Both the position numbers and the translations under genes were made by a program. From the NCBI GenBank assembly GCA_963782055.1, contig CAWAIF010000003.1, positions 6,823,948-6,887,947 on the forward strand: a stretch of DNA of 64,000 nt. Reading direction: 5' to 3'. Every line of letters starts with the position of its first letter. Positions within the stretch are counted from its first letter, which is position 1. Positions 1 to 64,000 of this stretch are shown here, in pieces. The notes beneath the pieces were generated by a model. That model saw nothing but the letters and a program-made list of their open reading frames with translations, was not told the origin of the DNA and did not search any database. The DNA comes from an uncultured delta proteobacterium. Its GTDB lineage: Bacteria; Myxococcota_A; Polyangia; Polyangiales; Polyangiaceae.

Positions 1-2
1 AC

Positions 3-248
3 GACGGCGGGGAGGCGTCTCTGGATGGCGGCGCCCCCGTGGACGCAGCGGGCGTCGCCGTCTCCATGCGCTACTGCGCCACGCGCGCGGGCCCTGTGTC
101 CTCCTGCGACGCGGGCCCGGATGCCGGTTGGGTCCTTTATTGCCCTGACGGAACGAAGTGCGAGGTCTACCACCTAGGCATTTGGGGTTGCTGTTACCCA
201 CTTCACAAAGGATGCGGCTATGGCAATCCTCATTCCGTCTGTCGGTGA
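3..248 (+). CDS. Small Cys-rich secreted protein, 5'-truncated by the window edge. C-terminal motif YCATRAGPVSSCDAG...GIWGCC is shared with the next gene.
   Basis: Open frame from the window start to TGA at 246-248. Cys pattern and high third-position GC. Tandem paralog of the 380..871 gene. Confidence 0.4.
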   Translation, partial: DGGEASLDGGAPVDAAGVAVSMRYCATRAGPVSSCDAGPDAGWVLYCPDGTKCEVYHLGIWGCCYPLHKGCGYGNPHSVCR

Positions 249-379
249 TGGCCGCGCCTGTATCACCCACATCGGCACGCAGGGGCTTCAAGGGCAACGG
301 CACACCCGAGCAGGTGTTCCACAACGGCAGCACCACGTTGACGGTCGCCGTAGGCGCCGGTTGCCCCTGAGCGGCCACG

Positions 380-871
380 ATGTCGGAGCGCTCCATGCAT
401 GCCATCTATTGCACAATCACCGCCGCGACGCTCCTGGCGTGCGGCGGCCACATCGACACTGGGGGCGGCCAGAATGACGGCGATGGCGATGCATCGCTCG
501 ATGGCGGCGCGACCGTGGACGGGGCCGGGGTCGACGCAGTCGCCAAACCCTACTGCGCCACGCGCGCCGGCCCCGTGTCGTCCTGCGACGCGGGTGCCGA
601 CGGCGGGTAGGTGATGCGCTGCCCCGATGCCGTGACCGATTGTCGATTCGTCTCGGGCTTTTGGGGTTGCTGTACTAATACTCTGCAATACGTCTGCAGG
701 TATGCCTCTTCTACTGACGCGCCCGGCGCCCGGCTGTCAATGAGCGCCGTGACAGCCCTCATTTCGGAAGTCGCCGCACCGTACTCTGAAGGAGATTATA
801 TCCGGTGTCGCCCACCCAGTATACGTACTGGTCGTCTACCACCACCTCCGCGACCTGCTCAGGACCGGTGA
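380..871 (+). pseudogene. Cys-rich small lipoprotein, signal peptide with lipobox LLACGG. Reading frame is interrupted by an in-frame TAG at 608-610 that replaces a Trp conserved in the upstream paralog.
   Basis: ORF 380..610 ends GG*, and the same frame continues as 611..871 with the conserved CPD..C..GFWGCC motifs. Aligns to paralog 3..248, where TGG stands at this position. Confidence 0.35.
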
Positions 872-921
872 CCGCGAAAACCTGGTGATCGCCACAGGCC
901 GGCAGTTCGCACTTCTCGACG

Positions 922-1779
922 CTACCACCGAGCCCTTCCGTGGCCCAATACATGGAGGGGGCCATCGATCGCGAACGTCGCCCCTGTCGCGTCGAGCAGG
1001 ACCGGCGGTCCGGCGCATCCGGTGAGGGGACACCTCTGGATGTCTCCGTTAGTCCAGTAGACGACGCCGCTGGCGACGACGATGGCGGATATCTTCCGGT
1101 CCGTCGAAGCGAACGCCCTCGTCGTGCTCGTGCAGTCGGATTTCTGACACGTCATCAGCGCGTCCGACGTGCCCCAGAAGAGCGAGTCCGCACCGATGGC
1201 GATCGCGAACGGGGAGGCCTGGCCGCCGGCGAGCAGGGTGGGCTGGTTTCCGCAGCCCGCAATGTCGCAGCACATGACGGTGCCCTTCGTCCGCTCCGTC
1301 CAGTAGACGCTCGTCGCGTCGACGGCGATGCGCTCCGGGGCGATGGGACCGGAGACGAGGGTGGTCGGCGTCGCGCAGCCGGCGAGGGAGCATTCCTCGA
1401 TGGCCCCGGGCGCCGGCGGGACGGGCGATCGGGACCAGTAGACATTGGCGCCGTCGACGGCCAGATCGGTCGGAGAATCCTCGGTTGCGATCGTCTGAGG
1501 CTGGCAGTCGTCCTTGGCGCAGGCGGCGACCGTGCCGCCGGATTCAATCCAGTGAAGGCTCGTGGCGTCGACGACGAGCCGGTCCACAAAGTGGGGAGAC
1601 GATGAGGATGCGACATACGTCGGCGCCTGGAGGGACCAGCACTCGCCCTCCGCGCACGAGAGCCCGGGGGCGCACGTGCCACCTTCGAGGCAGGCTTGAC
1701 CCTGCTGTCCCGTGCCGACATCCGCCGGCTCGCCGCAGCCGGCGAGCAGCAAGGCTACGAGAATCGCCCGCGTGTCCAT
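922..1779 (-). CDS. Lipoprotein with repeated VYW / YWTD-like beta-propeller motifs. Paralog of 9074..10093. The 3' end is frameshifted at a C5 run near 955; the conserved C-terminus continues in ORF 759..965 in another frame.
   Basis: Signal peptide MDTRAILVALLLAGCG. Repeated D(A)TSVYWT / GANVYWS motifs. About 85% similar to 9074..10093. Frame break inferred by alignment to the paralog (FAIDG|SSMYWATGGLG). Confidence 0.55.
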   Translation of the reverse strand: MDTRAILVALLLAGCGEPADVGTGQQGQACLEGGTCAPGLSCAEGECWSLQAPTYVASSSSPHFVDRLVVDATSLHWIESGGTVAACAKDDCQPQTIATEDSPTDLAVDGANVYWSRSPVPPAPGAIEECSLAGCATPTTLVSGPIAPERIAVDATSVYWTERTKGTVMCCDIAGCGNQPTLLAGGQASPFAIAIGADSLFWGTSDALMTCQKSDCTSTTRAFASTDRKISAIVVASGVVYWTNGDIQRCPLTGCAGPPVLLDATGATFAIDGPLHVLGHGRARW

Positions 1780-1900
1780 CGGGTCGGAGCTTACGGGCTC
1801 CGAGGGCGGTGCGCACGCATCACCCATCCTCAACCCTTCTGATCTCTTGATCTTGCTGTTCCACAACCACCCACGATCACCCATCTTGCACACCGCGCGC

Positions 1901-3304
1901 TCAATCCGCGCCCTTGATGCTCGCCACCGGGTAGAGCCGCTTCGCGACGCGCGCGATCTCCTCCGCCTCCAGCACCGCGAGCACGGCGTCCAGGTCCTTG
2001 TAGACGTGCGCGCACTCGTCCAGCGGGATGTGCCGGTGGTTGCTGACGATGCCCTCGACGGTCACGCCGCCGAGCGTGCGCTTCACCGTCGCCATCTCCT
2101 GGTCGATGCGATCCTGCTTGTGCTCGAGCTGCCGCCGCGCCTTGCCCCGCGCCATCACCCGGCCGGAGCCGTGGTTGACCGAGCACGCGCTCGCGTACGC
2201 GTTGGCGTCGGCGAAGAGGATCGCCGCGCCCTCGTACATCGAGCCCGGGATGAGGCACGGGTGGCCGGTCTCCTCCCACGCGGTGCCCGCGAGGTCCGGG
2301 TGGCCCGCCGGGAAGGCCCGCGTCGCGCCCTTCCGGTGCACGAAGCCCCGTTGCGTCGTGCCATCCGGCAGCACCAGCGTCTCCTGCTGGACCAGGTTGT
2401 GGCTGATCTCGTAGTAGACCTCCACGTCGGCGCCGAAGACCTCCTGCGTCGCCTCCCGGATGCCGTTGACGATGACGTGCCGGTTGGCGACGGCGAAGTT
2501 CGCCGCGGAGTTGTGGTGGGCCCAGTACTCCTCGCCGAGCGGCTCGTCCGCCCGCAGCCACGACTCCTCCCGCCGGCTGGACGGCAGGCCCCGCAGCCGC
2601 GCGCCCTCGTAAAAGAAGTGGTTGGCGGTCTGCCAGCCGTAGCCCCGGCTGCCGCAGTGGACCATCACGTACACCTCTCCGGTGTCCCGGTCGCACTGCA
2701 TCTCGACGAAGTGGTTGCCGCCGCCGACGGAGCCGAGCTGCGGGAGCACGCTGGCGTACGCCTTCTGCACCTTGCGCAGGTCCGCGTCTTCCGGCACCGG
2801 GATGTACTGCCGCTCGCAGAGGTCGGCCGAGACGCCGAGCGCCTTGGCGCCGTGCCGCAAGATCTCCTCCGTCTGGCTCGCCTTGAACTTCGGCATGAGC
2901 TCCGGCCGGTGCCGGCCCTTGCCCGTCGCGATCCGCCGCTCCACCTCCCGCACCCACCGCTCCCGCGCGTACTTGCTCCGCACCGCGCCGGCGCCGAGGT
3001 CGGCCTTCATGGTGAGGATGCCGCAGGAGATGTCGTAGCCGGAGCCGCCCTGCAGGATGGTGTCGCTCGTGACGATGACCGAGCCGACCGGCACGCCGTA
3101 GCCGGTGTGCGTGTCGGGCATGAGGTACGCGCCGATGACGCCCTCGAAGCTGGCGCCGGCGTGGATCTGCTGCCACACCGTCTCCTCCGACGCCTCGTAG
3201 AGCGCCTCGGAGAGGAAGGCGTGCGCGTCCACCTTCATGGTCCCGGTCCTCGGGAGCACGTAGTGGTTCTCGGTCACCTTGGTGACGGCGTACTTGAGCG
3301 ACAT
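1901..3304 (-). CDS. rtcB: RNA-splicing ligase RtcB (3'-phosphate/5'-hydroxyl nucleic acid ligase)
   Basis: 467 aa. Conserved RtcB motifs are visible in the translation (GGNHF, MVHCGSRGYG, HNHA-like). Full-length family member. Confidence 0.93.
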   Translation of the reverse strand: MSLKYAVTKVTENHYVLPRTGTMKVDAHAFLSEALYEASEETVWQQIHAGASFEGVIGAYLMPDTHTGYGVPVGSVIVTSDTILQGGSGYDISCGILTMKADLGAGAVRSKYARERWVREVERRIATGKGRHRPELMPKFKASQTEEILRHGAKALGVSADLCERQYIPVPEDADLRKVQKAYASVLPQLGSVGGGNHFVEMQCDRDTGEVYVMVHCGSRGYGWQTANHFFYEGARLRGLPSSRREESWLRADEPLGEEYWAHHNSAANFAVANRHVIVNGIREATQEVFGADVEVYYEISHNLVQQETLVLPDGTTQRGFVHRKGATRAFPAGHPDLAGTAWEETGHPCLIPGSMYEGAAILFADANAYASACSVNHGSGRVMARGKARRQLEHKQDRIDQEMATVKRTLGGVTVEGIVSNHRHIPLDECAHVYKDLDAVLAVLEAEEIARVAKRLYPVASIKGAD

Positions 3305-3560
3305 GGCGTGGTCACCGACGGGGTGAGGCGAGCGTACCGGACATCGGTCCGCGGGAGGTCACGGCGTCGTCGGGCCCCGGGCACTGCGCATGCGAACCCG
3401 CATGATTCTTTGCGGAGGCACGCGTTCAGGAACGTAGCGGGCCCACACGCACCCCACTAAAGTGCAATCCATCGCCGTCGTGCGTTGACGAGCTGGAGTT
3501 CCTCCTCCAGGCTGCTCGGGCGAGGAGGGAGCCATGAGCAAGCAAGCATCCGGGCGGTGG
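3063..3560. repeat. Direct repeat copy 1 (~500 bp, ~92% identical to 5263..5765). Spans the rtcB 5' coding end plus its upstream region up to an ATG-(GCAA)2 tract.
   Basis: Direct alignment of the two stretches in the sequence. Divergence begins exactly at the GCAA tract on one side and inside rtcB codon ~80 on the other. Confidence 0.8.
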
Positions 3561-3700
3561 GAGCTGCCAGTAGCCTGCGCTCGCCGCGTCGGAACGGAGG
3601 CGGAGGTCTCGTAGGCGACGCGCACCACGTGGGGGATGGCGGCCATCGTTCAGGTTGAGGTCCGCGTTGGGCACCCTCTCCCGCATGAGCCACGCGAGAT

Positions 3701-3756
3701 CACTTTAGTGGTCTATTTTGTGGACGACGGCAAACATTTGGACCACTTTAGTGGTC
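3701..3756. promoter_or_regulatory. Two palindromic operator-like sites with core CACTTTAGTG. Site 1 is 3701-3710. Site 2 is the 16-bp palindrome GACCACTTTAGTGGTC at 3741-3756, which abuts the hipA-like ATG at 3758. The same 10-mer in inverse orientation (CACTAAAGTG) occurs at 3455-3464 and 5652-5661.
   Basis: Seen directly. Inverted-repeat arms CCACT/AGTGG separated by TT. Position overlaps the RBS/start of the downstream toxin gene, as is typical of HTH-antitoxin autoregulation. Confidence 0.45.
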
Positions 3757-3757
3757 C

Positions 3758-5020
3758 ATGCCTCGCTGTACGCTGGAAATATTCGTGGGGAAGCGCTGGG
3801 CGCGCGCGGGCGAGGTGCACGTCACCGACGAGGCGGCCGGCTACGCCGGTCCAGCCCGCTTCGAGTACGACTTCGACTACCTCGAGGGCCACGGGGATGC
3901 GCTCGGGGCCGTCGACGCGCGCGCGGTGTCGTGCCGCTATCCACTCGCTTACGACGTGCGCGACGAACCGCGCTGGCCCGCGTTCTTGCTCGACGTGATC
4001 CCGTCCGGCGCGGCGAGACGCTTCTGGGAGCGGGAGCTCGGGGTCGCGAACGTTGCTTCCTCCGACTGGGCCGTGCTCCTGCGCGGCGGGGGCAATCCGC
4101 CCGGTAACCTTCGCATCGCCGAGGCGGCGCCACCGCCACCCAGGGCGCACCGGGGCTTCGCCCGCGCAGACGTCGTGGCGCGGGCAGAGCGCTTTCTCGA
4201 GCACGCTCGCGCCCACGGTGCGGAGGTCGCCGGAGCCACCGGCGCGGGAGGCGACTCTCCCAAGCTGCTCTTGCGCGAAGATCGCACCGGGCGCTTCCAC
4301 GCCGACGGCGCGATCGACGACGCGGCGACACGCGCGCTCTGGCTCGTGAAGTTCCCGCGATCGCGCAAGGACGTGGACCGGCTCGTGCTGGAGACCGAAG
4401 CCGGGTACCACCGCGTCGCGCGGCGCTTCGGCGTGCGCGTGCACGCCGACCTCACCTGGGAGAGTGACTGCCTCTTCGTACCGCGCTTCGATCGGGTGCT
4501 CGAGGAAGACGGGGGGGTTCGCAGGCTCGGCCTGGAGAGTCTGTGCTCGCTCGCGGGGGTCTCCGACTTCGGGGTGCCGGTCACCAAGGAGGCGCAGGCG
4601 GAAGCGCTCGTGAAGTTCGCCTCGGATCCGGTAGAGGCGCTTCACGAATTCGTGCTCCGCGACGTGCTCAACGTCGCCCTCGGCAATACCGACAATCACG
4701 CGCGGAATACCGCGGTCCTCAAGGACGAGCGCGGCAGCGTCGCGCTGTCACCCCTCTACGATTTCGCCCCGATGCTCCTCGACTCCGAGGGCATCGTCCG
4801 CGTGTGCCGCTGGAGCGACGAGGTGGCCGGGTTCCCGCGCTGGACGGCGGCGCGCGAGGCGCTCGGTGAAGGCGGGATCAGCTGGCTGAGATCGATCGCC
4901 CATCGCGTGCGCACGCTGCCGCGGTGGCTGGACGAGGAGCGCGTCCCCCAGCGGGTTCGCGAGGCGGTGCTCCCGCGCATCGCGCGCGTCGCGCACGACC
5001 TGGAGGAGGGCACGAGGTGA
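3758..5020 (+). CDS. hipA: HipA-like Ser/Thr kinase toxin-family protein (HipA C-terminal kinase fold)
   Basis: 420 aa. Catalytic-loop-like motif NTDNHARNTAV (compare HipA GATDGHAKNFSV), LSPLYDFAPM (compare LTPFYDIISA), and an N-terminal LEIFVGKRWARAGEV coupling-domain-like start. Confidence 0.78.
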   Translation: MPRCTLEIFVGKRWARAGEVHVTDEAAGYAGPARFEYDFDYLEGHGDALGAVDARAVSCRYPLAYDVRDEPRWPAFLLDVIPSGAARRFWERELGVANVASSDWAVLLRGGGNPPGNLRIAEAAPPPPRAHRGFARADVVARAERFLEHARAHGAEVAGATGAGGDSPKLLLREDRTGRFHADGAIDDAATRALWLVKFPRSRKDVDRLVLETEAGYHRVARRFGVRVHADLTWESDCLFVPRFDRVLEEDGGVRRLGLESLCSLAGVSDFGVPVTKEAQAEALVKFASDPVEALHEFVLRDVLNVALGNTDNHARNTAVLKDERGSVALSPLYDFAPMLLDSEGIVRVCRWSDEVAGFPRWTAAREALGEGGISWLRSIAHRVRTLPRWLDEERVPQRVREAVLPRIARVAHDLEEGTR

Positions 5021-5280
5021 CCAAGGAGGAACGCGCGACGCTGCGCCGCGAGCTCTATGCCCGGATAGACCGCGGAGACATCGGGCTCGTGGAGGCCATC
5101 CGCACCATGCGCAGGATCGTCGGCAAGAGCCAGGTCGACTACGCGCGGCTCGTCGGGGTCAGCCCGCGCATCCTCAAGGAGATCGAGCGCGGCGTGGGGA
5201 ACCCGACAATGGAGACGCTCCGGAAGATCCTTCGTCCGTTCCGGCTCGACGTGGGCGTGCGCCGGGCGTCGTCACGATGA
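5017..5280 (+). CDS. XRE-family helix-turn-helix DNA-binding protein (HipB-like antitoxin candidate). Its GTG start overlaps the hipA-like stop (GTGA).
   Basis: VTKEERATLRRELYARI...QVDYARLVGVSPRILKEIERGVGNPTMETLRKIL is a typical XRE HTH. The 4-nt overlap suggests translational coupling. Gene order toxin-then-HTH is the reverse of canonical hipBA. Confidence 0.6.
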   Translation: MTKEERATLRRELYARIDRGDIGLVEAIRTMRRIVGKSQVDYARLVGVSPRILKEIERGVGNPTMETLRKILRPFRLDVGVRRASSR

Positions 5281-5506
5281 CCGAGCCGACCGGCACGCCG
5301 TAGCGGGTGTGGGTGTCGGGCATGAGGTACGCGCCGATGACGCCCTCGAAGCTGGCGCCGGCGTGGATCTGCTGCCACACCGTCTCCTCCGACGCCTCGG
5401 AGAGCGCCTCGGACAGGAAGGCGTGCGTGTCCACCTTCATGGTCCCGGTCCTCGGGAGCACGTAGTGGTTCTCGGTCACCTTGGTGACGGCGTACTGGAG
5501 CGACAT
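5174..5506 (-). pseudogene. Truncated duplicate of the rtcB 5' end (first ~80 codons only). Homology stops at the repeat boundary, after which the reading frame runs into unrelated sequence.
   Basis: MSLQYAVTKVTENHYVLPRTGTMKVDTHAF...GSVIVT matches the RtcB N-terminus at ~90%. Lies inside direct repeat copy 2. Confidence 0.7.
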
Positions 5507-5765
5507 GGCGAGGTCACCGACGGGTGAGGCGAAGATACCGGACACCGGTCCGCGGGAGGTCGCGGCGTTGTCGGCCCGCACACTGCGCATGCCAACCCGC
5601 ATGATTCTTTGCGGAGCCACATGTTCATGAGGGAGCGCGCCCACACCCGCCCACTAAAGTGCAATCCATCGACCGCCGTGCGTTGACAAGCTAGAGTTCC
5701 TCCCCCAGGCTGCTCGGGCGAGGAGGGAGCCATGAGCAAGCAAGCAAGCAAGCAAGCAAGCGCAA
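5263..5765. repeat. Direct repeat copy 2 of the rtcB 5'/promoter segment (partner of 3063..3560). The GCAA tract at its end is expanded to 6 units.
   Basis: Sequence alignment to 3063..3560. Confidence 0.8.
5736..5759 (+). repeat. Tetranucleotide microsatellite (GCAA)6. It lies immediately after an SD-preceded ATG (5732-5734) and upstream of an out-of-frame lipoprotein signal peptide.
   Basis: Seen directly. GGAGGgagccATGa then GCAAx6. The duplicated copy at 3538-3545 has only 2 units. Confidence 0.9.
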
Positions 5766-5792
5766 TCTTCGGGCCTTCGACGCCGCACGCTC

Positions 5793-7667
5793 TTGAGCGC
5801 GCTCGTCGCGGTCTGCGGCACGTCGATGCTCGGCTGGACCTGCGGTGACCCACCCGTCCGGCTCGGAGGCAACGACCTGATCTTCGGTACGCAAGCGCCG
5901 GGGAGCGGCGCGGGCAGCGTGGCGCGCTTGCAGCTCGGCTCGTCCGCGCCTTTCGACCACTGGGACTACCGCGGCGACGCGCTCATCGCCAACGCGGCGA
6001 ACAGCGGTGACCCGGCGAACGAACCGCTCGACCCGTTCGACTTGCCCGCGTACCCCATCGACGGAACGGGGCCCGGAGGCAACCTGAACGTCGAGTACGT
6101 CTTGCAGCACGCATTCTGGGTCACGCGGCAGGGGCGGCATGGGTCCGTCGATCTCGCCGACCAGCACGAGATCATGCTCTTCGCGCGCGATCCCCAGGAG
6201 CAGGCGGAGACGATGCGGAGCTTCGTCGGGAACTACGCGGACGCGGGTACGGCGATCCAGTTCTTCCCGGGCGACTGGGGCAACCTCTGGAACGTGGCCG
6301 CCGTCCCGCTTCCCCGTGGGTTCGTGTACCCTCCCAGCGCCAACTACAACCTCGGCACGCTCGACGAACCGCTACCCGTTCCGCTGACCTTCCCCCTGGT
6401 CGACAAGGCCATCTTCTGGCCGAACTACGTCCCGGTGGGGCCGGGCACGGAGCCCGATGGGCACTCCTCGGTCAAGGCGGTGAAGATCATCAACCGCGGT
6501 CTCTGCGGCAGGGAGCTGCCGTACTACACCGGCGATCCGGACAACCCCGGCATCCTCGAGACCGTGGTGGCCGAGGCCGCTCCGGCGATCGCCGGAGGCA
6601 TCGTCAACGCGGACTGTCACGCCGACGTCACCGTACCCTGGTCGCAGGCCGGCTCCTTCATCGACTTCACCACGGAGCGGGAGGATCGCCAACTCGGAGG
6701 CTTCTTCTTCAACATGGCCGAGAGGTCGTCCGGGTACCTCGGCGTGCAGAGCAAGGTCCTGGCCCGGGCCGCCATCCGGTTCGAGCTCTTCGACGGCCGA
6801 CTCTCCTCGGAAGGCGAGATGGTCCACACCAACGCCGCCGGCGGCCTCGGCGAGGCCGGCGGACTCGTGAGCGACAAGGTCGTCGTCGCCGTGTCCAACG
6901 TCCTCACGAGGGCGATGGACGCACCGCTTCCCACGAACGCCGAGCCAGAGACCCTCGCGGAGACGATTTACCGCGCGTCGGGCGACCTGCAGGGCTACGC
7001 GGGCAGCGACGGGTACAACAAGGCGAAGAAGAAGTTCAACATCGACACCGTGACCGGTCAAACCCGTGTCGATCTGGACGCGACCGGAGGGGACGACTCG
7101 GTGCCGCCGACCACGGCCGACCTGTCCGCGACGCGCTGTGCGGTGTTCGTGGATAGCTTTCGTCACCAGCTCAAGCAGGGCGACCTGCCGGTCGTTGCCC
7201 CCATCCTCGGCCTGACCCCGGCGGAGCGGCAGCAGGTGTGGGACGCGAAGCTCAACGAGACCGAGGTCCGGAACGGCAAGACCGTGCTCAAGAACTTCCG
7301 CTGCGTCCACAGACCCGACAATCCGAAGGACCAGGACCCCAACGAAGGGATCTGCGAGTACGTCGTCCGCGCGAAACGGGTCAACGTCTTTCCCGACGGT
7401 GTGGAGCTGGTCCTGCTCGACGACCTCAAGGACATCAACCAGGCGGCTTATCCGGTGTGGGTCCACGCGATGGCTGCGCAGCTCACCGGGACGGCCGACG
7501 CGCTGAGCAACGTCTGCGATCCACCCCGGTCCCAGGGCGCGACATACACCTTTCGCCCTTTCGTGAGCCCCTTCAAGCTCACCAGCCACGGGGACCGCCA
7601 CTTCCGCTGCGCGGACTCCTGCACGGCGTTTCTCCCGGACTTCTGCTCCCATGTCGAAGAGTACTGA
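5793..7667 (+). CDS. Large secreted lipoprotein of unknown function. The track start (TTG 5793) falls inside the signal-peptide hydrophobic core; the functional start is probably ATG 5732, which requires a change in the GCAA tract length.
   Basis: In the main frame the upstream sequence encodes ...SGLRRRTLLSALVAVCG (n-region RRR, h-region, lipobox AVCG). It contains no ATG/GTG/TTG between a TGA at 5733-5735 and 5793. High third-position GC through 7667. Confidence 0.65.
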   Translation: MSALVAVCGTSMLGWTCGDPPVRLGGNDLIFGTQAPGSGAGSVARLQLGSSAPFDHWDYRGDALIANAANSGDPANEPLDPFDLPAYPIDGTGPGGNLNVEYVLQHAFWVTRQGRHGSVDLADQHEIMLFARDPQEQAETMRSFVGNYADAGTAIQFFPGDWGNLWNVAAVPLPRGFVYPPSANYNLGTLDEPLPVPLTFPLVDKAIFWPNYVPVGPGTEPDGHSSVKAVKIINRGLCGRELPYYTGDPDNPGILETVVAEAAPAIAGGIVNADCHADVTVPWSQAGSFIDFTTEREDRQLGGFFFNMAERSSGYLGVQSKVLARAAIRFELFDGRLSSEGEMVHTNAAGGLGEAGGLVSDKVVVAVSNVLTRAMDAPLPTNAEPETLAETIYRASGDLQGYAGSDGYNKAKKKFNIDTVTGQTRVDLDATGGDDSVPPTTADLSATRCAVFVDSFRHQLKQGDLPVVAPILGLTPAERQQVWDAKLNETEVRNGKTVLKNFRCVHRPDNPKDQDPNEGICEYVVRAKRVNVFPDGVELVLLDDLKDINQAAYPVWVHAMAAQLTGTADALSNVCDPPRSQGATYTFRPFVSPFKLTSHGDRHFRCADSCTAFLPDFCSHVEEY

Positions 7668-8493
7668 GGTCCGGCCGAAGGCGGGCCGACGGCTCGAAGG
7701 GCGCACAGTGACCGAGCTGGGACGAACACGCATCAATCATGTCGCGGCGCTACTAGTCGTACCCATGCTCGTGATCGCGGCGTGCGGAGGAGAGATCACG
7801 GACAATGGCCAGGACGGGGGAGCAGACACCGGTCTAGCTGGTGATGGCTCGGGCACGGACGCCGGCTACACCCAGTGTGTTGCGCCCAACGACGACTCGC
7901 TGTGTGGTGGCCAGTGCTCGGATGTCTGCGCATCCGGCTTTCCCTGCCTGAAGGACACGCAAGAAGTCTTGGGTCTGTGTCCGCGAAAGGGGGCGCACCT
8001 CGGGGGCGACTGTACTCGCTGCGCAGACGGCTACCTGTGTACCGACCGTACTACCCTCACCGATCCAGCCGGCGCATACTGCGCCGACGAGGAGTACGGC
8101 GTACTCCTTGCCATGAACGGGAAGAGCGACTGGGTCCGCTACTCCGACCGCGCGGCCTACACCGGCGCGCCGATCCCGCCGCCTCCCACCACCTGCCCCG
8201 ACGTCCCAGGCCTCCACCTCTGCGGCGGGGCCTGCGGTGACTGCCCGAGCGGGTGGTTCTGCATCGGCCGCTCGCCCATGCACCCCATCAGCCTGTGCTT
8301 CCCGCCAGGGGCCAACAGCCAGGGTCCCTACTCGTGCTCCAAGCCGGGACCTTGTGACATCATCGGACAGCACTGCTTCACCTTCAAGGTGGACAGCGCA
8401 TCGCAAGCCATCGCGGACGCGAACGGTCTGTGCGTGACGGACGCGCAGTGCCCGCTCGCCGCGCAGTACCCCGGGGGCGGGAGCTGCCAGTAG
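7651..8493 (+). CDS. Cys-rich secreted lipoprotein. Paralog of 29075..29950 with a shared C-terminal motif FTFKV..SQ.IADANG.C....QLPGGG.C.
   Basis: Signal peptide with lipobox LVIAACGG. 28 Cys. Paralogy seen directly. Confidence 0.62.
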   Translation: MSKSTEVRPKAGRRLEGRTVTELGRTRINHVAALLVVPMLVIAACGGEITDNGQDGGADTGLAGDGSGTDAGYTQCVAPNDDSLCGGQCSDVCASGFPCLKDTQEVLGLCPRKGAHLGGDCTRCADGYLCTDRTTLTDPAGAYCADEEYGVLLAMNGKSDWVRYSDRAAYTGAPIPPPPTTCPDVPGLHLCGGACGDCPSGWFCIGRSPMHPISLCFPPGANSQGPYSCSKPGPCDIIGQHCFTFKVDSASQAIADANGLCVTDAQCPLAAQYPGGGSCQ

Positions 8494-9073
8494 GGGCAGC
8501 GCGTGCTCGGCACGCGCCGCCGAGGTCCGTCCGCGTGGAGCACCAGCCTCCCCGATGGCGCGCGGCGCGCGACATCGCCATGGCACTACCCGCAGAAGCC
8601 GTCGAACTGCTCCCGGGGAGCCCCTGTTGGGTGCGCTCGCCTGGCGAGAACAGGCGAGAACATGAAGCTCTCGTCGACGTTCTGCATGACGTGCCCGTCG
8701 TCGGCGTCGAGCTCGCGGACCATGTCGCGACGAAGACGAGCGAGACCGCGCTGCACGTCGCTGAAGACGCACGGGGCCTGGTATGCTCTGGAAGAAGGGT
8801 CCGACGATGGACGGAGACCGTCGAGGGTGGTCCATGACCTACGAACGTGTCGCCTGGTGCTTTCTTCGTCGCTCGGTCAGCGCCGAGGCCATCGGCCGGA
8901 GGCTCGCTCCTTCGCCTCCCAACCGCGACGATCCGCTCGACCGTGACGACGGCCGGCGCGGACCTGGACGCGACCCGCAGCAGGGACACGCGACGACCTA
9001 GTCCGCCGCCGCCACACGCAGCGGCCCCCGGACACGCCCGCGGATTGATCCAGACCGGCGACCAGAAGCGAAA

Positions 9074-10093
9074 TCACCTCGGGAGACGCCACATCATACC
9101 AAAAGCGGCCATATAATGCTGGTTGTTTGCCCAATACACATATTCATCGTCCACGACCACTTCCGAGGCGGACTGGCCCGTGGCGAGAACCTGGCGGTCG
9201 CGGCACGTCGGCAGTGCGCACTTCTCCACCGTGGAGTCACCGAGCCCTCCCGTGGCCCAGTACATGGACGAGCCGTCGATCGCGAACGTCGCCCCTGTCG
9301 CGTCGAGCAAGACGGGCGGTCCGGCGCATCCGGTGAGGGGACACTTCTGGATGTCTCCGTTCGTCCAGTAGACGTCACCGCCGGCGACGACGATGGCGAT
9401 GATCTCCCGGTCCGTCGAAGCGAACGCCCTCGTCGTGCTCGCGCAATCGGATTTCTGACACGTCATCAGCGCGTCCGACGTGCCCCAGAAGAGGGAGTCC
9501 GCACCCATGGCGATCGCAAACGGGGAGGCCTGGCCGCCGGCGAGCAGGGTGGGCTGATTTCCGCAGCCTCCGATGTCACAGCGCATGACGGTGCCCTTCG
9601 TACGCTCCGTCCAGTAGACGCTGGCCGCGTCGACCACGATACGCTCCGGGGCGATGGAACCGGAGACGAGGGTGGTCGGCGTCGCGCAGCCGGCGAGGGA
9701 GCACTTCTCGATGGCCCCGGGCGCAGGTGGGAGGGGCGATCGGGACCAGTAGACGTTGGCGCCGTCGACGGCCAGGTCGGTCGGCGAATCCTCGGTTGCG
9801 ATCGTCTGAGGCTGGCAGTCATCCTTGGCGCAGGCGAAGACAGTGCCGCCGTACTCGATCCAGTGAAGACTGGTGGCGTCGACGACGAGCCGCGCCACCG
9901 AACCGGATGACGCCGAGGATGCGAGGTACGTCGGCGGCTGGAGGGACCAGCACTCGCCCTCCGCGCACGAAAGCCCGGCGGCACACGTGCCGCCCTCGAA
10001 ACAGGCTTCGCCCTGCTGTCCCGTGCTCGCCGGCTGCGCAGACTCGCCGCAGCCAGCGAGGAGCAGCGCGATCAGGATCCCTCGCGTCCCCAT
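9074..10093 (-). CDS. Lipoprotein with VYW / YWTD-like beta-propeller repeats. Intact paralog of 922..1779.
   Basis: MGTRGILIALLLAGCG signal with lipobox. Repeated ..SVYWT.. motifs. Full C-terminus ...YVYWANNQ. Confidence 0.7.
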   Translation of the reverse strand: MGTRGILIALLLAGCGESAQPASTGQQGEACFEGGTCAAGLSCAEGECWSLQPPTYLASSASSGSVARLVVDATSLHWIEYGGTVFACAKDDCQPQTIATEDSPTDLAVDGANVYWSRSPLPPAPGAIEKCSLAGCATPTTLVSGSIAPERIVVDAASVYWTERTKGTVMRCDIGGCGNQPTLLAGGQASPFAIAMGADSLFWGTSDALMTCQKSDCASTTRAFASTDREIIAIVVAGGDVYWTNGDIQKCPLTGCAGPPVLLDATGATFAIDGSSMYWATGGLGDSTVEKCALPTCRDRQVLATGQSASEVVVDDEYVYWANNQHYMAAFGMMWRLPR

Positions 10094-10225
10094 GAAGAGG
10101 GAGTGTACCGCCTTCAAGCGCGGTCTTCTACCGAGGCTTCGGCGGCGCGATTGCCGTCTGATGGACGTCAACCAATCTTGCAGGTGAGCGACGACAACTT
10201 GCAGGTCGGTGCACGGCTCCCAGAG

Positions 10226-11926
10226 CTACAACCTCCCCTGCAGCACCGCCGAGAACGTGGTCACCAGCTTCGTCGGGGCGGAGTCGCCCGAGGCGCGCGC
10301 GGTGTCGATGGCCTGATCGAACTCCAGGTCGAGCTGCAGCGCCCTGGTGTAGTGCGCGGCGGCGACGACGCCCAGGGTGTGGCGGCCGTTGTCGCCGAGG
10401 TTCACGTCGGGGGAGTAGTAGTCGTAGCGCAGCGCCAGCGTCGCCCAGCGGGTGAAGTCCTGCTCCAGACGCACCACGCCGCCGAGCTCCTGCTTGTTCA
10501 CCACGTCGGCGTTGATGTCCGCCGGGATGGTGGGCAGCCCGAAGGCGTAGTGGACGCCGCGGTCCATGTTGCTGCCGGTGGCGACGGAGAGGAAGGCGCG
10601 GGAGGCGCCTAGCTTCTTGAAGAACTTGTGGTGCAGCGTGGCGTCGAGGTCGACGAGCCAGCGCGGGTAGTTCTTGAAGCGGAGCTTCTGCGCGTCGACG
10701 GTCTGCCCCTGGCCGAGCCAGCCGCCCACGGCCACGTCCGCCGGGCCGAAGTCGTAGCGGACGCGGAGGGTGCCGTCCTTGCCCTTGTTCAGGTCGGGGA
10801 CGACGGTGAAGCCGGGCTCGCCGAGCATCTTGCCGTTCATCAGGCCGAGGTCGACGCGCACGCGGTCCTTGCGGGTGCGGAAGTCCACGTGGGCGCCGGT
10901 GTCGAACTCCTCCGGGAAGAGGTTCTGCTCCATGAAGGAGTGCTCGATGAAGGGGCGGTCGGGGTCGTACTCGAGCACCTCCTGGGAGATGAAGGGCTTG
11001 AACATGCCGGCGCCGAACTCGACGCGCATGCCGCGGGGCAGCGGCACGACGCCGATGGCCTCCACGTGCCGCGCGGGGGTGCCCGTGCCGTCGAGGGGGC
11101 CGCCGAGGGGGATGGGCGCCACCTCGATGACGAAGCGCGCGAAGGGGTTGGGCTCGAAGTGGAGGGCGACGCGCGCGCGGCGGAGGCGGAAGACGTCGCC
11201 GTTGGTGGTGGTCCCGTCGGGGCGGGCGATGGTGTCGTTGGCGCCGATGCCGTCGGGGAGGATGCCGTTCTGGGCGTTGGGCGAGGCAGCGGCGTTGTAC
11301 AGGTGATAGACGAGCTGCGGCTGGACGAAGGCCTCGAGACGCAGGTGACGGAGCCACCGCATCGGCCCGTGGTTCTCTCGCGCGCGCTCGCGCAGCAGGT
11401 GACCGACGACGCGCTCCAGGCGCCGGATGCGCTCGGCGTCGCGGTCTCCCCCGCCGAAGCGACCGCCCCAGGCGCGTCCGCCACCCGGACCGCCGGGACC
11501 CCAGCCGCGACCAGGCCCACCGGGGCCGGGACCCCGGCCGCGCCCGCCACCTGGACCGGCGCCTCGACCACCACCGCGCGCGCCGCCTGGACCCCAGCCT
11601 GGGCCGCCGCGCCCGGGGCCGCGACCCGGACCCCACGGACGCGGCGCCGGTCCGGTCTCGGTGCCGGACGTGGAGAGCGGTTGATCCTGCCACGGCGGCG
11701 GCGGAGGCACGGGGATCGCCGGCGGCGTCGCCGTAGCGGCTCCCGCCGCCGCCGCGCCGGCCTTCGGCGCCTCGTTCTTCTTCGGCGCCTCGTTCTTCTT
11801 CGGCGCGTGGTCTCCCTTCGGCGCGCCGCCCTTCTTCGGCGGCGCGCCGGTCTGTGCGAGCGCGGGGCTCGCGGCGAGGAGACTCACGAGGCACGCGGCC
11901 GCCCACGACATCGTCCGTCGACGCAT
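10226..11926 (-). CDS. Outer-membrane beta-barrel (porin-like) protein. An ~110-aa Gly/Pro/Arg/Trp-rich low-complexity region (GPGRG/WGPGG repeats) follows the signal peptide.
   Basis: Signal peptide MRRRTMSWAAACLVSLLAASPALAQ. C-terminal alternating amphipathic segments ending ...FSAVLQGRL. Low-complexity tract seen directly. Confidence 0.55.
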   Translation of the reverse strand: MRRRTMSWAAACLVSLLAASPALAQTGAPPKKGGAPKGDHAPKKNEAPKKNEAPKAGAAAAGAATATPPAIPVPPPPPWQDQPLSTSGTETGPAPRPWGPGRGPGRGGPGWGPGGARGGGRGAGPGGGRGRGPGPGGPGRGWGPGGPGGGRAWGGRFGGGDRDAERIRRLERVVGHLLRERARENHGPMRWLRHLRLEAFVQPQLVYHLYNAAASPNAQNGILPDGIGANDTIARPDGTTTNGDVFRLRRARVALHFEPNPFARFVIEVAPIPLGGPLDGTGTPARHVEAIGVVPLPRGMRVEFGAGMFKPFISQEVLEYDPDRPFIEHSFMEQNLFPEEFDTGAHVDFRTRKDRVRVDLGLMNGKMLGEPGFTVVPDLNKGKDGTLRVRYDFGPADVAVGGWLGQGQTVDAQKLRFKNYPRWLVDLDATLHHKFFKKLGASRAFLSVATGSNMDRGVHYAFGLPTIPADINADVVNKQELGGVVRLEQDFTRWATLALRYDYYSPDVNLGDNGRHTLGVVAAAHYTRALQLDLEFDQAIDTARASGDSAPTKLVTTFSAVLQGRL

Positions 11927-12012
11927 GGCGCGACTGTACACGTGAGGCGGCCTCCTTCCGAGCCCTGCGAGCGCGAGCGCGGGCACCAGAAGGGCCGCGG
12001 GGCGCCTGGTCG

Positions 12013-13979
12013 CTACGCGCGGCTCGCGGCGCGCTCCCAGATGCGCGCCTCCTTGAAGACGCGCACCAGCTCCGGGTCCAGGTGCTGGTCCTTCACCCCG
12101 TAGTCCAGGATGTCCAGCGCGCGCTCCAGGGGCACCGCCTTCTTGTACGGGCGGTCGCTCGCGGTGAGCGCGTCGTAGATGTCGGAGATGCTCATCATCT
12201 TCGACTGAAGGGGGATCTCCTCCGCGCGCAGGCGGTTGGGGTACCCGGTGCCGTTCAGCCGCTCGTGGTGCGCGCCGGCGATGATGGGCACCCGCTTGAA
12301 GGCCTTGCCCCAGGGGATCCGCGAGAGGAAGCGGAAGGTGTGCGAGACGTGGCTGCGGATCTCGTCGAACTCCTGGTTGGTGAGCGACCCGCGCTTGACC
12401 GACAGGGCGTTGACCTCCTCGTCGGTGAGCAGCCGCTTCACCTCCCCGCGCATGTCCACGTAGGTCTCCTTGGAGATGACCTCGATCTTGGCGAAGTCCC
12501 CCGCCGCGAGCACCGTCGGCTCGTTGGCGGAGAGGATCGCCTCCCAGGCCTCGTCCAGCTCCCGCCGGCGGCGCTCCAGCTCCTCGTCCAGGGCGGTGAG
12601 GTCGGAGGCCGTGCCGCCCTTCTCCAGCAGGCGCACCTTCCGCGCGAGGATGTCCGACTCGACGGTGCGCGCCACGAAGTCGAAGCGCATGCGGATCTGC
12701 GCGAGCGACTCGTCGTAGAGCTTCTTCGCCTTGACGAGCACCTTCTCGCGCACGCCGATCTTGCCGAAGTCGTGCAGCAGGCTGGCGTACTCCAGCTCGC
12801 GCAGGTCCTCCCGGGAGAAGGTGGAGTCCTTGTAGGCGCCCTCGCCCACGCCGTCGACGACCTTGGCGAGCTCCACCGTCAGGTCGGCCACGCGCCGCGA
12901 GTGACCGCTCGTCGTCGGATCGCGCGACTCGATCGCCTCCACGCTCGCCTTCACGAAGCCCTCGAAGAGGTGGCGGATCTCGTCGTAGAGCATCGCGTTC
13001 TCGAGGGAGACGCCCGCCTGCGCGGCCACCATGCCGAGCAGCTCCTCGCTGCGCTCGTCGAAGGGGATGACCTGCTCGTCGACATCCTTCTTCGTCAGCA
13101 GCTTCTTCTCAGGCTCCTTCTTCTTGTTGATGAGCTGGATGACGCCGATGACCTCGTCGCGCTGCGAGATGAGCGGGGCGACGAGCATGCTCTTGGTGCG
13201 GTAGCCGATGCGCTCGTCGAAGCTGCGGTCGAAGCCGAAGGAGGAGCCGGGCGGCAGGTCGTAGACGTCGGGGATGTTGATGGGCTTCTTCGACAGCACC
13301 ACGCTGCCCGCGATGCTCCGGTTGGAGATGGGCATCGTGAACTCGCGCGAGTCGAAGGTGACCGAGTCGTTCTGCGTGAGCTTGAAGCGCAGCTTCTGGC
13401 CCTTCTCGTCGGTCTCCACCACGTAGATGCTGCCCGCGTCGGCGCCGGTGACGTAGCGGCTCTTCTCCAGGATGACGGAGAAGAGCTTCTCCACCACGCG
13501 CTCGGTCGTCATGGCGCGGGCGATGTTGATGAGCTCCCCCAGCTCGTAGCGGTAGCGGCGCAGCCACTTGCCGCGCCGCTCCGCGCGGCTCTTGGCGTCG
13601 AGCAGGTCGAAGGAGCGCTGCACCGCGACGTACAGGTCCTCCGGCGCCGGGTCGTCACCCAGGATGCTCGCCAGGCCCAGGTTGAGGGCCTGCGCCAGAT
13701 CGCGCTCCTCCGGGCGGCCGAGCAGCACCAGCAGCGCGGTGCCGTCGGCGAAGCGCGCCGCGTAGGGCTCGAGCACGTCTCGGCCGCGGTCCCACACGCG
13801 CGCGGGGGCCACGAGCACCCGCAGCTCCCCGCGATGCACGGCCACCATCAGCGGGTGGGGGCGCAGCACCTTGTCCGCGGCGAAGCGCGGGTCGGCGAGC
13901 AGCGTCTCGGCGACCTTGTCCAGCACCTGAAGGGCGCGCTCGCCATGCGCGCCGTTACCCTCGCCGGTCACGAGCTGGC

Positions 13980-13983
<4 letters not shown>
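12013..13983 (-). CDS. GAF-domain / HD-GYP-type phosphohydrolase (cyclic-di-GMP phosphodiesterase family candidate). Its ATG overlaps the phoH stop (ATGA).
   Basis: HD motif region ...[17 protein letters not shown].. (HD-GYP signature). N-terminal GAF-like region. 4-nt overlap with the upstream phoH. Confidence 0.78.
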
Positions 13984-15035
<1,052 letters not shown>

Positions 15036-15068
15036 CGATCCCCGCGCCGCGCCAGGCCGGGGGCGGGT

Positions 15069-16217
15069 CTACAGGATGCCCCGCGCCTTCAAGATCGCCT
15101 GGATCGCGGGGCGGCGGCGCTCCAGCTCGGGGGTGTCCTTCACCGGCTCGAAGCGCGACTCCGTCCCCTGCCGCGGGGCGCGCACGTAGGCGGCCTGCAG
15201 GTGCGCGGTGAGCTCCTGGAGCAGCCGCTCGAACTGCACGGCGGGCAGACCGTCCACCTTCTTCTCCACCTCGAAGTACGTCCAGGGGATCTTCGCCGTC
15301 TCCAGCGCGTCGGCGCGCACCAGGAAGGTGTTGGTGTTGAAGACGCGCACGCTCGCGGCGTCGAAGTCGAGCGGCAGCCGGAACTCCTCCAGCACCTGCA
15401 GCCGCCCCTGCGCGTGCACCGGGATGCCGCCGCGATCGCCCGCCACCTTGTCGCACACCTCCACCAGCACCTCCGCCGCGGAGGCCATGAAGAGGCCGAG
15501 CAGCACCGGGTCCACCGTGGCGCCCAGGTTGTCGACGTTGGTGATCCACACGTACTTGCCGCCGGCGTGGCGGAACTGCCGCAGCAGCCCGGAGCGCAGC
15601 AGCGCGTCGGGGAGGTCGCCGTGGCCGGTCGCGTACGGGCTGGGGTGCTGCTGCGCGTCGAGGAACAGGCCGCCCTCCGGAGAGAGGCGGAGCGAGAGGT
15701 CCTGCACGAACGTCCGCACGTGAGGCGGCGCGCGCCGCACGCGAAGCGCCTCGGCGATGCCCGACTCCGTCGCGTCGCTCGTCATCAGCCACAGGGGCAC
15801 CGGGCGCCCCGCGCGATCGCTCACCACCGCGTTCTCCGCGAGTCGGATGTCCAGGAAGGTCTTGTCGTCCACCGCCGGGACCAGCGCCTTGATCACGCCG
15901 CCCATGCGCGTGGCCATGCCGCCCGCCATCACGCAGAAGGCGAGCTCTCCTCGCGCCATCGCGCTGCGCCCCAGCTCGGCGAGGCGCTCGGCCTCCGGCG
16001 ACGCCGGTGGGGGCACCTGCCAGAGCTCGTCGGGCCCCGGCGCGCGCACCTCCCCCTGCACGCGGTTACGCGTGTCGCGCCGTGTCGCCGGGTCACCCTC
16101 GCGCAGGGTGGCCGCCCACGCGGCGAGCCGATCGGGGTCGAAGCCGTGTGCGCGCAGCCGCGCCATGAGCTGGGGGTCGAGCGCGCGGAGGGAGGCTGCA
16201 AGGACGTTTTGCGCCAT
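15069..16217 (-). CDS. UTP-glucose-1-phosphate uridylyltransferase, UDPGP (eukaryotic-type UGPase) family
   Basis: Motifs GGMATRMG, KYVWITNVDNLGA and GHGDL are typical of the UDPGP family. Confidence 0.72.
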   Translation of the reverse strand: MAQNVLAASLRALDPQLMARLRAHGFDPDRLAAWAATLREGDPATRRDTRNRVQGEVRAPGPDELWQVPPPASPEAERLAELGRSAMARGELAFCVMAGGMATRMGGVIKALVPAVDDKTFLDIRLAENAVVSDRAGRPVPLWLMTSDATESGIAEALRVRRAPPHVRTFVQDLSLRLSPEGGLFLDAQQHPSPYATGHGDLPDALLRSGLLRQFRHAGGKYVWITNVDNLGATVDPVLLGLFMASAAEVLVEVCDKVAGDRGGIPVHAQGRLQVLEEFRLPLDFDAASVRVFNTNTFLVRADALETAKIPWTYFEVEKKVDGLPAVQFERLLQELTAHLQAAYVRAPRQGTESRFEPVKDTPELERRRPAIQAILKARGIL

Positions 16218-16286
16218 GGTCGATGGCCTGGCATGGTACGAGCAACTCGAGCGTTCACGTAGGCGAAAGCGCAGGGTGGGAACGGA

Positions 16287-16640
16287 ATGCGGCGCTCATT
16301 TTCAATCACACGTTCAAGCTTTGGGTGTGCGGCCTCGTCGGCACTCATACTCGCGCTCGGCCTCGCGCCGTCGGCGTGCGTCGCCACGGTGGAGGCGCCC
16401 CCGCCGCGCGCCGTCGTCGTCGCCGGCCCGCCCCCCGCCCCCATCCACGAGGTGCGGCCCCCGCCGGGCGCGCCCAACGCCACGTGGGTGGCGGGCTACT
16501 GGCACTGGAACGGCGTGACCTACGCGTGGATCCCTGGGCACTGGGAGTCCGCGCCGCCCGGCGAGCGCTGGTACGGGCCTCACTACCTGCGCGCCCACGG
16601 CCACTACTACTACCAGCCCGGCGGGTGGCACCGCCGCTGA
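16287..16640 (+). CDS. Small lipoprotein with tandem YxWxxGHW / WY..G.YW aromatic motifs
   Basis: Signal peptide with lipobox LAPSAC. Pro-rich linker. WVAGYWHWNGVTYAWIPGHW repeat motif. Confidence 0.5.
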   Translation: MRRSFSITRSSFGCAASSALILALGLAPSACVATVEAPPPRAVVVAGPPPAPIHEVRPPPGAPNATWVAGYWHWNGVTYAWIPGHWESAPPGERWYGPHYLRAHGHYYYQPGGWHRR

Positions 16641-16668
16641 GGTGGCCGTCGCGTGCTACCAATAAGGC

Positions 16669-18281
16669 GTGCGCCACCGCCACGCGCTCCTGCTCCCCGT
16701 CGTGCTCTTGCTCGCGTCCGTCGGCCCGGCGACGGCGGGCGACGTGATCGTGCAGGAGCCCATCCCCGACGATCCGCGCGACGACATCGCGATGGGGGTG
16801 GTGGTGGAGGGCGACCTGCCGGCGGCCATCCAGACGCGCAGCGGCGTCGTCTCGGCGCCCGACCCGAGCAAGCCGCCCTCGCACGACGAGATCGCGGCGT
16901 CGAGCTTGGCCGACAGCCAGGGCGGCGTGACCTTCACGCCCGATCGCGACACCCGCCGCCCCGACACCCTGCCGTACTCCGACCCCTTCACGCCCTCGAC
17001 CGCGCCGTTCAAGCGCCTCGTCGCCTACGACGCCGTGGACACGCACTTCGCCCTCTACGTCTACGACGGGCACATGAACCCCCTGCCGGTGCAGGAGGGC
17101 GGGCCCTCGAGCGCCGAGGACGAGTTCTACGCCGACGTGCCGCTCGCGGTGTCGCCCTCGCGCATGGTGCGCATCCCCAGCGTCGGCCCCGACGCGCGCG
17201 TGCTCCACGCGCACCTGGCCGCCGGCCCGCGCGAGATCCCCTTCCGCCTCCTGCACGACGGCGCGGACAACTGGTTCCTCCAGAGCACCGAGACGGGCAG
17301 CGCGCGCCTGGTGATGGACCTGGCCGCCGCGCGCTCCACCTTCGGCGGGGAGCTCGGCGATCCGTCCTGGATGATGCTGCCGGCGCCGCCCCCGGTGCCC
17401 TCCGACGTGGAGGAGGCGGTGGCGGTGGTGGCCGCAAAGATCGGCGTGAGCCGCCGCCTGAGCCCGCGCGAGGACGTGCAGAAGATGGTCGCGTACTTCC
17501 GGAGCTTCACCGACTCCGATCGGCCGCTGGCCGCCTCGCGCGACGTGTACACCGACCTCTCCCTCTCCCGGAAGGGCGTGTGCCGCCACCGCGCCTACGC
17601 CTTCACCGTGACGGCGCTCGGCCTCGGCATCCCCACGCGCATGGTGATGAACGAGGCGCACGCCTGGGTCGAGGTCCACGACGGCACCGAGTGGCGGCGC
17701 ATCGACCTGGGCGGCGCGGGGCACATGCTCGCCGACTCGGGCAAGAGCGCGGTGCCCTACAGCCCGCCGCCGGATCCCTTTGCGTGGCCGGCCGGGGCGA
17801 CACGCGGGCAGGATCTGGGGGACGCCTCGCGCTCCCGTCCGACCGGCGGCGGGTCGACGGCGGCCGGCGGCGCCGGCGCCTCCTCCAGCGCCTCGGCCGG
17901 CGGCGCGGCGACGCAGGCGCCCGACCGGGCCGCGGGGGCGTCGTCCGGGCCGCGCGCGGCTGCGCGGCCGGACCCCGACGACGAGCGCCCGCGCTCGACG
18001 GTCTCGGTCGTGCTGGGCGAGTCGGACGCCCTGCGGGGCGCCGCGCTTCACGTCCACGGCGCGGTGCGCGCCGACGGCGCCGCCTGCCCGCACGTCCCGG
18101 TGGAGATCATCCTGCGCGTACCGAAGACGCGGCGGGAGTCGCGCGTGGGCACCATGGCCACCGACGGCGCGGGCGCGTACTCCGGCGCCATCGTGCTGCC
18201 CTCTTCCGTGCCGCTCGGCGACTACGTCGTCGTCGTGCGCACCGAGGGCGACGCGCGCTGCGGGTGGGGGAGCTCGGCCCC

Positions 18282-18285
<4 letters not shown>
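16669..18285 (+). CDS. Secreted transglutaminase-like (Cys-His-Asp papain-fold) domain protein
   Basis: GTG start after an in-frame TAA. Signal peptide. Core KGVCRHRAYAFTVTALGLGIPTRMVMNEAHAWVEV (Cys..His). Low-complexity G/A/S linker, then a C-terminal domain. Confidence 0.75.
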
Positions 18286-19473
<1,188 letters not shown>

Positions 19474-19493
<20 letters not shown>

Positions 19494-20466
19494 CGGCGGC
19501 GCGCCGCAGCTCCTTCACCCAGACGGTGCGCTGCTGCATGATCGCTTCCTCCGTCGCCTGATCGTACATCTGCTCGCGCACCTTCTCGTACGGCGGGATG
19601 GGCTGCCGCTTGGCCAGCCGGAACACCACGATGGCCTGGTCCCCGATGCGGATGGGGTCGGAGATGTCCCCCTCCTTCATGTGCTGGAGCATCTGCCGGG
19701 CGGCGGGGAGGATGCGCGACATGGGCTGCGCGCCGCGCGAGCCGCAGTTGTCGAGCGTGGCCGTGTCGTCGGAGTCCTCCTTGACGAGCTTGCAGAAGTC
19801 CTCGCCGCGGCGCGCGCGCATGACGATGTCCTGCGCCAGCTTCTCCTTCGCGTCGATGCCCGCCGCGGAGGTGGGCAGCTTCATCGCGATGACCTGCAGG
19901 TCCACCGGCGCCTCCGAGCCGATCTGCTTGACCAGCTTGGCGTAGGCGGCGCGGGCGTCCTGCTCGGTGATGCGCACGCGGCCGGCGACGCGGAGCTGCA
20001 GCAGCTTGCCCTCGAGGAGCTGGCGGCGGACCTCGTCGCGGTAGTCCTGCTCGGAGAAGCCCTGCATGCGCGCCTGCTCGAGGAGCTGCTTCTCGGTGAT
20101 GCCGACCTGCTGCGCCTTCGTCTCCAGGGCGCGATCGAGCTCGGCCATCTTCACCGAGATGTGGGCCTTGTCCGCCTGCTGCTCGATGAGCCGCTCGTCG
20201 ATCATCTGGTCGAGCACGGTGCGCATGATGCTCGGCTCGGCGGCGGCCATCTGCGTGGGGTCCCCGCCGGTCTGGCGGGCCACGAGGGTGAGCTGGGGGC
20301 GGGCGCGGTGGCGCAGCTCGCTCAGCAGGATGGGGCGGTCGCCCACGACGGCGACGATGCGCTCGACGATGACCGCGTGCGCCGGACGAGGCATGGCCGT
20401 CGTGACCGCGGCGGCGGAGGCGAGACCCAGCACCAGCGCGAGGGGGCGGACGAGACGGAGACGCAT
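19474..20466 (-). CDS. Periplasmic chaperone / peptidyl-prolyl isomerase of the SurA family
   Basis: Signal peptide. SurA N-terminal chaperone-like region, then a parvulin-like C-terminal segment. Unusually gene-dense overlap with the preceding gene's end. Confidence 0.7.
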
Positions 20467-20475
20467 GCGGCCGGT

Positions 20476-22791
20476 CTAGCGCACTTCGAAGCTGCTGACG
20501 AGAAGGCGGTTTTCCTGCACCTGGACCGCGCCGTGGTCGGTCACGCGAAGTCGCGTCCCGTTGCCCCGCATCATCCAGAGGCCGGCGTAGATCTCCACCT
20601 GCTTGCCGCGCCAGTCGGGGGGGATGGAGAGGGGGATCTCGTCGCGCAGGATCTTGCCGGGCGGGGCGTCGTCGAAGAGCAGGGTGCGGGAGACCTGCGC
20701 GTGGTCGCCGTTGACCGAGTCGGTGCCGTTGGGCTGGATGTGCATGAAGACCCCGACGCCGCGGCGCACGTCCTTCTGCACGCGCCAGTCCAGCTCCAGG
20801 TGGGCGGTCTGGTCGGCGACGGGTTGCGGCGGGTCCAGCCGGATCGCCACCAGCTCCAGGCCTCCCTCGAACTTCACGCCCGCGGGCTTCGCGCCGGGCG
20901 GCGGGGCGTCGGCGATGACGTCGTCGCCGGAGGACGTCTTGGCCACGATGGACGGCAAGGGCGGCTCGTGCATGACCGCGAAGACGAGCGCGGCGGGCAC
21001 GAAGGGCAAGAGCAGCGCCGCGAAGGTCGCCGGATCGCCGGCGACGCGGCGCAGGCGGCCGCGGGTGCGGTCGCGACGGACGAGCCACGCCGCCAGGAGC
21101 AAGGCGGCGAGGGAGGCCGCGCCCCCGGCCAGCGCGGCGCGCGGGAGGAAGCGGAGCACGACCTGGTGGTGGCCGGCGGGCAGATCGACGGCGAGCAGGC
21201 CGTGATCGTCGGCGATGGCGCCCTCGGAGGTCTTCCACCCGGGGTGCCAGTTCTGGTTGACGCGCACGCGGCCGGGCGCGTCGAGCGTCACGTCCAGGGC
21301 CATGCGGTCGGGCGACCACGCGGCGGTGCGGACGCTCCCGCGCGCCCCCTCGGCGAGGTAGGCCTCGTCGGGCAGGTCGGCGCGGAGCAGCGCCGACTCG
21401 GGCACGGGGTACGCCTCCCAGCACGCGAGCGAGCCGCGGTTCTGCGCGGGGTACTGCATGAGCACCCAGCGGTTGCCGCGCGCCTGGTGGAAGGGGCGCG
21501 GCGGGGCCTCGGCGGGGCGCGGGTCAGCGCTGCGCACGATGGCGACGTGCTCGAAGCCGTACGCCATGACGCCGGCGTTGGCGGCGAGCAGGAGGATCAT
21601 GACGAAGAGCACGGGGCCGCCGGCGCGCTCGCGGCGCGCGCGCACGTGGAGCAGGCCGACGCCGAAGGCGGCGGCGACGGCGACGAAGAGCGCGAGCACG
21701 TAGAGGAAGCGCTCGGGGTAGCGGAGCGCCTCGTAGACGGGGAGCGCCTTGAGCATCGCGAACAGGGAGGGCCTGACGGCGTAGCCGGCGGCGAGCCAGG
21801 TGGCGAGCACGCCGCCGACGAGCATCGGGCGCGCGCGGCGGACCGTGAGGCCGACGCCCGCCGCGAAGAGCGCGGCGGCGCCGATGTAGTAGGTGCCGTG
21901 GTCGTTGAAGTCGCCGCCCGCCCCGCCGTTGATGGGGAGCATGGTGGTGTGGAGCATGCTCAGCCACCTGTTGCCGGGCGCGCCGCCGATGACGCGCGGG
22001 GCCATCGCCAGGGCGTGGGCGATGGGCAGGAGGCGGAAGGCGGACATGGCGAGGCCGAGCAGCGCGCACGCGGTGGCCATCGCGGCGCCGGTGGCGAGCG
22101 CACGGCGCCGGCGCCTCTCGCGCAGGAGGAAGAGGGCCACCTCGAAGGCGGCGAGGAGCGCGGCCATGGGCGCGGCGTAGGTGCCGCCGAAGCCGACGAT
22201 GAAGGCCATGGAGCACGCGGCGAGGACCACGCCGGACCGCGCGCCCCCGAGGGCGCCGCGCACGCCGAGCGCGACCCAGGGCAGGAGCTCGAAGCCGTAG
22301 AAGTTGGTCCAGGAGAGGGCGCCGGCGAAGGCAAAGCCGCCGCTCATGGCGAAGATGGGCGCCGCCACCGCCGCACCCAGGCTGGGCGCGCCGTGCGAGC
22401 GCGCGTAGCGGTACGCGCCCTCCAGGCCGAGCACGATCATGGCGAAGGCGATGAGCGGCTCGGCGCGCAGCGTCCCGAACAGGAGGGTGAGCAGGAAGGT
22501 GGGGGACGCGAAGTGGCTCTGCGGGGTGCCGAGCAGGTCCATGCCGCCGCAGTAGTAGGGGTCCCAGAGGGGGACCTGGCCGTAGTGCAGCACGGTGCGC
22601 CGCGCGACGTCCTCGTACTGCAGGAGCACCTGCGCGTCGCGGAAGGTGTTCATCTCGGCGGCGCGGCGCAGGGACATCCACGTCGCCGAGAGGGCGAGCG
22701 CGGAGAAGCCGGCGAGCCGGCGCGGCAGCGAGCGCGACGCGCGTTCGGCCGCGTCGGCGAGGCGCCTCAGTAGATCGCTCGCGGCCGGCAT
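20476..22791 (-). CDS. Large polytopic inner-membrane protein (YfhO / glycosyltransferase-39-like topology) with a ~350-aa C-terminal extracytoplasmic domain
   Basis: At least 10 hydrophobic helices in the first 430 aa. Start placed at MPAASDLL. Codon bias is consistent with coding. Confidence 0.55.
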   Translation of the reverse strand: MPAASDLLRRLADAAERASRSLPRRLAGFSALALSATWMSLRRAAEMNTFRDAQVLLQYEDVARRTVLHYGQVPLWDPYYCGGMDLLGTPQSHFASPTFLLTLLFGTLRAEPLIAFAMIVLGLEGAYRYARSHGAPSLGAAVAAPIFAMSGGFAFAGALSWTNFYGFELLPWVALGVRGALGGARSGVVLAACSMAFIVGFGGTYAAPMAALLAAFEVALFLLRERRRRRALATGAAMATACALLGLAMSAFRLLPIAHALAMAPRVIGGAPGNRWLSMLHTTMLPINGGAGGDFNDHGTYYIGAAALFAAGVGLTVRRARPMLVGGVLATWLAAGYAVRPSLFAMLKALPVYEALRYPERFLYVLALFVAVAAAFGVGLLHVRARRERAGGPVLFVMILLLAANAGVMAYGFEHVAIVRSADPRPAEAPPRPFHQARGNRWVLMQYPAQNRGSLACWEAYPVPESALLRADLPDEAYLAEGARGSVRTAAWSPDRMALDVTLDAPGRVRVNQNWHPGWKTSEGAIADDHGLLAVDLPAGHHQVVLRFLPRAALAGGAASLAALLLAAWLVRRDRTRGRLRRVAGDPATFAALLLPFVPAALVFAVMHEPPLPSIVAKTSSGDDVIADAPPPGAKPAGVKFEGGLELVAIRLDPPQPVADQTAHLELDWRVQKDVRRGVGVFMHIQPNGTDSVNGDHAQVSRTLLFDDAPPGKILRDEIPLSIPPDWRGKQVEIYAGLWMMRGNGTRLRVTDHGAVQVQENRLLVSSFEVR

Positions 22792-23187
22792 GGGGGCACC
22801 GTCACGCGTACCTCGGCCCCGCCGGGGCGGGGCCATCCCTCGCGCATGCCGTCGTCCACCGCGCGCAGCACCTCGCCCAGCGGGGCGCGATGGCTGTCGG
22901 CGAAGCTGCGCGCGCGCGTCATCTCCTGGCGGTGGAAGTCGTCGTCCTGCGACCAGGGGTCGGTAGGAAAGCGCTTCGCGGCCTCACGCCGGAGCTGCGG
23001 CTCGGCACCGGCGATCGTCCGGAAGGCGTCGTGCGCCTGCTCCGGCGTCAGGTGGCCTCGGGGTGCCTTCGTCGGCGACGTGAGGGCGAGCGCGACGGCG
23101 ACGGCCGCGGGCACGGCCGCGACCGTCCACCAGAGCGCCCGCGCTGATCTTCCCTCGGCCTCCGGCCTCAGGCGAAGCACCGTGCGC

Positions 23188-23583
23188 TCAGCGCTTGGAG
23201 TACTGGAACCGCTTGCGCGCGCCGGGCTGGCCGTACTTCTTGCGCTCCTTCTTGCGCGCGTCGCGCGTGAGGAAGCCGGCCCGCTTCAGCGCCGGGCGGC
23301 GCTCCGGGTCGATGGCGCAAAGCGCGCGGGAGATCCCGTGGCGCATGGCCTCCGCCTGCGCGGAGTGACCGCCGCCGCAGACCGTCGCCCAGACGTCGTA
23401 CTGGTCGGTCACCTCGATGAGCTCGAGCGCCTGGCGCATGATCATGCGCGACGTCTCCCGCTCGAAGTACTCGTCGGCGGTGTGGCCGTTGACGGTGACT
23501 TGCCCGGAGCCGGCCTTGAGCCAGATGCGCGCGATGGCGGTCTTGCGTTTGCCGGTGGCGTAGGTGCGATCGGTGGTCGTCAT
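23188..23583 (-). CDS. rpsI: 30S ribosomal protein S9
   Basis: 131 aa, ...[19 protein letters not shown]...[16 protein letters not shown]. Confidence 0.95.
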
Positions 23584-23588
23584 GGCTC

Positions 23589-24029
23589 TCAGAAGGAAAG
23601 GGTCAGGGGCTGGGGCTTCTGCGCGGCGTGCGGGTGATCCGGCGTCGCGTAGACCTTGAGCTTGGTCAGCATCTGCCGGCCGAGCACGTTCTTGGGCAGC
23701 ATGCCCTTGACCGCCTTCTCGATCGGGAAGGCGGGCTTGCGCTCCAGCAGGTGCCGGTACGACTCCGCCTTGAAGCCACCGGGGATGCCGGAGTGGCGGT
23801 AGTAGAACTTCTTCTCCAGCTTGTTGCCGGTGAGCTTCACCTTGCCCGCGTTGACGACGACGACGAAGTCGCCGGTGTCGACGTGGGGGGTGTAGGTCGG
23901 CTTGTGCTTGCCGCGCAGCACGCGGGCAATCTCGCTGGCTAGGCGTCCGAGCGGCTTGCCGTCGGCGTCGACGACGTACCAGCTCCGGCTCTTCTCGGCC
24001 TCGGCCTTCTTGGCGGCGAACGTGGTCAT
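23589..24029 (-). CDS. rplM: 50S ribosomal protein L13
   Basis: 146 aa, [54 protein letters not shown]... Confidence 0.95.
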
Positions 24030-24140
24030 GACGAAATGCTCCAAATCCCTCGAAGGGCGCGGGAAACTACGGGACGGAGTCTCGTCTGTCAAGGGAGGGG
24101 TGGCCCTCCTGGCTCGTGCTCTGGCCCATGCTCGCTCGCA

Positions 24141-24300
24141 CGCGGGCCGGCGGGCTGCGCAGGCGAGGCGTGCGCCGTCGCGCGCGCGAGCTTGCGCGTG
24201 GGCCCTGCGCGCGAGCCTCCTCACCTCGGCCATCGCTATCGCTCGGCCGGGGAGGACGATCGGCTGCCAGCTCTGCTCTCTGCAGTCTGAACGCATGGTC
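24141..24300. repeat. Dispersed GC-rich repeat element, copy A, with consensus ~GCGCGAGCTTGCGCG.GCCCTGCGCG...CCATCGCT.GCTCGG.CGGGGAGG
   Basis: Shares these blocks with 36395..36500 (same orientation) and 47170..47290 (reverse complement). Intergenic. Confidence 0.55.
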
Positions 24301-24560
24301 AGCCGCCGGCCGGGGGGTGTGCGTCCCCGAAGCTTGATGACGCCGAACGGCCAGATCATGAACACGCTAACGATCTGCCCGTTCGGCGGCGAGGGGGCGG
24401 GGGGGCTGGGGTGGGGGCGGGAGCACTGCAAGGGTGCTTGCGCTTCGACGCGCGGGCTGAAAACGCGGGGAAGGGGGAGGCGAGGCGGGGGGCGGAGGGT
24501 TCGGCCTTGCCGCCGAATTCTTTCGCACGTAAAAGATCGGCACTCGAAAGGTCTGCCCGT

Positions 24561-25772
24561 ATGATCGCCTTCTCGCCCTCCGAAGATCAGAAGCTCATGC
24601 TCGACGCGGCCCGCGGCTTCGGCAAGACGCTGGCCGCCCGCATGCGCGAGCTGGAGAAGCTGCGGGGCCTCCCCGACGACGTCCGCAAGACCGCCCACGA
24701 GATGGGGCTGGGGCTGGCGGCGGTGCCGGAGACGATGGGGGGCGCCGGGCTTGGGCTGGTGACCGCCGTCCTGCTCGAAGAGGAGATCGCCGCGGGCGAT
24801 CCGGCCGCCGCCTTCGGGTTCGGCGGGCCGGGGGCGCTGGGCGCCGCCGTCGCCGAGCTGGCGACGCCGGAGCAGGCCCGCGCGCTGCTCGAGCCGTTCG
24901 CGGGCGCCGACGGGCACTCGCGCTTCGGCGCGGTCGCCTTCGGGGAGCCGAAGCCGCACCGCGAGCGGCCCGGCATGACGACGGTCGCGCGCAAGGACGG
25001 CGACGGGTGGGTGCTCGACGGCGAGAAGGCGTACGTGGTCAACGCCGACCGCGCCGACACCTTCGTGGTCTTCGCGCAGGTGGACGAGAGCAAGGGCTGG
25101 GACGGCCTGGGCGCCTTCGTGGTGCGCAAGGGCGACGCCGGCCTCGAGGTCCTCCCGCGTGGCACCTCCCTCGGCCTGGACATCGCCAGCTTCGGCGGCA
25201 TCCGCCTCGCCGGCGTGCGCGTGAAGGCGGCCGACCGCCTCGAGGGTGGGGAGAGCTTCGCCCCCGCGACGGTGCGCTTCTTCGTCAAGCACGGGCTCGT
25301 CGTCGCCGCGCGCGCCGCAGGCCTCGCCCGCGCGGCGATGGAGACGACGCGCGACTACGTCGAGGGCCGCAAGGCGTTCGGCAAGCCCGTCGCGCACTTC
25401 CAGGCCGTCGCCTTCACCGTCGCCGACCGCGCGATGGACGTCGAGGCGGCGCGCGCGCTGCTGTGGCGCGCCGCGTGGCTCTGGGACTCCGGCGCCAAGG
25501 AGCGCGAGGCGCTGCTCGTCTCCGCCCACGCCATCGCGCACGCCCACGAGGCGGCGATGCGCTGCGGCGACGACGGCGTGCAGCTCCACGGCGGCGCCGG
25601 CTTCATGCGCGACTACCCCGTCGAGAAGTACATGCGCGACGCCAAGCAGCTCGGCGTGTGCGGCCTTCCCGCCGCGTGCGCCGACCAGCTCGCCGCCGCC
25701 ATCGAGATCGGGCGCCCGCTCGACCTCGGGCTCGTCCTTCCCACCCCCGAATCCGGCTGCGCCTTCGTCTGA
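24561..25772 (+). CDS. Acyl-CoA dehydrogenase family protein
   Basis: 403 aa. ACAD fold motifs (..[12 protein letters not shown].., C-terminal ..[22 protein letters not shown]..). Confidence 0.85.
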
Positions 25773-25815
25773 GAGGATGTGAATGAATGGGAGCGCAAGA
25801 ACCGAGGAACCCACG

Positions 25816-27042
25816 ATGAGCATCGAATTCTCCCTCACCAGGCGGCAGCTCGAGATGCGCGAGGCCATCCGCGGCCTCACGCGCAACGTCATCCGGCCGG
25901 AGAGCCTGAAGTGGGACCGCGAGCACGGCATCCCCGACGACTTCCTGCGCAACCTGGCGATGCTCGCCGGCAACCTCGGCCACCTGGCGATGGGCGCGGA
26001 GACCGGGCCGAAGACGCCCGACGCCATGCCCTCCGGCGAGAAGAAGAAGAGCGCCCTCAACGTCAACACGGTGCTCGCCGCCGAGGAGATGTCCTGGGGC
26101 GACGCCGGCCTGCTCCTCTGCCTCCCCGGCCCCGGCCTGGGCGGCCCCCCTGTCCGCGCCACCGGCACCCCCGAGCAGAAGAAGAGGTTCCTCGGCATGT
26201 TCGGCGACCTCACCGAGCTCAAGTGGGGCTGCTACGCCCTCACCGAGCCCGGCGCCGGCAGCGACGTCGCCGGCATCCGCGCGAGCTGCCGCAAGGAGGG
26301 CCACGAGTGGGTCCTCAATGGCCGCAAGTGCTACATCACCAACGGCGCGCGCGCCTCGTGGGCCGTCGTCTTCGCCACCGTCGACCCGAGCCTCGGCCGC
26401 GCCGGCCACCGCGCCTTCGTCGTCGAGAAGGGCACGCCGGGCTTCGGCGTCGGCCGCATCGAGGACAAGATGGGCCTTCGCGCCAGCGAGACGGCGGAGC
26501 TCGTGCTCGAGGACTGCCGCGTGCCGGAGGACAACCTCCTCGGCGGCGAGGAGAAGTACACCAGCAAGGAGGGCTTCATGACCGCGATGAAGACCTTCGA
26601 CAACACCCGCCCCATCGTCGCCGCGATGGCGCTCGGCATCGGCCGCGCAGCCTACGAGTACGCACGCGACTTCGTGAAGGACAACTACGCCCTCTCGCGC
26701 CACACCCCGCGCTACGCCGCCGTCTCGGAGAAGCTCGCGAAGGTGGGGCGGCAGCTCGACGTCGCGCGCATGCTCACGTGGCGCGCCGCGTGGCTCGCCG
26801 ACGAGGAGCAGCCCAACGCCAAGGAGGCGAGCATGTGCAAGGCGGCCGCCGGTCAGGCCGCCATCCGCGCGTGCATCGACGCGATCGAGATCTGCGGCGC
26901 GGAGGGCTCGCTCCTCAAGGAGCACCAGCTCCTGGAGAAGTGGTTCCGCGACATCAAGGTCTACGACATCTTCGAGGGCACCGGGCAGATCCAGCGCATC
27001 GTCATCTCCAAGCGCCTGTTCCCGGGACTGAAGCACTTCTAG
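25816..27042 (+). CDS. Acyl-CoA dehydrogenase family protein (second, tandem)
   Basis: [21 protein letters not shown] start with AGGAA SD. ..[18 protein letters not shown].., ..[36 protein letters not shown].. Confidence 0.85.
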
Positions 27043-27165
27043 TCCGGCGCGCGCGTGACCCCGCGGGGGTCGCACGCCGTCGCGACAGGGCGCAGGCGAT
27101 CGCGATGGATGGCGCGAGATCCAGGCGACTTTGTCGGGCGATGAGGTGGAACGGACGATGCTAGG

Positions 27166-28179
27166 ATGAGCTGCATGGCAGCTCGCAGCGTCCTGGGGTT
27201 CTTCGCGCTCGTCTCCGTCGCCGCGCTCGCCGGCGCGTGCGCGTCCTCCACCGAGGACGTCGGCTCCTCCGCCGCGACGATCGACTACATCTGCAACGAG
27301 AAGGCGTCGGCCACCCTCGACGGCATCCCCGCCTACGCCTACTGCGGCAACTTCAACGTCTGGTCCAACAACGGCGTCGACGTGAAGAGCACCTCCGGCG
27401 GCAACGGCTGGGTGCAGACGGAGGGCGGCTACGGCTACCAGTGCGTCGAGTACGCCGTCCGCTACGAGCACTTCAAGTTCGGCGTGAAGACCGGCTGGGG
27501 CATCTCCTACGCCAAGCAGATGTGCGCGACGCACCCGTCGAGCATGTCGGTGACCACCAAGCCCGTGCACGGCGACCTCGCCATCTTCGGCGCGGGGAGC
27601 TGCGGCGCCGACGCCACCGCGGGGCACGTGGCGGTGGTCAGCTCCGTCACCAGCACCAACTTCACCGCGGTGCAGGAGAACAGCGCGGGCACCTACACCT
27701 GGAAGAAGACGTGCGCGAGCTGCTTCCTCCACGCCACCGCCAACAACGGCTCCACCGACCCGTGCGCCGCCGCCGCCAACGGCGATTACTGCGGCGCGTC
27801 CTCCCAGTTCACCGGCGGCACCAAGGGCACCCTCTACACCTGCAAGGGCGGCGCGACCGCGAGCAAGACGGTGTGCCCGAACGGCTGCAAGGTCATGCCG
27901 CCCGGCCAGCCCGACGTCTGCGCCCCGGCGGCGGACGCCGGCCCCGACGCGGCGACGGACGCGGCCACCGACGGCGCGGCGACCGACGACGCCGCCACCG
28001 ACGCGACGCCCGCGGACGACGCCGCGCCGCCTCCCGCCGACACCGACGGCGGCCCGGTGAGCGACGTGCCCGGACAGGACGGCGGCTGCCAGACCTCCGG
28101 CCACGCGCCGACGGGCTCCGCGTGGCTCGTCGCGCTCGGGCTGTTCCTCGCGGTGCGCCGCCGCCGCGCGCGGGAATGA
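27166..28179 (+). CDS. CHAP-domain (Cys/His amidase-peptidase) secreted protein with an Ala/Asp/Thr-rich linker and a MYXO-CTERM-like C-terminal sorting tail
   Basis: Signal peptide. CHAP core GYGYQCVEYAVRY...GHVAVV. C-terminus GGCQTSG...WLVALGLFLAVRRRRARE (GC + TM helix + RRRR). Confidence 0.7.
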   Translation: MSCMAARSVLGFFALVSVAALAGACASSTEDVGSSAATIDYICNEKASATLDGIPAYAYCGNFNVWSNNGVDVKSTSGGNGWVQTEGGYGYQCVEYAVRYEHFKFGVKTGWGISYAKQMCATHPSSMSVTTKPVHGDLAIFGAGSCGADATAGHVAVVSSVTSTNFTAVQENSAGTYTWKKTCASCFLHATANNGSTDPCAAAANGDYCGASSQFTGGTKGTLYTCKGGATASKTVCPNGCKVMPPGQPDVCAPAADAGPDAATDAATDGAATDDAATDATPADDAAPPPADTDGGPVSDVPGQDGGCQTSGHAPTGSAWLVALGLFLAVRRRRARE

Positions 28180-28238
28180 CGCGCGCCGTCCGGGCGGCGC
28201 AGTGGTGCAGCAGTCCGCACCGTGGCCCGGAGCTCCGG

Positions 28239-29084
28239 CTACGGAACTAGGGACCCGAAGCGGTCGTAGCACTCCAGCCCGACCGGGCCACGCAGCTTCT
28301 TGCAGTCTTCCAGGCTCATGCACGCTGCCGCATACCGCTTCGCGACCGCGTCGCTGCCGTCCCCGTTCCTGTAGACGGCGCATGCCCAGTTGTCGGGGTA
28401 GTACGGATCGCACCAGACGGTGGGCAGTCCTCCGGTGGCCGGGAGGCTGCACGTGCGAATGGCATCGGGCGATCCGTTCAGCGTGCCCTCGCAGAACCCG
28501 AATCGTCGCGTCGCGGAGCGACCGCTGCACACCGCCGCGGGTTGGCCGCACTTCCCGCAAGCGCCGCCGCAGAGCGGGCCGAAGAGCGATGTAGGACACG
28601 GCTCGCCGGACGAGTCGAGTGGCCGATCGTCGTAGGGCGTCTTGTCGGCGTACCGGCACACGTCGCGCACACCGATCTGGAACAGCGCGTGGCAGACGTC
28701 GAGCGGCACGCACACCAGGTCGCCGTTGGGCCGCGTGATGCACGCGTCGCCGTCGTCGCACGCGAAGCACGGATACCGCCCCTGGTCCTGAAGGTCCGCC
28801 AGACAAATCCCTCCGCTCGCCGGCGCGCCCGAGTCGATGTCCGCGCTCCGCTGACACCCGTAGCCGGGGCACACCGGGGCCGGCAGCTCCGGACAGGGTG
28901 GGTCTCCGCCGCAGAGCCGGACTCCGCTTGCGGACACACACTGCGGGTGGTCGGCGAACCCGCCGTCCACGGCGCCCTGGCCCCCGTCCAGTCCGTGCAT
29001 CGAGGGGTCCCCGAGATCGCTGCGGGCGCCGCAGCCAACCGTGGCGGCAGCGAGTGCGAGAGCGAGACCTCTCGCTAGTTGCAC
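28239..29084 (-). CDS. Cys-rich secreted lipoprotein (different Cys spacing from the 7651 family)
   Basis: GTG start giving VQLARGLALALAAATVGCG (lipobox). ~30 Cys. The track start at 29216 would overlap the upstream gene and was rejected. Confidence 0.5.
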   Translation of the reverse strand: MQLARGLALALAAATVGCGARSDLGDPSMHGLDGGQGAVDGGFADHPQCVSASGVRLCGGDPPCPELPAPVCPGYGCQRSADIDSGAPASGGICLADLQDQGRYPCFACDDGDACITRPNGDLVCVPLDVCHALFQIGVRDVCRYADKTPYDDRPLDSSGEPCPTSLFGPLCGGACGKCGQPAAVCSGRSATRRFGFCEGTLNGSPDAIRTCSLPATGGLPTVWCDPYYPDNWACAVYRNGDGSDAVAKRYAAACMSLEDCKKLRGPVGLECYDRFGSLVP

Positions 29085-29950
29085 GCCCCGCCCCCCGGGA
29101 GCTGGGCGGCGAGCGCCTGACACGTGGCCGATGGCAAGCAGACGCCATTGGCGTCTGCGATGGACTGCGACTGCGGCGTGACCTTGAAGGTGAAGCACGC
29201 GTCGCCCCCGCTGCATGGCGGCTGGCCGGCACCGCAGATGCTATTCACCGTGGTGGCCGCGCAGAAGCCGACGGGGTGCAGGGGCGCGCGCCCGATGCAG
29301 TGCTGCCCGGTATCACACCCGCCGCAGTTCCCGCCGCACACCTGGACACCCGGGATCGAGGGGCACATGGACGGATTGGGTGGCGTGTCGCCGGTGAACA
29401 GATCGCGGTCGTAGTAGGTGACGTCTAGGTCGGCGGAGGCGTCCGGGTCGGCGCGGTAGAGCAGCTCACCCAGCTCGAAGGGAAAACACATCAGGCCCTT
29501 GAGTGGCTGGTGATAGCCACTCGGCACACACAGGTCGCCATCGTTACAATTGAGGCATCCGGTCACGCCGAAGGAATAGGCCGCGAGGGCCTTGTTGTAG
29601 CAGATTTGGACCGGCGCCGAGGCATCGCACCCCGAAAGGCAAGCCGTTGGAGGATCGCAGCCCCCGCCGCAGATGGCATATCCGCTCGGCGACATGCAAC
29701 GCGAGTAGCCCGCGTCGTCGACCGGGCCGGCGTCGATCACGTCCGGCGCAGCGTCGGGGCGTCCGGCCTCCGGGCCCTCGTCGACGGTGCCCCCGCAGGC
29801 GGCGAGCACCCAAAGCAGCGCGGGAAGCCACCGGAGCGTCACTGGCACTGCCCGTTCGTCGGGTTGGTCGCTGGCGGCGTACACCCGCTCGTGTTCCCCT
29901 GCGTGCAGATGGGCTGGACGCAGGCACGTGTATCGCAATCGACTGCGCAC
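29075..29950 (-). CDS. Cys-rich secreted lipoprotein, paralog of 7651..8493
   Basis: Shared C-terminal block ..CFTFKVTPQSQSIADANGVCLPSATCQALAAQLPGGGACN. Signal peptide/lipobox LLWVLAACGG. Confidence 0.6.
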   Translation of the reverse strand: MRSRLRYTCLRPAHLHAGEHERVYAASDQPDERAVPVTLRWLPALLWVLAACGGTVDEGPEAGRPDAAPDVIDAGPVDDAGYSRCMSPSGYAICGGGCDPPTACLSGCDASAPVQICYNKALAAYSFGVTGCLNCNDGDLCVPSGYHQPLKGLMCFPFELGELLYRADPDASADLDVTYYDRDLFTGDTPPNPSMCPSIPGVQVCGGNCGGCDTGQHCIGRAPLHPVGFCAATTVNSICGAGQPPCSGGDACFTFKVTPQSQSIADANGVCLPSATCQALAAQLPGGGACN

Positions 29951-31611
29951 GGCCCCGCAGGAGTCTCACTGCTAGGACAGGTGGCCGGGCCGCCATTCTT
30001 GAACGCCCAGTCCTCGTTGTAGAAGTTGGCCAGATCGATGCCGGCATCGACGAGCGGCGCTCGCCTGGCGGTGCAGATCTTGGTGAACCAGTCCGTCCGC
30101 GTGAAGTCGACGTGTCCGAGTGGTGGCGCGTCCGTCATGAACGAGGCGTAGAACAAGGCGAGCGCCGGGTTGTTGATCTCGTCCAGACGATCGAAGAGCA
30201 CAGCCTCTGCCGCCTGCGGCCGGTAGTTCAGCCGCTTCATCGGGACGATGATCTCGCAGCGCCCGTGATGCGGGTTGACGCACGCGTTGCTCCGGTCGAC
30301 GGAGCTGGGGAAGGGCACGCAACCCCAGTGCACGAGGTGCCCCCCGGACGTCGCCATGATGGTCTCCGCGAGAGTATTGGCGTCGCTGGCTGCCATGCCG
30401 AACTCCTTTGCACCCTCGCTTGCGGTGTCTCTCACCGTCTTCGCCGCGGCTTTGCATTGCTCGCTCGGGTCCGCGGGGCACGTGTAGTTCGGGTCGCCCT
30501 TGACGGGATCGCACGCAAAGAGCGTGTCACGAGCCGAGTCGGAGAAGTCGTCCAGTTTGGGGTACATCTGCAGCGCCTGCGCCGTATCGTGAATCTGCCG
30601 CGGGATGTCGTCCGTCAGCGCGGACGTGAGCGTGTTGGAAAGTCCCGGGATGTCGACGAAGTACGGGGGGAAGATCACGTGGACGCCGTTGCACGCCCGT
30701 GTCGGCTGATCATCCAGCGTGCTCGGAAAGGCGTTGCCATGGCCATCCACGCCCGCAGGACCCCCGCCGAAGCTCGATTCAGCCGCCACGACGCCGTCGG
30801 AGCCCACGAAGAGGCGGAAGGCGCTCGAGAACGCCGCGTCGCATTTCTCATCTGGCCCGGGATTCACACCCTGGGTCACGTCAAGCAGTTCGAGCGCCAC
30901 GTTCGAGATCTGCAGCCTGACGTCACCGTTCATCACGAAGCCTCCTCGCAGGTCCTGCACCCGTCCCTGCGTGTGGGCGATGAACGAGGCGAAGTTGTCG
31001 TATGCGAGCGTCAAGGACGAGAGCGAGTCCGTGGTGAAGCACGCAGCCCCGTGGTTCGTGAACAGGCTTCCCCGGAGCCCCGTGTCGATCTGCGCGAACA
31101 GATCCGCGTATGCGAACTCCTGCGAGCATCCGCCAGCCTGCGAGAGGTAGGCGCTCCGGATCGTGCCCGAGTTGTTCGGCGAGTTGAAGTCGCCAGGCGT
31201 AAGGTGCAGCTCGGTCGGTGTGGGGCCGAAGGGTTGAGTCGTCGCCGGTAGGACCACACCGGGCGGCTGCTTCCGCGTCAAGCCGAGCCAGAAGAACTCC
31301 GCGGCCGTTCTGGTGAGCGCCTCGAAGCGATCCTCGAAGTCGATCGAGAAGATGTGCGCTTCGTAGGGGTTCACCAGCAGGGCCGAATCGAACGGATCGG
31401 CCAGGATGAATGCCGGAAGAGGGTCGTTCTCGTCGCTCCCGCGCAGGCGTGCGTGCACGGGAAACAATGTGGTGCCGCCGTGGAAGGAGTCGATGTATAG
31501 GCTCCTCGCCGGCACGCTCGCGAGCTCTCCGCAGGTCGTATACGTGTTGGGGCATCCCGTCGTGCCCCACGCGTACGTTTGCGGGGCGTACGTCAACCCG
31601 GGGATGATCAA
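29839..31611 (-). CDS. Secreted protein of unknown function. The frame is open upstream through a heptanucleotide SSR to an out-of-frame ATG at ~31852; the track start (TTG 31611) is probably not the real start.
   Basis: Upstream of 31611 the main frame encodes ..(LVARRSS)n LLLAVSAVTCNPSPPAGDHTYTFEILVDGAGATGGSGTQLVAFHSAGLKEL, which is signal-peptide-like, with no start codon. Confidence 0.65.
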   Translation of the reverse strand: MIIPGLTYAPQTYAWGTTGCPNTYTTCGELASVPARSLYIDSFHGGTTLFPVHARLRGSDENDPLPAFILADPFDSALLVNPYEAHIFSIDFEDRFEALTRTAAEFFWLGLTRKQPPGVVLPATTQPFGPTPTELHLTPGDFNSPNNSGTIRSAYLSQAGGCSQEFAYADLFAQIDTGLRGSLFTNHGAACFTTDSLSSLTLAYDNFASFIAHTQGRVQDLRGGFVMNGDVRLQISNVALELLDVTQGVNPGPDEKCDAAFSSAFRLFVGSDGVVAAESSFGGGPAGVDGHGNAFPSTLDDQPTRACNGVHVIFPPYFVDIPGLSNTLTSALTDDIPRQIHDTAQALQMYPKLDDFSDSARDTLFACDPVKGDPNYTCPADPSEQCKAAAKTVRDTASEGAKEFGMAASDANTLAETIMATSGGHLVHWGCVPFPSSVDRSNACVNPHHGRCEIIVPMKRLNYRPQAAEAVLFDRLDEINNPALALFYASFMTDAPPLGHVDFTRTDWFTKICTARRAPLVDAGIDLANFYNEDWAFKNGGPATCPSSETPAGPCAVDCDTRACVQPICTQGNTSGCTPPATNPTNGQCQ

Positions 31612-31763
31612 CTCCTTCAGCCCCGCGGAGTGGAACGCAACGAGTTGCGTCCCGGAGCCGCCCGTCGCACCGGCGCCATCAACGAGGATCTCGAAGGTGT
31701 ACGTATGGTCGCCTGCCGGTGGACTCGGGTTGCAGGTGACCGCACTGACAGCGAGGAGCAGGG

Positions 31764-31847
31764 CGACGAGCGACGAGCGACGAGCGACGAGCGACGAGCG
31801 ACGAGCGACGAGCGACGAGCGACGAGCGACGAGCGACGAGCGACATG
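31764..31847 (-). repeat. Heptanucleotide microsatellite (CGACGAG)~12 on the plus strand, (CTCGTCG)n on the coding strand. It lies directly after ATGTCG, and the ATG is out of frame with the downstream signal peptide.
   Basis: Seen directly. All three frames of the tract encode the same (LVARRSS)n heptad. Copy number is 12 by my reading (+/-1). Frame relation is derived from the track ORF phases. Confidence 0.85.
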
Positions 31848-32003
31848 GCTACCCCCAACTAACGGCCAGTGTGGCGTTGGACGAGTACTCGGTCAAGCGG
31901 CGACGCGCCAGCGCGTCAAGATGGGTCGCACTCTGTGCGCATGCGCTCCGGAGCTCGCCCTCACCAGATCGACGAACGGCGACGCCCGTGCGACTCTCGT
32001 CCC

Positions 32004-32468
32004 GTGCGTCTGCGCCCACTGAACGCCGGGGAGGCCGCCGAGGTCGAGCTCCTCGCCTCCCGCATGCGCGACACCCTCGTCGAGGTGCTCGGGGAGGCGC
32101 GCGGCAGCGGCATGGTCGATCACGACTGGCTCGTCGAGCGCGTGCGCTTCCACGCGCGCGTCGGCCTTGTGGTCGTCGCGGAGCGTGACGGCGCCATCGT
32201 CGGCCACGCCATGGCGCGCGAGGAGGACGGCGTCGGCCATTTCTCCACCATCTACGTGGAGCCCGCGTCGCGCCGCGCGGGCGTCGCCGGTGCGCTGGTG
32301 CGCCGCGTCGACGCGTGGTTCGCGGAGCGCGGCTTGCCGAGCGCGCGCTACTCCACCGATCAGGACAACGCTCCGCTGCTCGCCCTCTTCGCGAAGCACG
32401 GCTACGCGGCGGCGGAGACCGACGCGGCGTCGCACATGGTGAAGCTCACCAGGCGGCTCGGCCCGTAG
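32004..32468 (+). CDS. GNAT-family N-acetyltransferase
   Basis: ...GAIVGHAMAREEDGVGHFSTIYVEPASRRAGVAGALVRRVDAWFAERG.. (acetyl-CoA binding R/Q-x-x-G-x-G/A). Start chosen at GTG VRLRPLNAGEAAEVELL. Confidence 0.68.
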   Translation: MRLRPLNAGEAAEVELLASRMRDTLVEVLGEARGSGMVDHDWLVERVRFHARVGLVVVAERDGAIVGHAMAREEDGVGHFSTIYVEPASRRAGVAGALVRRVDAWFAERGLPSARYSTDQDNAPLLALFAKHGYAAAETDAASHMVKLTRRLGP

Positions 32469-32482
32469 CAGACGGAGCCTCT

Positions 32483-32953
32483 TCAATCCCTGGGGCCGCC
32501 CGCGCGCTCGCCCGCCGCGAGCCGCGCGTCGACCGACAGCGGACCCGCGCCGACGATCAGAAGAAACACCAGTCCGAGCAGCATCGAGAAGTCGGTGCGC
32601 GCCTCGTGCGCCATCTTCCAGAAGCCGTGGTGGATCAGCATCGGGATCTTGGTGGTGGCGATGGCGACCAGGATGGTGGCGAGCAGCGGGACCGCCGCAA
32701 GCCGCGTGAGCAGGCCGAGGATCACAAGCAGCCCGAAGAGCGTCTCCACCCCACCGACGAAGGGCCCCATCACCGCCGGCGCGGGGATGCCGATCCGCGC
32801 GAAGCGTCCGACCCCGAGCGCCTCGGGGTAGAGGAACTTCTGGATGCCTTCCGACAGGAAGACGGCGCCCACCAGCAGGCGGACCAGCACCGTCGCGGCG
32901 GGCGCGCGGCTCCCGAGCACACGGGCGCGCAGCGAGGTGGGCGCCGCGCTCAT
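32483..32953 (-). CDS. DoxX-family integral membrane protein
   Basis: 156 aa with 4 TM helices. ..LVRLLVGAVFLSEGIQKFLYPE.. is a typical DoxX motif. ATG overlaps the PmbA-like stop region. Confidence 0.72.
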   Translation of the reverse strand: MSAAPTSLRARVLGSRAPAATVLVRLLVGAVFLSEGIQKFLYPEALGVGRFARIGIPAPAVMGPFVGGVETLFGLLVILGLLTRLAAVPLLATILVAIATTKIPMLIHHGFWKMAHEARTDFSMLLGLVFLLIVGAGPLSVDARLAAGERAGGPRD

Positions 32954-34281
32954 ACCGCCGCCGACACGCTCGCCATGTGGAAGTCGCGCGCCAGCACCGC
33001 CGGCACGCGCACCACGCCGCCGTCCCACCAGGGGATCCGCCAGGTGGGCTTCGTCATGCCGACCAGGTTCTTCAGCACCGCCGCGGGTGACTCGTTGAAG
33101 CGGAAGTTGTTCACCGGGTGGGTGACCTTCCCCTTCTCGATCCAGAACACGCCGTCCCGCGTCAGGCCGGTGACGAGCATCGTCTGCGGGTCGACCCAGC
33201 GCGTGTACCAGAAGCGCGTGACCAGCAACCCGCGGTCCACCTTCGCCACCAGCGCGTCCACGCTCGCCGCGGCCCCTCCCGACAAGTGCCAAGTCGCGTG
33301 CGCGCCCGTCGGGGCCTTGCCCTGCTTCTTTGCCCAGTAGCGCGAGTAGTTCAGGTTCTGGAGCTTGCCGCCCTCCACCCAGGTCGTGCGTGCGAGCGGC
33401 ATCCCCTCCCCGTCCCACGTGCGCCCCGGCGTCGCGGGGTCGAGCGGGTCGGAGCGCAGCGTCACCGCGCTCGCGAAGAGCTTCTCCCCGATGCGCGTGC
33501 CGCCGCCCGGCTTCGCGAAGAAGGACCGACCCTCGTCCGCGCGCCGCGCGTCCAGCGCGTCGAAGAAGAAGCCCATCAGGTCGCCGACGGCGGCGGGCTC
33601 CAGCACCACGGTGTAGCGCCCGGGCGCGAGCGCCTTCGGCCCGTGCGAGCGCGCCCCCTTGTCCGCCGCCACGTGCGCGAGCGCGCCCGCGTCCACGTCC
33701 GACGCGCGCACCTCCTCCGCGCCCGACCAGCCGGAGCCCTCCCCGTCCGGCGTGCGCGCGGTCATCGTCAGCGACGCGATGCTCGACGCGTGCGACGCGC
33801 GCAGCCCCGCGCTGGACCAGAGCCGGGTGTGCGCGCCGTGCGTCTCGTAGAAGCCGGCGATGCTCAGCTCCTTGTCCTTCGCGCGGGCGATGGCGAGCTT
33901 CGCCGCCTCCGCGCGCCGGTCGGGGGACAGCGCCTCCGTCGTCGCGTCGTACGCCGCGGGGCTCGGAGGGAAGTCGTGCGCGCCGAGCACGCCCATCCAC
34001 TCCGGGTCCTCCGGGGACGCCTTCGCCATCGCCAGCGTGCGCTTCACCAGCGCCTCCAGGGACGCGTCGTCGGTCTGGTTGGTCTCCGCCGACGCGTGGC
34101 GCTTGCCCACCGCGAGCGTCAGCCGCGCGCCGGTGTCGTCGGTCATCCCCGCGGTGGTGATGTCGTTGACCGCGAAGCGCGTGTTGCCGGACCGCCCGGT
34201 GGTGGCGCGGGCGAGCGCCTCCGCGCCGGGGGCGAGGCGCGCCGCCAGGTCGAGCAGCGTCTTGCAGGCGTCGGCGCTCAT
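32950..34281 (-). CDS. pmbA: TldD/PmbA-family metallopeptidase, PmbA/TldE-like partner. Its ATG overlaps the tldD stop (ATGA).
   Basis: MSADACKTLLDLAARL.. start. Conserved C-terminal ..VTRFWYTRWVDPQTMLVTGLTRDGVFWIEKGKVTHPV.. of the PmbA_TldD family. Confidence 0.78.
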   Translation of the reverse strand: MSADACKTLLDLAARLAPGAEALARATTGRSGNTRFAVNDITTAGMTDDTGARLTLAVGKRHASAETNQTDDASLEALVKRTLAMAKASPEDPEWMGVLGAHDFPPSPAAYDATTEALSPDRRAEAAKLAIARAKDKELSIAGFYETHGAHTRLWSSAGLRASHASSIASLTMTARTPDGEGSGWSGAEEVRASDVDAGALAHVAADKGARSHGPKALAPGRYTVVLEPAAVGDLMGFFFDALDARRADEGRSFFAKPGGGTRIGEKLFASAVTLRSDPLDPATPGRTWDGEGMPLARTTWVEGGKLQNLNYSRYWAKKQGKAPTGAHATWHLSGGAAASVDALVAKVDRGLLVTRFWYTRWVDPQTMLVTGLTRDGVFWIEKGKVTHPVNNFRFNESPAAVLKNLVGMTKPTWRIPWWDGGVVRVPAVLARDFHMASVSAAV

Positions 34282-35891
34282 GCCTTGCTCCGCTTGGTGT
34301 CCAGCACGTTGACCTTGCGGAAGCGCGCGGGCGAGCACCCGTGGCTCACCGGGTTGTCCTGCACCGGCTCCCCCTTGCCATCGTGCAGGGTGCCGTGCAT
34401 CTCGAAGTGCGACGCGTCGGCGATCATGTCGCAGGAGTGCCAGAAGTCGATGGTGTTGGACTGGTAGGCCACGTCCTTCAGGGCGCCCGTGATCTTGCCC
34501 TTCTTCACCTCGTAGAACATCTGCCCGCCGAACTGGAAGTTGTAGCGCTGGTGGTCAATCGACCACGAGCCGTTGCCGTGGATGAGCACCCCGTCGTCGG
34601 TGGCCGCGACGATGTCCGCGAGCGACATCGTCTTGTCCCCCGGCTTCAGCGACACGTTGGGCATGCGCTGGAAGGGCACGGAGGCGTGGTCCTGGGCGTA
34701 GGAGCAGCCGCGAGAGGTCTTCTCGCCGATCCACGCCGCCTGATCGCGCGTCGTCTGGTAGCCGACGAGCAGGCCGTCCTTCACCAGATCCCAGCGCCCG
34801 CACTTCACGCCGTCGTCGTCCCAGCCGCTGGTGGCCAGTCCCCCCGGCGTCGTCTTGTCCGCGTAGACGGTGACGCCCGGGTCGCCGATCTTCAGCTTGC
34901 CCAGCTTGTCGGGGGTGGCGAAGGAGGTGCCCGCCAGGTTGGCCTCGTAGCCCATGGCGCGGTCCAGCTCGGTGGAGTGGCCCATGGACTCGTGGATGGT
35001 CAGCCAGAGGTGCGACGGGAGCAGGATGACGTCGCGCTTGCCGGGCTTCACCGAGGGCGCCTTCAGCTTCTCGGCGGCGTCCTCCCCCATCTTGCGCGCG
35101 TCGGCGAGCAGGGACGACCGCGTCACCATCTCCCATCCGGCCTGCGCGCGCGGCAGCTCCGTCCCGCGCGTCACGAACTCGCCGGTCTTCTTGTCGGTGG
35201 CGGTGACGTCGTACCAGCAGCCGACGCGGGTGATGCTCTGCTCGATGAGGGAGCCCTCGGTGGAGGCGAAGAGCTTCCACTCGCCGTGCGCCTCCGCGTT
35301 GCCGGTGAGGAAGCTGACGCCGGACACCTTGCGCGCCTCGCGCCAGGCGGCGAGCAGCAGCTCCGCCTTCTCGGCGACGGGGACGTCGAAGGGATCGACC
35401 TCGAGCGGCGTCGCGTACTTGACGCCGTGGTACGCGGGCACCGGGGCGAGCGCGATGGGCCGCTTCTGTGCGCCGCGGTCCGCCTTCGCCACGGCGACGG
35501 CCTGCTGGGCTGCGGCCTTCGCGCTCGCGGGGCTCACCGAGGCGGCGGCGGCGAAGCCCCACGCGCCGAAGGCGAGCACGCGCACGCCCACGCCGTAGTT
35601 CTCGGAGTAGCTCACCTCCCGCACGTGGTCCTCGCGGGTGCCGACGCGCTCGTAGCGGCGGCGCACGACGCGGGCGTCGGCGTAGGTGGCGCCCGCCTTC
35701 TTCGCGGCGTCGAGCGCGCCGTCGAGCACCGACTCCAGGGAGGCGTGCACGGCGGGGGGCAGCACCGGAGGCGGCCGGGGACCGGGCACCGGCGGCACGG
35801 GGGCGCGCGCGGCGGGCCCGCACGCGGTCAGCGCGCCGAGGCCGGATCCGACGAGAAAGGAGCGGCGACCGAGGGACATGGCGCGGAGCAT
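34278..35891 (-). CDS. tldD: TldD-family metallopeptidase with a Tat-like/lipoprotein-type N-terminus (RRSFLVGSGLGALTAC)
   Basis: HExxxGH-like ..IHESMGHSTELDRAMGYEANLAGTSF.. and a C-terminal GG..W..D motif. ~520 aa. Confidence 0.83.
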   Translation of the reverse strand: MLRAMSLGRRSFLVGSGLGALTACGPAARAPVPPVPGPRPPPVLPPAVHASLESVLDGALDAAKKAGATYADARVVRRRYERVGTREDHVREVSYSENYGVGVRVLAFGAWGFAAAASVSPASAKAAAQQAVAVAKADRGAQKRPIALAPVPAYHGVKYATPLEVDPFDVPVAEKAELLLAAWREARKVSGVSFLTGNAEAHGEWKLFASTEGSLIEQSITRVGCWYDVTATDKKTGEFVTRGTELPRAQAGWEMVTRSSLLADARKMGEDAAEKLKAPSVKPGKRDVILLPSHLWLTIHESMGHSTELDRAMGYEANLAGTSFATPDKLGKLKIGDPGVTVYADKTTPGGLATSGWDDDGVKCGRWDLVKDGLLVGYQTTRDQAAWIGEKTSRGCSYAQDHASVPFQRMPNVSLKPGDKTMSLADIVAATDDGVLIHGNGSWSIDHQRYNFQFGGQMFYEVKKGKITGALKDVAYQSNTIDFWHSCDMIADASHFEMHGTLHDGKGEPVQDNPVSHGCSPARFRKVNVLDTKRSKA

Positions 35892-35959
35892 ACCCCCGCC
35901 GGCGCGGGGATCGCGCGGGGTGTGGCCGGGCGAGGCCCGCGTGCTATCTTGGCTCCGCC

Positions 35960-36322
35960 ATGTCCGAAAAGATGACCTTCCACGACTACATGCGCGCCTA
36001 CGGCGAGGACCACCAGAACAAGATCAACAAGGCGTGCCACATGATCGGCATCCCGCTGATCCTCGGCTCCCTGCCGGTGATCCCGGTCGCGCCGCCGGTG
36101 GGCCTGTCCATGTTCGGGGTCGGCTGGACGTTCCAGTTCGTGGGGCACTTCTTCGAGGGCAAGAAGCCGAGCTTCACGCGGGACGTGCGATACCTGCCGA
36201 TCGGCGCGGTGTGGGTGACGGTGGAGTGGGTGGAGCTGCTGACGGGGAAGCGGATCTACCGGGTGAGGGAGACGGCGAAGCACGCAGAGACGAACGGGGT
36301 GACGGCCGCGGCGACGGCCTAG
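35960..36322 (+). CDS. DUF962 (YGL010w-like) small membrane protein
   Basis: MSEKMTFHDYMRAYGEDHQNKINKACHMIGIPLI... HxxN(K/R) motif family, 120 aa. Confidence 0.62.
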   Translation: MSEKMTFHDYMRAYGEDHQNKINKACHMIGIPLILGSLPVIPVAPPVGLSMFGVGWTFQFVGHFFEGKKPSFTRDVRYLPIGAVWVTVEWVELLTGKRIYRVRETAKHAETNGVTAAATA

Positions 36323-36394
36323 CGGAGAAGGAGAGGAGGGGCCCCGCCCCGCCCATGCTCGGGCACGTGCTCGCTCGCGCGCGCGCCGGCCGGG

Positions 36395-36500
36395 TGGGCG
36401 TGATGGACGGGCGACGGCACGCACGCGAGCTTGCGCGCGAGCCCTGCGCGTGGGCGCCCTCCCCTCGCCCATCGCTCGCTGGCGCTCGCTCGGGCGGGGA
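36395..36500. repeat. Dispersed GC-rich repeat element, copy B (same family as 24141..24300)
   Basis: GCACGCGAGCTTGCGCGCGAGCCCTGCGCG...CCATCGCTCGCTGGCGCTCGCTCGGGCGGGGAGG. Intergenic. Confidence 0.55.
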
Positions 36501-36956
36501 GGGTTTTCGAAGCGCTGGTGGGCCCGGTTTCGTCGGAGGATGCGGCCCGGCTGCTACAGGCGACGAGGAACGCTCCGGCGCTTCGTGAAGACGGAGCGGA
36601 TGGAATAGTGCGGCGACGCGCGATCTTCGTGGGCGATCGAAGCTCGCGCTCGCGCCTGCGTTCCAATCCGCAGATGCAACTCGACACGATCGACGACTTC
36701 GCGCGAGACGCCCGCCGGCGAGTGCGGCGGGTGGTGTGCTTCTTCCACGCGGCGGCCGTCCTCGCGCTCGTCGCCGGCGCGTGGATCGACGCGCAGCCTC
36801 CGCGACCGCACCTCGATTGCCACACCTTCGTCGGTCAGACGTACTCGCACTACCCGCACCCGTACGGCCTGCCGCCGCCGGCGTCCTGGACGCGATGCGC
36901 CTGGCGGTGAGAAGGAGTCGCGGGATGCGCGGCGGCAGCTCGGCTAGACTGGCAGC

Positions 36957-37373
36957 ATGAGGATGGTCGGAGTGGTCGGCGTGAGCGCGGTGCTGCTCGT
37001 CGCGTGCGTGGGGCCGGCGGGGGTGCCGGCGCACTCGGGCGCGACGCAGGAGGCGAACCCGGGGGACGTGGCCAACGCGGCGGTCGTGGTCGGCGCGCGC
37101 GCGGCGACCGACAGGCAGGAGGTCCGCTTCGGCTGGGACGTGCGGCTGGACGACGAGCACGTGCAGTGGCGTGAATGCGTGACCGCGAAGGAGTGCGGGG
37201 GCGCGCTCCACACCGGCGCCGCGTCCCGGCTCCTCGGCGTCGAGACCGTAGGGACCGCGGACGTGGCCGACCCCGCCGGCAAGACGCAGCGCGTGGAGGT
37301 CAAGCGCATGCGCTTCCGGCCCCTCTCCGCCACGCGCGCGCTGCCGGCTCCTGCGGACGGCACCTCGCCTTGA
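36957..37373 (+). CDS. Small lipoprotein of unknown function
   Basis: MRMVGVVGVSAVLLVACVG lipobox. Modest coding bias. Confidence 0.42.
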   Translation: MRMVGVVGVSAVLLVACVGPAGVPAHSGATQEANPGDVANAAVVVGARAATDRQEVRFGWDVRLDDEHVQWRECVTAKECGGALHTGAASRLLGVETVGTADVADPAGKTQRVEVKRMRFRPLSATRALPAPADGTSP

Positions 37374-37496
37374 TGCGCGCGCTCACCGCCCACCGGCCCG
37401 CGCGCCTGCTCGGGCACGCGCGCGGCGTCGGGTACGGGGAGCCGGCGGTCTGTCACGCCCCTTGAGTTTCTCCGTCATCCCTGGCACGAGGCAGGC

Positions 37497-37886
37497 ATGA
37501 CGACCGACCTGTGGATGCTCGTCGCGAGCGCGGGGCTGTACTGGGCACTCATCTTCGCCGCCGCGACGCCTCGCATGTTCAAGAACGGCATTCCCTGGTC
37601 CCTGGGCAACCGTGACGCCGCGACCGTCGCCGTCCCGGCCTGGGCCGACCGAGCGCAGCGCGCGTGCAACAACATGCAGGAGAACCTGATCCTGCTCGTC
37701 GTGCTGGTGCTGGTCGCGCACGCCGCGAACCGCGCGAGCGAACGGACCGTGCTCGGCGCGGAGATCTTCTTCGGCGCCCGGATCGCGCACGCGGTCGTCT
37801 ACATCGCGGGGATCCCCGTCGTGCGCACGCTCGCGTGGGCGACCGGCGTCGCCGGGCTCGCCGTCATCGCCGCCGCGCTCGTGTGA
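37497..37886 (+). CDS. MAPEG-family (membrane-associated, microsomal-GST-like) membrane protein
   Basis: 129 aa, 4 TM. ..RAQRACNNMQENLILLVVLVLVAHA.. fits the MAPEG pattern. Confidence 0.6.
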   Translation: MTTDLWMLVASAGLYWALIFAAATPRMFKNGIPWSLGNRDAATVAVPAWADRAQRACNNMQENLILLVVLVLVAHAANRASERTVLGAEIFFGARIAHAVVYIAGIPVVRTLAWATGVAGLAVIAAALV

Positions 37887-38031
37887 CGCGCGCGCCGCCG
37901 CGCGAGGCTCGGGGTTCGCCCTCGGGGTGACGCGCTGACGACGGCGCGCCCGGTTCTGGCCATCCCCGGATCAGCGCGCGCGAACGACGATTGGGCGGGC
38001 ACCCGCCGGCAATCTCCGGCGACGAGAGTGC

Positions 38032-38409
38032 TCACCCCGTGCGCCGGCCGGCGCGGGGTCGGGCGCCCTCGGCCATGCGCGCGCGGAGCAGCTTTTTCAC
38101 CAGCGAGGTGGGCAGCGGCCGGTCCGGACCGAAGTGCAGCGCGCTCTTCGTCTTGTCGTAGACGGCGAGGTCGGCCGCGAGCGTGCGCAAGGTCGTCCCG
38201 CTGAAGGGGTAGTACGAGCAGCCCCTGGAGGTGGCGGAGAAGCCCGCGATGACCTTCCCCTCGTGGCGGAAGGCGGGCAGGCGGTAGCTGATGCACTCCT
38301 CCGCGTCCGGGACGAGGGCGCGGATGGTCTTGCGCAGCTCCTCGAGCAGCGCGCGGCTCTTCGGGGGCACGCCGGCGAGGTACGCGTCGATGGCGGGGTC
38401 TCGTTTCAT
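38032..38409 (-). CDS. DUF1801 (YdhG-like) domain protein
   Basis: 125 aa, MKRDPAIDAYLAGVPPKSRALLEELRKTIRALVPDAEECISYRLPAFRHEGKVIAGF... Confidence 0.68.
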   Translation of the reverse strand: MKRDPAIDAYLAGVPPKSRALLEELRKTIRALVPDAEECISYRLPAFRHEGKVIAGFSATSRGCSYYPFSGTTLRTLAADLAVYDKTKSALHFGPDRPLPTSLVKKLLRARMAEGARPRAGRRTG

Positions 38410-38438
38410 CGGGGCTCCGGGCGATTGGGCGGGTGACG

Positions 38439-39170
38439 TCAGAACGAGCGCATGACGCTCAGCTCGGGCATGTACGCGATGGCGCCTCCCCGGCCGAACG
38501 CGGCGGCGATCTTCAGCGGGGCGAGCATCATGCCGAGGTTTGCGTTCCCGAAGCGGATGCCGAGACCGGTGGTGACGAAGAAAGGCCCGGCGACGTCCCA
38601 CGCCTGCACCGGCTGGTGTCCGAGAACGTCGTCCTTCACCACGAGGGTGAGGTCGACCGGCGCGCCGAAATCGGCCATCCCGAAGCCGAAGAGGGCGTAG
38701 GGCCGAAAGGCGTAGCGGGTGCGCGTGAGCGGGTGCGCGCCGAGCACCCAGGTAACGCGTGCCTCCAACATGGAGTCGTTGAGCAATCCGTAGTCGGCGA
38801 CGTGGACGTTCTGGGGGTGGAAGTAGAAGCCGTACCGAACGCCGAGCAGGACGCCGTCGGTGAGCGCGACGTCGACCGCACCGACGGCGAAGTTGGCGAG
38901 TCCGCCGAGGCCCGGGCGGACGTCCGTCCCGCCCGACACGACGGAGCTCCGGGGGCTCGGGAAGACGGGGCCGCCGTCCTTCTCCGCGCACGTCCACGCT
39001 GCGCTCGCGCAGACGTTCGCACCGGATGGATGCAAGACGATGGTCAGCCCGTCGGAGAATCCGAGCCAGAAGCGGTGGAGCTTCACCGGCTTGTCGCCCG
39101 CGGCGAGTCCGGCCCGCGGGAGCGCCAGCAGCGCGAGCGAGACGGCGAACGCGGCCAGCTTGCGGTTCAC
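38439..39170 (-). CDS. Small outer-membrane beta-barrel protein. Its GTG start overlaps the RCC1 stop.
   Basis: Signal peptide VNRKLAAFAVSLALLALPRAGLA. Alternating beta-strand pattern. C-terminal aromatic ...YMPELSVMRSF. Paralog at 44349..45071. Confidence 0.6.
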   Translation of the reverse strand: MNRKLAAFAVSLALLALPRAGLAAGDKPVKLHRFWLGFSDGLTIVLHPSGANVCASAAWTCAEKDGGPVFPSPRSSVVSGGTDVRPGLGGLANFAVGAVDVALTDGVLLGVRYGFYFHPQNVHVADYGLLNDSMLEARVTWVLGAHPLTRTRYAFRPYALFGFGMADFGAPVDLTLVVKDDVLGHQPVQAWDVAGPFFVTTGLGIRFGNANLGMMLAPLKIAAAFGRGGAIAYMPELSVMRSF

Positions 39171-40390
39171 GGCAACCCCACGACGCGTGTCGGAACGTCG
39201 CGGTCGGCCGTCGTCCCGTCGCCGAGCTGGCCGTAGTCGTTCCATCCCCAGCAGTAGACATCGCCGGAGACGAGGAGCGCACACGAGAAGTCGTAGCCGG
39301 CGTGGAGGTCGACGATGCCGGAGAGCCGCCCATCGCCCGACGGAGAGACGACCGGGGTCGGCGTGAGGTGCTGGTCGGTCGTGCCGTCGCCGAGCTGGCC
39401 GTGGGTGTTCGCGCCCCAGCACACCGCCGTGCCGTCGGCGAGCCGGGCGCAGGAGTGGTAGTCGCCGAGCGCGAGTTGCACGGCATCCGTCAACCCCGCG
39501 ACTTTCACTGGCGTCGATCGGTCGGTGCCCTTCGTACCGTCGCCGACCTGGCCCTCGCTGTTCCAGCCCCAGCACCAGGCCGTCCCGCCCTCCACCAGCG
39601 CGCACGCGTGGACCAGTCCTACGAAGGCCTTCTGGACCTTCGTGCCCGGTGGCAGGAGGACCGCGGCGAGCGCCGGGTGATAGGCGGACGATTCCGCCCC
39701 GTTACCGAGGACCCCAGAGGTCTGGTGACCGCAGCAGTACACAGATGTGTCCCGGGTACCGCACAGGAACTGCTGGCCCAGCGCAACGCTATCGAGCGAC
39801 CCGAGGTCCGGGCGCGGCGCCGGCGTGGCCGGGTAGCCTGCGTCCGGATATGTCGGGTCGCAGTCTGGTGGATAGCCCCAGCAATAGAGGGCATGGTCGG
39901 CTCGACGCGCACACTCGAAGTCGCCGTGCGGCGAGGAAATAAGCGCGGTCGCGCCCTTGAGTACTGCAACACCGGGGGGCGTTTGCGGCTTGCCGGACCC
40001 ATCGCCCAGGCGCTGAAACTGGTCGTCGTATCCCCAGCAATCGACGGTTCCGTCGGCAAGCAGGATGCATTGACCTATGTAGTGCGCGCTGACCATGATG
40101 GGAACGCCGTTGGTCGGGACGGCCTGTGGCCTGGGGACTGCCAGCCAGCCGCCGTCACCACCCACTTCACCGTTGGGACTCCCCCCCCAGCATAGCAGGG
40201 TTCCCTCACGGCTCCGGTAGCAGGCATGACGACCGTCGGCGACCAGCAGCGGCGCGAAACCGCCTCCGTCGGAGGCATCGCTCACGTCCCGGCCGGCGTC
40301 GGCACGTTGCGGTACGCCAAGCCCGGTACGTGCGCCGCAACCCGCGAGCAAGATGATGAGAGACGCGTACTGAAGCGTCGGCGACGGCAT
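39167..40390 (-). CDS. RCC1-repeat (regulator of chromosome condensation-like beta-propeller) lipoprotein
   Basis: MPSPTLQYASLIILLAGCG lipobox. Repeated C.GWN..GQLGDG / HSCA..DG...CWG motifs, 6-7 blades. Confidence 0.75.
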   Translation of the reverse strand: MPSPTLQYASLIILLAGCGARTGLGVPQRADAGRDVSDASDGGGFAPLLVADGRHACYRSREGTLLCWGGSPNGEVGGDGGWLAVPRPQAVPTNGVPIMVSAHYIGQCILLADGTVDCWGYDDQFQRLGDGSGKPQTPPGVAVLKGATALISSPHGDFECARRADHALYCWGYPPDCDPTYPDAGYPATPAPRPDLGSLDSVALGQQFLCGTRDTSVYCCGHQTSGVLGNGAESSAYHPALAAVLLPPGTKVQKAFVGLVHACALVEGGTAWCWGWNSEGQVGDGTKGTDRSTPVKVAGLTDAVQLALGDYHSCARLADGTAVCWGANTHGQLGDGTTDQHLTPTPVVSPSGDGRLSGIVDLHAGYDFSCALLVSGDVYCWGWNDYGQLGDGTTADRDVPTRVVGLP

Positions 40391-40401
40391 TCGTGAGCTC
40401 G

Positions 40402-41733
40402 TCAGTGGCACGCGCCGTCCACGCAGGTCTGCCCAGACCCACAGCATGCCCCATCGACGACACACGACGCCGGGCAGCAATCCTGAGCGCCACCTGGTAG
40501 CGTCATGCACGGTCCGCCGCAGCAGTGTCCCCCGCAAAGCCGTGCGCCGCCGTTGCCGCCGGAGATCGTGATGTTGCAGCACGTCTGGTCGGTGGTCGCG
40601 CAGACGGAACCAGGGAAGCAGCACTCGCCGCCGCACTGTGTCGCGGCGGCTGGACAGGTGCAGGTCCCGTCCGGGTTGCAGACATTTCCGCCCGTGCAGC
40701 ACGTCGTCGTCCCGTTCGCCGGGTTGGGACACACGTCCGCCGGGCCGCAGCACGTGTCGGTCTTCGCGTCGCAGGGCTGACCCTCCGGGCAGCACACCGT
40801 TCCGCCATTGCACGCCCGGTCGTTGGGGCAGCAGGTGCTGTCCGCCTCCGAGGTGCACGTTTCGGTGCCGCTATCGCAGCAGTTCTGGTTGCAGCTCGTC
40901 GTACCGCCCGGACAGCAAAGATGCTGCGCTTCGCTCGAGCATGTCGAGCCGTAGTCGCAACAGAAGTGGCCTTGACCCTCGACGCCGCACGGAACGGGGC
41001 AGCAGCCGAACTGGTTCCCGAGCTCGTTGCACTGGTCGTTGCAAACGTTGTCGGCGAGCACCGCGGCGACGATGACGACCGCGAGGCAGACAGCGAGCGG
41101 AATGCCGAAGAACTGTCCGTCCCAGACGGCCGCGCAGGTGACCAATCCCAAGAATACCGCCAAGGAGGCGCCCACCGTGCACTGCAGGTGGCAATTCCGG
41201 CAATTCTCCCCATCCTGCGGGTACTCCGGCTGCGCGGGAACCGACGACACTGACGAACCGTCAGCCGCCACGCACGTGCCCGACGACAGCACCTCCTGCA
41301 AGTGCTTGTAGGTGTCCAGGATGTGCTGCGACGCAGGTGCCACCCCCGCGTCGAAGGGCGTCCCGTCGGCGAAGTGCACCGTGCTCGCGTCGGCGTCCTT
41401 CGGAAAGGGCGCGAGCGGCTTGCCGTCGACGTCGCCGGTGACGACGGTGTCGCCGCGGAGCAGGTGGATGACGTGCTGCTCCTGCCCGCTGTACGCCGGG
41501 CCCTGCTTCACCGTCTCGCTCCAGCCCTGCGGGGTGGAGACGGCGGTCGCGTCGAACGCCAGCGACCCGTCGACGACGAGCCGCATCTCGGTCGACGTGG
41601 GCGACATGTCCATGTCGAGCTCGTTCGCGCCGTCGGTGACGGTGCGATGCCAGCCGCCATCGCTGGCCGTCGCGGTACACAGCGGCACCGAGGAGGACGG
41701 CGAATCGCTCGAGCAGCTGAGGACGCCGAGCAC
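40402..41733 (-). CDS. Membrane-anchored protein with an extremely Cys-rich C-terminal domain (CC/CCP/CCG clusters, ~60 Cys in 200 aa). The functional start is probably the ATG at 41806 beyond a pentanucleotide SSR.
   Basis: Upstream of the GTG at 41733 the main frame encodes ..PRARSVLAASGALLVLGVLSC (signal/lipobox-like) with no start codon. Two internal hydrophobic helices, then a C-rich tail. Confidence 0.62.
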   Translation of the reverse strand: MLGVLSCSSDSPSSSVPLCTATASDGGWHRTVTDGANELDMDMSPTSTEMRLVVDGSLAFDATAVSTPQGWSETVKQGPAYSGQEQHVIHLLRGDTVVTGDVDGKPLAPFPKDADASTVHFADGTPFDAGVAPASQHILDTYKHLQEVLSSGTCVAADGSSVSSVPAQPEYPQDGENCRNCHLQCTVGASLAVFLGLVTCAAVWDGQFFGIPLAVCLAVVIVAAVLADNVCNDQCNELGNQFGCCPVPCGVEGQGHFCCDYGSTCSSEAQHLCCPGGTTSCNQNCCDSGTETCTSEADSTCCPNDRACNGGTVCCPEGQPCDAKTDTCCGPADVCPNPANGTTTCCTGGNVCNPDGTCTCPAAATQCGGECCFPGSVCATTDQTCCNITISGGNGGARLCGGHCCGGPCMTLPGGAQDCCPASCVVDGACCGSGQTCVDGACH

Positions 41734-41770
41734 GAGGAGCGCTCCGGATGCAGCTAGGACACTACGGGCA

Positions 41771-41800
41771 CGAGGCGAGGCGAGGCGAGGCGAGGCGAGG
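41771..41800 (-). repeat. Pentanucleotide microsatellite (CGAGG)6 on the plus strand, (CCTCG)6 on the coding strand. It lies directly after ATGTCG (ATG 41806..41804), and the ATG is out of frame with the downstream signal peptide. A G9/C9 homopolymer lies 25-33 nt upstream, at 41830-41838.
   Basis: Seen directly. Copy number is confirmed by two independent track translations (MSPRLASPRLASCP, DVASPRLASPRLVPVVS). A main-frame TGA overlaps the ATG. Confidence 0.9.
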
Positions 41801-42271
41801 CGACATCACGTTTCCCCTTTCGTGACACGCCCCCCCCCGGTGGCGACGCGTGAACGCCATCCTCGGCCTGTCCACCTCCGAAGACAAGGCACGAAGGCAA
41901 GCCATCAAAGAATGAGTAGGAGGTCGTCGCACACGCGCGCGCTCCTGCCGAACTGGTGTCCGCGCCGTCCGCGCCACCACGCCCCGGCCTCGCGGCGCGG
42001 GATGGACCGCAGCTCATTCCATTGTAATGATCGACGGATGGCCCTCGGTCGACACCTGCAGCTCGCCGCGACTGCCGCGTTCCTCGTGGGGTGTGGCGGG
42101 ATCGTCGCCGCGCCTCCCGATGCCGGTGCAGGCGCCGCCGCGCGAGGCTCGGGGTTCGCCCTCGGGGTGACGCGCTGACGACGGCGCGCCCGGTTCTGGC
42201 CATCCCCGGATCAGCGCGCGCGAACGACGATCGGGCGGGCACCCGCCGGCAATCTCCGGCGACGAGAGTGC

Positions 42272-42649
42272 TCACCCCGTGCGCCGGCCGGCGCGGGGTC
42301 GGGCGCCCTCGGCCATGCGCGCGCGGAGCAGCTTCTTCACCAGCGAGGTGGGCAGCGGCCGGTCCGGACCGAAGTGCAGCGCGCTCTTCGTCTTGTCGTA
42401 GACGGCGAGGTCGGCCGCGAGCGTGCGCAAGGTCGTCCCGCTGAAGGGGTAGTACGAGCAGCCCCTGGAGGTGGCGGAGAAGCCCGCGATGACCTTCCCC
42501 TCGTGGCGGAAGGCGGGCAGGCGGTAGCTGATGCACTCCTCCGCGTCGGGGACGAGGGCGCGGATGGTCTTGCGCAGCTCCTCGAGCAGCGCGCGGCTCT
42601 TCGGGGGCACGCCGGCGAGGTACGCGTCGATGCCGGGGTCACGTTTCAT
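42272..42649 (-). CDS. DUF1801 (YdhG-like) domain protein, near-identical second copy
   Basis: Translation identical or nearly identical to 38032..38409. Confidence 0.68.
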   Translation of the reverse strand: MKRDPGIDAYLAGVPPKSRALLEELRKTIRALVPDAEECISYRLPAFRHEGKVIAGFSATSRGCSYYPFSGTTLRTLAADLAVYDKTKSALHFGPDRPLPTSLVKKLLRARMAEGARPRAGRRTG

Positions 42650-42786
42650 CTGAGCGTCTCCTCCTCGAGGCGCCGGCGCTCGGGGCCCATCACGGCGCGC
42701 TGACGGGCTCGGCCGAAGCAGCTGTCAGCCGCACCGGATCGTACGCGATGACCACCTGCCTGGCGTTCCACGTTTTCCACGTTTCA

Positions 42787-42851
42787 ATTTCCCGAACGGG
42801 AAATTTCCGTTTGCCAGGACTCATCGGGGAGCTACGTTTCCCGAACGGGAA
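42787..42851. promoter_or_regulatory. Two palindromic operator-like sites: ATTTCCCGAACGGGAAAT at 42787-42804 and TTTCCCGAACGGGAAA at 42836-42851. The proximal site ends 5 nt before the hipB-like ATG at 42856.
   Basis: Seen directly. Perfect inverted repeats TTTCCCG-AA-CGGGAAA. The arrangement parallels the 3701..3756 sites. Confidence 0.5.
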
Positions 42852-42855
42852 AATC

Positions 42856-43113
42856 ATGGCGGAACGGACCAAGAGCGAACCAGACTTCCCGAGCGGGATC
42901 ATTCGAACGCCGAAGGACATCGGCGCGTGGGTGCGCCGCGCGCGGAGGGCGAGCGGGAAGACGCTCGCGGAGGCCGCCGCGCTCACCGGCGTCGGGGTGC
43001 GCTTCCTCCACGAGCTGGAGCACGGCAAGGAGACCGCGTCCCTCGGCAAGGCGCTCCTGGTGCTCCACCGCATGGGACTCGTGCTCGCGATCCGCGAACG
43101 GCGCGCGCGATGA
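42856..43113 (+). CDS. hipB: HipB-like XRE-family HTH antitoxin candidate
   Basis: 85 aa, ..IGAWVRRARRASGKTLAEAAALTGVGVRFLHELEHGK.. Its stop overlaps the hipA ATG (ATGA). Confidence 0.7.
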   Translation: MAERTKSEPDFPSGIIRTPKDIGAWVRRARRASGKTLAEAAALTGVGVRFLHELEHGKETASLGKALLVLHRMGLVLAIRERRAR

Positions 43114-44346
43114 CGCGCAGGCTGGTCGTCGTCCACGGGCTGCGACGCGTCGGTCACCTCGAACCGAGCGACGACCGCATGACGTTCGCGTACGACCCGG
43201 CATGGGTCGCCTCTCCGGACGCCTTCGCGATCTCCGCTCAGCCTGCCGCTGGACGGGAACTTCGATGCGACGCGCGCCACGCGGTTCTTCGCGAACCTCC
43301 TGCCCGAGGCGAACGTACGGACGCTCATCTGCCGCCGTCTCGGGCTCTCCGGGTCGAACGACTTCGGCCTCCTCGCCGCCATTGGTGGGGAATGCGCGGG
43401 AGCGCTCTCCATCCTTCCGGAGGGCGTCGACCCGGCGGAGCACGCGAACGAGTACGAGGAGCTGGACCGGGCGAGGCTCGAACAGCTGGCCACGAGCTAC
43501 GAGGCGCTGCCCATCGTCGACGGGTCCGGCCGCGCCCGGCTCTCCCTCGCCGGCGCGCAGGACAAGCTGCCCGTGAGGATGGACGGCGATCGCATTCTCT
43601 TGCCGATCGGCAACTCGCCGAGCTCGCACATCCTCAAGCTCCCCAACCGCAACTACAAGCATCTGCCGGCGAACGAGGCGCTCGTCATGGAGCTGGCGCG
43701 GCAGGTGAAGCTTCCAGTCGTGGCGACGACGTGGCGTGCCCTCGGAGAGGAGGGGATGTGCATCGTGGAGCGCTACGACCGCGTGGTCCGGGGCGGCGAG
43801 CTCCGTCGCGTGCACCAGGAGGACTTCTGCCAGGCCATGGGCCTCTCCTTCAGCACGAAGTACGAGGAGGAGGGCGGCCCGTCCTTCGCGAGCTGCGTCG
43901 AGCTGGTACGCGAGCACTCGGTCGTGCCGCTCGCCGACGTCGACGCGCTCCTCGGCTGGCTCGCCTTCGACGCGATCGCCGCCAACGCGGACGGTCACGG
44001 CAAGAACCTGTCGCTGCTCCTCGGAGGAGGGCCGAGGCTCGCTCCCTTCTACGATCTGGTCTGTACGCGAGCCTACGAAGGTCTCGACCGGCGCCTGGCG
44101 ATGAGCATCGGCGACGAGCGCGACCCGGATCGGCTGCGGCCCGAGCACCTCGACGATTGCGCCGCCGCGCTCGACGTGAAGCCGTGGCTCCTCCGCGCGA
44201 CGTTCGAGCGGATGGCGGACTCGATCCTCCAGCGGCTCGACGCCACGGTCGAGGCCGCCGGGGTGGGTGAGTCGCCCGCCGTACGACGCACCGTGCCGCT
44301 CGTGCGGAAGCAGGCGAAGCGCTGGCTTCGAGAGCTGGGCGGGTGA
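43110..44346 (+). pseudogene. hipA: HipA-family Ser/Thr kinase toxin gene with a +1 frameshift at ~43233-43237. The N-terminus is in one frame and the rest of the protein (from ISLSLPL) is in the next.
   Basis: Frame A reads MTRRLVVVHGLRRVGHLEPSDDRMTFAYDPAWVASPDAFAIS. Frame B reads LSLPLDGNFDATRATRFFANLLPE...IGGECAGALSI...DGHGKNLSLLLGG..FYDLV to 44346. One extra nucleotide in atcTCCGctc. Confidence 0.7.
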
Positions 44347-44348
44347 CG

Positions 44349-45071
44349 TCAGAACGCGCGCATGAAGGTCAGCTCGGGCATGTACGCGATGGCGCCTCCC
44401 GAGCCGAACGCGGCGGCGATCTTGAGCGGCGCCACCATGAAGCCGTAGCGATCGTTGCCGAATCGAAGACCCAGGCCGGTCGTGACGTAGAAGGGCCCGG
44501 CGACCTTCCACGCCTGCACGGGTTGCTGTCCGTAGACATCGTCCTTCACCACGAGCGTCATGTCGACCGGGGCGCCGAAGTCGGCCATCCCGAAGCCGAA
44601 GAGCACGTAGGGGCGGAAGCCGAAGGCGGTCTGCGTGAGCGGATGCGAGCCGAGCACCCAGGTCGCACGCGCCTCCCACATGATGTTGGTGATTGGGAAG
44701 TTGGTGACGTGGACGCTCCCCCAGTCGAAGTAGAGGCCCCAGCGGAGGCCGAGCAAGACGCCGTCGGTTGGCGCGAGGTCGAGCTCGCCCATGAAAATGC
44801 CGGCGGGCCCGCCGAAGCCCGGGCTCACCTTGGCCGCGCCCGACACCACCGAGCTCTGCGCGTTCGGGAAGACCGGGCCGTTCGCTTCCGCGCAAATCCA
44901 CTCGGTGCTCGCGCAGACGTTCGCACCCGACGGGTGGAAGACGGTGGTGAACCCGAGGGAGACGCCGAACCAGACGCGGCGGGGCTTCGTCCGCTTGCTG
45001 CCGGCGGCGAGTCCGGCCCGCGGGAGCGCCAGCAGCGCGAGCGAGACGGCGAGCGCCGCGATCGTGCGCAT
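44349..45071 (-). CDS. Small outer-membrane beta-barrel protein, paralog of 38439..39170
   Basis: MRTIAALAVSLALLALPRAGLA signal. ~70% aa identity to the paralog. C-terminal ..YMPELTFMRAF. Confidence 0.6.
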   Translation of the reverse strand: MRTIAALAVSLALLALPRAGLAAGSKRTKPRRVWFGVSLGFTTVFHPSGANVCASTEWICAEANGPVFPNAQSSVVSGAAKVSPGFGGPAGIFMGELDLAPTDGVLLGLRWGLYFDWGSVHVTNFPITNIMWEARATWVLGSHPLTQTAFGFRPYVLFGFGMADFGAPVDMTLVVKDDVYGQQPVQAWKVAGPFYVTTGLGLRFGNDRYGFMVAPLKIAAAFGSGGAIAYMPELTFMRAF

Positions 45072-45150
45072 CACGGCAACCCCACGACGCGGGTCGGGAC
45101 GTGCCGGTCGCTCGTCGTCCCGTCGCCGAGCTGGCCGTAGTCGTTCCATC
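45071..45150 (-). pseudogene. Remnant of the RCC1 lipoprotein gene (last ~26 codons only, WNDYGQLGDGTTSDRHVPTRVVGLP)
   Basis: Matches the C-terminus of 39167..40390. Upstream sequence is unrelated, so this is a deletion after duplication. Confidence 0.55.
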
Positions 45151-45344
45151 CCTGCGCCCCCGTCCTCCTGCCGCCGCACCCCAGGAGGATGACGCCGACC
45201 AGCGAGCCCACGAGGACCACCCCCCGAGAGGGATCGCCCCAGCGACTGAAGACTACCACGTCCGATCACGGCACCGACCACGCGCGACTCAGCCCCGCCC
45301 GGGCGAGCGCCCCAGAGCCGCCACAACCGCGCTATCCTCCACCC

Positions 45345-45971
45345 GTGCGCGCCGAGCCGCCGAACCAGTGGGTCGCCATCGACCAGAGCGGCCGGATCGC
45401 CCTCTTCTGCGGCTCCCCGGACGCGGCGGTCCCGCGCGCGGCGCGCCCCGTGGACCTGAACGTCGCGGGCATCCTGCTCCCCGACCCGGACGAAGCCCGC
45501 TCCTACCGCGCGCCGGCGTCCGGCCCGAGCACCTTCGACGACGTGGGCGCCGAGCACGCTCTTTCCCTCGACACGCTGGAGCGCCTCGGCGCGGCGGGCA
45601 TCTTCGTCTACGAGGCGCGCGGTGAGGGCGCCGCGTACCCGTACCGTCGCGTCCTCCGCCCCTTCCGCGCGGCGCACGTCGACGCCGCTTCAACGCGGAT
45701 GCGGGCGCTCGCCACGGCGGTGGTGCTGCCGCGCTCCTTCGACGACGCACCGGAGATCCAGCCGCTCGAGCTCGTCCCGTGCGACGCGCGGGCGCGCGAG
45801 TACGTGGCAGAGGGAGACACGCGCAGGCTCCCCATCCTCCACGGGCGCCCGCCGCCACCCGAGCGCGGCCCGCTCGGCTTCCGGTGGCCGCCGGGGACGA
45901 GCTCCTTCTTGCTCGCGGCGATCATCATCGCGGCCGTTCTCGTCTTCGTCGTGCAGTTCAATCCGCACTGA
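45345..45971 (+). CDS. Hypothetical protein with a C-terminal transmembrane helix
   Basis: Strong third-position GC bias. C-terminal ..SSFLLAAIIIAAVLVFVVQFNPH. No recognisable family. Start at GTG VRAEPPNQW is uncertain. Confidence 0.4.
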   Translation: MRAEPPNQWVAIDQSGRIALFCGSPDAAVPRAARPVDLNVAGILLPDPDEARSYRAPASGPSTFDDVGAEHALSLDTLERLGAAGIFVYEARGEGAAYPYRRVLRPFRAAHVDAASTRMRALATAVVLPRSFDDAPEIQPLELVPCDARAREYVAEGDTRRLPILHGRPPPPERGPLGFRWPPGTSSFLLAAIIIAAVLVFVVQFNPH

Positions 45972-45978
45972 CGCGCCC

Positions 45979-46788
45979 ATGGTCGCGGGAGAGGCCCCCC
46001 CTACCCTCTCGCCTGTGACCTCACCAGGCACACCGCTCGTCGACTTCGGCCGCGCCGCGCGCGACTACGCGCGCCACCGCCCCGGCTTCCCGCCGGCCTT
46101 CTTCGACCACGTCGCCCACCTCGGCATCGGCGCGCCCGGCCAGCGCATCCTGGATCTCGGCACGGGCACCGGCACCCTCGCGCGCGGCTTCGCGGAGCGC
46201 GGCTGCGACGCGGTCGGCCTGGATCCCTCGGAGGAGCTGCTCGCCCAGGCCGCGACCCTCGCCGCGGAGCAACACCTGTCCGTCCGCTGGGTGCGCGGGT
46301 GGGCGGAGTCGACCGGCCTGCCTGACGCCGACTTCGACGTCGTCTGCGCGGGCCAGTGCTGGCACTGGTTCCACGGCCTGCGCGCCGCCACGGAGGCGCG
46401 CCGGCTCCTGCGCGCGGGCGGCCGCGTCCTCATCGCCTACTTCAGCTACCTCCCGCTGCCCGGCACCCTCGCGGAGGCCACCGAGCAGATCATCCTCCGC
46501 CACAACCCGGGCTGGGACTGGGCCGGCCACGACGGCCGCCACCCCCGCTTCGCCGACAACCTCGTCCGCGCCGGCCTCGCGGCGCCCGCCACCTTCGACT
46601 TCGTGCTCCCCATCGCCTTCACCCACGAGGACTGGCGCGGCCGCTTCCGCGCCCACGCCGCCGTCCTGACCCTGCCGCCCGAGAAGGTCGCCGCCTTCGA
46701 CGCCGACCTCGCCCGCCTCCTCGCCGACCGCTTCCCCGAGCCGCTGATGGTCGACCACCGCCTCTTCGGCATCGTCGCCCGGAAGTAG
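45979..46788 (+). CDS. Class I SAM-dependent methyltransferase
   Basis: Motif I ILDLGTGTGTLARGFAERG. Post-I acidic DPSEELL. 269 aa. Confidence 0.75.
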   Translation: MVAGEAPPTLSPVTSPGTPLVDFGRAARDYARHRPGFPPAFFDHVAHLGIGAPGQRILDLGTGTGTLARGFAERGCDAVGLDPSEELLAQAATLAAEQHLSVRWVRGWAESTGLPDADFDVVCAGQCWHWFHGLRAATEARRLLRAGGRVLIAYFSYLPLPGTLAEATEQIILRHNPGWDWAGHDGRHPRFADNLVRAGLAAPATFDFVLPIAFTHEDWRGRFRAHAAVLTLPPEKVAAFDADLARLLADRFPEPLMVDHRLFGIVARK

Positions 46789-46959
46789 AGCGCCCGCCCA
46801 CCGTCCACCTCCACGACCAGCCGCTCACTCAGCGCCACGAAGTCCACGACATAGCTCCCGCCCAGCACGTGCTGCCGCCGAAACTTCACCCCGCACACCC
46901 CGCAGCGCCCGCCAGAGCATCTCCTCCGACCGCGTCGCGTCAGCCCCCCGCATCCGTCG

Positions 46960-47300
46960 AGCATGGTGATGGAGGAAGAAGAGCGAGGGAGCTTCGTGCG
47001 AGGCCATGCCCCCCATGCCGGAAGAAGCGTGACGGCCGCAGTGAGGACTTCACCTCGGACAGCCGGAGGGCCGGCGCGATTCTTCCGGCCCCGGCGTGGC
47101 CTCGCACGAAGCTCCCTCGCGCCACGCCCGCCCCCGTCTCTCGAGATGAGTGGGAGGGGGGCCCAGTCCACCCCGCCGAGGCCGGCCCAGTGCACGACAC
47201 CATCCTCCCCGCCCGAGCGAGCGCGAGCGAGCGATGGGCGAGGGGAGGAGGCTCGCGCGCAGGGCTCGCCAGAGCCCGAGCACGAGCCAGGCGGGGCCTC
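46960..47300. repeat. Dispersed GC-rich palindromic element, copy C. It contains a long hairpin (22-bp perfect arms GAGGGAGCTTCGTGCGAGGCCA / TGGCCTCGCACGAAGCTCCCTC ~90 bp apart, with nested inverted repeats) and a reverse-complement copy of the 24141/36395 consensus at 47200..47290.
   Basis: Seen directly. Intergenic between the methyltransferase gene and bamA. The same motif set recurs at two other intergenic sites. Confidence 0.6.
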
Positions 47301-47310
47301 CCTCCTCCTC

Positions 47311-50300
47311 CTAAAACAACCCGATCGCAAAATTCAGCGCGCCGATGTCCTCGAACGGCTGCTTCGTCAGGTTGAACCCGTAATCCAGCGCGATCGCCCC
47401 CACCGGCGTGTCCACCCGGATCCCCGACCCCGCCGCCACCCGCAGCGTCAGCGAGTGATCGAACGGGTACGTCGGATCGCCCCACAGGTTCCCCGCGTCG
47501 ACGAACACCACGGTGTGCAGCGGCCCCATCACCGGGATGCGCACCTCCACGCGCGGGTTGAACATCAGGTTGCCGCCGTTGACCGCGACGTTGGTCGGCT
47601 GCAGCGTGCCGCCCGACGCGTTGATGGTGTCGACGGCGTCCTGCGGGATGACGGTGTCCTGCGTGTATGACCGCATGGAGTCGAAGCCGCCCATGAAGAA
47701 CTCGCGGTCGGGGTAGGTCACCGAGTTGGTGGTCACCTGCGCGACCTCCCCCATCCGCAGCGTGGCCGCCAGGATGACGCCCTTGTAGATGGGGATGTAG
47801 CCGGACAGCGTCTGCGTCAGCCGCACGAAGTGCCCCTCGCTGGTGTTGCCGGAGCCCAGCGGGAAGGCGTCGTCGTGCTCCACGCCCACCACCGCGAGCG
47901 TGCCCTTGTGCGCGTCGAAGGAGTTGTCGCGGCAATCCCACGTGGCGACCACCCGCTCGGAGAAGAGCGCCGACTCGCCGCTGGGCACGCGCAGGAGCTG
48001 GTCGCAGAAGATGTTGCCCTGGCAGTGCGACGCCGGGTCGTCCACGCCCTGGAAGACGTGCAGGTTGTTGTATTCTGCACTGACCGAGAAGGCGAACAGG
48101 AGCTGCCGCTCCGGGCGGTAGTAGGCCGTCGGGATGAGCGCCGCCTTCCCGATGGTGAAGTACGGCTCCAGCGTGCGCGCGTAGAGGGCGTCCACGTTGC
48201 CGCGCACCAGCGGGCCCAGGCCGACCTCCGGGAAGCCCACGCTCAGGGTGACGTTGCCCGCCAGGCGCTCCGAGATGCTGAGCGGCTTGAAGTTCTGCGC
48301 GATGAGCGGGTCGGTGATGAGAAAGTCCGGCAGGTAGGAGACCTGCGCGCGGAAGGACAGCGCGATGGCGTCGCCGAAGACGTTCTTGTGGCCGTACTCG
48401 AAGGCGCCGCGCACGCCCTGCCCGGTGGCGAAGCCCGCCCGGAACTCGATGTACTGCGGCAGCGACTCCTGCACCGTGATGACCACCGTCTTGTCGCGCT
48501 GCGGGACCTGCGGGTTCTGCAGGGCGACGTTCACGCTGGAGAAGACGCCGAGGGTCGCCACGCGCTCCTGCGTCTTGCGCACGTCGCTCGTCCGGTACGG
48601 CTGCCCCACGGTGAGGGCGATGCGGCGGCGGATGACGTTCTCGTCGGTGTGCCGGTTCCCCCGCACCAGGATCTGCTGGACGATGACGCGGTCGCCCTCG
48701 GTGATGTCGAAGCGCACCCGCGCCTGCGTGGAGTCGAGCGACTTCTCGATCGCGAACTTCACGTCGGCGTAGAAGTAGCCCTCCTCCTTGTACAGGTCGA
48801 CGATGCGGCGGCGCGCCTCGTCCACCTTGGCCGCGCTGAGCGGGCCGCCCATGTCCAGCGCGGCCGCGTCGGCGATGCGCTTCTCGGTGATGGAGCGCGC
48901 GCCGTAGAACACCACGTCGCGCAGGAAGGTGCGCGGCCCCAGCTTGATCGGGATGCGCAGGCGCACCACAGGCTCGCAGGTGACGCCGTGCGCCCTGTCG
49001 GGCGTGCAGGTCCACGACTGCGGCAAGGGCGGCACCGGCCGCGGCAGACCCTGCCTGTCGTAGACGCACGCGTCGGCGGGCGTGCCCTTGCGCGGCAGCG
49101 GCGCGCACGTCCCGGGCGGCGAGTCGGGAGAGCAGGTGCGCCGGATGACCTGCACCGGCCCCACCGTGGCCGAGAGGAACCCCTCGCTCCGATAGAGCTC
49201 TTGCACGTGCGCCGCGGCGCGGTCGTAGGTGTCCGGCACGTAGGTGCGGTCGGGGTCGAGATCGATGGGCACCGCCGGACGCCCCGCCGGCGTCACGCGA
49301 GAGCCGGAGGTGTGGGAGAAGAGGGAGTCGACCAGGCGCGGGTCCGGGCTGACGACCAGGTCGGCGCCGGGGAGCTCCTCGTCCAGGAAGCTGTCGATCT
49401 CGTTGCCGATCTGCGAGGCGGAGCGCGGCCCGCCGCCGCGCAGGTCCTTGATCTCGTCGGCCGCGACGCACGGGTAGGTGCGCGCGGCGACCACCACCCG
49501 CTCGCCCTCCTGGACGTGGAAGACCAGCGTGCGCGCGTGGTCCGCCGGGCGACCGCGGACCTCCACCTTCACCTCGGCGTCGAGGAAGCCGCGCAGCACG
49601 TAGAAGCGCCGCAGCTTGTCCGCCAGGTGCTGCAGCCCGAGGTCTGTCTCGGCGTCGACGCCCAGCGCGGAGGAGAGGGCGTCGGCGTCGTAGTGCTCGT
49701 TGCCATCGAAGCTCAGGGCGAAGCGGGCGCCGGTGTCGACGCGCACGCGCAGCGTGACCAGCCCGGAGGCGAGCACCACGTCGTGGGAGACGCGCGCGTC
49801 GTACCATCCGCCCGCGCGCAGGCGCGTCTCCAGGTCCGTGTCGGCGGCGTCGAGCGCCGTCTCGTCGGCGCGGTCGCCCTTGTCCACATGGTACGCGCGC
49901 GTGTAGCGGTCGAGGTCCTCCGCCCTGGCGCCGAAGGAGTAAAAGACACGGCGCGCGAGGACGCGGGCCGGGCCCGGCTGCACGTCCAGCAGCGCGATGA
50001 CCCGCGTCGGCTTGTCCGTCGCCCGGGTGGCGAGGTCGGCGTGCGCCTGCGGGAAGCCGCGCCGGGCGAGCAGCGCCTCGATGCGTCGCTCGCGCACCTC
50101 CAGGTCGTTGCCTATCAGCTCGCCGCCCTCGCTCAGGCCCGCCTCGCGCAGGATGTCGTCCCGCTCGACGGGCACGTCGTGCAGGTCCACCTTCAGCGAC
50201 TCGATGAGGCGCCGCGGTACGGCGTGCACGCGCAGCTTCACGCCGCTGCCGTAGGGCTCCACCGTCACGTGCGCGGTGCCGTACAGGCCGCTCTCCATCG

Positions 50301-50610
50301 CCTCGCCCATGGCGATGCGCGCGAGCAACGGCGAGAAGGGCTGACCGGCGCGCACGCGCAGCAACCTGGGCGGGCGCATGTCCCCCCACGGATCGTCCTC
50401 CTGCACCACCTCCACGCTGACGACCGGCTTGCCCGCGTAGGCGCGCAGGTCGGGCGCGGTGCCCACCTGCGGCTCCGCGGGGCCGAGTGGGGGCTCCACC
50501 GGGGGCGCGAGCACCTTCACGGCGGGCGGGCCGGCAGCGCTCGCGACCGGAGAGATCAGACCGAGGAGCGATGCGCAGAGTACGACGACCGCTCGCCTAC
50601 TCGAACTCAA
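47311..50610 (-). CDS. bamA: Omp85/BamA-family outer-membrane protein assembly factor, an unusually long form (~1099 aa) with POTRA-like repeats and a C-terminal 16-strand barrel
   Basis: Signal peptide. C-terminal barrel with ..GFNLTKQPFEDIGALNFAIGLF terminal aromatic. Sits downstream of tamB. Confidence 0.82.
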   Translation of the reverse strand: MSSSRRAVVVLCASLLGLISPVASAAGPPAVKVLAPPVEPPLGPAEPQVGTAPDLRAYAGKPVVSVEVVQEDDPWGDMRPPRLLRVRAGQPFSPLLARIAMGEAMESGLYGTAHVTVEPYGSGVKLRVHAVPRRLIESLKVDLHDVPVERDDILREAGLSEGGELIGNDLEVRERRIEALLARRGFPQAHADLATRATDKPTRVIALLDVQPGPARVLARRVFYSFGARAEDLDRYTRAYHVDKGDRADETALDAADTDLETRLRAGGWYDARVSHDVVLASGLVTLRVRVDTGARFALSFDGNEHYDADALSSALGVDAETDLGLQHLADKLRRFYVLRGFLDAEVKVEVRGRPADHARTLVFHVQEGERVVVAARTYPCVAADEIKDLRGGGPRSASQIGNEIDSFLDEELPGADLVVSPDPRLVDSLFSHTSGSRVTPAGRPAVPIDLDPDRTYVPDTYDRAAAHVQELYRSEGFLSATVGPVQVIRRTCSPDSPPGTCAPLPRKGTPADACVYDRQGLPRPVPPLPQSWTCTPDRAHGVTCEPVVRLRIPIKLGPRTFLRDVVFYGARSITEKRIADAAALDMGGPLSAAKVDEARRRIVDLYKEEGYFYADVKFAIEKSLDSTQARVRFDITEGDRVIVQQILVRGNRHTDENVIRRRIALTVGQPYRTSDVRKTQERVATLGVFSSVNVALQNPQVPQRDKTVVITVQESLPQYIEFRAGFATGQGVRGAFEYGHKNVFGDAIALSFRAQVSYLPDFLITDPLIAQNFKPLSISERLAGNVTLSVGFPEVGLGPLVRGNVDALYARTLEPYFTIGKAALIPTAYYRPERQLLFAFSVSAEYNNLHVFQGVDDPASHCQGNIFCDQLLRVPSGESALFSERVVATWDCRDNSFDAHKGTLAVVGVEHDDAFPLGSGNTSEGHFVRLTQTLSGYIPIYKGVILAATLRMGEVAQVTTNSVTYPDREFFMGGFDSMRSYTQDTVIPQDAVDTINASGGTLQPTNVAVNGGNLMFNPRVEVRIPVMGPLHTVVFVDAGNLWGDPTYPFDHSLTLRVAAGSGIRVDTPVGAIALDYGFNLTKQPFEDIGALNFAIGLF

Positions 50611-53600
50611 GCCGCCACCGGAGGTCTACACCGACGTTGCCCACGCCGAGCGATGTTACGTCATTGTTGACGTTGTCGTACGACCCCTGGATGCTGACGC
50701 CCTTGCTGAGCCTCCACAGGATGTTGGCGTACAGCTCGTTGGAGCCGCTCAGGCCCGTGGCGACGTTGGCGGTGACGTCCTTGGTGATGCGCTTGCCCAC
50801 GCTGACGACGGGGACCGTCTGGCCGGAGTGGGGAGAGTACGCGCTGCCGAAGTGGAAGTCGTCGATGACCGGGATGGCCGATCGCACCGCGGCGCTCGCG
50901 CCCGTGGCGGCGGAGACCGCCTCCAGAGCGAGCCCCTGCCCGATGGCCGTCTGCGCCTGGTCGGCCTCCGCGCGCGTGATGCCGATGGTGAGCAGGAGCA
51001 CGATGTCCTCCTGCGCGAGCGGAGGGTCGCTCGTCAGGTCCACCTTCAGGTCGTCGCTGTCGCCGTAGGCGTGGACGTTGATGCGCCACGTCGTGCCGGC
51101 CTGCGCGCCGGAGCTGGAGCTGGCGCTGTAGCTGCTGCCGCCGGTGCGCCGGTACTCGGTCTGGGCCTGGATGTCGACGTTGGCGACGAGCCGGTCGGGG
51201 TCGTTGAAGCGGATCTTCGCCTCCTTGATGTCGAAGACGCTGGAGCCGAAGGGCAGCCGGAAGTGCCCGCCGGGCTCTGCCCGCAGCTCCCCGCGCAGGC
51301 CGTAGCGCTGGTTGGTGCCGCTCACCAGCAGCGGCCCGGAGTCCAGCGCGAGCTTCACGTCGATGAGGTTGTTGTGGATGTTGAGCGGCACGCGGGAGAA
51401 GACCTGCAGGTCCAGCTTCACCGCGTCGAGGGAGGGATCGTAGGTCTCCACCTCGGTGCGCTTGGCGCGCCCGCCGAAGGCGGAGATGTTGTCCACCAGG
51501 TTGATGGGCCGCGTGTAGTCGAAGGAGGTGACCACGACCGCGCCCGTCACGTGCGGGAGGTTGCGCGTCTCCCCGCTGCCCTTGTCGTCCAGGGTGACGG
51601 CCAGGTCGGCGTCCAGGCCCGCGGAGATGCCGGGGGCGGGCGTGATGCGAACCCCGCGCGCGGAGACCGAGAGCTTCGCCGTGCCGATGGTCAGGTGGCG
51701 GATGGGCACGCGCCCGGCGAGATCCAGCGTGCCGCCGGCGAACTTGCCCACGCCGCGGGCCACGCGGATCTCCTGGTTCTCCGCGCGCAGGTCCACGTCC
51801 ACGTCGGTGATGGGGTCGGGCAGATCGTGGATGTCCAGCTCGCTCGCCTTGATGCGCAGGTCGCCCTGCAGCACCGGGTCCTGCAGCGGCCCGGTCACGT
51901 GCACGCCACCGGAGAAGCTGCCGACCGCCTTGTCCAGCTTGGGCACGGCACCGGCGAGCACGCCGAGGTCCACCGGCGCCAGGTCCGCCGTCATGTCCAG
52001 CGTCGTCGCGCCGAAGACATCCGACGCGGTGCCCTGCACGCTGATCGCGCCGGAGAGTCCGCCGCCTGCCTGCAGGTCCAGCTCCAGCGGGGGGATGGTG
52101 AGGGTGTCGTCGCGCAGCGCGATGACCGCGGCGGTCGGGTTGAGGGAGATCTTCTTGTTCTCCCTGCCCACCACCAGCTCGCGCGGGAGGAAGCGCACCA
52201 CCCCGTGCTCCATGTCGCCCTGCTTGAGGTGGTCGATCGTCAGGTCGCCGCTGAGCACGCCGCCCAGCCTGGCGAGCGGGGAGGTCTCCCCGCCCTCCGT
52301 CGCGGGCGCCACGATCTTGCCGAAGGGCCCCAGCTCCAGCTTGCGGAAGAGCACCGAGCCGGCCACCTCGACCTGCTTGGCGCGCGAGAAGGTGAGGCGC
52401 TCCACGTGCGCCTCGCCGCCGAAGACGTCGCCCGTCACGACGTACTCGCCGTGCGAGGAGGTGTCGCGCGCGTAGGCCTCCTTGTCGAAGGCCGGGTAGA
52501 GCAAGCCGCCGCAGCGCGTCTTGCCGACGGCGCCCTGCTTCGGCGCGACCTGGGTCATGGTGACGTGCAGGCGCGAGCCGCCGAGGGAGGCGCCTCGCAC
52601 GTGCACCGGGGAGACGTCGGCGTCGGCCTCCACGGTGAAGGCGTCCACCGTGCCGCTCACCTGCGCGATGCCGGAGACGGTGCCCTCCAGCTCCTGCGCG
52701 TAGGAGCCCAGCGTCTGCAAGCGCGAGAGCGGCACGCTCTCCAGGACCAGGTTGCCGTGCAGCGCGCCGCCCTCCTGGATGCTCGCCGAGCCGAGGACGG
52801 AGCCGACCGCCGAGCCGTCCTTCTCCCGCCGCACCTTGTGCAGGGAGATGGAGTGAAGCTGCACGTCGGCGCCGTCCAGGCCGGCGAGCCGATCCCGCCA
52901 GCTCAGGTCGACGTCGGCGTCGCCGTCGTCGAACTGCTCGCCCAGGAGGTCGATCTGGGTGAAGTGCGGGCTCGCGTGCACCGCGATGAAGCCGCCGCCG
53001 CACGGGTCCTCCGGGCCGCCCAGCGCGAGGTGGAAGGTGGTGTCCCCCGAGATGTTGGCGTCGAGCTGGTCGAAGCGCGGGTCGTCGTTCATCTGGAAGA
53101 TGTCGAGCAGATCGCGCAGGTCGAGCGAGTCGGCGTGGGCGGTGGCGTCCATCTGCATGCTGCCCGGCCCGCCGAAGTCCAGGCGCGCGCTGGGCATCTG
53201 GTAGCTGCTCTTGTTCTTCACCGCGCGCACGTTGGTCAGGGTGAGCAGCTTCTGGTCGAGCTCGGCGTGCGCCGCCGTCACGTTCCCGAAGGGCATGTCG
53301 GCGATGGCGAAGTCCTTGATGCTCGCGTCGCCGACCAGCCGCGGGTTGGTCGTGTCCTCGCCGACGTGCACCTTCACCTGCGCCTGGCCGGCGAGGGGGA
53401 TGGAGGCGAGCGGGGTGATGTCCGCGAGGCCGACGTCGGCGTCCGGCGCGTCCACCTGCAGCCCGCCGGCGAAGCCGATGAAGACGTAGCCGCCCTGGAT
53501 GTGGCTGTGCGCCAGGTCGGCGTGGGCCGCGCGGAAGGACACGCCGTCCGGCCGCACCGCGAAGTGCGCGCCCACGTGCGCCTCGCTGAAGCCGACGAGG

Positions 53601-55024
53601 CGCTCGCGGCTCGGGTCGTCGGCCGGCCGGTCGTAGACCCCGAAGTTGCGCGTGACGGCGGTGAAGTCGCCGTCCAGCTTGAGCGGGTCGAGCAATCCGC
53701 CGAAGCTCGCCAGGTGAACCTCGTCGATGTCCCACCCGACGTGCGCGTGCGGGTGGACGTCCAGGTCACGCAGCAGCGTGGTGAAGCTCACGCCGTGGAT
53801 CTCCGCCTTCACCCCGAGCGTCTTGGCCAGCGGCTCGACGTGCAGGCCGCTCAGGCTCACCACGCCGCCGGCGAGCTTGACCTCCATGGTCGGGCTGCGG
53901 ATGACGTTGTCCTTGATGGACACCTGGCCGTCGAGGGCGTCGGCGAGGTGGTAGTGCCCCACGCGCACGCCGCCCGCGCGCAGCCGGCCGTCGGCCTGGG
54001 GCATGTTCATCCCCGCGGCGTACTTCACGTCGGCGTCGAGGGAGACCCACCCGCCCACGTCGGGCGTCTGCGCGAAACGGCTGGCGATGCCGACGGGCGC
54101 GCGCACCTTCGCGTGGCCGGAGAAGTCGGGGAGGTCCTGCGGCGCCCTGGGGTAGCGCACGTGCACGTGGTTGAGCGAGACCTCCACCTGGCGCGGGTCG
54201 TCGTCGGCGAGCGAGCAGGTGGGGGCGTTGGCCTGCGTCGGGTCCAGGTCGGCCGCGCCTGTCAGCTCCAGCCGGCGCACCGTCACGTCGTCGGGGGTGA
54301 TGCGCACGCGGCCGTCCAGGCTGCAGAGGACGTCGTCGTCGGAGGCGTGCTTACCGCCGCCGAGGTCCCGCACGCGGTGCATCTGGGAGGCGCCGGCGCG
54401 GACCGCGATCTCGAAGGAGGAGCCGCGGACCGGGTCGTCCTCGGTCGTCACGTCCAGGTCCACCTCGTGCGCGTGGACGCTCGCGTCGTCCACGGTGAGG
54501 TCCACGTCGCCATCTGTGATGGCGAAGACATCGAAGAAGGCGTGGAAGGGACCGGTCTGCTTGCTGCTCGCCGACTTGACGTTCAGGTTGACCAGCTTCT
54601 TGTCCTTGACCACCACCCGCGCACGCGGCGCCTCGATGTCGATCTGGTCGATGATGAGCTTGCCGCTGAGCAGCGGGAAGAAGCGCGGGCGCACGGTGGC
54701 GCTCTTCGCGGTGAGGAAGGGGCTGCCGCCGTCGGTGGCGTCGACGCGCAGGTCGGCCAGCTCCAGGGCGATGGGCCAGAGGTGCACCACCACGCGATAG
54801 TGGGCCTGGATGCCCTCGTCCCGGAGCATCCGGGACGTCTCCCTGGCCGTCCACTGCTGGACGAAGTCGCTGCGGGCGAGCAGGGTCAGCGCGATGGGCA
54901 GCGCCCCGAGCAGCGCCAGCACCCCGCAGATCACCCGGGCCAGGGCGCGCCCCAGCGAGAAGCGCCGCCGTGGCGGCGCCGCCGGGGGCGGAAGCTGGGT
55001 CTCCTGGGAGCGCTCGTACGGCAT
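50597..55024 (-). CDS. tamB: TamB / AsmA-like translocation-and-assembly-module protein (DUF490 C-terminus)
   Basis: 1475 aa with an N-terminal membrane anchor. Long beta-rich repetitive body. C-terminal ..VSIQGSYDNVNNDVTSLGVGNVGVDLRWRLEFE is typical of TamB. Overlaps the bamA start. Confidence 0.78.
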   Translation of the reverse strand: MPYERSQETQLPPPAAPPRRRFSLGRALARVICGVLALLGALPIALTLLARSDFVQQWTARETSRMLRDEGIQAHYRVVVHLWPIALELADLRVDATDGGSPFLTAKSATVRPRFFPLLSGKLIIDQIDIEAPRARVVVKDKKLVNLNVKSASSKQTGPFHAFFDVFAITDGDVDLTVDDASVHAHEVDLDVTTEDDPVRGSSFEIAVRAGASQMHRVRDLGGGKHASDDDVLCSLDGRVRITPDDVTVRRLELTGAADLDPTQANAPTCSLADDDPRQVEVSLNHVHVRYPRAPQDLPDFSGHAKVRAPVGIASRFAQTPDVGGWVSLDADVKYAAGMNMPQADGRLRAGGVRVGHYHLADALDGQVSIKDNVIRSPTMEVKLAGGVVSLSGLHVEPLAKTLGVKAEIHGVSFTTLLRDLDVHPHAHVGWDIDEVHLASFGGLLDPLKLDGDFTAVTRNFGVYDRPADDPSRERLVGFSEAHVGAHFAVRPDGVSFRAAHADLAHSHIQGGYVFIGFAGGLQVDAPDADVGLADITPLASIPLAGQAQVKVHVGEDTTNPRLVGDASIKDFAIADMPFGNVTAAHAELDQKLLTLTNVRAVKNKSSYQMPSARLDFGGPGSMQMDATAHADSLDLRDLLDIFQMNDDPRFDQLDANISGDTTFHLALGGPEDPCGGGFIAVHASPHFTQIDLLGEQFDDGDADVDLSWRDRLAGLDGADVQLHSISLHKVRREKDGSAVGSVLGSASIQEGGALHGNLVLESVPLSRLQTLGSYAQELEGTVSGIAQVSGTVDAFTVEADADVSPVHVRGASLGGSRLHVTMTQVAPKQGAVGKTRCGGLLYPAFDKEAYARDTSSHGEYVVTGDVFGGEAHVERLTFSRAKQVEVAGSVLFRKLELGPFGKIVAPATEGGETSPLARLGGVLSGDLTIDHLKQGDMEHGVVRFLPRELVVGRENKKISLNPTAAVIALRDDTLTIPPLELDLQAGGGLSGAISVQGTASDVFGATTLDMTADLAPVDLGVLAGAVPKLDKAVGSFSGGVHVTGPLQDPVLQGDLRIKASELDIHDLPDPITDVDVDLRAENQEIRVARGVGKFAGGTLDLAGRVPIRHLTIGTAKLSVSARGVRITPAPGISAGLDADLAVTLDDKGSGETRNLPHVTGAVVVTSFDYTRPINLVDNISAFGGRAKRTEVETYDPSLDAVKLDLQVFSRVPLNIHNNLIDVKLALDSGPLLVSGTNQRYGLRGELRAEPGGHFRLPFGSSVFDIKEAKIRFNDPDRLVANVDIQAQTEYRRTGGSSYSASSSSGAQAGTTWRINVHAYGDSDDLKVDLTSDPPLAQEDIVLLLTIGITRAEADQAQTAIGQGLALEAVSAATGASAAVRSAIPVIDDFHFGSAYSPHSGQTVPVVSVGKRITKDVTANVATGLSGSNELYANILWRLSKGVSIQGSYDNVNNDVTSLGVGNVGVDLRWRLEFE

Positions 55025-55234
55025 GGGCTGGGCGGATGGACGGGGCGAGAGGTGAAATGTAGCGAAAAGCGGGGGCCCGGCCCATTGTTTGACGTGTAAA
55101 AAACCGCGAAATCTCGGCGGATTTAGGCACTGCTAGCACGCTTGCACTCCGACGCCTGGCGGCCAACCTCTCGAGGGGACCCCCGCCGGGGGGGCCGGCC
55201 CCCACGGCCGGGGCCGCGGTGGTAAAAGGACACC

Positions 55235-55957
55235 ATGCGGCGGACGACGGAGGGGGTCCTCTCCAGCGGGGAGCTGGTCCCGCGCCGCATCGCGGCCATC
55301 GAGCGGCACGATCCGGAGCGGGTCATCCGGCTGCTGGAGCCGCTGGTGCTCGAGCGGCGCCGGGCGAGGCTGCGGGAGGTCATCGACGCGCGCCTCGGCA
55401 GCGTGTGCGTGGTCTTCGACGCCCCCCACGATCCGCACAACGGCGCGGCGGTGGTGCGCACCTGCGAGGCCTTGGGCGTGCAGACGTTGCACGTCGTCGA
55501 GCGCCGGGAGAGCTTCCTCGCCGCCGCGTCGGTGGCGCGCGGCGCGGAGAAGTGGGTGGACGTGCTCACCCACAAGGACGTCGCCGGCGCCGTCGCCGCC
55601 GCGCGCGCCGCGGGCATGGAGCTCTGCGCCGCGACCGCCACCGGCGAGCTGGAGCCGCCCGATCTCGCCCGCATCCCGCGCCTCGCGCTGGTGCTGGGCA
55701 ACGAGCGCGACGGCATCGCCGACGAGCTGCTCGCCGCGTGCACCCGCTCCGTGCGCGTACCGATGCGCGGCTTCGTCGAGAGCCTCAACGTCAGCGTGAC
55801 CGCCGCCATCCTGCTGTCCCACGCCACCGCCGGCCGCCCCGGGGACCTGCCGGAGCGCGACAGGCGCAGACTCTACGCGCGCGGCCTGTATCTCACCGTC
55901 CCTCGCGCAGCGGATGTGCTGCGCGAAGATCCCGGCGACCCAGACCGTGAACCATGA
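55235..55957 (+). CDS. SpoU/TrmH-family RNA 2'-O-methyltransferase
   Basis: ..LALVLGNERDGIADELL.. and ..IPMRGFVESLNVSVTAAILL.. (SPOUT motifs). Confidence 0.8.
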   Translation: MRRTTEGVLSSGELVPRRIAAIERHDPERVIRLLEPLVLERRRARLREVIDARLGSVCVVFDAPHDPHNGAAVVRTCEALGVQTLHVVERRESFLAAASVARGAEKWVDVLTHKDVAGAVAAARAAGMELCAATATGELEPPDLARIPRLALVLGNERDGIADELLAACTRSVRVPMRGFVESLNVSVTAAILLSHATAGRPGDLPERDRRRLYARGLYLTVPRAADVLREDPGDPDREP

Positions 55958-56039
55958 ACTTTGCATCGACTGGCGGACATGATTACCCTCGCGTTGGGCC
56001 GGCGCGTACCCCTGCGCAAAGCTCGCCCTCAAAGCACCC

Positions 56040-56603
56040 ATGACCCAGGACGCCGACACCAAGGCCGAGACGGCCGAAGACGAAGCGAGCACCCCGGCCG
56101 ATCCGGCCGAGGAGGAAGCCACCCCGGCCGACCCGCTGGAGGCTGCCCGCGCAGAGGCCACCCGCCTCAAGGACGCGCTGATGCGCACCGCCGCGGACTT
56201 CGACAACTTCCGCAAGCGAAGCCGCCGTGAGGTGGAAGACGCCCGCCGCACCGGCCGCGTGGACCTGCTCAAGGAGCTGCTCCCCGTCTTCGACAACCTG
56301 GAGCGCGGCGTCCAGAGCGCCCAGCGCGCGCAGGACGTCAAGGCCGTCGCCGACGGCCTGACGATGATCCTCAAGCAGTTCGAGGCGACGCTCGGGCGCG
56401 CCGGCATCACCCGCGTGCCGACCATCGGCAGCATCTTCAATCCCAGCGTGCACGAGGCCATCCAGCAGGTGGAGACGGCGGAGCACCCGCCCGGCACCGT
56501 CGTGGCGGAGGTCCAGCCCGGCTACCTCCACGGCGACCGACTCGTCCGCGCGGCGATGGTCGTGGTCGCCAAGCCCAAGAGCGACGGCGAGAGCGCCTCG
56601 TAG
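56040..56603 (+). CDS. grpE: Nucleotide exchange factor GrpE
   Basis: ..[31 protein letters not shown].. Immediately upstream of dnaK. Confidence 0.9.
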
Positions 56604-56714
56604 CCTCACCCCCCTCCGAAGAGGCGTGCTTGACGCGTCAACCTTTGGCGGGGCAAAAGGGGTCTGTGCTCATGCCTGGCGCACGCAAACGGTGTATCGT
56701 CGGATTCCCTGACC

Positions 56715-58580
<1,866 letters not shown>

Positions 58581-58639
58581 GTGGGGTCCGCGCGGCTTCG
58601 CCCGGGGTGCCCGGCGGTCATCCGCGCTATAGTTGGTGC

Positions 58640-59902
<1,263 letters not shown>

Positions 59903-59904
59903 TC

Positions 59905-60738
59905 ATGCCCCACGCGCGCGCCGGCGACGGCACCCGCATCCACTACGAGGTCCACGAGGGCCGCGCGACCGGCGAGCGGCCGACGGTCGTGCTGGTGCAG
60001 GGGCTCGGCCTCTCCTCGCGCTTCTGGTTCGACCAGCCGAAGCTCGTCTCGGAGGACCGAGACGCGCCGCACCGCGTGGTGGTGCTGGACAACCGCGGCA
60101 CCGGCCGCAGCGACAGGCCGCGCGGGCCGTACCGCATGGCGCGCATGGCCGACGACGTGGCGGAGGTCATCGCGCTCACCGGCAGCGCCCCGGCGATCGT
60201 CGTCGGCATCTCCATGGGCGGGATGATCGCCCAGCGCCTCGCCATCCGGCACCCGGACAAGGTGCGCGGCCTGGTCCTGCTCGCCACCACGCCCGGCCTG
60301 CCCGCGGCGGTGCTCCCCGCCCCGCGGACCATCGCCACCCTGCTGAGCGCGCCGCTGCAGCGCAAGGGCGGCGGCGCGTCGCGCCGCTACAACCGGCTCC
60401 TCTTGCCGGAGGCCGAGCTCGACCGCGCGCACGTGCACTTCGCGCGATGGCCGGCGGCGCTCGCGCACGATCCGCTCCGCTTCTCCACCTTCCTCGCCCA
60501 GTTCTTCGCCGTCATGACCCACTGGACCGGCGACGCCCTCCGGCGCATCGACTGCCCCGCGGTGGTGGTGCACGGCGCCGAGGACATCCTCGTCCCGCCG
60601 CGCAACGGCGAGCGCATCGCGCGGCGCATCCCCAACGCCTCGCTGGAGATCCTGCCCGCCGTCGCGCACGCAGTGCCCATGCTGGACAGCGCGGTGGTGC
60701 AGCGTTCGCTGCGCAAGCTGGCGGAGATGGGGGCGTGA
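59905..60738 (+). CDS. Alpha/beta-hydrolase fold protein
   Basis: ..VVLVQGLGLSSRFW.. and nucleophile elbow GISMGG. ..VVHGAEDILVP.. C-terminal His. Confidence 0.75.
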   Translation: MPHARAGDGTRIHYEVHEGRATGERPTVVLVQGLGLSSRFWFDQPKLVSEDRDAPHRVVVLDNRGTGRSDRPRGPYRMARMADDVAEVIALTGSAPAIVVGISMGGMIAQRLAIRHPDKVRGLVLLATTPGLPAAVLPAPRTIATLLSAPLQRKGGGASRRYNRLLLPEAELDRAHVHFARWPAALAHDPLRFSTFLAQFFAVMTHWTGDALRRIDCPAVVVHGAEDILVPPRNGERIARRIPNASLEILPAVAHAVPMLDSAVVQRSLRKLAEMGA

Positions 60739-61268
60739 GGCGCGCGGCGGCGGCGGCGATCGCCGCGGGGGCGATGGGGGCGGCGGCGATCGTGGCGTGC
60801 ACCTCCTCGTCGCGCGTGGTGCAGGCGCCCATGCTCCCCGTCGGGTACGTCATGCCGGTGGAGGACGCCGGCGCCGACGGCGACGCCGCGACAGGCCGCA
60901 AGGTGCTGGCGGGCACCTACAAGGGCGTGGGCATCCAGAGCAACGGCCCGGAGTGGCCGATGCTGGTGCACTTCGCCGCCGGCGGCGGCGCGGTGGTGCA
61001 CGCCTCGGTGCGCTACCCCTCGCTCGGCTGCGTGGCGGAGTGGAAGCTGCAGCGGGAGGGCCGAGGCGGCCAGTGGACCGGCGTGGAGAACGTGGTGAGC
61101 GGCAAGCGCTGCATCGCCTTCGGAGTGATCCACGTGGAGTGGGTCGACGACGTCACGCTCAAGTGGGACTGGCACGACACGACCAAGAAGCTGGGCGCGC
61201 GGGCGACGCTGACGAAGGACGTGACCGGACGAAACCCGTTCCGCGATCGCGAGCCGGACTTCCCCTGA
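60735..61268 (+). CDS. Small lipoprotein of unknown function. Its GTG start overlaps the hydrolase stop (GTGA).
   Basis: ..AAAIVACTSS lipobox. Coding bias. Confidence 0.5.
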   Translation: MRRAAAAAIAAGAMGAAAIVACTSSSRVVQAPMLPVGYVMPVEDAGADGDAATGRKVLAGTYKGVGIQSNGPEWPMLVHFAAGGGAVVHASVRYPSLGCVAEWKLQREGRGGQWTGVENVVSGKRCIAFGVIHVEWVDDVTLKWDWHDTTKKLGARATLTKDVTGRNPFRDREPDFP

Positions 61269-61271
61269 CCC

Positions 61272-63200
61272 TCACCCGTCCAGCACCTCACGCACCTTCC
61301 GCAGCAGCCTGGAGTGAGTGATGGGCTTCGGGAGGAAGGGCACGCCCTCCTCCAGGATGGGCCGCCCGCCGACTGTGCCCGTGTACCCCGACATGAACAG
61401 CACCTTCGTGCCGGCGCGCGCGGCGGTGAGACGCTCCGCGAGCCGGTGGCCGTTCATCCCGGGCATCACCACGTCGGTCACCAGCAGGTGGATCTCGCCG
61501 CGGTGCTCCTCGCTCAGGCGGAGCGCCTCGGAAGGGTCCCCCGCCGCGAGCACGGCGTAGCCCGTGCGCCGCAGGATCGCCACGAGCACCTTGCGAAGGT
61601 GCGCCTCGTCCTCCACGAGCAAGATGGTCTCGCCGGTCCGGTGTGCCGGGGCGAGCGACGGACGCGCTTCCGCCGCCACGCTGGTCGCCACCGCGCGGGG
61701 GAACAGCAGGCTGAACGTCGTCCCGGCGCCGGGGTCACTCTTGACGCGGATCGACCCGCCGCTCTGCTCCACGATGCCGAGGACGGTGGCCAGACCGAGC
61801 CCGGTGCCCTTGCCCACCTCCTTGGTGGTGAAGAAGGGGTCGAAGATCCGACTCCGCGTCGCCTCGTCCATGCCCTCGCCCGTGTCCGCGACGGTCAGCC
61901 GCACGTGAGGCCCGTGCTTCACGCTCGAAGGCCCCTGCGCGCCGCCCGACGGCGGCTCCACGTTGGACGTCTCGATCGTCAGCGTCCCGCCGCCCGGCAT
62001 CGCGTCGCGCGCGTTGACGGCGAGGTTCATCAGCACCTGCTCGATCTGTCCCGGGTCCACCTTCACCGTCCACAGCGAGGGGGCCGGGCGGATGATCAGC
62101 TCCACGTCCTCTCCGAGGAGGCGTCTCAACATTCGCTCGATGCCGGCGAGAGACTGGTTGAGGTCGACGACGCGCGGCTGGAGAACCTGCCGGCGGCTGA
62201 AGGCGAGGAGCTGGCCGGTCAGCTCCGCGGCGCGGCGCCCTGCCTTCTCGATCTCCGAGAGGTCCTCGTAAAGCGGGTTGGAGGGGTCGAGGCTCTCGAC
62301 GGCCATCGTCGCGTAGCTCAGGATGACGGAGAGGACGTTGTTGAAGTCGTGCGCGACACCCCCGGCGAGGCGACCGACAGCCTCCATCTTCTGGGCTTGA
62401 CGGAGCTTGTCCTCCATCCGCCTCTGCTCGGTCACGTCCTTGGCGTAGACGATCATGCACCGGCAATCCCGGACGAGCACCGTCTGCCCGGTGATCTGGG
62501 CATCGATCGGGGTGCCGTCCTTCTTCCTGTGCTTCCAGAGGCCGTAGTCGAGCACCCCGGGCTGGGCGCTCCCCGCCAGCTCGATCAACCTGGGGGCCTC
62601 CTCCGGAGGGCGTATGTCGGTCACCCGCATCCGCAAGAACTCCTCCCGCGAGTACCCGTAGTGCTTGATGGCCGCCTCGTTGACCGCGAGGAAGCGCATC
62701 GTCTCGATGTCGAAGACCCACGTCGGCATGGGGCTGTTGTCGAACAGCCCGCGGTACTCCGCCTCCGACTCGCGCAGCGCCTCCTCGCTCTCGCGAAGCC
62801 GCTGCTCGACCCGCGAGCGCTCGGTCACGTCGCGCTGGATCGCCAGGAAGCCGATGATCTGGCCGCGCTCGTCCAGCATCGGGTTGGCGGTCGCCTCGAT
62901 GTGCACGAGCCGGCCGTCCTTGGTCTTGTTGATGACCTCGACCGGGACGACCTCCTTGGAGAGGAGCCTGGCCCACAGGTCCTGGTAGAAGGTGGCGTCC
63001 TGCATGCCGGACTTCAGGATGCGCGGCGTGAACCCCACCGCCTCGGCGCGCGTGAAGCCGTAGAGCCTCTCGAACGCAGGGTTGACGTAGGTGATCGTGC
63101 CGTCGGGGGTGGTGGTGAAGATGATGTCGCTGGAGCGCTCCACCGCGAGCCTGAATGTCGGCTCCCCCTGCGCGTCGCTCCGGCGTGCTCGATCGTCCAT
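61272..63200 (-). CDS. Hybrid sensor histidine kinase/response regulator with two PAS domains
   Basis: PAS (..ITYVNPAFERLYGFTRAEAVG..), HisKA H-box AGGVAHDFNNVL, HATPase_c (..DTGEGMDEATRSRIFDPFFTTKEVGKGTGLGLATV..), REC (..LLVEDEAHLR..D..MPGMNG..). Confidence 0.85.
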   Translation of the reverse strand: MDDRARRSDAQGEPTFRLAVERSSDIIFTTTPDGTITYVNPAFERLYGFTRAEAVGFTPRILKSGMQDATFYQDLWARLLSKEVVPVEVINKTKDGRLVHIEATANPMLDERGQIIGFLAIQRDVTERSRVEQRLRESEEALRESEAEYRGLFDNSPMPTWVFDIETMRFLAVNEAAIKHYGYSREEFLRMRVTDIRPPEEAPRLIELAGSAQPGVLDYGLWKHRKKDGTPIDAQITGQTVLVRDCRCMIVYAKDVTEQRRMEDKLRQAQKMEAVGRLAGGVAHDFNNVLSVILSYATMAVESLDPSNPLYEDLSEIEKAGRRAAELTGQLLAFSRRQVLQPRVVDLNQSLAGIERMLRRLLGEDVELIIRPAPSLWTVKVDPGQIEQVLMNLAVNARDAMPGGGTLTIETSNVEPPSGGAQGPSSVKHGPHVRLTVADTGEGMDEATRSRIFDPFFTTKEVGKGTGLGLATVLGIVEQSGGSIRVKSDPGAGTTFSLLFPRAVATSVAAEARPSLAPAHRTGETILLVEDEAHLRKVLVAILRRTGYAVLAAGDPSEALRLSEEHRGEIHLLVTDVVMPGMNGHRLAERLTAARAGTKVLFMSGYTGTVGGRPILEEGVPFLPKPITHSRLLRKVREVLDG

Positions 63201-63284
63201 GTGACCAGCCTTCCAGCATACCGCCGGACCAGCCCTGGTGTCACCGGGGACCCAATGCTTGGAGCAGCTCTACCGCAGGGTCAG

Positions 63285-64000
63285 CTACTTTCCAGTCTTG
63301 GAGATCATCCCGCCGCCGGCGTTGATCCAGTAGACGCTGGTCGAATCCACCGCGATGCAGTTGGGGCCGTTCTGCTTCGTGGCGAGGGTCGCGTCGTTCT
63401 GGCCCGCCACCGTGGCGCGGTGGACCTCCCCGGTGCTGGGCTTGTAGGGCTGGACGTTGGACTGCTCGGCGTACCAGAGGGAGGTGCCGTCGGTCTCCAC
63501 GCCGTTGATGTAGGCCAGGCCGGAGGAGATCACGGGCGTCGGGGCGGCCGCGGTCGCGCCCAGGTCGATGGACAGGATGGCGGCTTTGTTCTGCGGGTAC
63601 GCGCCGAAGTAGGCGTTCTTCGAGTCGATGGCGATGTAGCCCACGCCGCCCACCTGGGTGGTCATCGTCGTCACGTTGCCGCCGGCGATGGGCACGCGCT
63701 TCACCAGGCCGGAGGTGTGGTCGGTGAAGTAGACGTTGGTCGCGTCGACGCGCAGGTGGGTGGCGTGGCCCTGGCCCGAGGGCCCGGCGAGCTTGATGGG
63801 GTTGGGCGTCGTCTTGTCGCTCTTCCAGACCGAGCCGTCGCCGGCGTTGGCCCAGTAGACGTTGTTGGCGTCCACGACGACGTCGACCGGAACCGACTGC
63901 CCGCTGGCGATGGGCGTGGCCGACCCGCCGCCCACCGGGATGCGCTGGACGGTGCCGTTGTTGACGCCGGCCCCCTCGTCGGCGAAGAAGAGGTCGGTCC
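63285..64000 (-). CDS. Secreted beta-propeller repeat protein (VYW family relative). The N-terminus lies beyond the window end.
   Basis: Repeated ..NNVYWANAG.. / ..TNVYFTD.. / ..TSVYWINAG.. motifs. The ORF runs off the 3' edge. Confidence 0.5.
   Translation of the reverse strand, partial: TDLFFADEGAGVNNGTVQRIPVGGGSATPIASGQSVPVDVVVDANNVYWANAGDGSVWKSDKTTPNPIKLAGPSGQGHATHLRVDATNVYFTDHTSGLVKRVPIAGGNVTTMTTQVGGVGYIAIDSKNAYFGAYPQNKAAILSIDLGATAAAPTPVISSGLAYINGVETDGTSLWYAEQSNVQPYKPSTGEVHRATVAGQNDATLATKQNGPNCIAVDSTSVYWINAGGGMISKTGK

What the first reader, a model, noticed from the sequence alone, without database searches (positions are those of the whole stretch)
41725..41845. Second locus with the same design: ATGTCG, (CCTCG)6, then an out-of-frame signal peptide, plus an upstream G9 homopolymer
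On the minus strand, an ATG at 41806 has AGGGGA 7 nt upstream and is followed by six CCTCG units (plus-strand CGAGG at 41771-41800). The Cys-rich protein's frame (track start GTG 41733) continues upstream as ..PRARSVLAASGALLVLGVLSC, a signal/lipobox-like sequence. It is closed by a TGA that overlaps the ATG (gTGATGtcg) and contains no start codon. The ATG frame itself terminates after 15 codons. Seven or four repeat units would put the ATG in frame. A second potentially slippery tract, G9 (C9 on plus, 41830-41838), lies 25-33 nt upstream in the promoter/5'UTR. The ATG-frame peptide MS(PRLAS)n and the locus-three peptide MS(LVARRSS)n both begin ATGTCG.
Basis: partly seen in the sequence, partly recalled or inferred. 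Interest (0 to 1): 0.88.

Follow-up and report, generated by a model that had tools for sequence, protein, structure and literature searches.

The report
Repeat-controlled on/off switch of a lipoprotein gene
A run of six CCTCG units between a lipoprotein gene's start codon and its export signal puts the gene out of frame, and near-identical relatives carry different unit numbers that turn it on or off, so this is a classic slippage switch, here in a GC-rich environmental bacterium.

Summary
On the minus strand there is a Shine-Dalgarno site, ATG 41806, a perfect (CCTCG)6 tract and then a lipoprotein signal peptide that sits one frame off. No start codon lies in the body frame, and 7 or 4 units would restore it.

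It is one of three perfect non-triplet repeats in the window (units of 4, 5 and 7 nt). Each follows an ATG and each is one unit away from being in frame. Simulated sequence gives none of this length.

The product belongs to a family of at least 173 cluster representatives: cysteine-rich lipoproteins, in the close subfamily followed by an RCC1-repeat lipoprotein gene. Relatives carry a repeat at the same spot:
- One has about 12-13 units of the same pentamer and is in frame.
- Two contigs that differ by 1 mismatch in 3.9 kb carry 3 versus 15 units.
- Two alleles 98% identical carry (CGTCT)5 (intact, 489 aa) versus 9 units (frameshifted).
- Two paralogues carry (CTGT)8.5 versus 5.5.
- A repeat-free paralogue is invariant.

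This is slipped-strand, translational phase variation, the same design as Neisseria opa. It is a new member of a known kind, in a free-living, probably Myxococcota-like lineage. The G9 tract's role is unproven. Length variation in this organism itself was not tested.

The parts
41830..41838 (-). G9 homopolymer, 24-32 nt upstream of the ATG, probably in the 5'UTR. Its role is unproven.
   Evidence: A G7 lies at the same distance from the SD-ATG in L001 and L013. It is absent in L005 and L006.
41813..41818 (-). Shine-Dalgarno-like AGGGGA, 6 nt before the ATG
   Evidence: The same context, GAAAGGGGAAWCGTGATG, precedes the in-frame start of homologue P0018 in L005.
41806..41808 (-). TGA that closes the body frame and overlaps the ATG (gTGATG)
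41804..41806 (-). ATG, the functional start codon of the switch
41771..41803 (-). Perfect pentanucleotide tract: (CCTCG)6 on the coding strand, reported by TRF as 6.6 copies of CGAGG on the plus strand. This is the slippage-prone element that sets the reading frame.
   Evidence: Homologous tracts of 3, 12-13 and 15 units occur in L001, L005 and L013.
41762..41764 (-). TAG that ends the 14-aa ATG-frame peptide in the present (OFF) phase
41713..41770 (-). Rest of the lipoprotein signal peptide in the body frame (RARSVLAASGALLVLGVLS-C). The lipobox Cys codon is at 41713-41715.
   Evidence: The lipobox ..LSCSSD is conserved in P0002, P0008, P0010, P0011 and P0018. The structure model predicts a helix at residues 11-29.
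41731..41733 (-). GTG used as the start in the public annotation (P0001, 443 aa). It lies inside the signal-peptide hydrophobic core, with GGAG 8 nt upstream.
   Evidence: plus direct reading
40402..41712 (-). Mature protein and stop codon: a beta-sheet domain, a hydrophobic helical hairpin, then a cysteine-rich C-terminal stack. It matches no Pfam or NCBIfam family.
39167..40390 (-). Downstream RCC1-repeat lipoprotein gene, starting 11 nt after the stop codon and probably co-expressed
   Evidence: The same gene pair occurs in L001, L013, L014, L015 and L016.
5732..5761 (+). Parallel locus 1: ATG followed by (AGCA)6.8, out of frame with the 5793-7667 body. Removing one unit puts it in frame.
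31763..31846 (-). Parallel locus 3: ATG followed by (TCGCTCG)11.7, out of frame with the 29839-31611 body. Removing one unit puts it in frame.

Best explanation
This is a translational phase-variation (contingency) switch. The gene's true start is ATG 41806, which has a Shine-Dalgarno site. The (CCTCG)n tract between that ATG and the hydrophobic core of a lipoprotein signal peptide gains or loses whole 5-nt units by slipped-strand mispairing during replication.

With n = 4, 7, 10 and so on, the ATG reads through the tract as (PRLAS) repeats in the positively charged n-region. It continues into ..VLAASGALLVLGVLS-C, and the cysteine-rich lipoprotein is exported. With other n, as in the present 6 units, translation stops after 14 residues. 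The protein then lacks its export signal, so the gene is OFF. The closely following RCC1 lipoprotein gene is probably affected too.

Shown here: the anatomy, the statistical non-randomness, the same design at three loci, and natural tract-length and ON/OFF polymorphism at homologous loci. Inferred: the slippage mechanism and its rate, reversibility in this organism, export and surface location, and polarity on the RCC1 gene.
For: 1. The anatomy is exact, and a single unit change restores a canonical lipoprotein signal peptide.

2. The window's only three long perfect repeats all have non-triplet units. Each starts within 3-6 nt of an ATG, and each is one unit from ON. Simulations give none of 25 nt or more.

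3. The signal peptide in the body frame is conserved in homologues at about 30% identity (..LSCSSD). It must therefore be translated, and GTG 41733 cannot supply it.

4. Homologue P0018 (L005) has the same SD-ATG context and 12-13 units of the same pentamer, in frame: MLASPRLASPRLASPRLASPRLARV...

5. L001 and L013 differ by 1 mismatch in 3.9 kb but carry 3 versus 15 units.

6. L006 carries (CGTCT)5 and an intact 489-aa product. Its 98%-identical allele L014 has 9 units, and the gene caller gave only a truncated 339-aa product. The 20-nt tract difference is the only indel in the gene.

7. Paralogues L002 and L004 are 88.6% identical. Both keep a perfect (CTGT)n tract at the same place, with 8.5 versus 5.5 copies.

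8. The repeat-free paralogue P0008 has an identical 5' end in two samples.

9. All the window tracts pass the repeat-number thresholds used to call phase-variable loci in Neisseria (PMC5953494).
Against: - No second genome or read set of this organism was available, so variation at this very locus is not shown.
- Eight of the ten repeat-bearing loci examined are out of frame. That fits a random phase (one in three ON) but also fits decay.
- GGAG lies 8 nt before GTG 41733, so some translation of a signal-less product cannot be excluded.
- In L001 and L013 both alleles (3 and 15 units) are in the same phase, and the SD-ATG is out of frame in both.
- Metagenome assemblies can misrepresent repeat lengths, although tracts of 15-75 nt are shorter than the k-mer in the contig names (k141).
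Confidence: 0.8

Rival explanations
1. This is a decayed allele or pseudogene. The repeat is an accidental expansion that has permanently inactivated the gene in this strain, and there is no adaptive switching.
For: The gene is out of frame here, as are the two other repeat-bearing genes in the window. Most homologous repeat-bearing loci found are also out of frame. The products are orphan proteins of unknown function.
Against: - The 443-codon body is otherwise intact, with GC3 of 0.87, typical of the genome.
- The frame break lies exactly at the repeat in every case.
- The tracts remain perfect while flanking sequence diverges by 11% or more.
- In-frame alleles exist.
- Three independent loci each one unit from ON would not be expected from random decay.
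Confidence: 0.1
2. The short ATG-frame ORF is a leader peptide (uORF). The real product starts at GTG 41733, as in the public annotation, by reinitiation or from its own GGAG. On this view the repeat tunes translation rather than switching it off.
For: The public annotation starts at GTG 41733 (P0001). GGAG lies 8 nt upstream of that GTG. The uORF stop at 41762 is 29 nt upstream of the GTG.
Against: - A product beginning MLGVLSC has no n-region and only 5 hydrophobic residues before the lipobox Cys, so it could not be exported or lipidated.
- The model has a large cysteine-rich domain that would need an oxidising compartment.
- The complete signal peptide is conserved in frame upstream of that Val codon in homologues.
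- In L005 and L006 the SD-ATG reads straight through.
Confidence: 0.05
3. The unit count in the deposited genome is a sequencing or assembly error. The real sequence has 7 (or 4) units and the gene is simply ON.
For: Repeat counts can be miscalled, and all three window loci are exactly one unit from ON.
Against: - Whole-unit errors of 4, 5 and 7 nt at three separate loci are not a typical error mode.
- The tracts (27-82 nt) are short relative to read lengths.
- Even if this were true, the locus would still be a repeat-bearing switch, as its relatives show.
Confidence: 0.05

Closest known systems
Neisseria opa genes: (CTCTT)n in the signal-peptide coding region (own knowledge; Neisseria repeat-bearing phase-variable genes are surveyed in PMC5953494)
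   Same: A pentanucleotide repeat lies between the start codon and the signal-peptide cleavage site. The unit number sets the reading frame, so expression is ON or OFF at translation. Several family members in one genome switch independently.
   Different: The unit here is GC-rich and encodes the charged n-region (PRLAS) rather than the hydrophobic core. The product is a cysteine-rich lipoprotein of an unannotated family, not an outer-membrane beta-barrel adhesin. The organism is a large-genome, roughly 70% GC environmental bacterium rather than a host-restricted pathogen. No switching rates have been measured.
Helicobacter pylori oipA (CT)n and Neisseria pilC poly-G tracts in signal-peptide-encoding regions (PMC10564699; PMC13190605, citing Jonsson et al. 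1991)
   Same: The frame-shifting repeat is placed in the signal-peptide-encoding 5' end of a surface-protein gene.
   Different: Those tracts are dinucleotide or homopolymer rather than pentamer, and they occur in host-adapted pathogens.
Haemophilus influenzae tetranucleotide contingency loci such as lic1 (CAAT)n (PMC2651432)
   Same: Multiple unlinked genes each carry a 5' non-triplet repeat. This matches window locus 1, (AGCA)n, and the (CTGT)n homologues.
   Different: Some Haemophilus loci have alternative ATGs in two frames, which gives graded expression (own knowledge). Here GTG and ATG are adjacent in a single frame, so only one phase in three is ON.
Promoter-spacer homopolymer switches such as Neisseria porA and opc or Bordetella fim (own knowledge)
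   Same: A G/C homopolymer of nine lies upstream of a surface-protein gene.
   Different: The G9 here ends only 23 nt before the ATG, with the SD in between. It cannot lie between a -35 and a -10 box, and no sigma-70-like promoter was detected. No length variation was seen in the one lineage with two alleles.

Membership tests
SSR-mediated translational phase-variable (contingency) locus | A perfect tandem repeat with a unit length not divisible by 3 (or a homopolymer) inside the 5' coding region, long enough to be unstable | tested here: met
   (CCTCG)6, 100% perfect, starts 3 nt after the ATG. It passes the threshold of 5 or more pentanucleotide units used for Neisseria phase-variable gene calls (PMC5953494).
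SSR-mediated translational phase-variable (contingency) locus | A change of unit number moves the ORF in or out of frame with its start codon | tested here: met
   In silico, 6 units gives a stop after 14 aa, while 7 or 4 units gives a full-length pre-lipoprotein. Natural example: L006 (5 units, intact) versus L014 (9 units, truncated).
SSR-mediated translational phase-variable (contingency) locus | Tract length is polymorphic among closely related strains or within a population, while flanking sequence is conserved | tested here: inconclusive
   The feature is met for homologous loci: 3 versus 15 units with 1 mismatch in 3.9 kb, 5 versus 9 units at 98% identity, and 8.5 versus 5.5 units in paralogues. 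It could not be tested for this locus in this organism, because no second genome or reads were retrievable.
SSR-mediated translational phase-variable (contingency) locus | High-frequency, reversible switching of the phenotype in clonal cultures | not testable with these tools
   This needs culture work, reporter fusions or deep sequencing.
SSR-mediated translational phase-variable (contingency) locus | The product is exposed to the environment (a surface or exported molecule) | tested here: inconclusive
   The ON form has a lipoprotein signal peptide and lipobox (GVLS-C), and the model has a disulfide-rich domain. Localisation is inferred only.
Promoter or 5'UTR homopolymer phase-variation switch (for the G9 tract) | The homopolymer lies between the -35 and -10 elements, or in a defined regulatory site, and varies in length between isolates | tested here: not met
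   No promoter hexamers were found around it, and it ends 23 nt before the ATG. The G7 at the same distance in L001 and L013 is identical in both alleles, and L005 and L006 have no G tract. RNA pairing of G9 with the repeat is possible but no more stable than in shuffled sequence (z = +1.13).

The most novel reading that the evidence does not exclude
This genome and its relatives, apparently free-living soil or sediment Myxococcota-like bacteria, may maintain a sizeable set of repeat-switched lipoprotein genes. The window has three in 64 kb, with 4-, 5- and 7-nt GC-rich units, and different family members have independently acquired different units at the same position. That would be a bet-hedging system for surface lipoproteins, acting for example against phage, predators or prey, or in kin recognition. 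It would extend contingency-locus biology beyond host-adapted pathogens. The G-tract may add a second, graded layer of control.
Probability: 0.3. Interest if true: 0.75.

Novelty: new member of a known kind. Interest (0 to 1): 0.6.

Why it matters
Repeat-driven contingency loci are textbook features of small-genome, host-restricted pathogens such as Neisseria, Haemophilus, Helicobacter, Campylobacter and Mycoplasma. This locus and its two neighbours suggest that a large, 70% GC environmental genome uses the same trick on several lipoprotein genes. Metagenomic alleles of relatives support this. I found no report of repeat-driven phase variation in myxobacteria in the searchable literature.

There are three practical consequences:
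- The public annotation starts these genes at internal GTG or TTG codons and so hides their signal peptides.
- Automated annotation and pseudogene calls in such genomes will systematically misread these loci.
- An uncharacterised cysteine-rich lipoprotein and RCC1 lipoprotein pair is flagged as being under fluctuating selection, which gives a lead to its function.

Tried and rejected
- **Family libraries.** Pfam, NCBIfam, PADLOC and PHROGs gave no match for the three repeat-bearing gene products.
- **Word-indexed homologue searches.** These returned almost nothing. The family only appeared with the exhaustive profile search.
- **Source genome.** It could not be retrieved and was not among the genome-contig hits. 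The organism is therefore unnamed and no other strains were compared.
- **Metagenome scan.** The 21-nt SD-ATG context found only the L005 contig again, plus five unrelated genes. That motif is a generic ribosome-binding context, not a conserved switch module.
- **L003.** This Chloroflexota hit matches only the cysteine-rich tail and was discarded.
- **Promoter and terminator scan.** Nothing was found upstream.
- **RNA searches.** Rfam and tRNA searches of the window were empty.
- **Folding.** The RNA fold of the 5' region is not unusually stable. The repeat forms no hairpin as single-stranded DNA, so simple misalignment rather than hairpin-driven slippage is assumed.
- **Structure search.** The PDB search of a confident model gave no significant match, and afdb50 was unavailable.
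- **Programmed ribosomal frameshifting.** I considered and rejected it. The required shift differs between loci (+1 in the window, +2 in L001, L002 and L004), there is no common slippery motif, and in-frame natural alleles exist.
Full report
**1. Checking the observation**

Reading the minus strand of 41000-42200 and translating all three frames confirms every sequence statement in the finding.
- AGGGGA lies at 41818-41813, followed by 6 nt and then ATG at 41806-41804.
- A TGA at 41808-41806 overlaps the ATG and closes the downstream body frame.
- Six perfect CCTCG units lie at 41800-41771. Tandem Repeats Finder reports 41771-41803, period 5, 6.6 copies, 100% matches.
- The ATG frame reads MSPRLASPRLASCP and stops at TAG 41764-41762.
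- The frame of the 443-codon cysteine-rich ORF (40402-41733) continues upstream as CRLASPRLASPRARSVLAASGALLVLGVLSC. It has no ATG, GTG or TTG before GTG 41733.
- ATG to GTG is 73 nt, so 7 or 4 units put the ATG in frame. The product then begins MSPRLASPRLASPRARSVLAASGALLVLGVLS-CSSD. That is an Arg-rich n-region, a 14-residue hydrophobic core and a lipobox.
- G9 lies at 41838-41830 and is the longest homopolymer in the window.

**2. Is it more than chance?**

A scan for perfect repeats of any unit length found only three tracts of 16 nt or more in the 64 kb. They are this one, (AGCA)6.8 at 5735-5761 and (GCGACGA)11.7 at 31763-31844. There were no triplet-type tracts at all.

In 200 first-order Markov simulations of the window, the mean was 0.125 tracts of 16 nt or more, and none reached 25 nt.

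All three tracts begin 3-6 nt after an ATG that has a purine-rich ribosome-binding site. All three are followed, in another frame, by a signal-peptide-like sequence and a long intact ORF. In all three the body frame is closed by a stop codon at or next to the ATG. Each is exactly one unit away from being in frame: -1, +1 and -1. G9 alone is not statistically unusual for 70% GC sequence.

**3. The gene and its family**

The product matches nothing in Pfam, NCBIfam, PADLOC or PHROGs. The public annotation (P0001) starts it at GTG 41733, on a 7,003,164-bp contig.

An exhaustive profile search with the non-cysteine-rich part found a family of 173 cluster representatives (E of 0.001 or better). Most listed members are about 450-600 aa with lipoprotein or twin-arginine-like signal sequences.

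An AlphaFold model built on 50 family members is confident, with mean pLDDT 82.9. It shows, in order:
- a signal helix;
- a beta-sheet domain (residues 42-135);
- a hydrophobic helical hairpin (residues 200-260);
- a cysteine-rich beta-hairpin stack to the C-terminus.

The model has no significant match in the PDB.

An RCC1-repeat lipoprotein gene starts 11 nt after the stop codon. The same gene pair recurs in the close relatives.

The window is about 70% GC. The genome encodes BamA, SurA, RtcB and PhoH-type core genes between the repeat loci. The nearest genomic relative is a MAG labelled "uncultured delta proteobacterium". A Myxococcota-like affiliation is an inference.

**4. Comparative evidence for the switch**

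| Locus (product) | Repeat after the ATG | State |
|---|---|---|
| Window locus 2 (P0001) | (CCTCG)6 | OFF; +1 or -2 units gives ON |
| L005 (P0018, 32% identical) | same pentamer, 12-13 units | ON |
| L001 (P0002) | same pentamer, 3 units | SD-ATG out of frame |
| L013 (P0158) | same pentamer, 15 units | SD-ATG out of frame |
| L006 (P0023) | (CGTCT)5 | ON, 489 aa |
| L014 (P0157) | (CGTCT)9, one imperfect unit | OFF, called as 339 aa |
| L002 | (CTGT)8.5 | OFF |
| L004 (P0007) | (CTGT)5.5 | OFF |
| L015 and L016 (P0008) | none | intact, identical 5' end in two samples |

(a) L005 has the same ribosome-binding context as the window, CACGAAAGGGGAATCGTGATG. Its ATG reads through the tract in frame: MLASPRLASPRLASPRLASPRLARVLTG..ISCSSD.

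(b) L001 and L013 come from sister assemblies and differ by 1 mismatch in 3.9 kb. The only other difference is a 60-nt indel in the tract, 3 versus 15 units. With 2 units, the SD-ATG would give the canonical pre-lipoprotein MRTRLAKAVIVGLTAAVLGALSC.

(c) L006 and L014 are 98.2% identical. The 20-nt tract difference is the only indel inside the gene. Four extra units throw L014 out of frame, and the gene caller returned only a truncated 339-aa product.

(d) L002 and L004 are two paralogous 2.4-kb modules, 88.6% identical, in the delta-proteobacterial MAG. Each keeps a perfect (CTGT)n tract between an ATG and the signal peptide ..GWMILLVVSAC.

(e) P0008 is a paralogue in the same sample as L013. 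It has no repeat, a normal SD-ATG and an identical 5' end in two independent samples.

Taken together, the repeat is the hypervariable site and both phases occur in nature. Different family members carry different units at the same functional position. Across the ten repeat-bearing loci examined (eight family loci plus window loci 1 and 3), two are ON. That is compatible with a random one-in-three phase.

**5. Mechanism**

The best explanation is classical slipped-strand mispairing at a coding-region repeat, giving translational ON/OFF phase variation.

Each three added units lengthen the n-region by five residues (PRLAS). This probably leaves signal-peptide function intact, as the 12-13-unit in-frame allele suggests.

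In the OFF phase the ribosome stops after 14 codons. A product from GTG 41733 would begin MLGVLSC and could not be exported or lipidated. The disulfide-rich domain would then stay in the cytoplasm.

The RCC1 gene starts 11 nt downstream with no visible ribosome-binding site of its own. In relatives it overlaps the upstream gene. It is therefore probably co-regulated through translational coupling or polarity, which is an inference.

The repeat forms no hairpin as single-stranded DNA.

**6. The G9 tract**

G9 ends 23 nt before the ATG, with the Shine-Dalgarno site in between, so it cannot lie in a promoter spacer. No sigma-70-like promoter was detected.

A G7 sits at the same 24-nt distance in L001 and L013, but it is identical in both alleles. 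L005 and L006 have no G tract.

In an RNA fold, G9 can pair with the first repeat units and leave the Shine-Dalgarno site in a loop. The fold is no more stable than shuffled sequence, with z = +1.13. Its role is open.

**7. Rival explanations**

- **Pseudogene decay.** This is disfavoured. The body is intact with GC3 of 0.87. The frame breaks lie only at the repeats, the tracts stay perfect while flanks diverge, and in-frame alleles exist.
- **Leader peptide with a GTG 41733 start.** This is disfavoured by the conserved full signal peptide upstream of that codon and by the read-through alleles.
- **Assembly error in the unit count.** This cannot be excluded for the window itself, but it would not change what the locus is.
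- **Programmed frameshifting.** This is rejected because the required shift differs between loci and there is no common slippery motif.

**8. Comparison with known systems, and novelty**

The design is that of Neisseria opa: a pentamer in the signal-peptide coding region. It also resembles H. pylori oipA and Neisseria pilC (PMC10564699; PMC13190605) and Haemophilus tetranucleotide loci (PMC2651432).

All the window tracts exceed the thresholds used to call phase-variable repeats in Neisseria (PMC5953494).

I found no report of repeat-driven phase variation in myxobacteria in the searchable literature. GC-rich examples in host-adapted bacteria, such as Burkholderia mallei and Bordetella, are known to me from general knowledge.

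The finding is therefore a new member of a known kind. Three things make it interesting: the lineage and lifestyle, the multi-locus pattern, and the uncharacterised protein family.

**9. Verdict**

- Observation: confirmed.
- Interpretation: supported, except for the unproven G9 role.
- Confidence in the phase-variation explanation: about 0.8.
- Interest: about 0.6.

Noticed in passing
window 5732-5761 (+), body ORF 5793-7667: Locus 1 has SD GAGGAGGGAG, ATG 5732 and (AGCA)6.8. A TGA overlaps the ATG and closes the body frame, and removing one unit gives MSKQASKQAQSSGLRRRTLLSALVAVCG... The 624-aa-plus product is an orphan.
   Followed up: partly
window 31763-31846 (-), body ORF 29839-31611: Locus 3 has ATG 31846 and (TCGCTCG)11.7, the longest repeat tract in the window. 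Removing one unit gives MS(LVARRSS)3LVALLLAVSAVTC... The public annotation (P0006, 585 aa) starts far inside the gene. The product is a distant paralogue of the locus 1 product (C-terminal 74 aa, 32% identity, E = 6e-7).
   Followed up: partly
window 3758-5280 and 42748-44346: HipA-like kinase genes lie next to locus 1 and locus 2; the one beside locus 2 is paired with an XRE-type helix-turn-helix gene, and a small ORF overlaps the end of the one beside locus 1. A PIN/MazE pair lies upstream of the homologous repeat-bearing gene in L006. The repeated adjacency of toxin-antitoxin modules to these switch genes is unexplained.
   Followed up: no
window 40181-40188 (G8 on the minus strand): The second-longest homopolymer lies inside the downstream RCC1 lipoprotein gene. 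It encodes Trp-Gly-Gly (TGG GGG GGG) of a CWGGSP motif. It could be a further slippery site or just a consequence of the codons used.
   Followed up: no
L001 345-1737; L013 530-994 and 5794-7865: In the metagenomic relative, the cysteine-rich and RCC1 gene pair is flanked by IS66-family transposase genes. One is upstream in L001, and they lie on both sides in L013. The pair may be mobile there.
   Followed up: no
window 42272-42649 (-): The DUF1801 protein upstream of locus 2 (P0003) has a one-residue variant (P0004) recorded on a contig of the same length (7,003,164 bp). This suggests a second copy in the same genome or a second near-identical assembly. Neither could be retrieved.
   Followed up: partly
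window 5.7-7.7 kb, 29.8-31.9 kb and 40.4-41.8 kb: The three repeat-bearing genes sit in local GC dips (0.65-0.68, against 0.70-0.75 around them), although their GC3 is genome-like (0.84-0.89). They are interspersed with core genes such as RtcB, PhoH, SurA, TldD and BamA, so they are not in one island.
   Followed up: partly
L001 3034-3131 and L013 2232-2298: In this lineage the body frame stays open upstream of the SD-ATG. Gene callers therefore chose far-upstream GTG or ATG starts that add 24-35 residues before the signal peptide. Both alleles (3 and 15 units) are in the phase that keeps these upstream starts in frame. Whether an upstream start is used is unknown.
   Followed up: no

Follow-up and report, generated by a model that had tools for sequence, protein, structure and literature searches.

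A chromosomal hipBA operon with a frameshifted hipA gene and phased palindromic putative operators in a Polyangiaceae-like myxobacterium

Results

A hipBA operon with two overlapping genes

In the 64-kb stretch of DNA analyzed here (the window), the chromosome of a Polyangiaceae-like myxobacterium carries an ordinary type II toxin-antitoxin operon, hipBA. A hipB gene (42856..43113, plus strand) is followed by hipA, which starts with the ATG at 43110, and both genes overlap by the sequence ATGA. The sequence-only reading had proposed a canonical hipB-hipA operon with this overlap; the overlap was found again, and domain content, family residues and an alignment to E. coli HipA all agree with the operon assignment. 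The features are as follows.

42788..42803, no strand: O1, putative distal HipB operator, perfect 16-bp palindrome TTTCCCGAACGGGAAA, found as exact repeat, with its centre about 60 nt 5' of the hipB ATG
42811..42838, plus strand: candidate promoter, TTGCCA (42811-42816), 16 nt, TACGTT (42833-42838), weak and found by eye only
42837..42852, no strand: O2, putative proximal HipB operator, identical to O1, starting 49 bp after O1 and ending 3 nt before the hipB ATG
42856..43113, plus strand: hipB, intact, predicted 85-aa HTH (XRE/Y4mF-type) antitoxin and autorepressor, from profile matches and context
42885..42900, no strand: O3, putative degenerate third operator copy CTTCCCGAGCGGGATC, within the hipB codons for F-P-S-G, 48 bp after O2
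43110..43235, plus strand: hipA 5' segment in frame 0, codons 1-42 (M1-S42, ending in DAFAIS), MTRRLVVVHGLRRVGHLEPSDDRMTFAYDPAWVASPDAFAIS, from translation and HMM
43110..44270, plus strand: ORF as the sequence stands, 386 aa, with 42 native and 344 out-of-frame, Arg/Pro/Ala-rich residues, from translation
43234..43235, plus strand: frameshift site, CC instead of the single C of all relatives, a 1-nt insertion turning Ser42 TCG into TCCG, from DNA alignment
43237..44346, plus strand: hipA 3' segment in the +1 frame, codons 43-411 plus stop (44344-44346), encoding the remaining N-domain and the whole kinase core, from translation
43573..44346, plus strand: 257-aa ORF of the public record with GTG start, the first ATG/GTG/TTG of the kinase frame, identical to P0005

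The hipB product is a putative HTH antitoxin of the XRE/Y4mF type, encoded upstream of hipA in the same direction and coupled to it. Its best NCBIfam match, TIGR03070 (couple_hipB), spans positions 1-58 of 58 (E=2e-12), with 46.8 bits below the cut-off of 71.65, and Pfam HTH_3 is matched at 9.6e-5 with 22.8 bits against a cut-off of 23. The likely family assignment of HipB thus combines its context with these sub-threshold profile matches. Orthologs of 83-85 aa with the same start context are found in 4 relatives, and the best match among solved structures is HipB(Lp) of the Legionella HipBST system (8ezt, E=9e-4).

A second HipA-family module is located in the same window, with a hipA-like gene (3758..5020) that precedes its HTH gene. 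The earlier claim that the window holds two HipA-family systems of different architecture is therefore borne out.

Phased palindromes precede and enter hipB

Repeated palindromes lie in and around the hipB promoter region, two exact 16-bp copies (O1 and O2) and one degenerate copy (O3), spaced 49 and 48 bp apart. TTTCCCGAACGGGAAA occurs exactly twice in the whole 64-kb window, both times upstream of hipB. Twin HipB operators upstream of the genes had been suggested before, and both exact copies are there, with the motif conserved in relatives and in the wider family; they were, however, described as flanking the module with the proximal copy 5 nt from the ATG, whereas both stand upstream of hipB and the actual gap is 3 nt. 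The O1 motif is present at -67 to -70 in 4 of 5 close relatives, and operator copies at -69, -19 and +30 of hipB are kept in close relatives. The O3 codons CCG AGC GGG are identical in every relative that covers the site, at an overall nucleotide identity of 67-89%. In the wider family, 93 of 149 hipBA loci, which span many phyla, are preceded by a motif array phased at 49-50 bp, against 0 of 166 control regions, and three phased copies are the commonest state in the family (77 loci). Because the same phased motif precedes hipBA in so many of these loci, we regard the TTTCCCGAACGGGAAA palindromes as genuine HipB operators, as judged from sequence conservation. Searching the literature for this motif in connection with hipB turned up only a primer. 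The start called for a 121-aa HTH protein runs through its own putative operators.

The candidate -10 hexamer TACGTT adjoins or overlaps O2, and a TAnnnT-like hexamer is also found directly 5' of the proximal operator in relatives. A consensus promoter and terminator scan of 42600-44500 yielded nothing, and no sigma-70 site at the scan thresholds.

One inserted C separates the two parts of hipA

The hipA gene changes frame within a conserved block. In a search with an HMM of 24 HipA sequences, frame 0 matched profile positions 1-44 (34 bits) and the +1 frame positions 43-410, where it reads LSLPLDGNF and continues through NADGHGKN to the stop. We aligned the junction DNA of the window with that of five related loci (L001, L002, L083, L084 and L085). 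All five read ATC TCG CTC AGC and the window ATC TCC GCT CAG C, which narrows the lesion to a single C inserted into the Ser42 codon. One extra nucleotide at AFAIS|LSLPL had been noted in the sequence-only reading, and the relatives identify it as a C; the native codons of the first frame number 42, not 41. A 2-nt deletion in place of a 1-nt insertion was rejected, as the AFAIS|LSLPL junction has no missing residue. In line with the alignment to intact HipA homologs proposed earlier, 23 aligned homologous proteins are all in frame through the site. The window junction allele is ATCTCCGCTC, and its one-C version ATCTCGCTC would give an intact hipA. As the sequence stands there is no uninterrupted toxin ORF; there would be one if the extra C were an assembly error.

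The kinase frame contains no ATG, GTG or TTG between 43183 and 43573. The 257-aa ORF that begins there starts past the LSLAGAQDK loop and lacks both the S145 loop and the entire N-domain.

Removal of one C restores a 411-aa HipA with both Pfam domains, each as one uninterrupted stretch: PF13657 Couple_hipA (3.5e-24, residues 7-101) at the N-terminus and PF07804 HipA_C (2.6e-47, residues 144-373), both above the gathering cut-offs. TIGR03071 is matched at 2.8e-23. Every invariant column of the 24-sequence alignment is kept. The kinase core positions are S145 (43543-43545), K176, the catalytic D294 (43990-43992) and D315 (44053-44055). A phmmer alignment to E. coli HipA (3tpd, E=3e-42) matches RLSLAGAQDK, HILKLP, NADGHGKN and PFYDL to the E. 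coli motifs, and the counterparts of the E. coli S150 loop, K181, D309, N314 and D332 are all present; these motifs do not vary within the 24-sequence alignment. The gene carries this single lesion and no further decay was seen.

Other hipA lesions among close relatives

The closest intact homolog is P0001 with 79% identity; scans of genome contigs and metagenome contigs found nothing closer than 50% and 54% identity, respectively. Apparent independent hipA frameshifts are present in 2 of the 6 other closest lineages, L001 (SRR25528446) and L002 (SRR33270677), both raw Logan contigs. Their lesions, -4 nt in L001 and -1 nt in L002, differ in position from that of the window. In both, a TGA closes the shifted N-terminal ORF and overlaps the GTG of V155 by GTGA; due to this overlap gene callers report a Couple_hipA protein and a 260-aa HipA_C protein. 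The kinase frame is intact in the window, L001 and L002, and the GTGA overlap with codon 155 is conserved in L001 and L002. Among 160 more distant HipBA loci no frameshift was found, and natural disruption is consequently not common in the family as a whole. If the insertion in the window is real, it hints, with the lesions of L001 and L002, at unusually frequent disruption of this HipA clade. A literature search on hipA frameshifts or pseudogenes yielded mainly unrelated "hip" loci, such as the heme-related hipA of H. influenzae.

Comparison with known hip systems

The HipBA system of Shewanella oneidensis MR-1 (SO0705/SO0706; PDB 4PU3-4PU5) resembles the locus in its order, hipB then hipA, and in a HipA composed of N-domain and kinase core (4pu3, E=2.8e-41). 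It likewise has 16-bp palindromic operators with a 6-bp centre between the outer half-sites, set at equal intervals. The gap between operators is 34 bp in Shewanella (PMC4150777) and 32-33 bp here, or about 49-50 bp from start to start, and the last Shewanella operator lies within the hipB ORF, a precedent for O3 (PMC4150777). The half-sites, however, are TTCCCG/CGGGAA here and GTGTA/TACAC in Shewanella, three sites are present instead of four, the genes overlap by 4 nt instead of being separated by a 3-bp gap, and hipA is frameshifted only here.

E. coli K-12 HipBA (PDB 3DNV, 3HZI, 3TPD, 4YG7) is, like this locus, a type II system with an HTH protein HipB that autorepresses in E. coli and a HipA of the Ser/Thr kinase family, and there too the hipB stop overlaps the hipA start. 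Its HipA aligns with residues 6-322 of the repaired protein, with RISVAGAQEK (S150), HIIKLP (K181), DGHAKN (D309) and FYD (D332) as the corresponding motifs. Identity is only about 30%, and the toxin gene is broken here. The E. coli operators follow the consensus TATCC-N8-GGATA. Their 8-bp central spacer is 2 bp longer than in Shewanella, and they are unevenly spaced by 10, 21 and 10 bp (PMC4150777).

In HipBST-type systems the N-terminal and kinase parts of HipA lie in different ORFs, as they do here, and the best solved-structure match of the window HipB is the HipB of one such system. There, the split falls cleanly after an N-subdomain of about 103-106 aa, both parts are initiated separately and the Gly-rich loop stays with the kinase (PMC9438503). 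At our locus, by contrast, a 1-nt insertion lies at codon 42 and no usable start for a complete kinase exists; HipT matches to the window HipA are weak (E about 1e-10). The locus further resembles frameshift-disrupted chromosomal toxin genes in general, with an early single frameshift, retained antitoxin and operators, and independent lesions in sister lineages. Unlike such genes the window hipA shows no further decay; otherwise nothing sets this case apart.

Discussion

In an operon of this kind, HipB would bind the 16-bp palindromes O1 and O2 upstream of its gene and O3 a short way into it, all in phase at 48-49 bp from start to start, and would thereby repress its own promoter, placed between and over O1 and O2. 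Translation of hipA would be coupled to that of hipB via the ATGA overlap. By analogy with the family, an intact hipA would give a 411-aa HipA Ser/Thr kinase that would arrest growth by phosphorylating a translation factor. With the sequence as it stands, ribosomes starting at the hipA ATG would make 42 native residues followed by 344 nonsense residues. Since the first start codon of the kinase frame comes only past the nucleotide-binding loop, no active toxin would be made, and HipB with its operators would be left as an autoregulated remnant.

We favor, with a probability of about 0.57, a true and very recent inactivating mutation of the toxin gene over an assembly indel as the origin of the extra C. 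Both an inactivated toxin and a sequencing indel had been put forward in the sequence-only reading and both still stand; its third explanation, programmed +1 frameshifting, finds no support, as the homologs are in frame.

A consensus or polishing error from C to CC, in an organism that has an intact 411-aa hipA and a functional, unremarkable hipBA, is a serious competitor, even though we consider it somewhat improbable. The lesion is a single base in a gene that is otherwise sound and keeps its invariant and catalytic residues, and an assembly artefact would likewise leave no secondary decay at all. The source looks like an unannotated 7.0-Mb single-contig MAG-type assembly whose nearest named relatives are MAGs, a pattern typical of long-read metagenome assembly, in which residual 1-nt indels occur. 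The lack of frameshifts among the more distant HipBA loci also speaks for an error. However, long-read indels concentrate in homopolymer runs, and TCTC[C]GCTC is not one. We surveyed the window with an ORF-lead test and a codon-model segmentation with boundary checks, which detect certain kinds of frameshift only: among about 32 coding ORFs in these 64 kb, hipA alone had a coding signal extending far upstream of any start codon, and every other same-strand frame change was an ordinary gene boundary. No other such signature occurs in the window, so indels are not widespread in the assembly, and a lone random error would have only about a 2% chance of falling in this 1.2-kb gene. The independent lesions in two close lineages argue in the same direction, and the -4 nt lesion of L001 is not a typical read error. 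We infer that the organism itself carries the extra C and that it is not confined to the assembly.

It is very unlikely that the recurring hipA frameshifts of this clade, all in the N-terminal third of the gene (+1 in the window, -1 in L002, -4 in L001), are more than dead ends, either as selected intermediates from a bipartite HipBA to a HipBST-like system or as "cryptic" toxins. The latter, if true, would be expressed via rare translational or transcriptional frame errors and would lead to a very small persister-like subpopulation.

Even less probable, and rejected here, is a HipBST-like split, which would make the upstream fragment an antitoxin-like HipS and the downstream ORF a separately translated kinase. 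Functional tripartite split Hip systems do exist (PMC9438503; PMC8262856), and the GTGA overlap of L001 and L002 yields two such proteins. However, there is no clean split after an N-subdomain of about 100-106 aa, the boundary of HipS/HipA(N), with an independent kinase that contains the Gly-rich loop: the break in the window falls at codon 42, within the conserved N-subdomain core. The first start of the kinase frame (codon 155) comes after the RLSLAGAQDK loop that bears the S150 equivalent, and the 257-aa product consequently lacks an essential kinase element. Since frame 0 is open to 44270, termination-reinitiation coupling at 43573 does not apply, and L002 loses 50 residues to out-of-frame sequence.

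Least probable of all is programmed +1 ribosomal frameshifting at ATC TCC G CTC, which would give full-length HipA at a low, regulated level, with a product spanning the junction ...DAFAISLSLPLDG... and the junction peptide DAFAISLSLPLDGNFDATR. The required shift is indeed +1, the downstream frame is perfectly preserved and a low level of toxin would suit a persistence switch, but we reject it because all homologs are in frame at the site (5 of 5 related DNA loci and 23 of 23 aligned homologs, with a TCG codon) and a slippery or stall signal is absent. Conservation as in prfB/RF2-type recoding is thus missing, and the L001 and L002 lesions differ in position and sign. Inspection of 43215-43245 revealed neither a slippery P-site with a slow A-site codon nor an upstream stimulator: re-pairing of the tRNA from UCC to CCG would be poor, with two mismatched positions, the zero-frame codon that follows, GCU, encodes an amino acid and is neither stop nor hungry, and no GGAGG-like or Shine-Dalgarno-like element is present in the 15 nt upstream. 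In an Rfam scan of 42000-45000 the sole match was an lncRNA at chance level. Transcriptional slippage was discarded as well, as no A/T run is present.

As a routine disrupted toxin gene, the locus has little importance beyond annotation. The appropriate annotation is hipB followed by a frameshifted hipA, and not a 257-aa "HipA_C protein" beside a 121-aa HTH protein. If the insertion is real, this is a further chromosomal toxin-antitoxin module that has lost its toxin and kept its autorepressor. The more useful by-product of the analysis is the well-supported consensus ataTTCCCGanCGGGAAtAt of the putative operators, usually present in three copies with 49-50 bp phasing and the last one within hipB, which applies to a large HipBA subfamily across many phyla and could guide regulatory studies.

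Anatomy of the hipBA operon

42788-42803: distal palindrome (O1), exact copy of TTTCCCGAACGGGAAA
42837-42852: proximal palindrome (O2), exact copy of TTTCCCGAACGGGAAA
42856-43113, forward strand: hipB
42885-42900: weaker operator copy (O3), CTTCCCGAGCGGGATC, within hipB
43110-44346, forward strand: hipA, read in two frames

Translation of the three forward frames over 42500-44600 revealed a hipB ORF of 85 aa (ATG 42856 to TGA 43111-43113) and a hipA ATG at 43110 that shares ATGA with the end of hipB, the overlap described in the sequence-only reading. From this ATG, frame 0 of hipA reads MTRRLVVVHGLRRVGHLEPSDDRMTFAYDPAWVASPDAFAIS and continues as Arg/Pro/Ala-rich nonsense, open until 44270. 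The +1 frame, closed upstream by a stop at about 43180, reads LSLPLDGNFDATRATRFFANLLPE... from 43237, passes through NADGHGKN and stops at 44344-44346. Against a HipA profile of 24 sequences, frame 0 matched positions 1-44 and the +1 frame positions 43-410. Joined, 43110-43235 and 43237-44346 yield a repaired protein of 411 aa. Couple_hipA (residues 7-101, 3.5e-24) and HipA_C (144-373, 2.6e-47) were each recovered in it as one unbroken stretch. An alignment to intact HipA homologs, proposed earlier as a check, was gap-free at AFAIS/LSLPL with 23 proteins, and all invariant columns were kept. Solved structures of E. coli HipA (E=3e-42) and Shewanella HipA (2.8e-41) matched as well, and a structure-sequence alignment placed counterparts of the E. 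coli S150 loop, K181, D309/N314 and D332 in the repaired protein. Judged by its sequence, the repaired product is HipA.

The upstream protein matched the full 58-position TIGR03070 couple_hipB profile (E=2e-12, but under the NCBI cut-off) and Pfam HTH_3 (9.6e-5), and its best solved relative is HipB of Legionella HipBST. It is a predicted HTH antitoxin of the HipB/Y4mF type. Pfam, TIGR03070 and structure-sequence matches thus agree with the initial assignment as a canonical hipB-hipA module. In all four relatives with a contig covering it, hipB starts at the ATG that immediately follows the proximal operator, equivalent to 42856. The public hipB call (P0123) is 121 aa long, starts at ATG 42748 (42748-43113) and spans both operators and the likely promoter.

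Nature of the lesion

We compared the break with five related hipBA loci recovered from public assemblies (L001, L002, L083, L084, L085), which together with the window show 67-89% mutual nucleotide identity. All five read ATC TCG CTC AGC (Ile-Ser-Leu-Ser) around Ser42; the window reads ATC TCC GCT CAG C. Because TCG in the relatives is TCCG here, the frameshift is a single C inserted in the Ser42 codon, confirming that one extra nucleotide breaks hipA at AFAIS/LSLPL, with 42 native codons before the shift instead of the 41 first counted. A 2-nt deletion was ruled out, since the junction residues are complete.

Mutation or assembly error

Indirect evidence leans toward a real mutation over an assembly error, and we put the probability that the hipA frameshift is a real, recent inactivation at roughly 0.57. 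That the extra C is an assembly or sequencing artefact is a tenable explanation of less than even odds. The source resembles an unannotated 7.0-Mb single-contig assembly and its relatives are all MAGs, as is typical of long-read metagenomic data, in which stray 1-nt indels persist; moreover, hipA lacks any second lesion. However, a lone random error would fall in this 1.2-kb gene only about 2% of the time, and the insertion context is not a homopolymer run. The assembly of the window is also not indel-ridden, since no other ORF shows a frameshift signature: among about 32 clearly coding ORFs only hipA has coding signal far upstream (130 codons) of any start codon, and in a codon-model segmentation all other same-strand frame changes are ordinary gene boundaries.

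Independent hipA frameshifts at differing positions, found in three of the seven closest lineages (the window, the homologous proteins P0001-P0004, L001 and L002), likewise argue against an artefact. The shift is +1 nt at codon 42 in the window, -1 nt at about codon 103 in L002 and -4 nt at about codon 143 in L001, the 4-nt deletion being atypical as a read error. Those of L001 and L002 nevertheless rest on unverified Logan contigs with biased recovery, as both were found as truncated HipA_C-only products that still scored high.

L001 (199-1442, SRR25528446) and L002 (1846-3092, SRR33270677) are related hipBA loci, each with its own hipA frameshift. In both, the shifted ORF terminates at a TGA overlapping GTG codon 155 (GTGA), so that the gene calls are a Couple_hipA protein and a 260-aa HipA_C protein, mimicking a tripartite system. 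In L083, which derives from a sister sample of L002 and shares its synteny, hipA is intact.

Split toxin and recoding

Split Hip systems are already known (PMC9438503; PMC8262856), but the window does not fit their pattern and we reject a functional split. The break, at codon 42, lies within the conserved core of the N-subdomain. Since the kinase frame contains no ATG, GTG or TTG between 43183 and 43573, its first possible product is the 257-aa ORF starting at 43573, as called in the public record (P0005). This ORF starts past the RLSLAGAQDK loop and therefore lacks an essential kinase element. Termination-reinitiation at 43573 is unavailable because the zero frame is open to 44270. A Syntrophaceae MAG (L047) has, about 100 nt 3' of an intact hipA and in a different frame, a second, partial Couple_hipA-like segment (4268-4570, profile positions 4-105, 28 bits).

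Programmed +1 frameshifting had been offered as another possibility. A programmed site is expected to be conserved; this one is in frame in 5/5 DNA relatives and 23/23 aligned proteins, and we reject recoding. Frame-split hipA was absent from 160 more distant HipBA loci in genome and metagenome contig scans. Features of known +1 sites are absent from the local sequence: UCC re-pairs poorly on CCG, the zero frame continues with GCU, an ordinary sense codon, and nothing resembling a Shine-Dalgarno element precedes the site. An Rfam scan gave no match. Transcriptional slippage was ruled out, as no A/T run would support it.

A second Hip module and the neighborhood

1901-3304, minus strand: full RtcB RNA ligase gene (2.4e-85), directly upstream of the second module
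3454-3464: half-site copy CCACTAAAGTG
3698-3713 and 3741-3756: 16-bp palindromes GAYCACTTTAGTGGTC, 43 bp apart
3758-5020: hipA-like gene, 420 aa, HipA_C 5e-28
5017 (GTG) to 5280: HTH gene, GTGA overlap
5174-5644, minus strand: ORF with a weak match to RtcB profile positions 1-36 (E=1.7e-4)
40402-41733, minus strand: 443-aa ORF
42272-42649, minus strand: DUF1801 protein, 125 aa

The window indeed holds two HipA-family systems of different architecture: the module at 3698-5280 is intact and has the reversed order, hipA then hipB. Its proximal GAYCACTTTAGTGGTC copy ends 1 nt short of the hipA-like ATG. The RtcB-like match just downstream may represent a remnant, or it may be due to chance.

Chromosomal housekeeping genes make up the surroundings (DnaK, TamB-like, Omp85-like, SurA, acyl-CoA dehydrogenases). 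The nearest relatives of DnaK come from Polyangiaceae MAGs, of which the named ones share 76-82% identity with it. The divergent DUF1801 gene lies just upstream of hipB; the 90% cluster of its product includes another protein from this 7.0-Mb contig, so the genome encodes a close paralog at a second site. The 443-aa ORF has no Pfam match and is extremely Cys-rich; CC/CxxC patterns recur in its C-terminal half.

A conserved operator array at hipB

O1 and O2 both lie upstream of hipB instead of flanking the module, as had been stated, and the 16-mer has no further copy in the 64 kb. Two upstream palindromes had been correctly recognized, but the proximal one ends 3 nt, not 5 nt, before the ATG. 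Start-to-start spacing is 49 bp (O1-O2) and 48 bp (O2-O3). Close relatives carry the core TTCCCG-N2-CGGGAA at about -69, -19 and +30 from the hipB ATG; individual loci have degenerate sequence at one or two of these three positions, and the intervening DNA is not conserved. O3 encodes F-P-S-G, and the identity of its synonymous positions (CCG AGC GGG) in all lineages compared suggests that the intragenic copy is also constrained at the DNA level.

Of the 149 fetched loci (from L003-L165) whose upstream sequence was long enough, 93 had at least two operator copies phased 49-50 bp, allowing up to two mismatches per copy, and 77 of these had exactly three; such an array was seen in 0 of 166 control regions inside hipA. 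The loci came from Myxococcota, Planctomycetota, Gammaproteobacteria, Desulfobacterota, Bacteroidota and other phyla. Their consensus is ataTTCCCGanCGGGAAtAt, and the last copy usually lies at or inside the hipB start. The hipBA operon of S. oneidensis, with 16-bp palindromes 34 bp apart and the last one inside hipB, has the same operator geometry as the window, whereas its half-site sequence is different (PMC4150777). A literature search found no paper linking the TTCCCG-N2-CGGGAA motif to HipB. A consensus promoter scan found nothing; by eye, we noted a candidate promoter between O1 and O2 (TTGCCA-16 nt-TACGTT, 42811-42838), with its -10 element touching O2, a placement that would fit repression by occlusion.

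Overall, this locus is a hipBA operon of a familiar kind, well formed apart from the one additional C that breaks its toxin gene in the given sequence. Only two by-products of this analysis are mildly notable: the conservation of the three-operator array, and the recurrence of independent hipA frameshifts among the nearest relatives.
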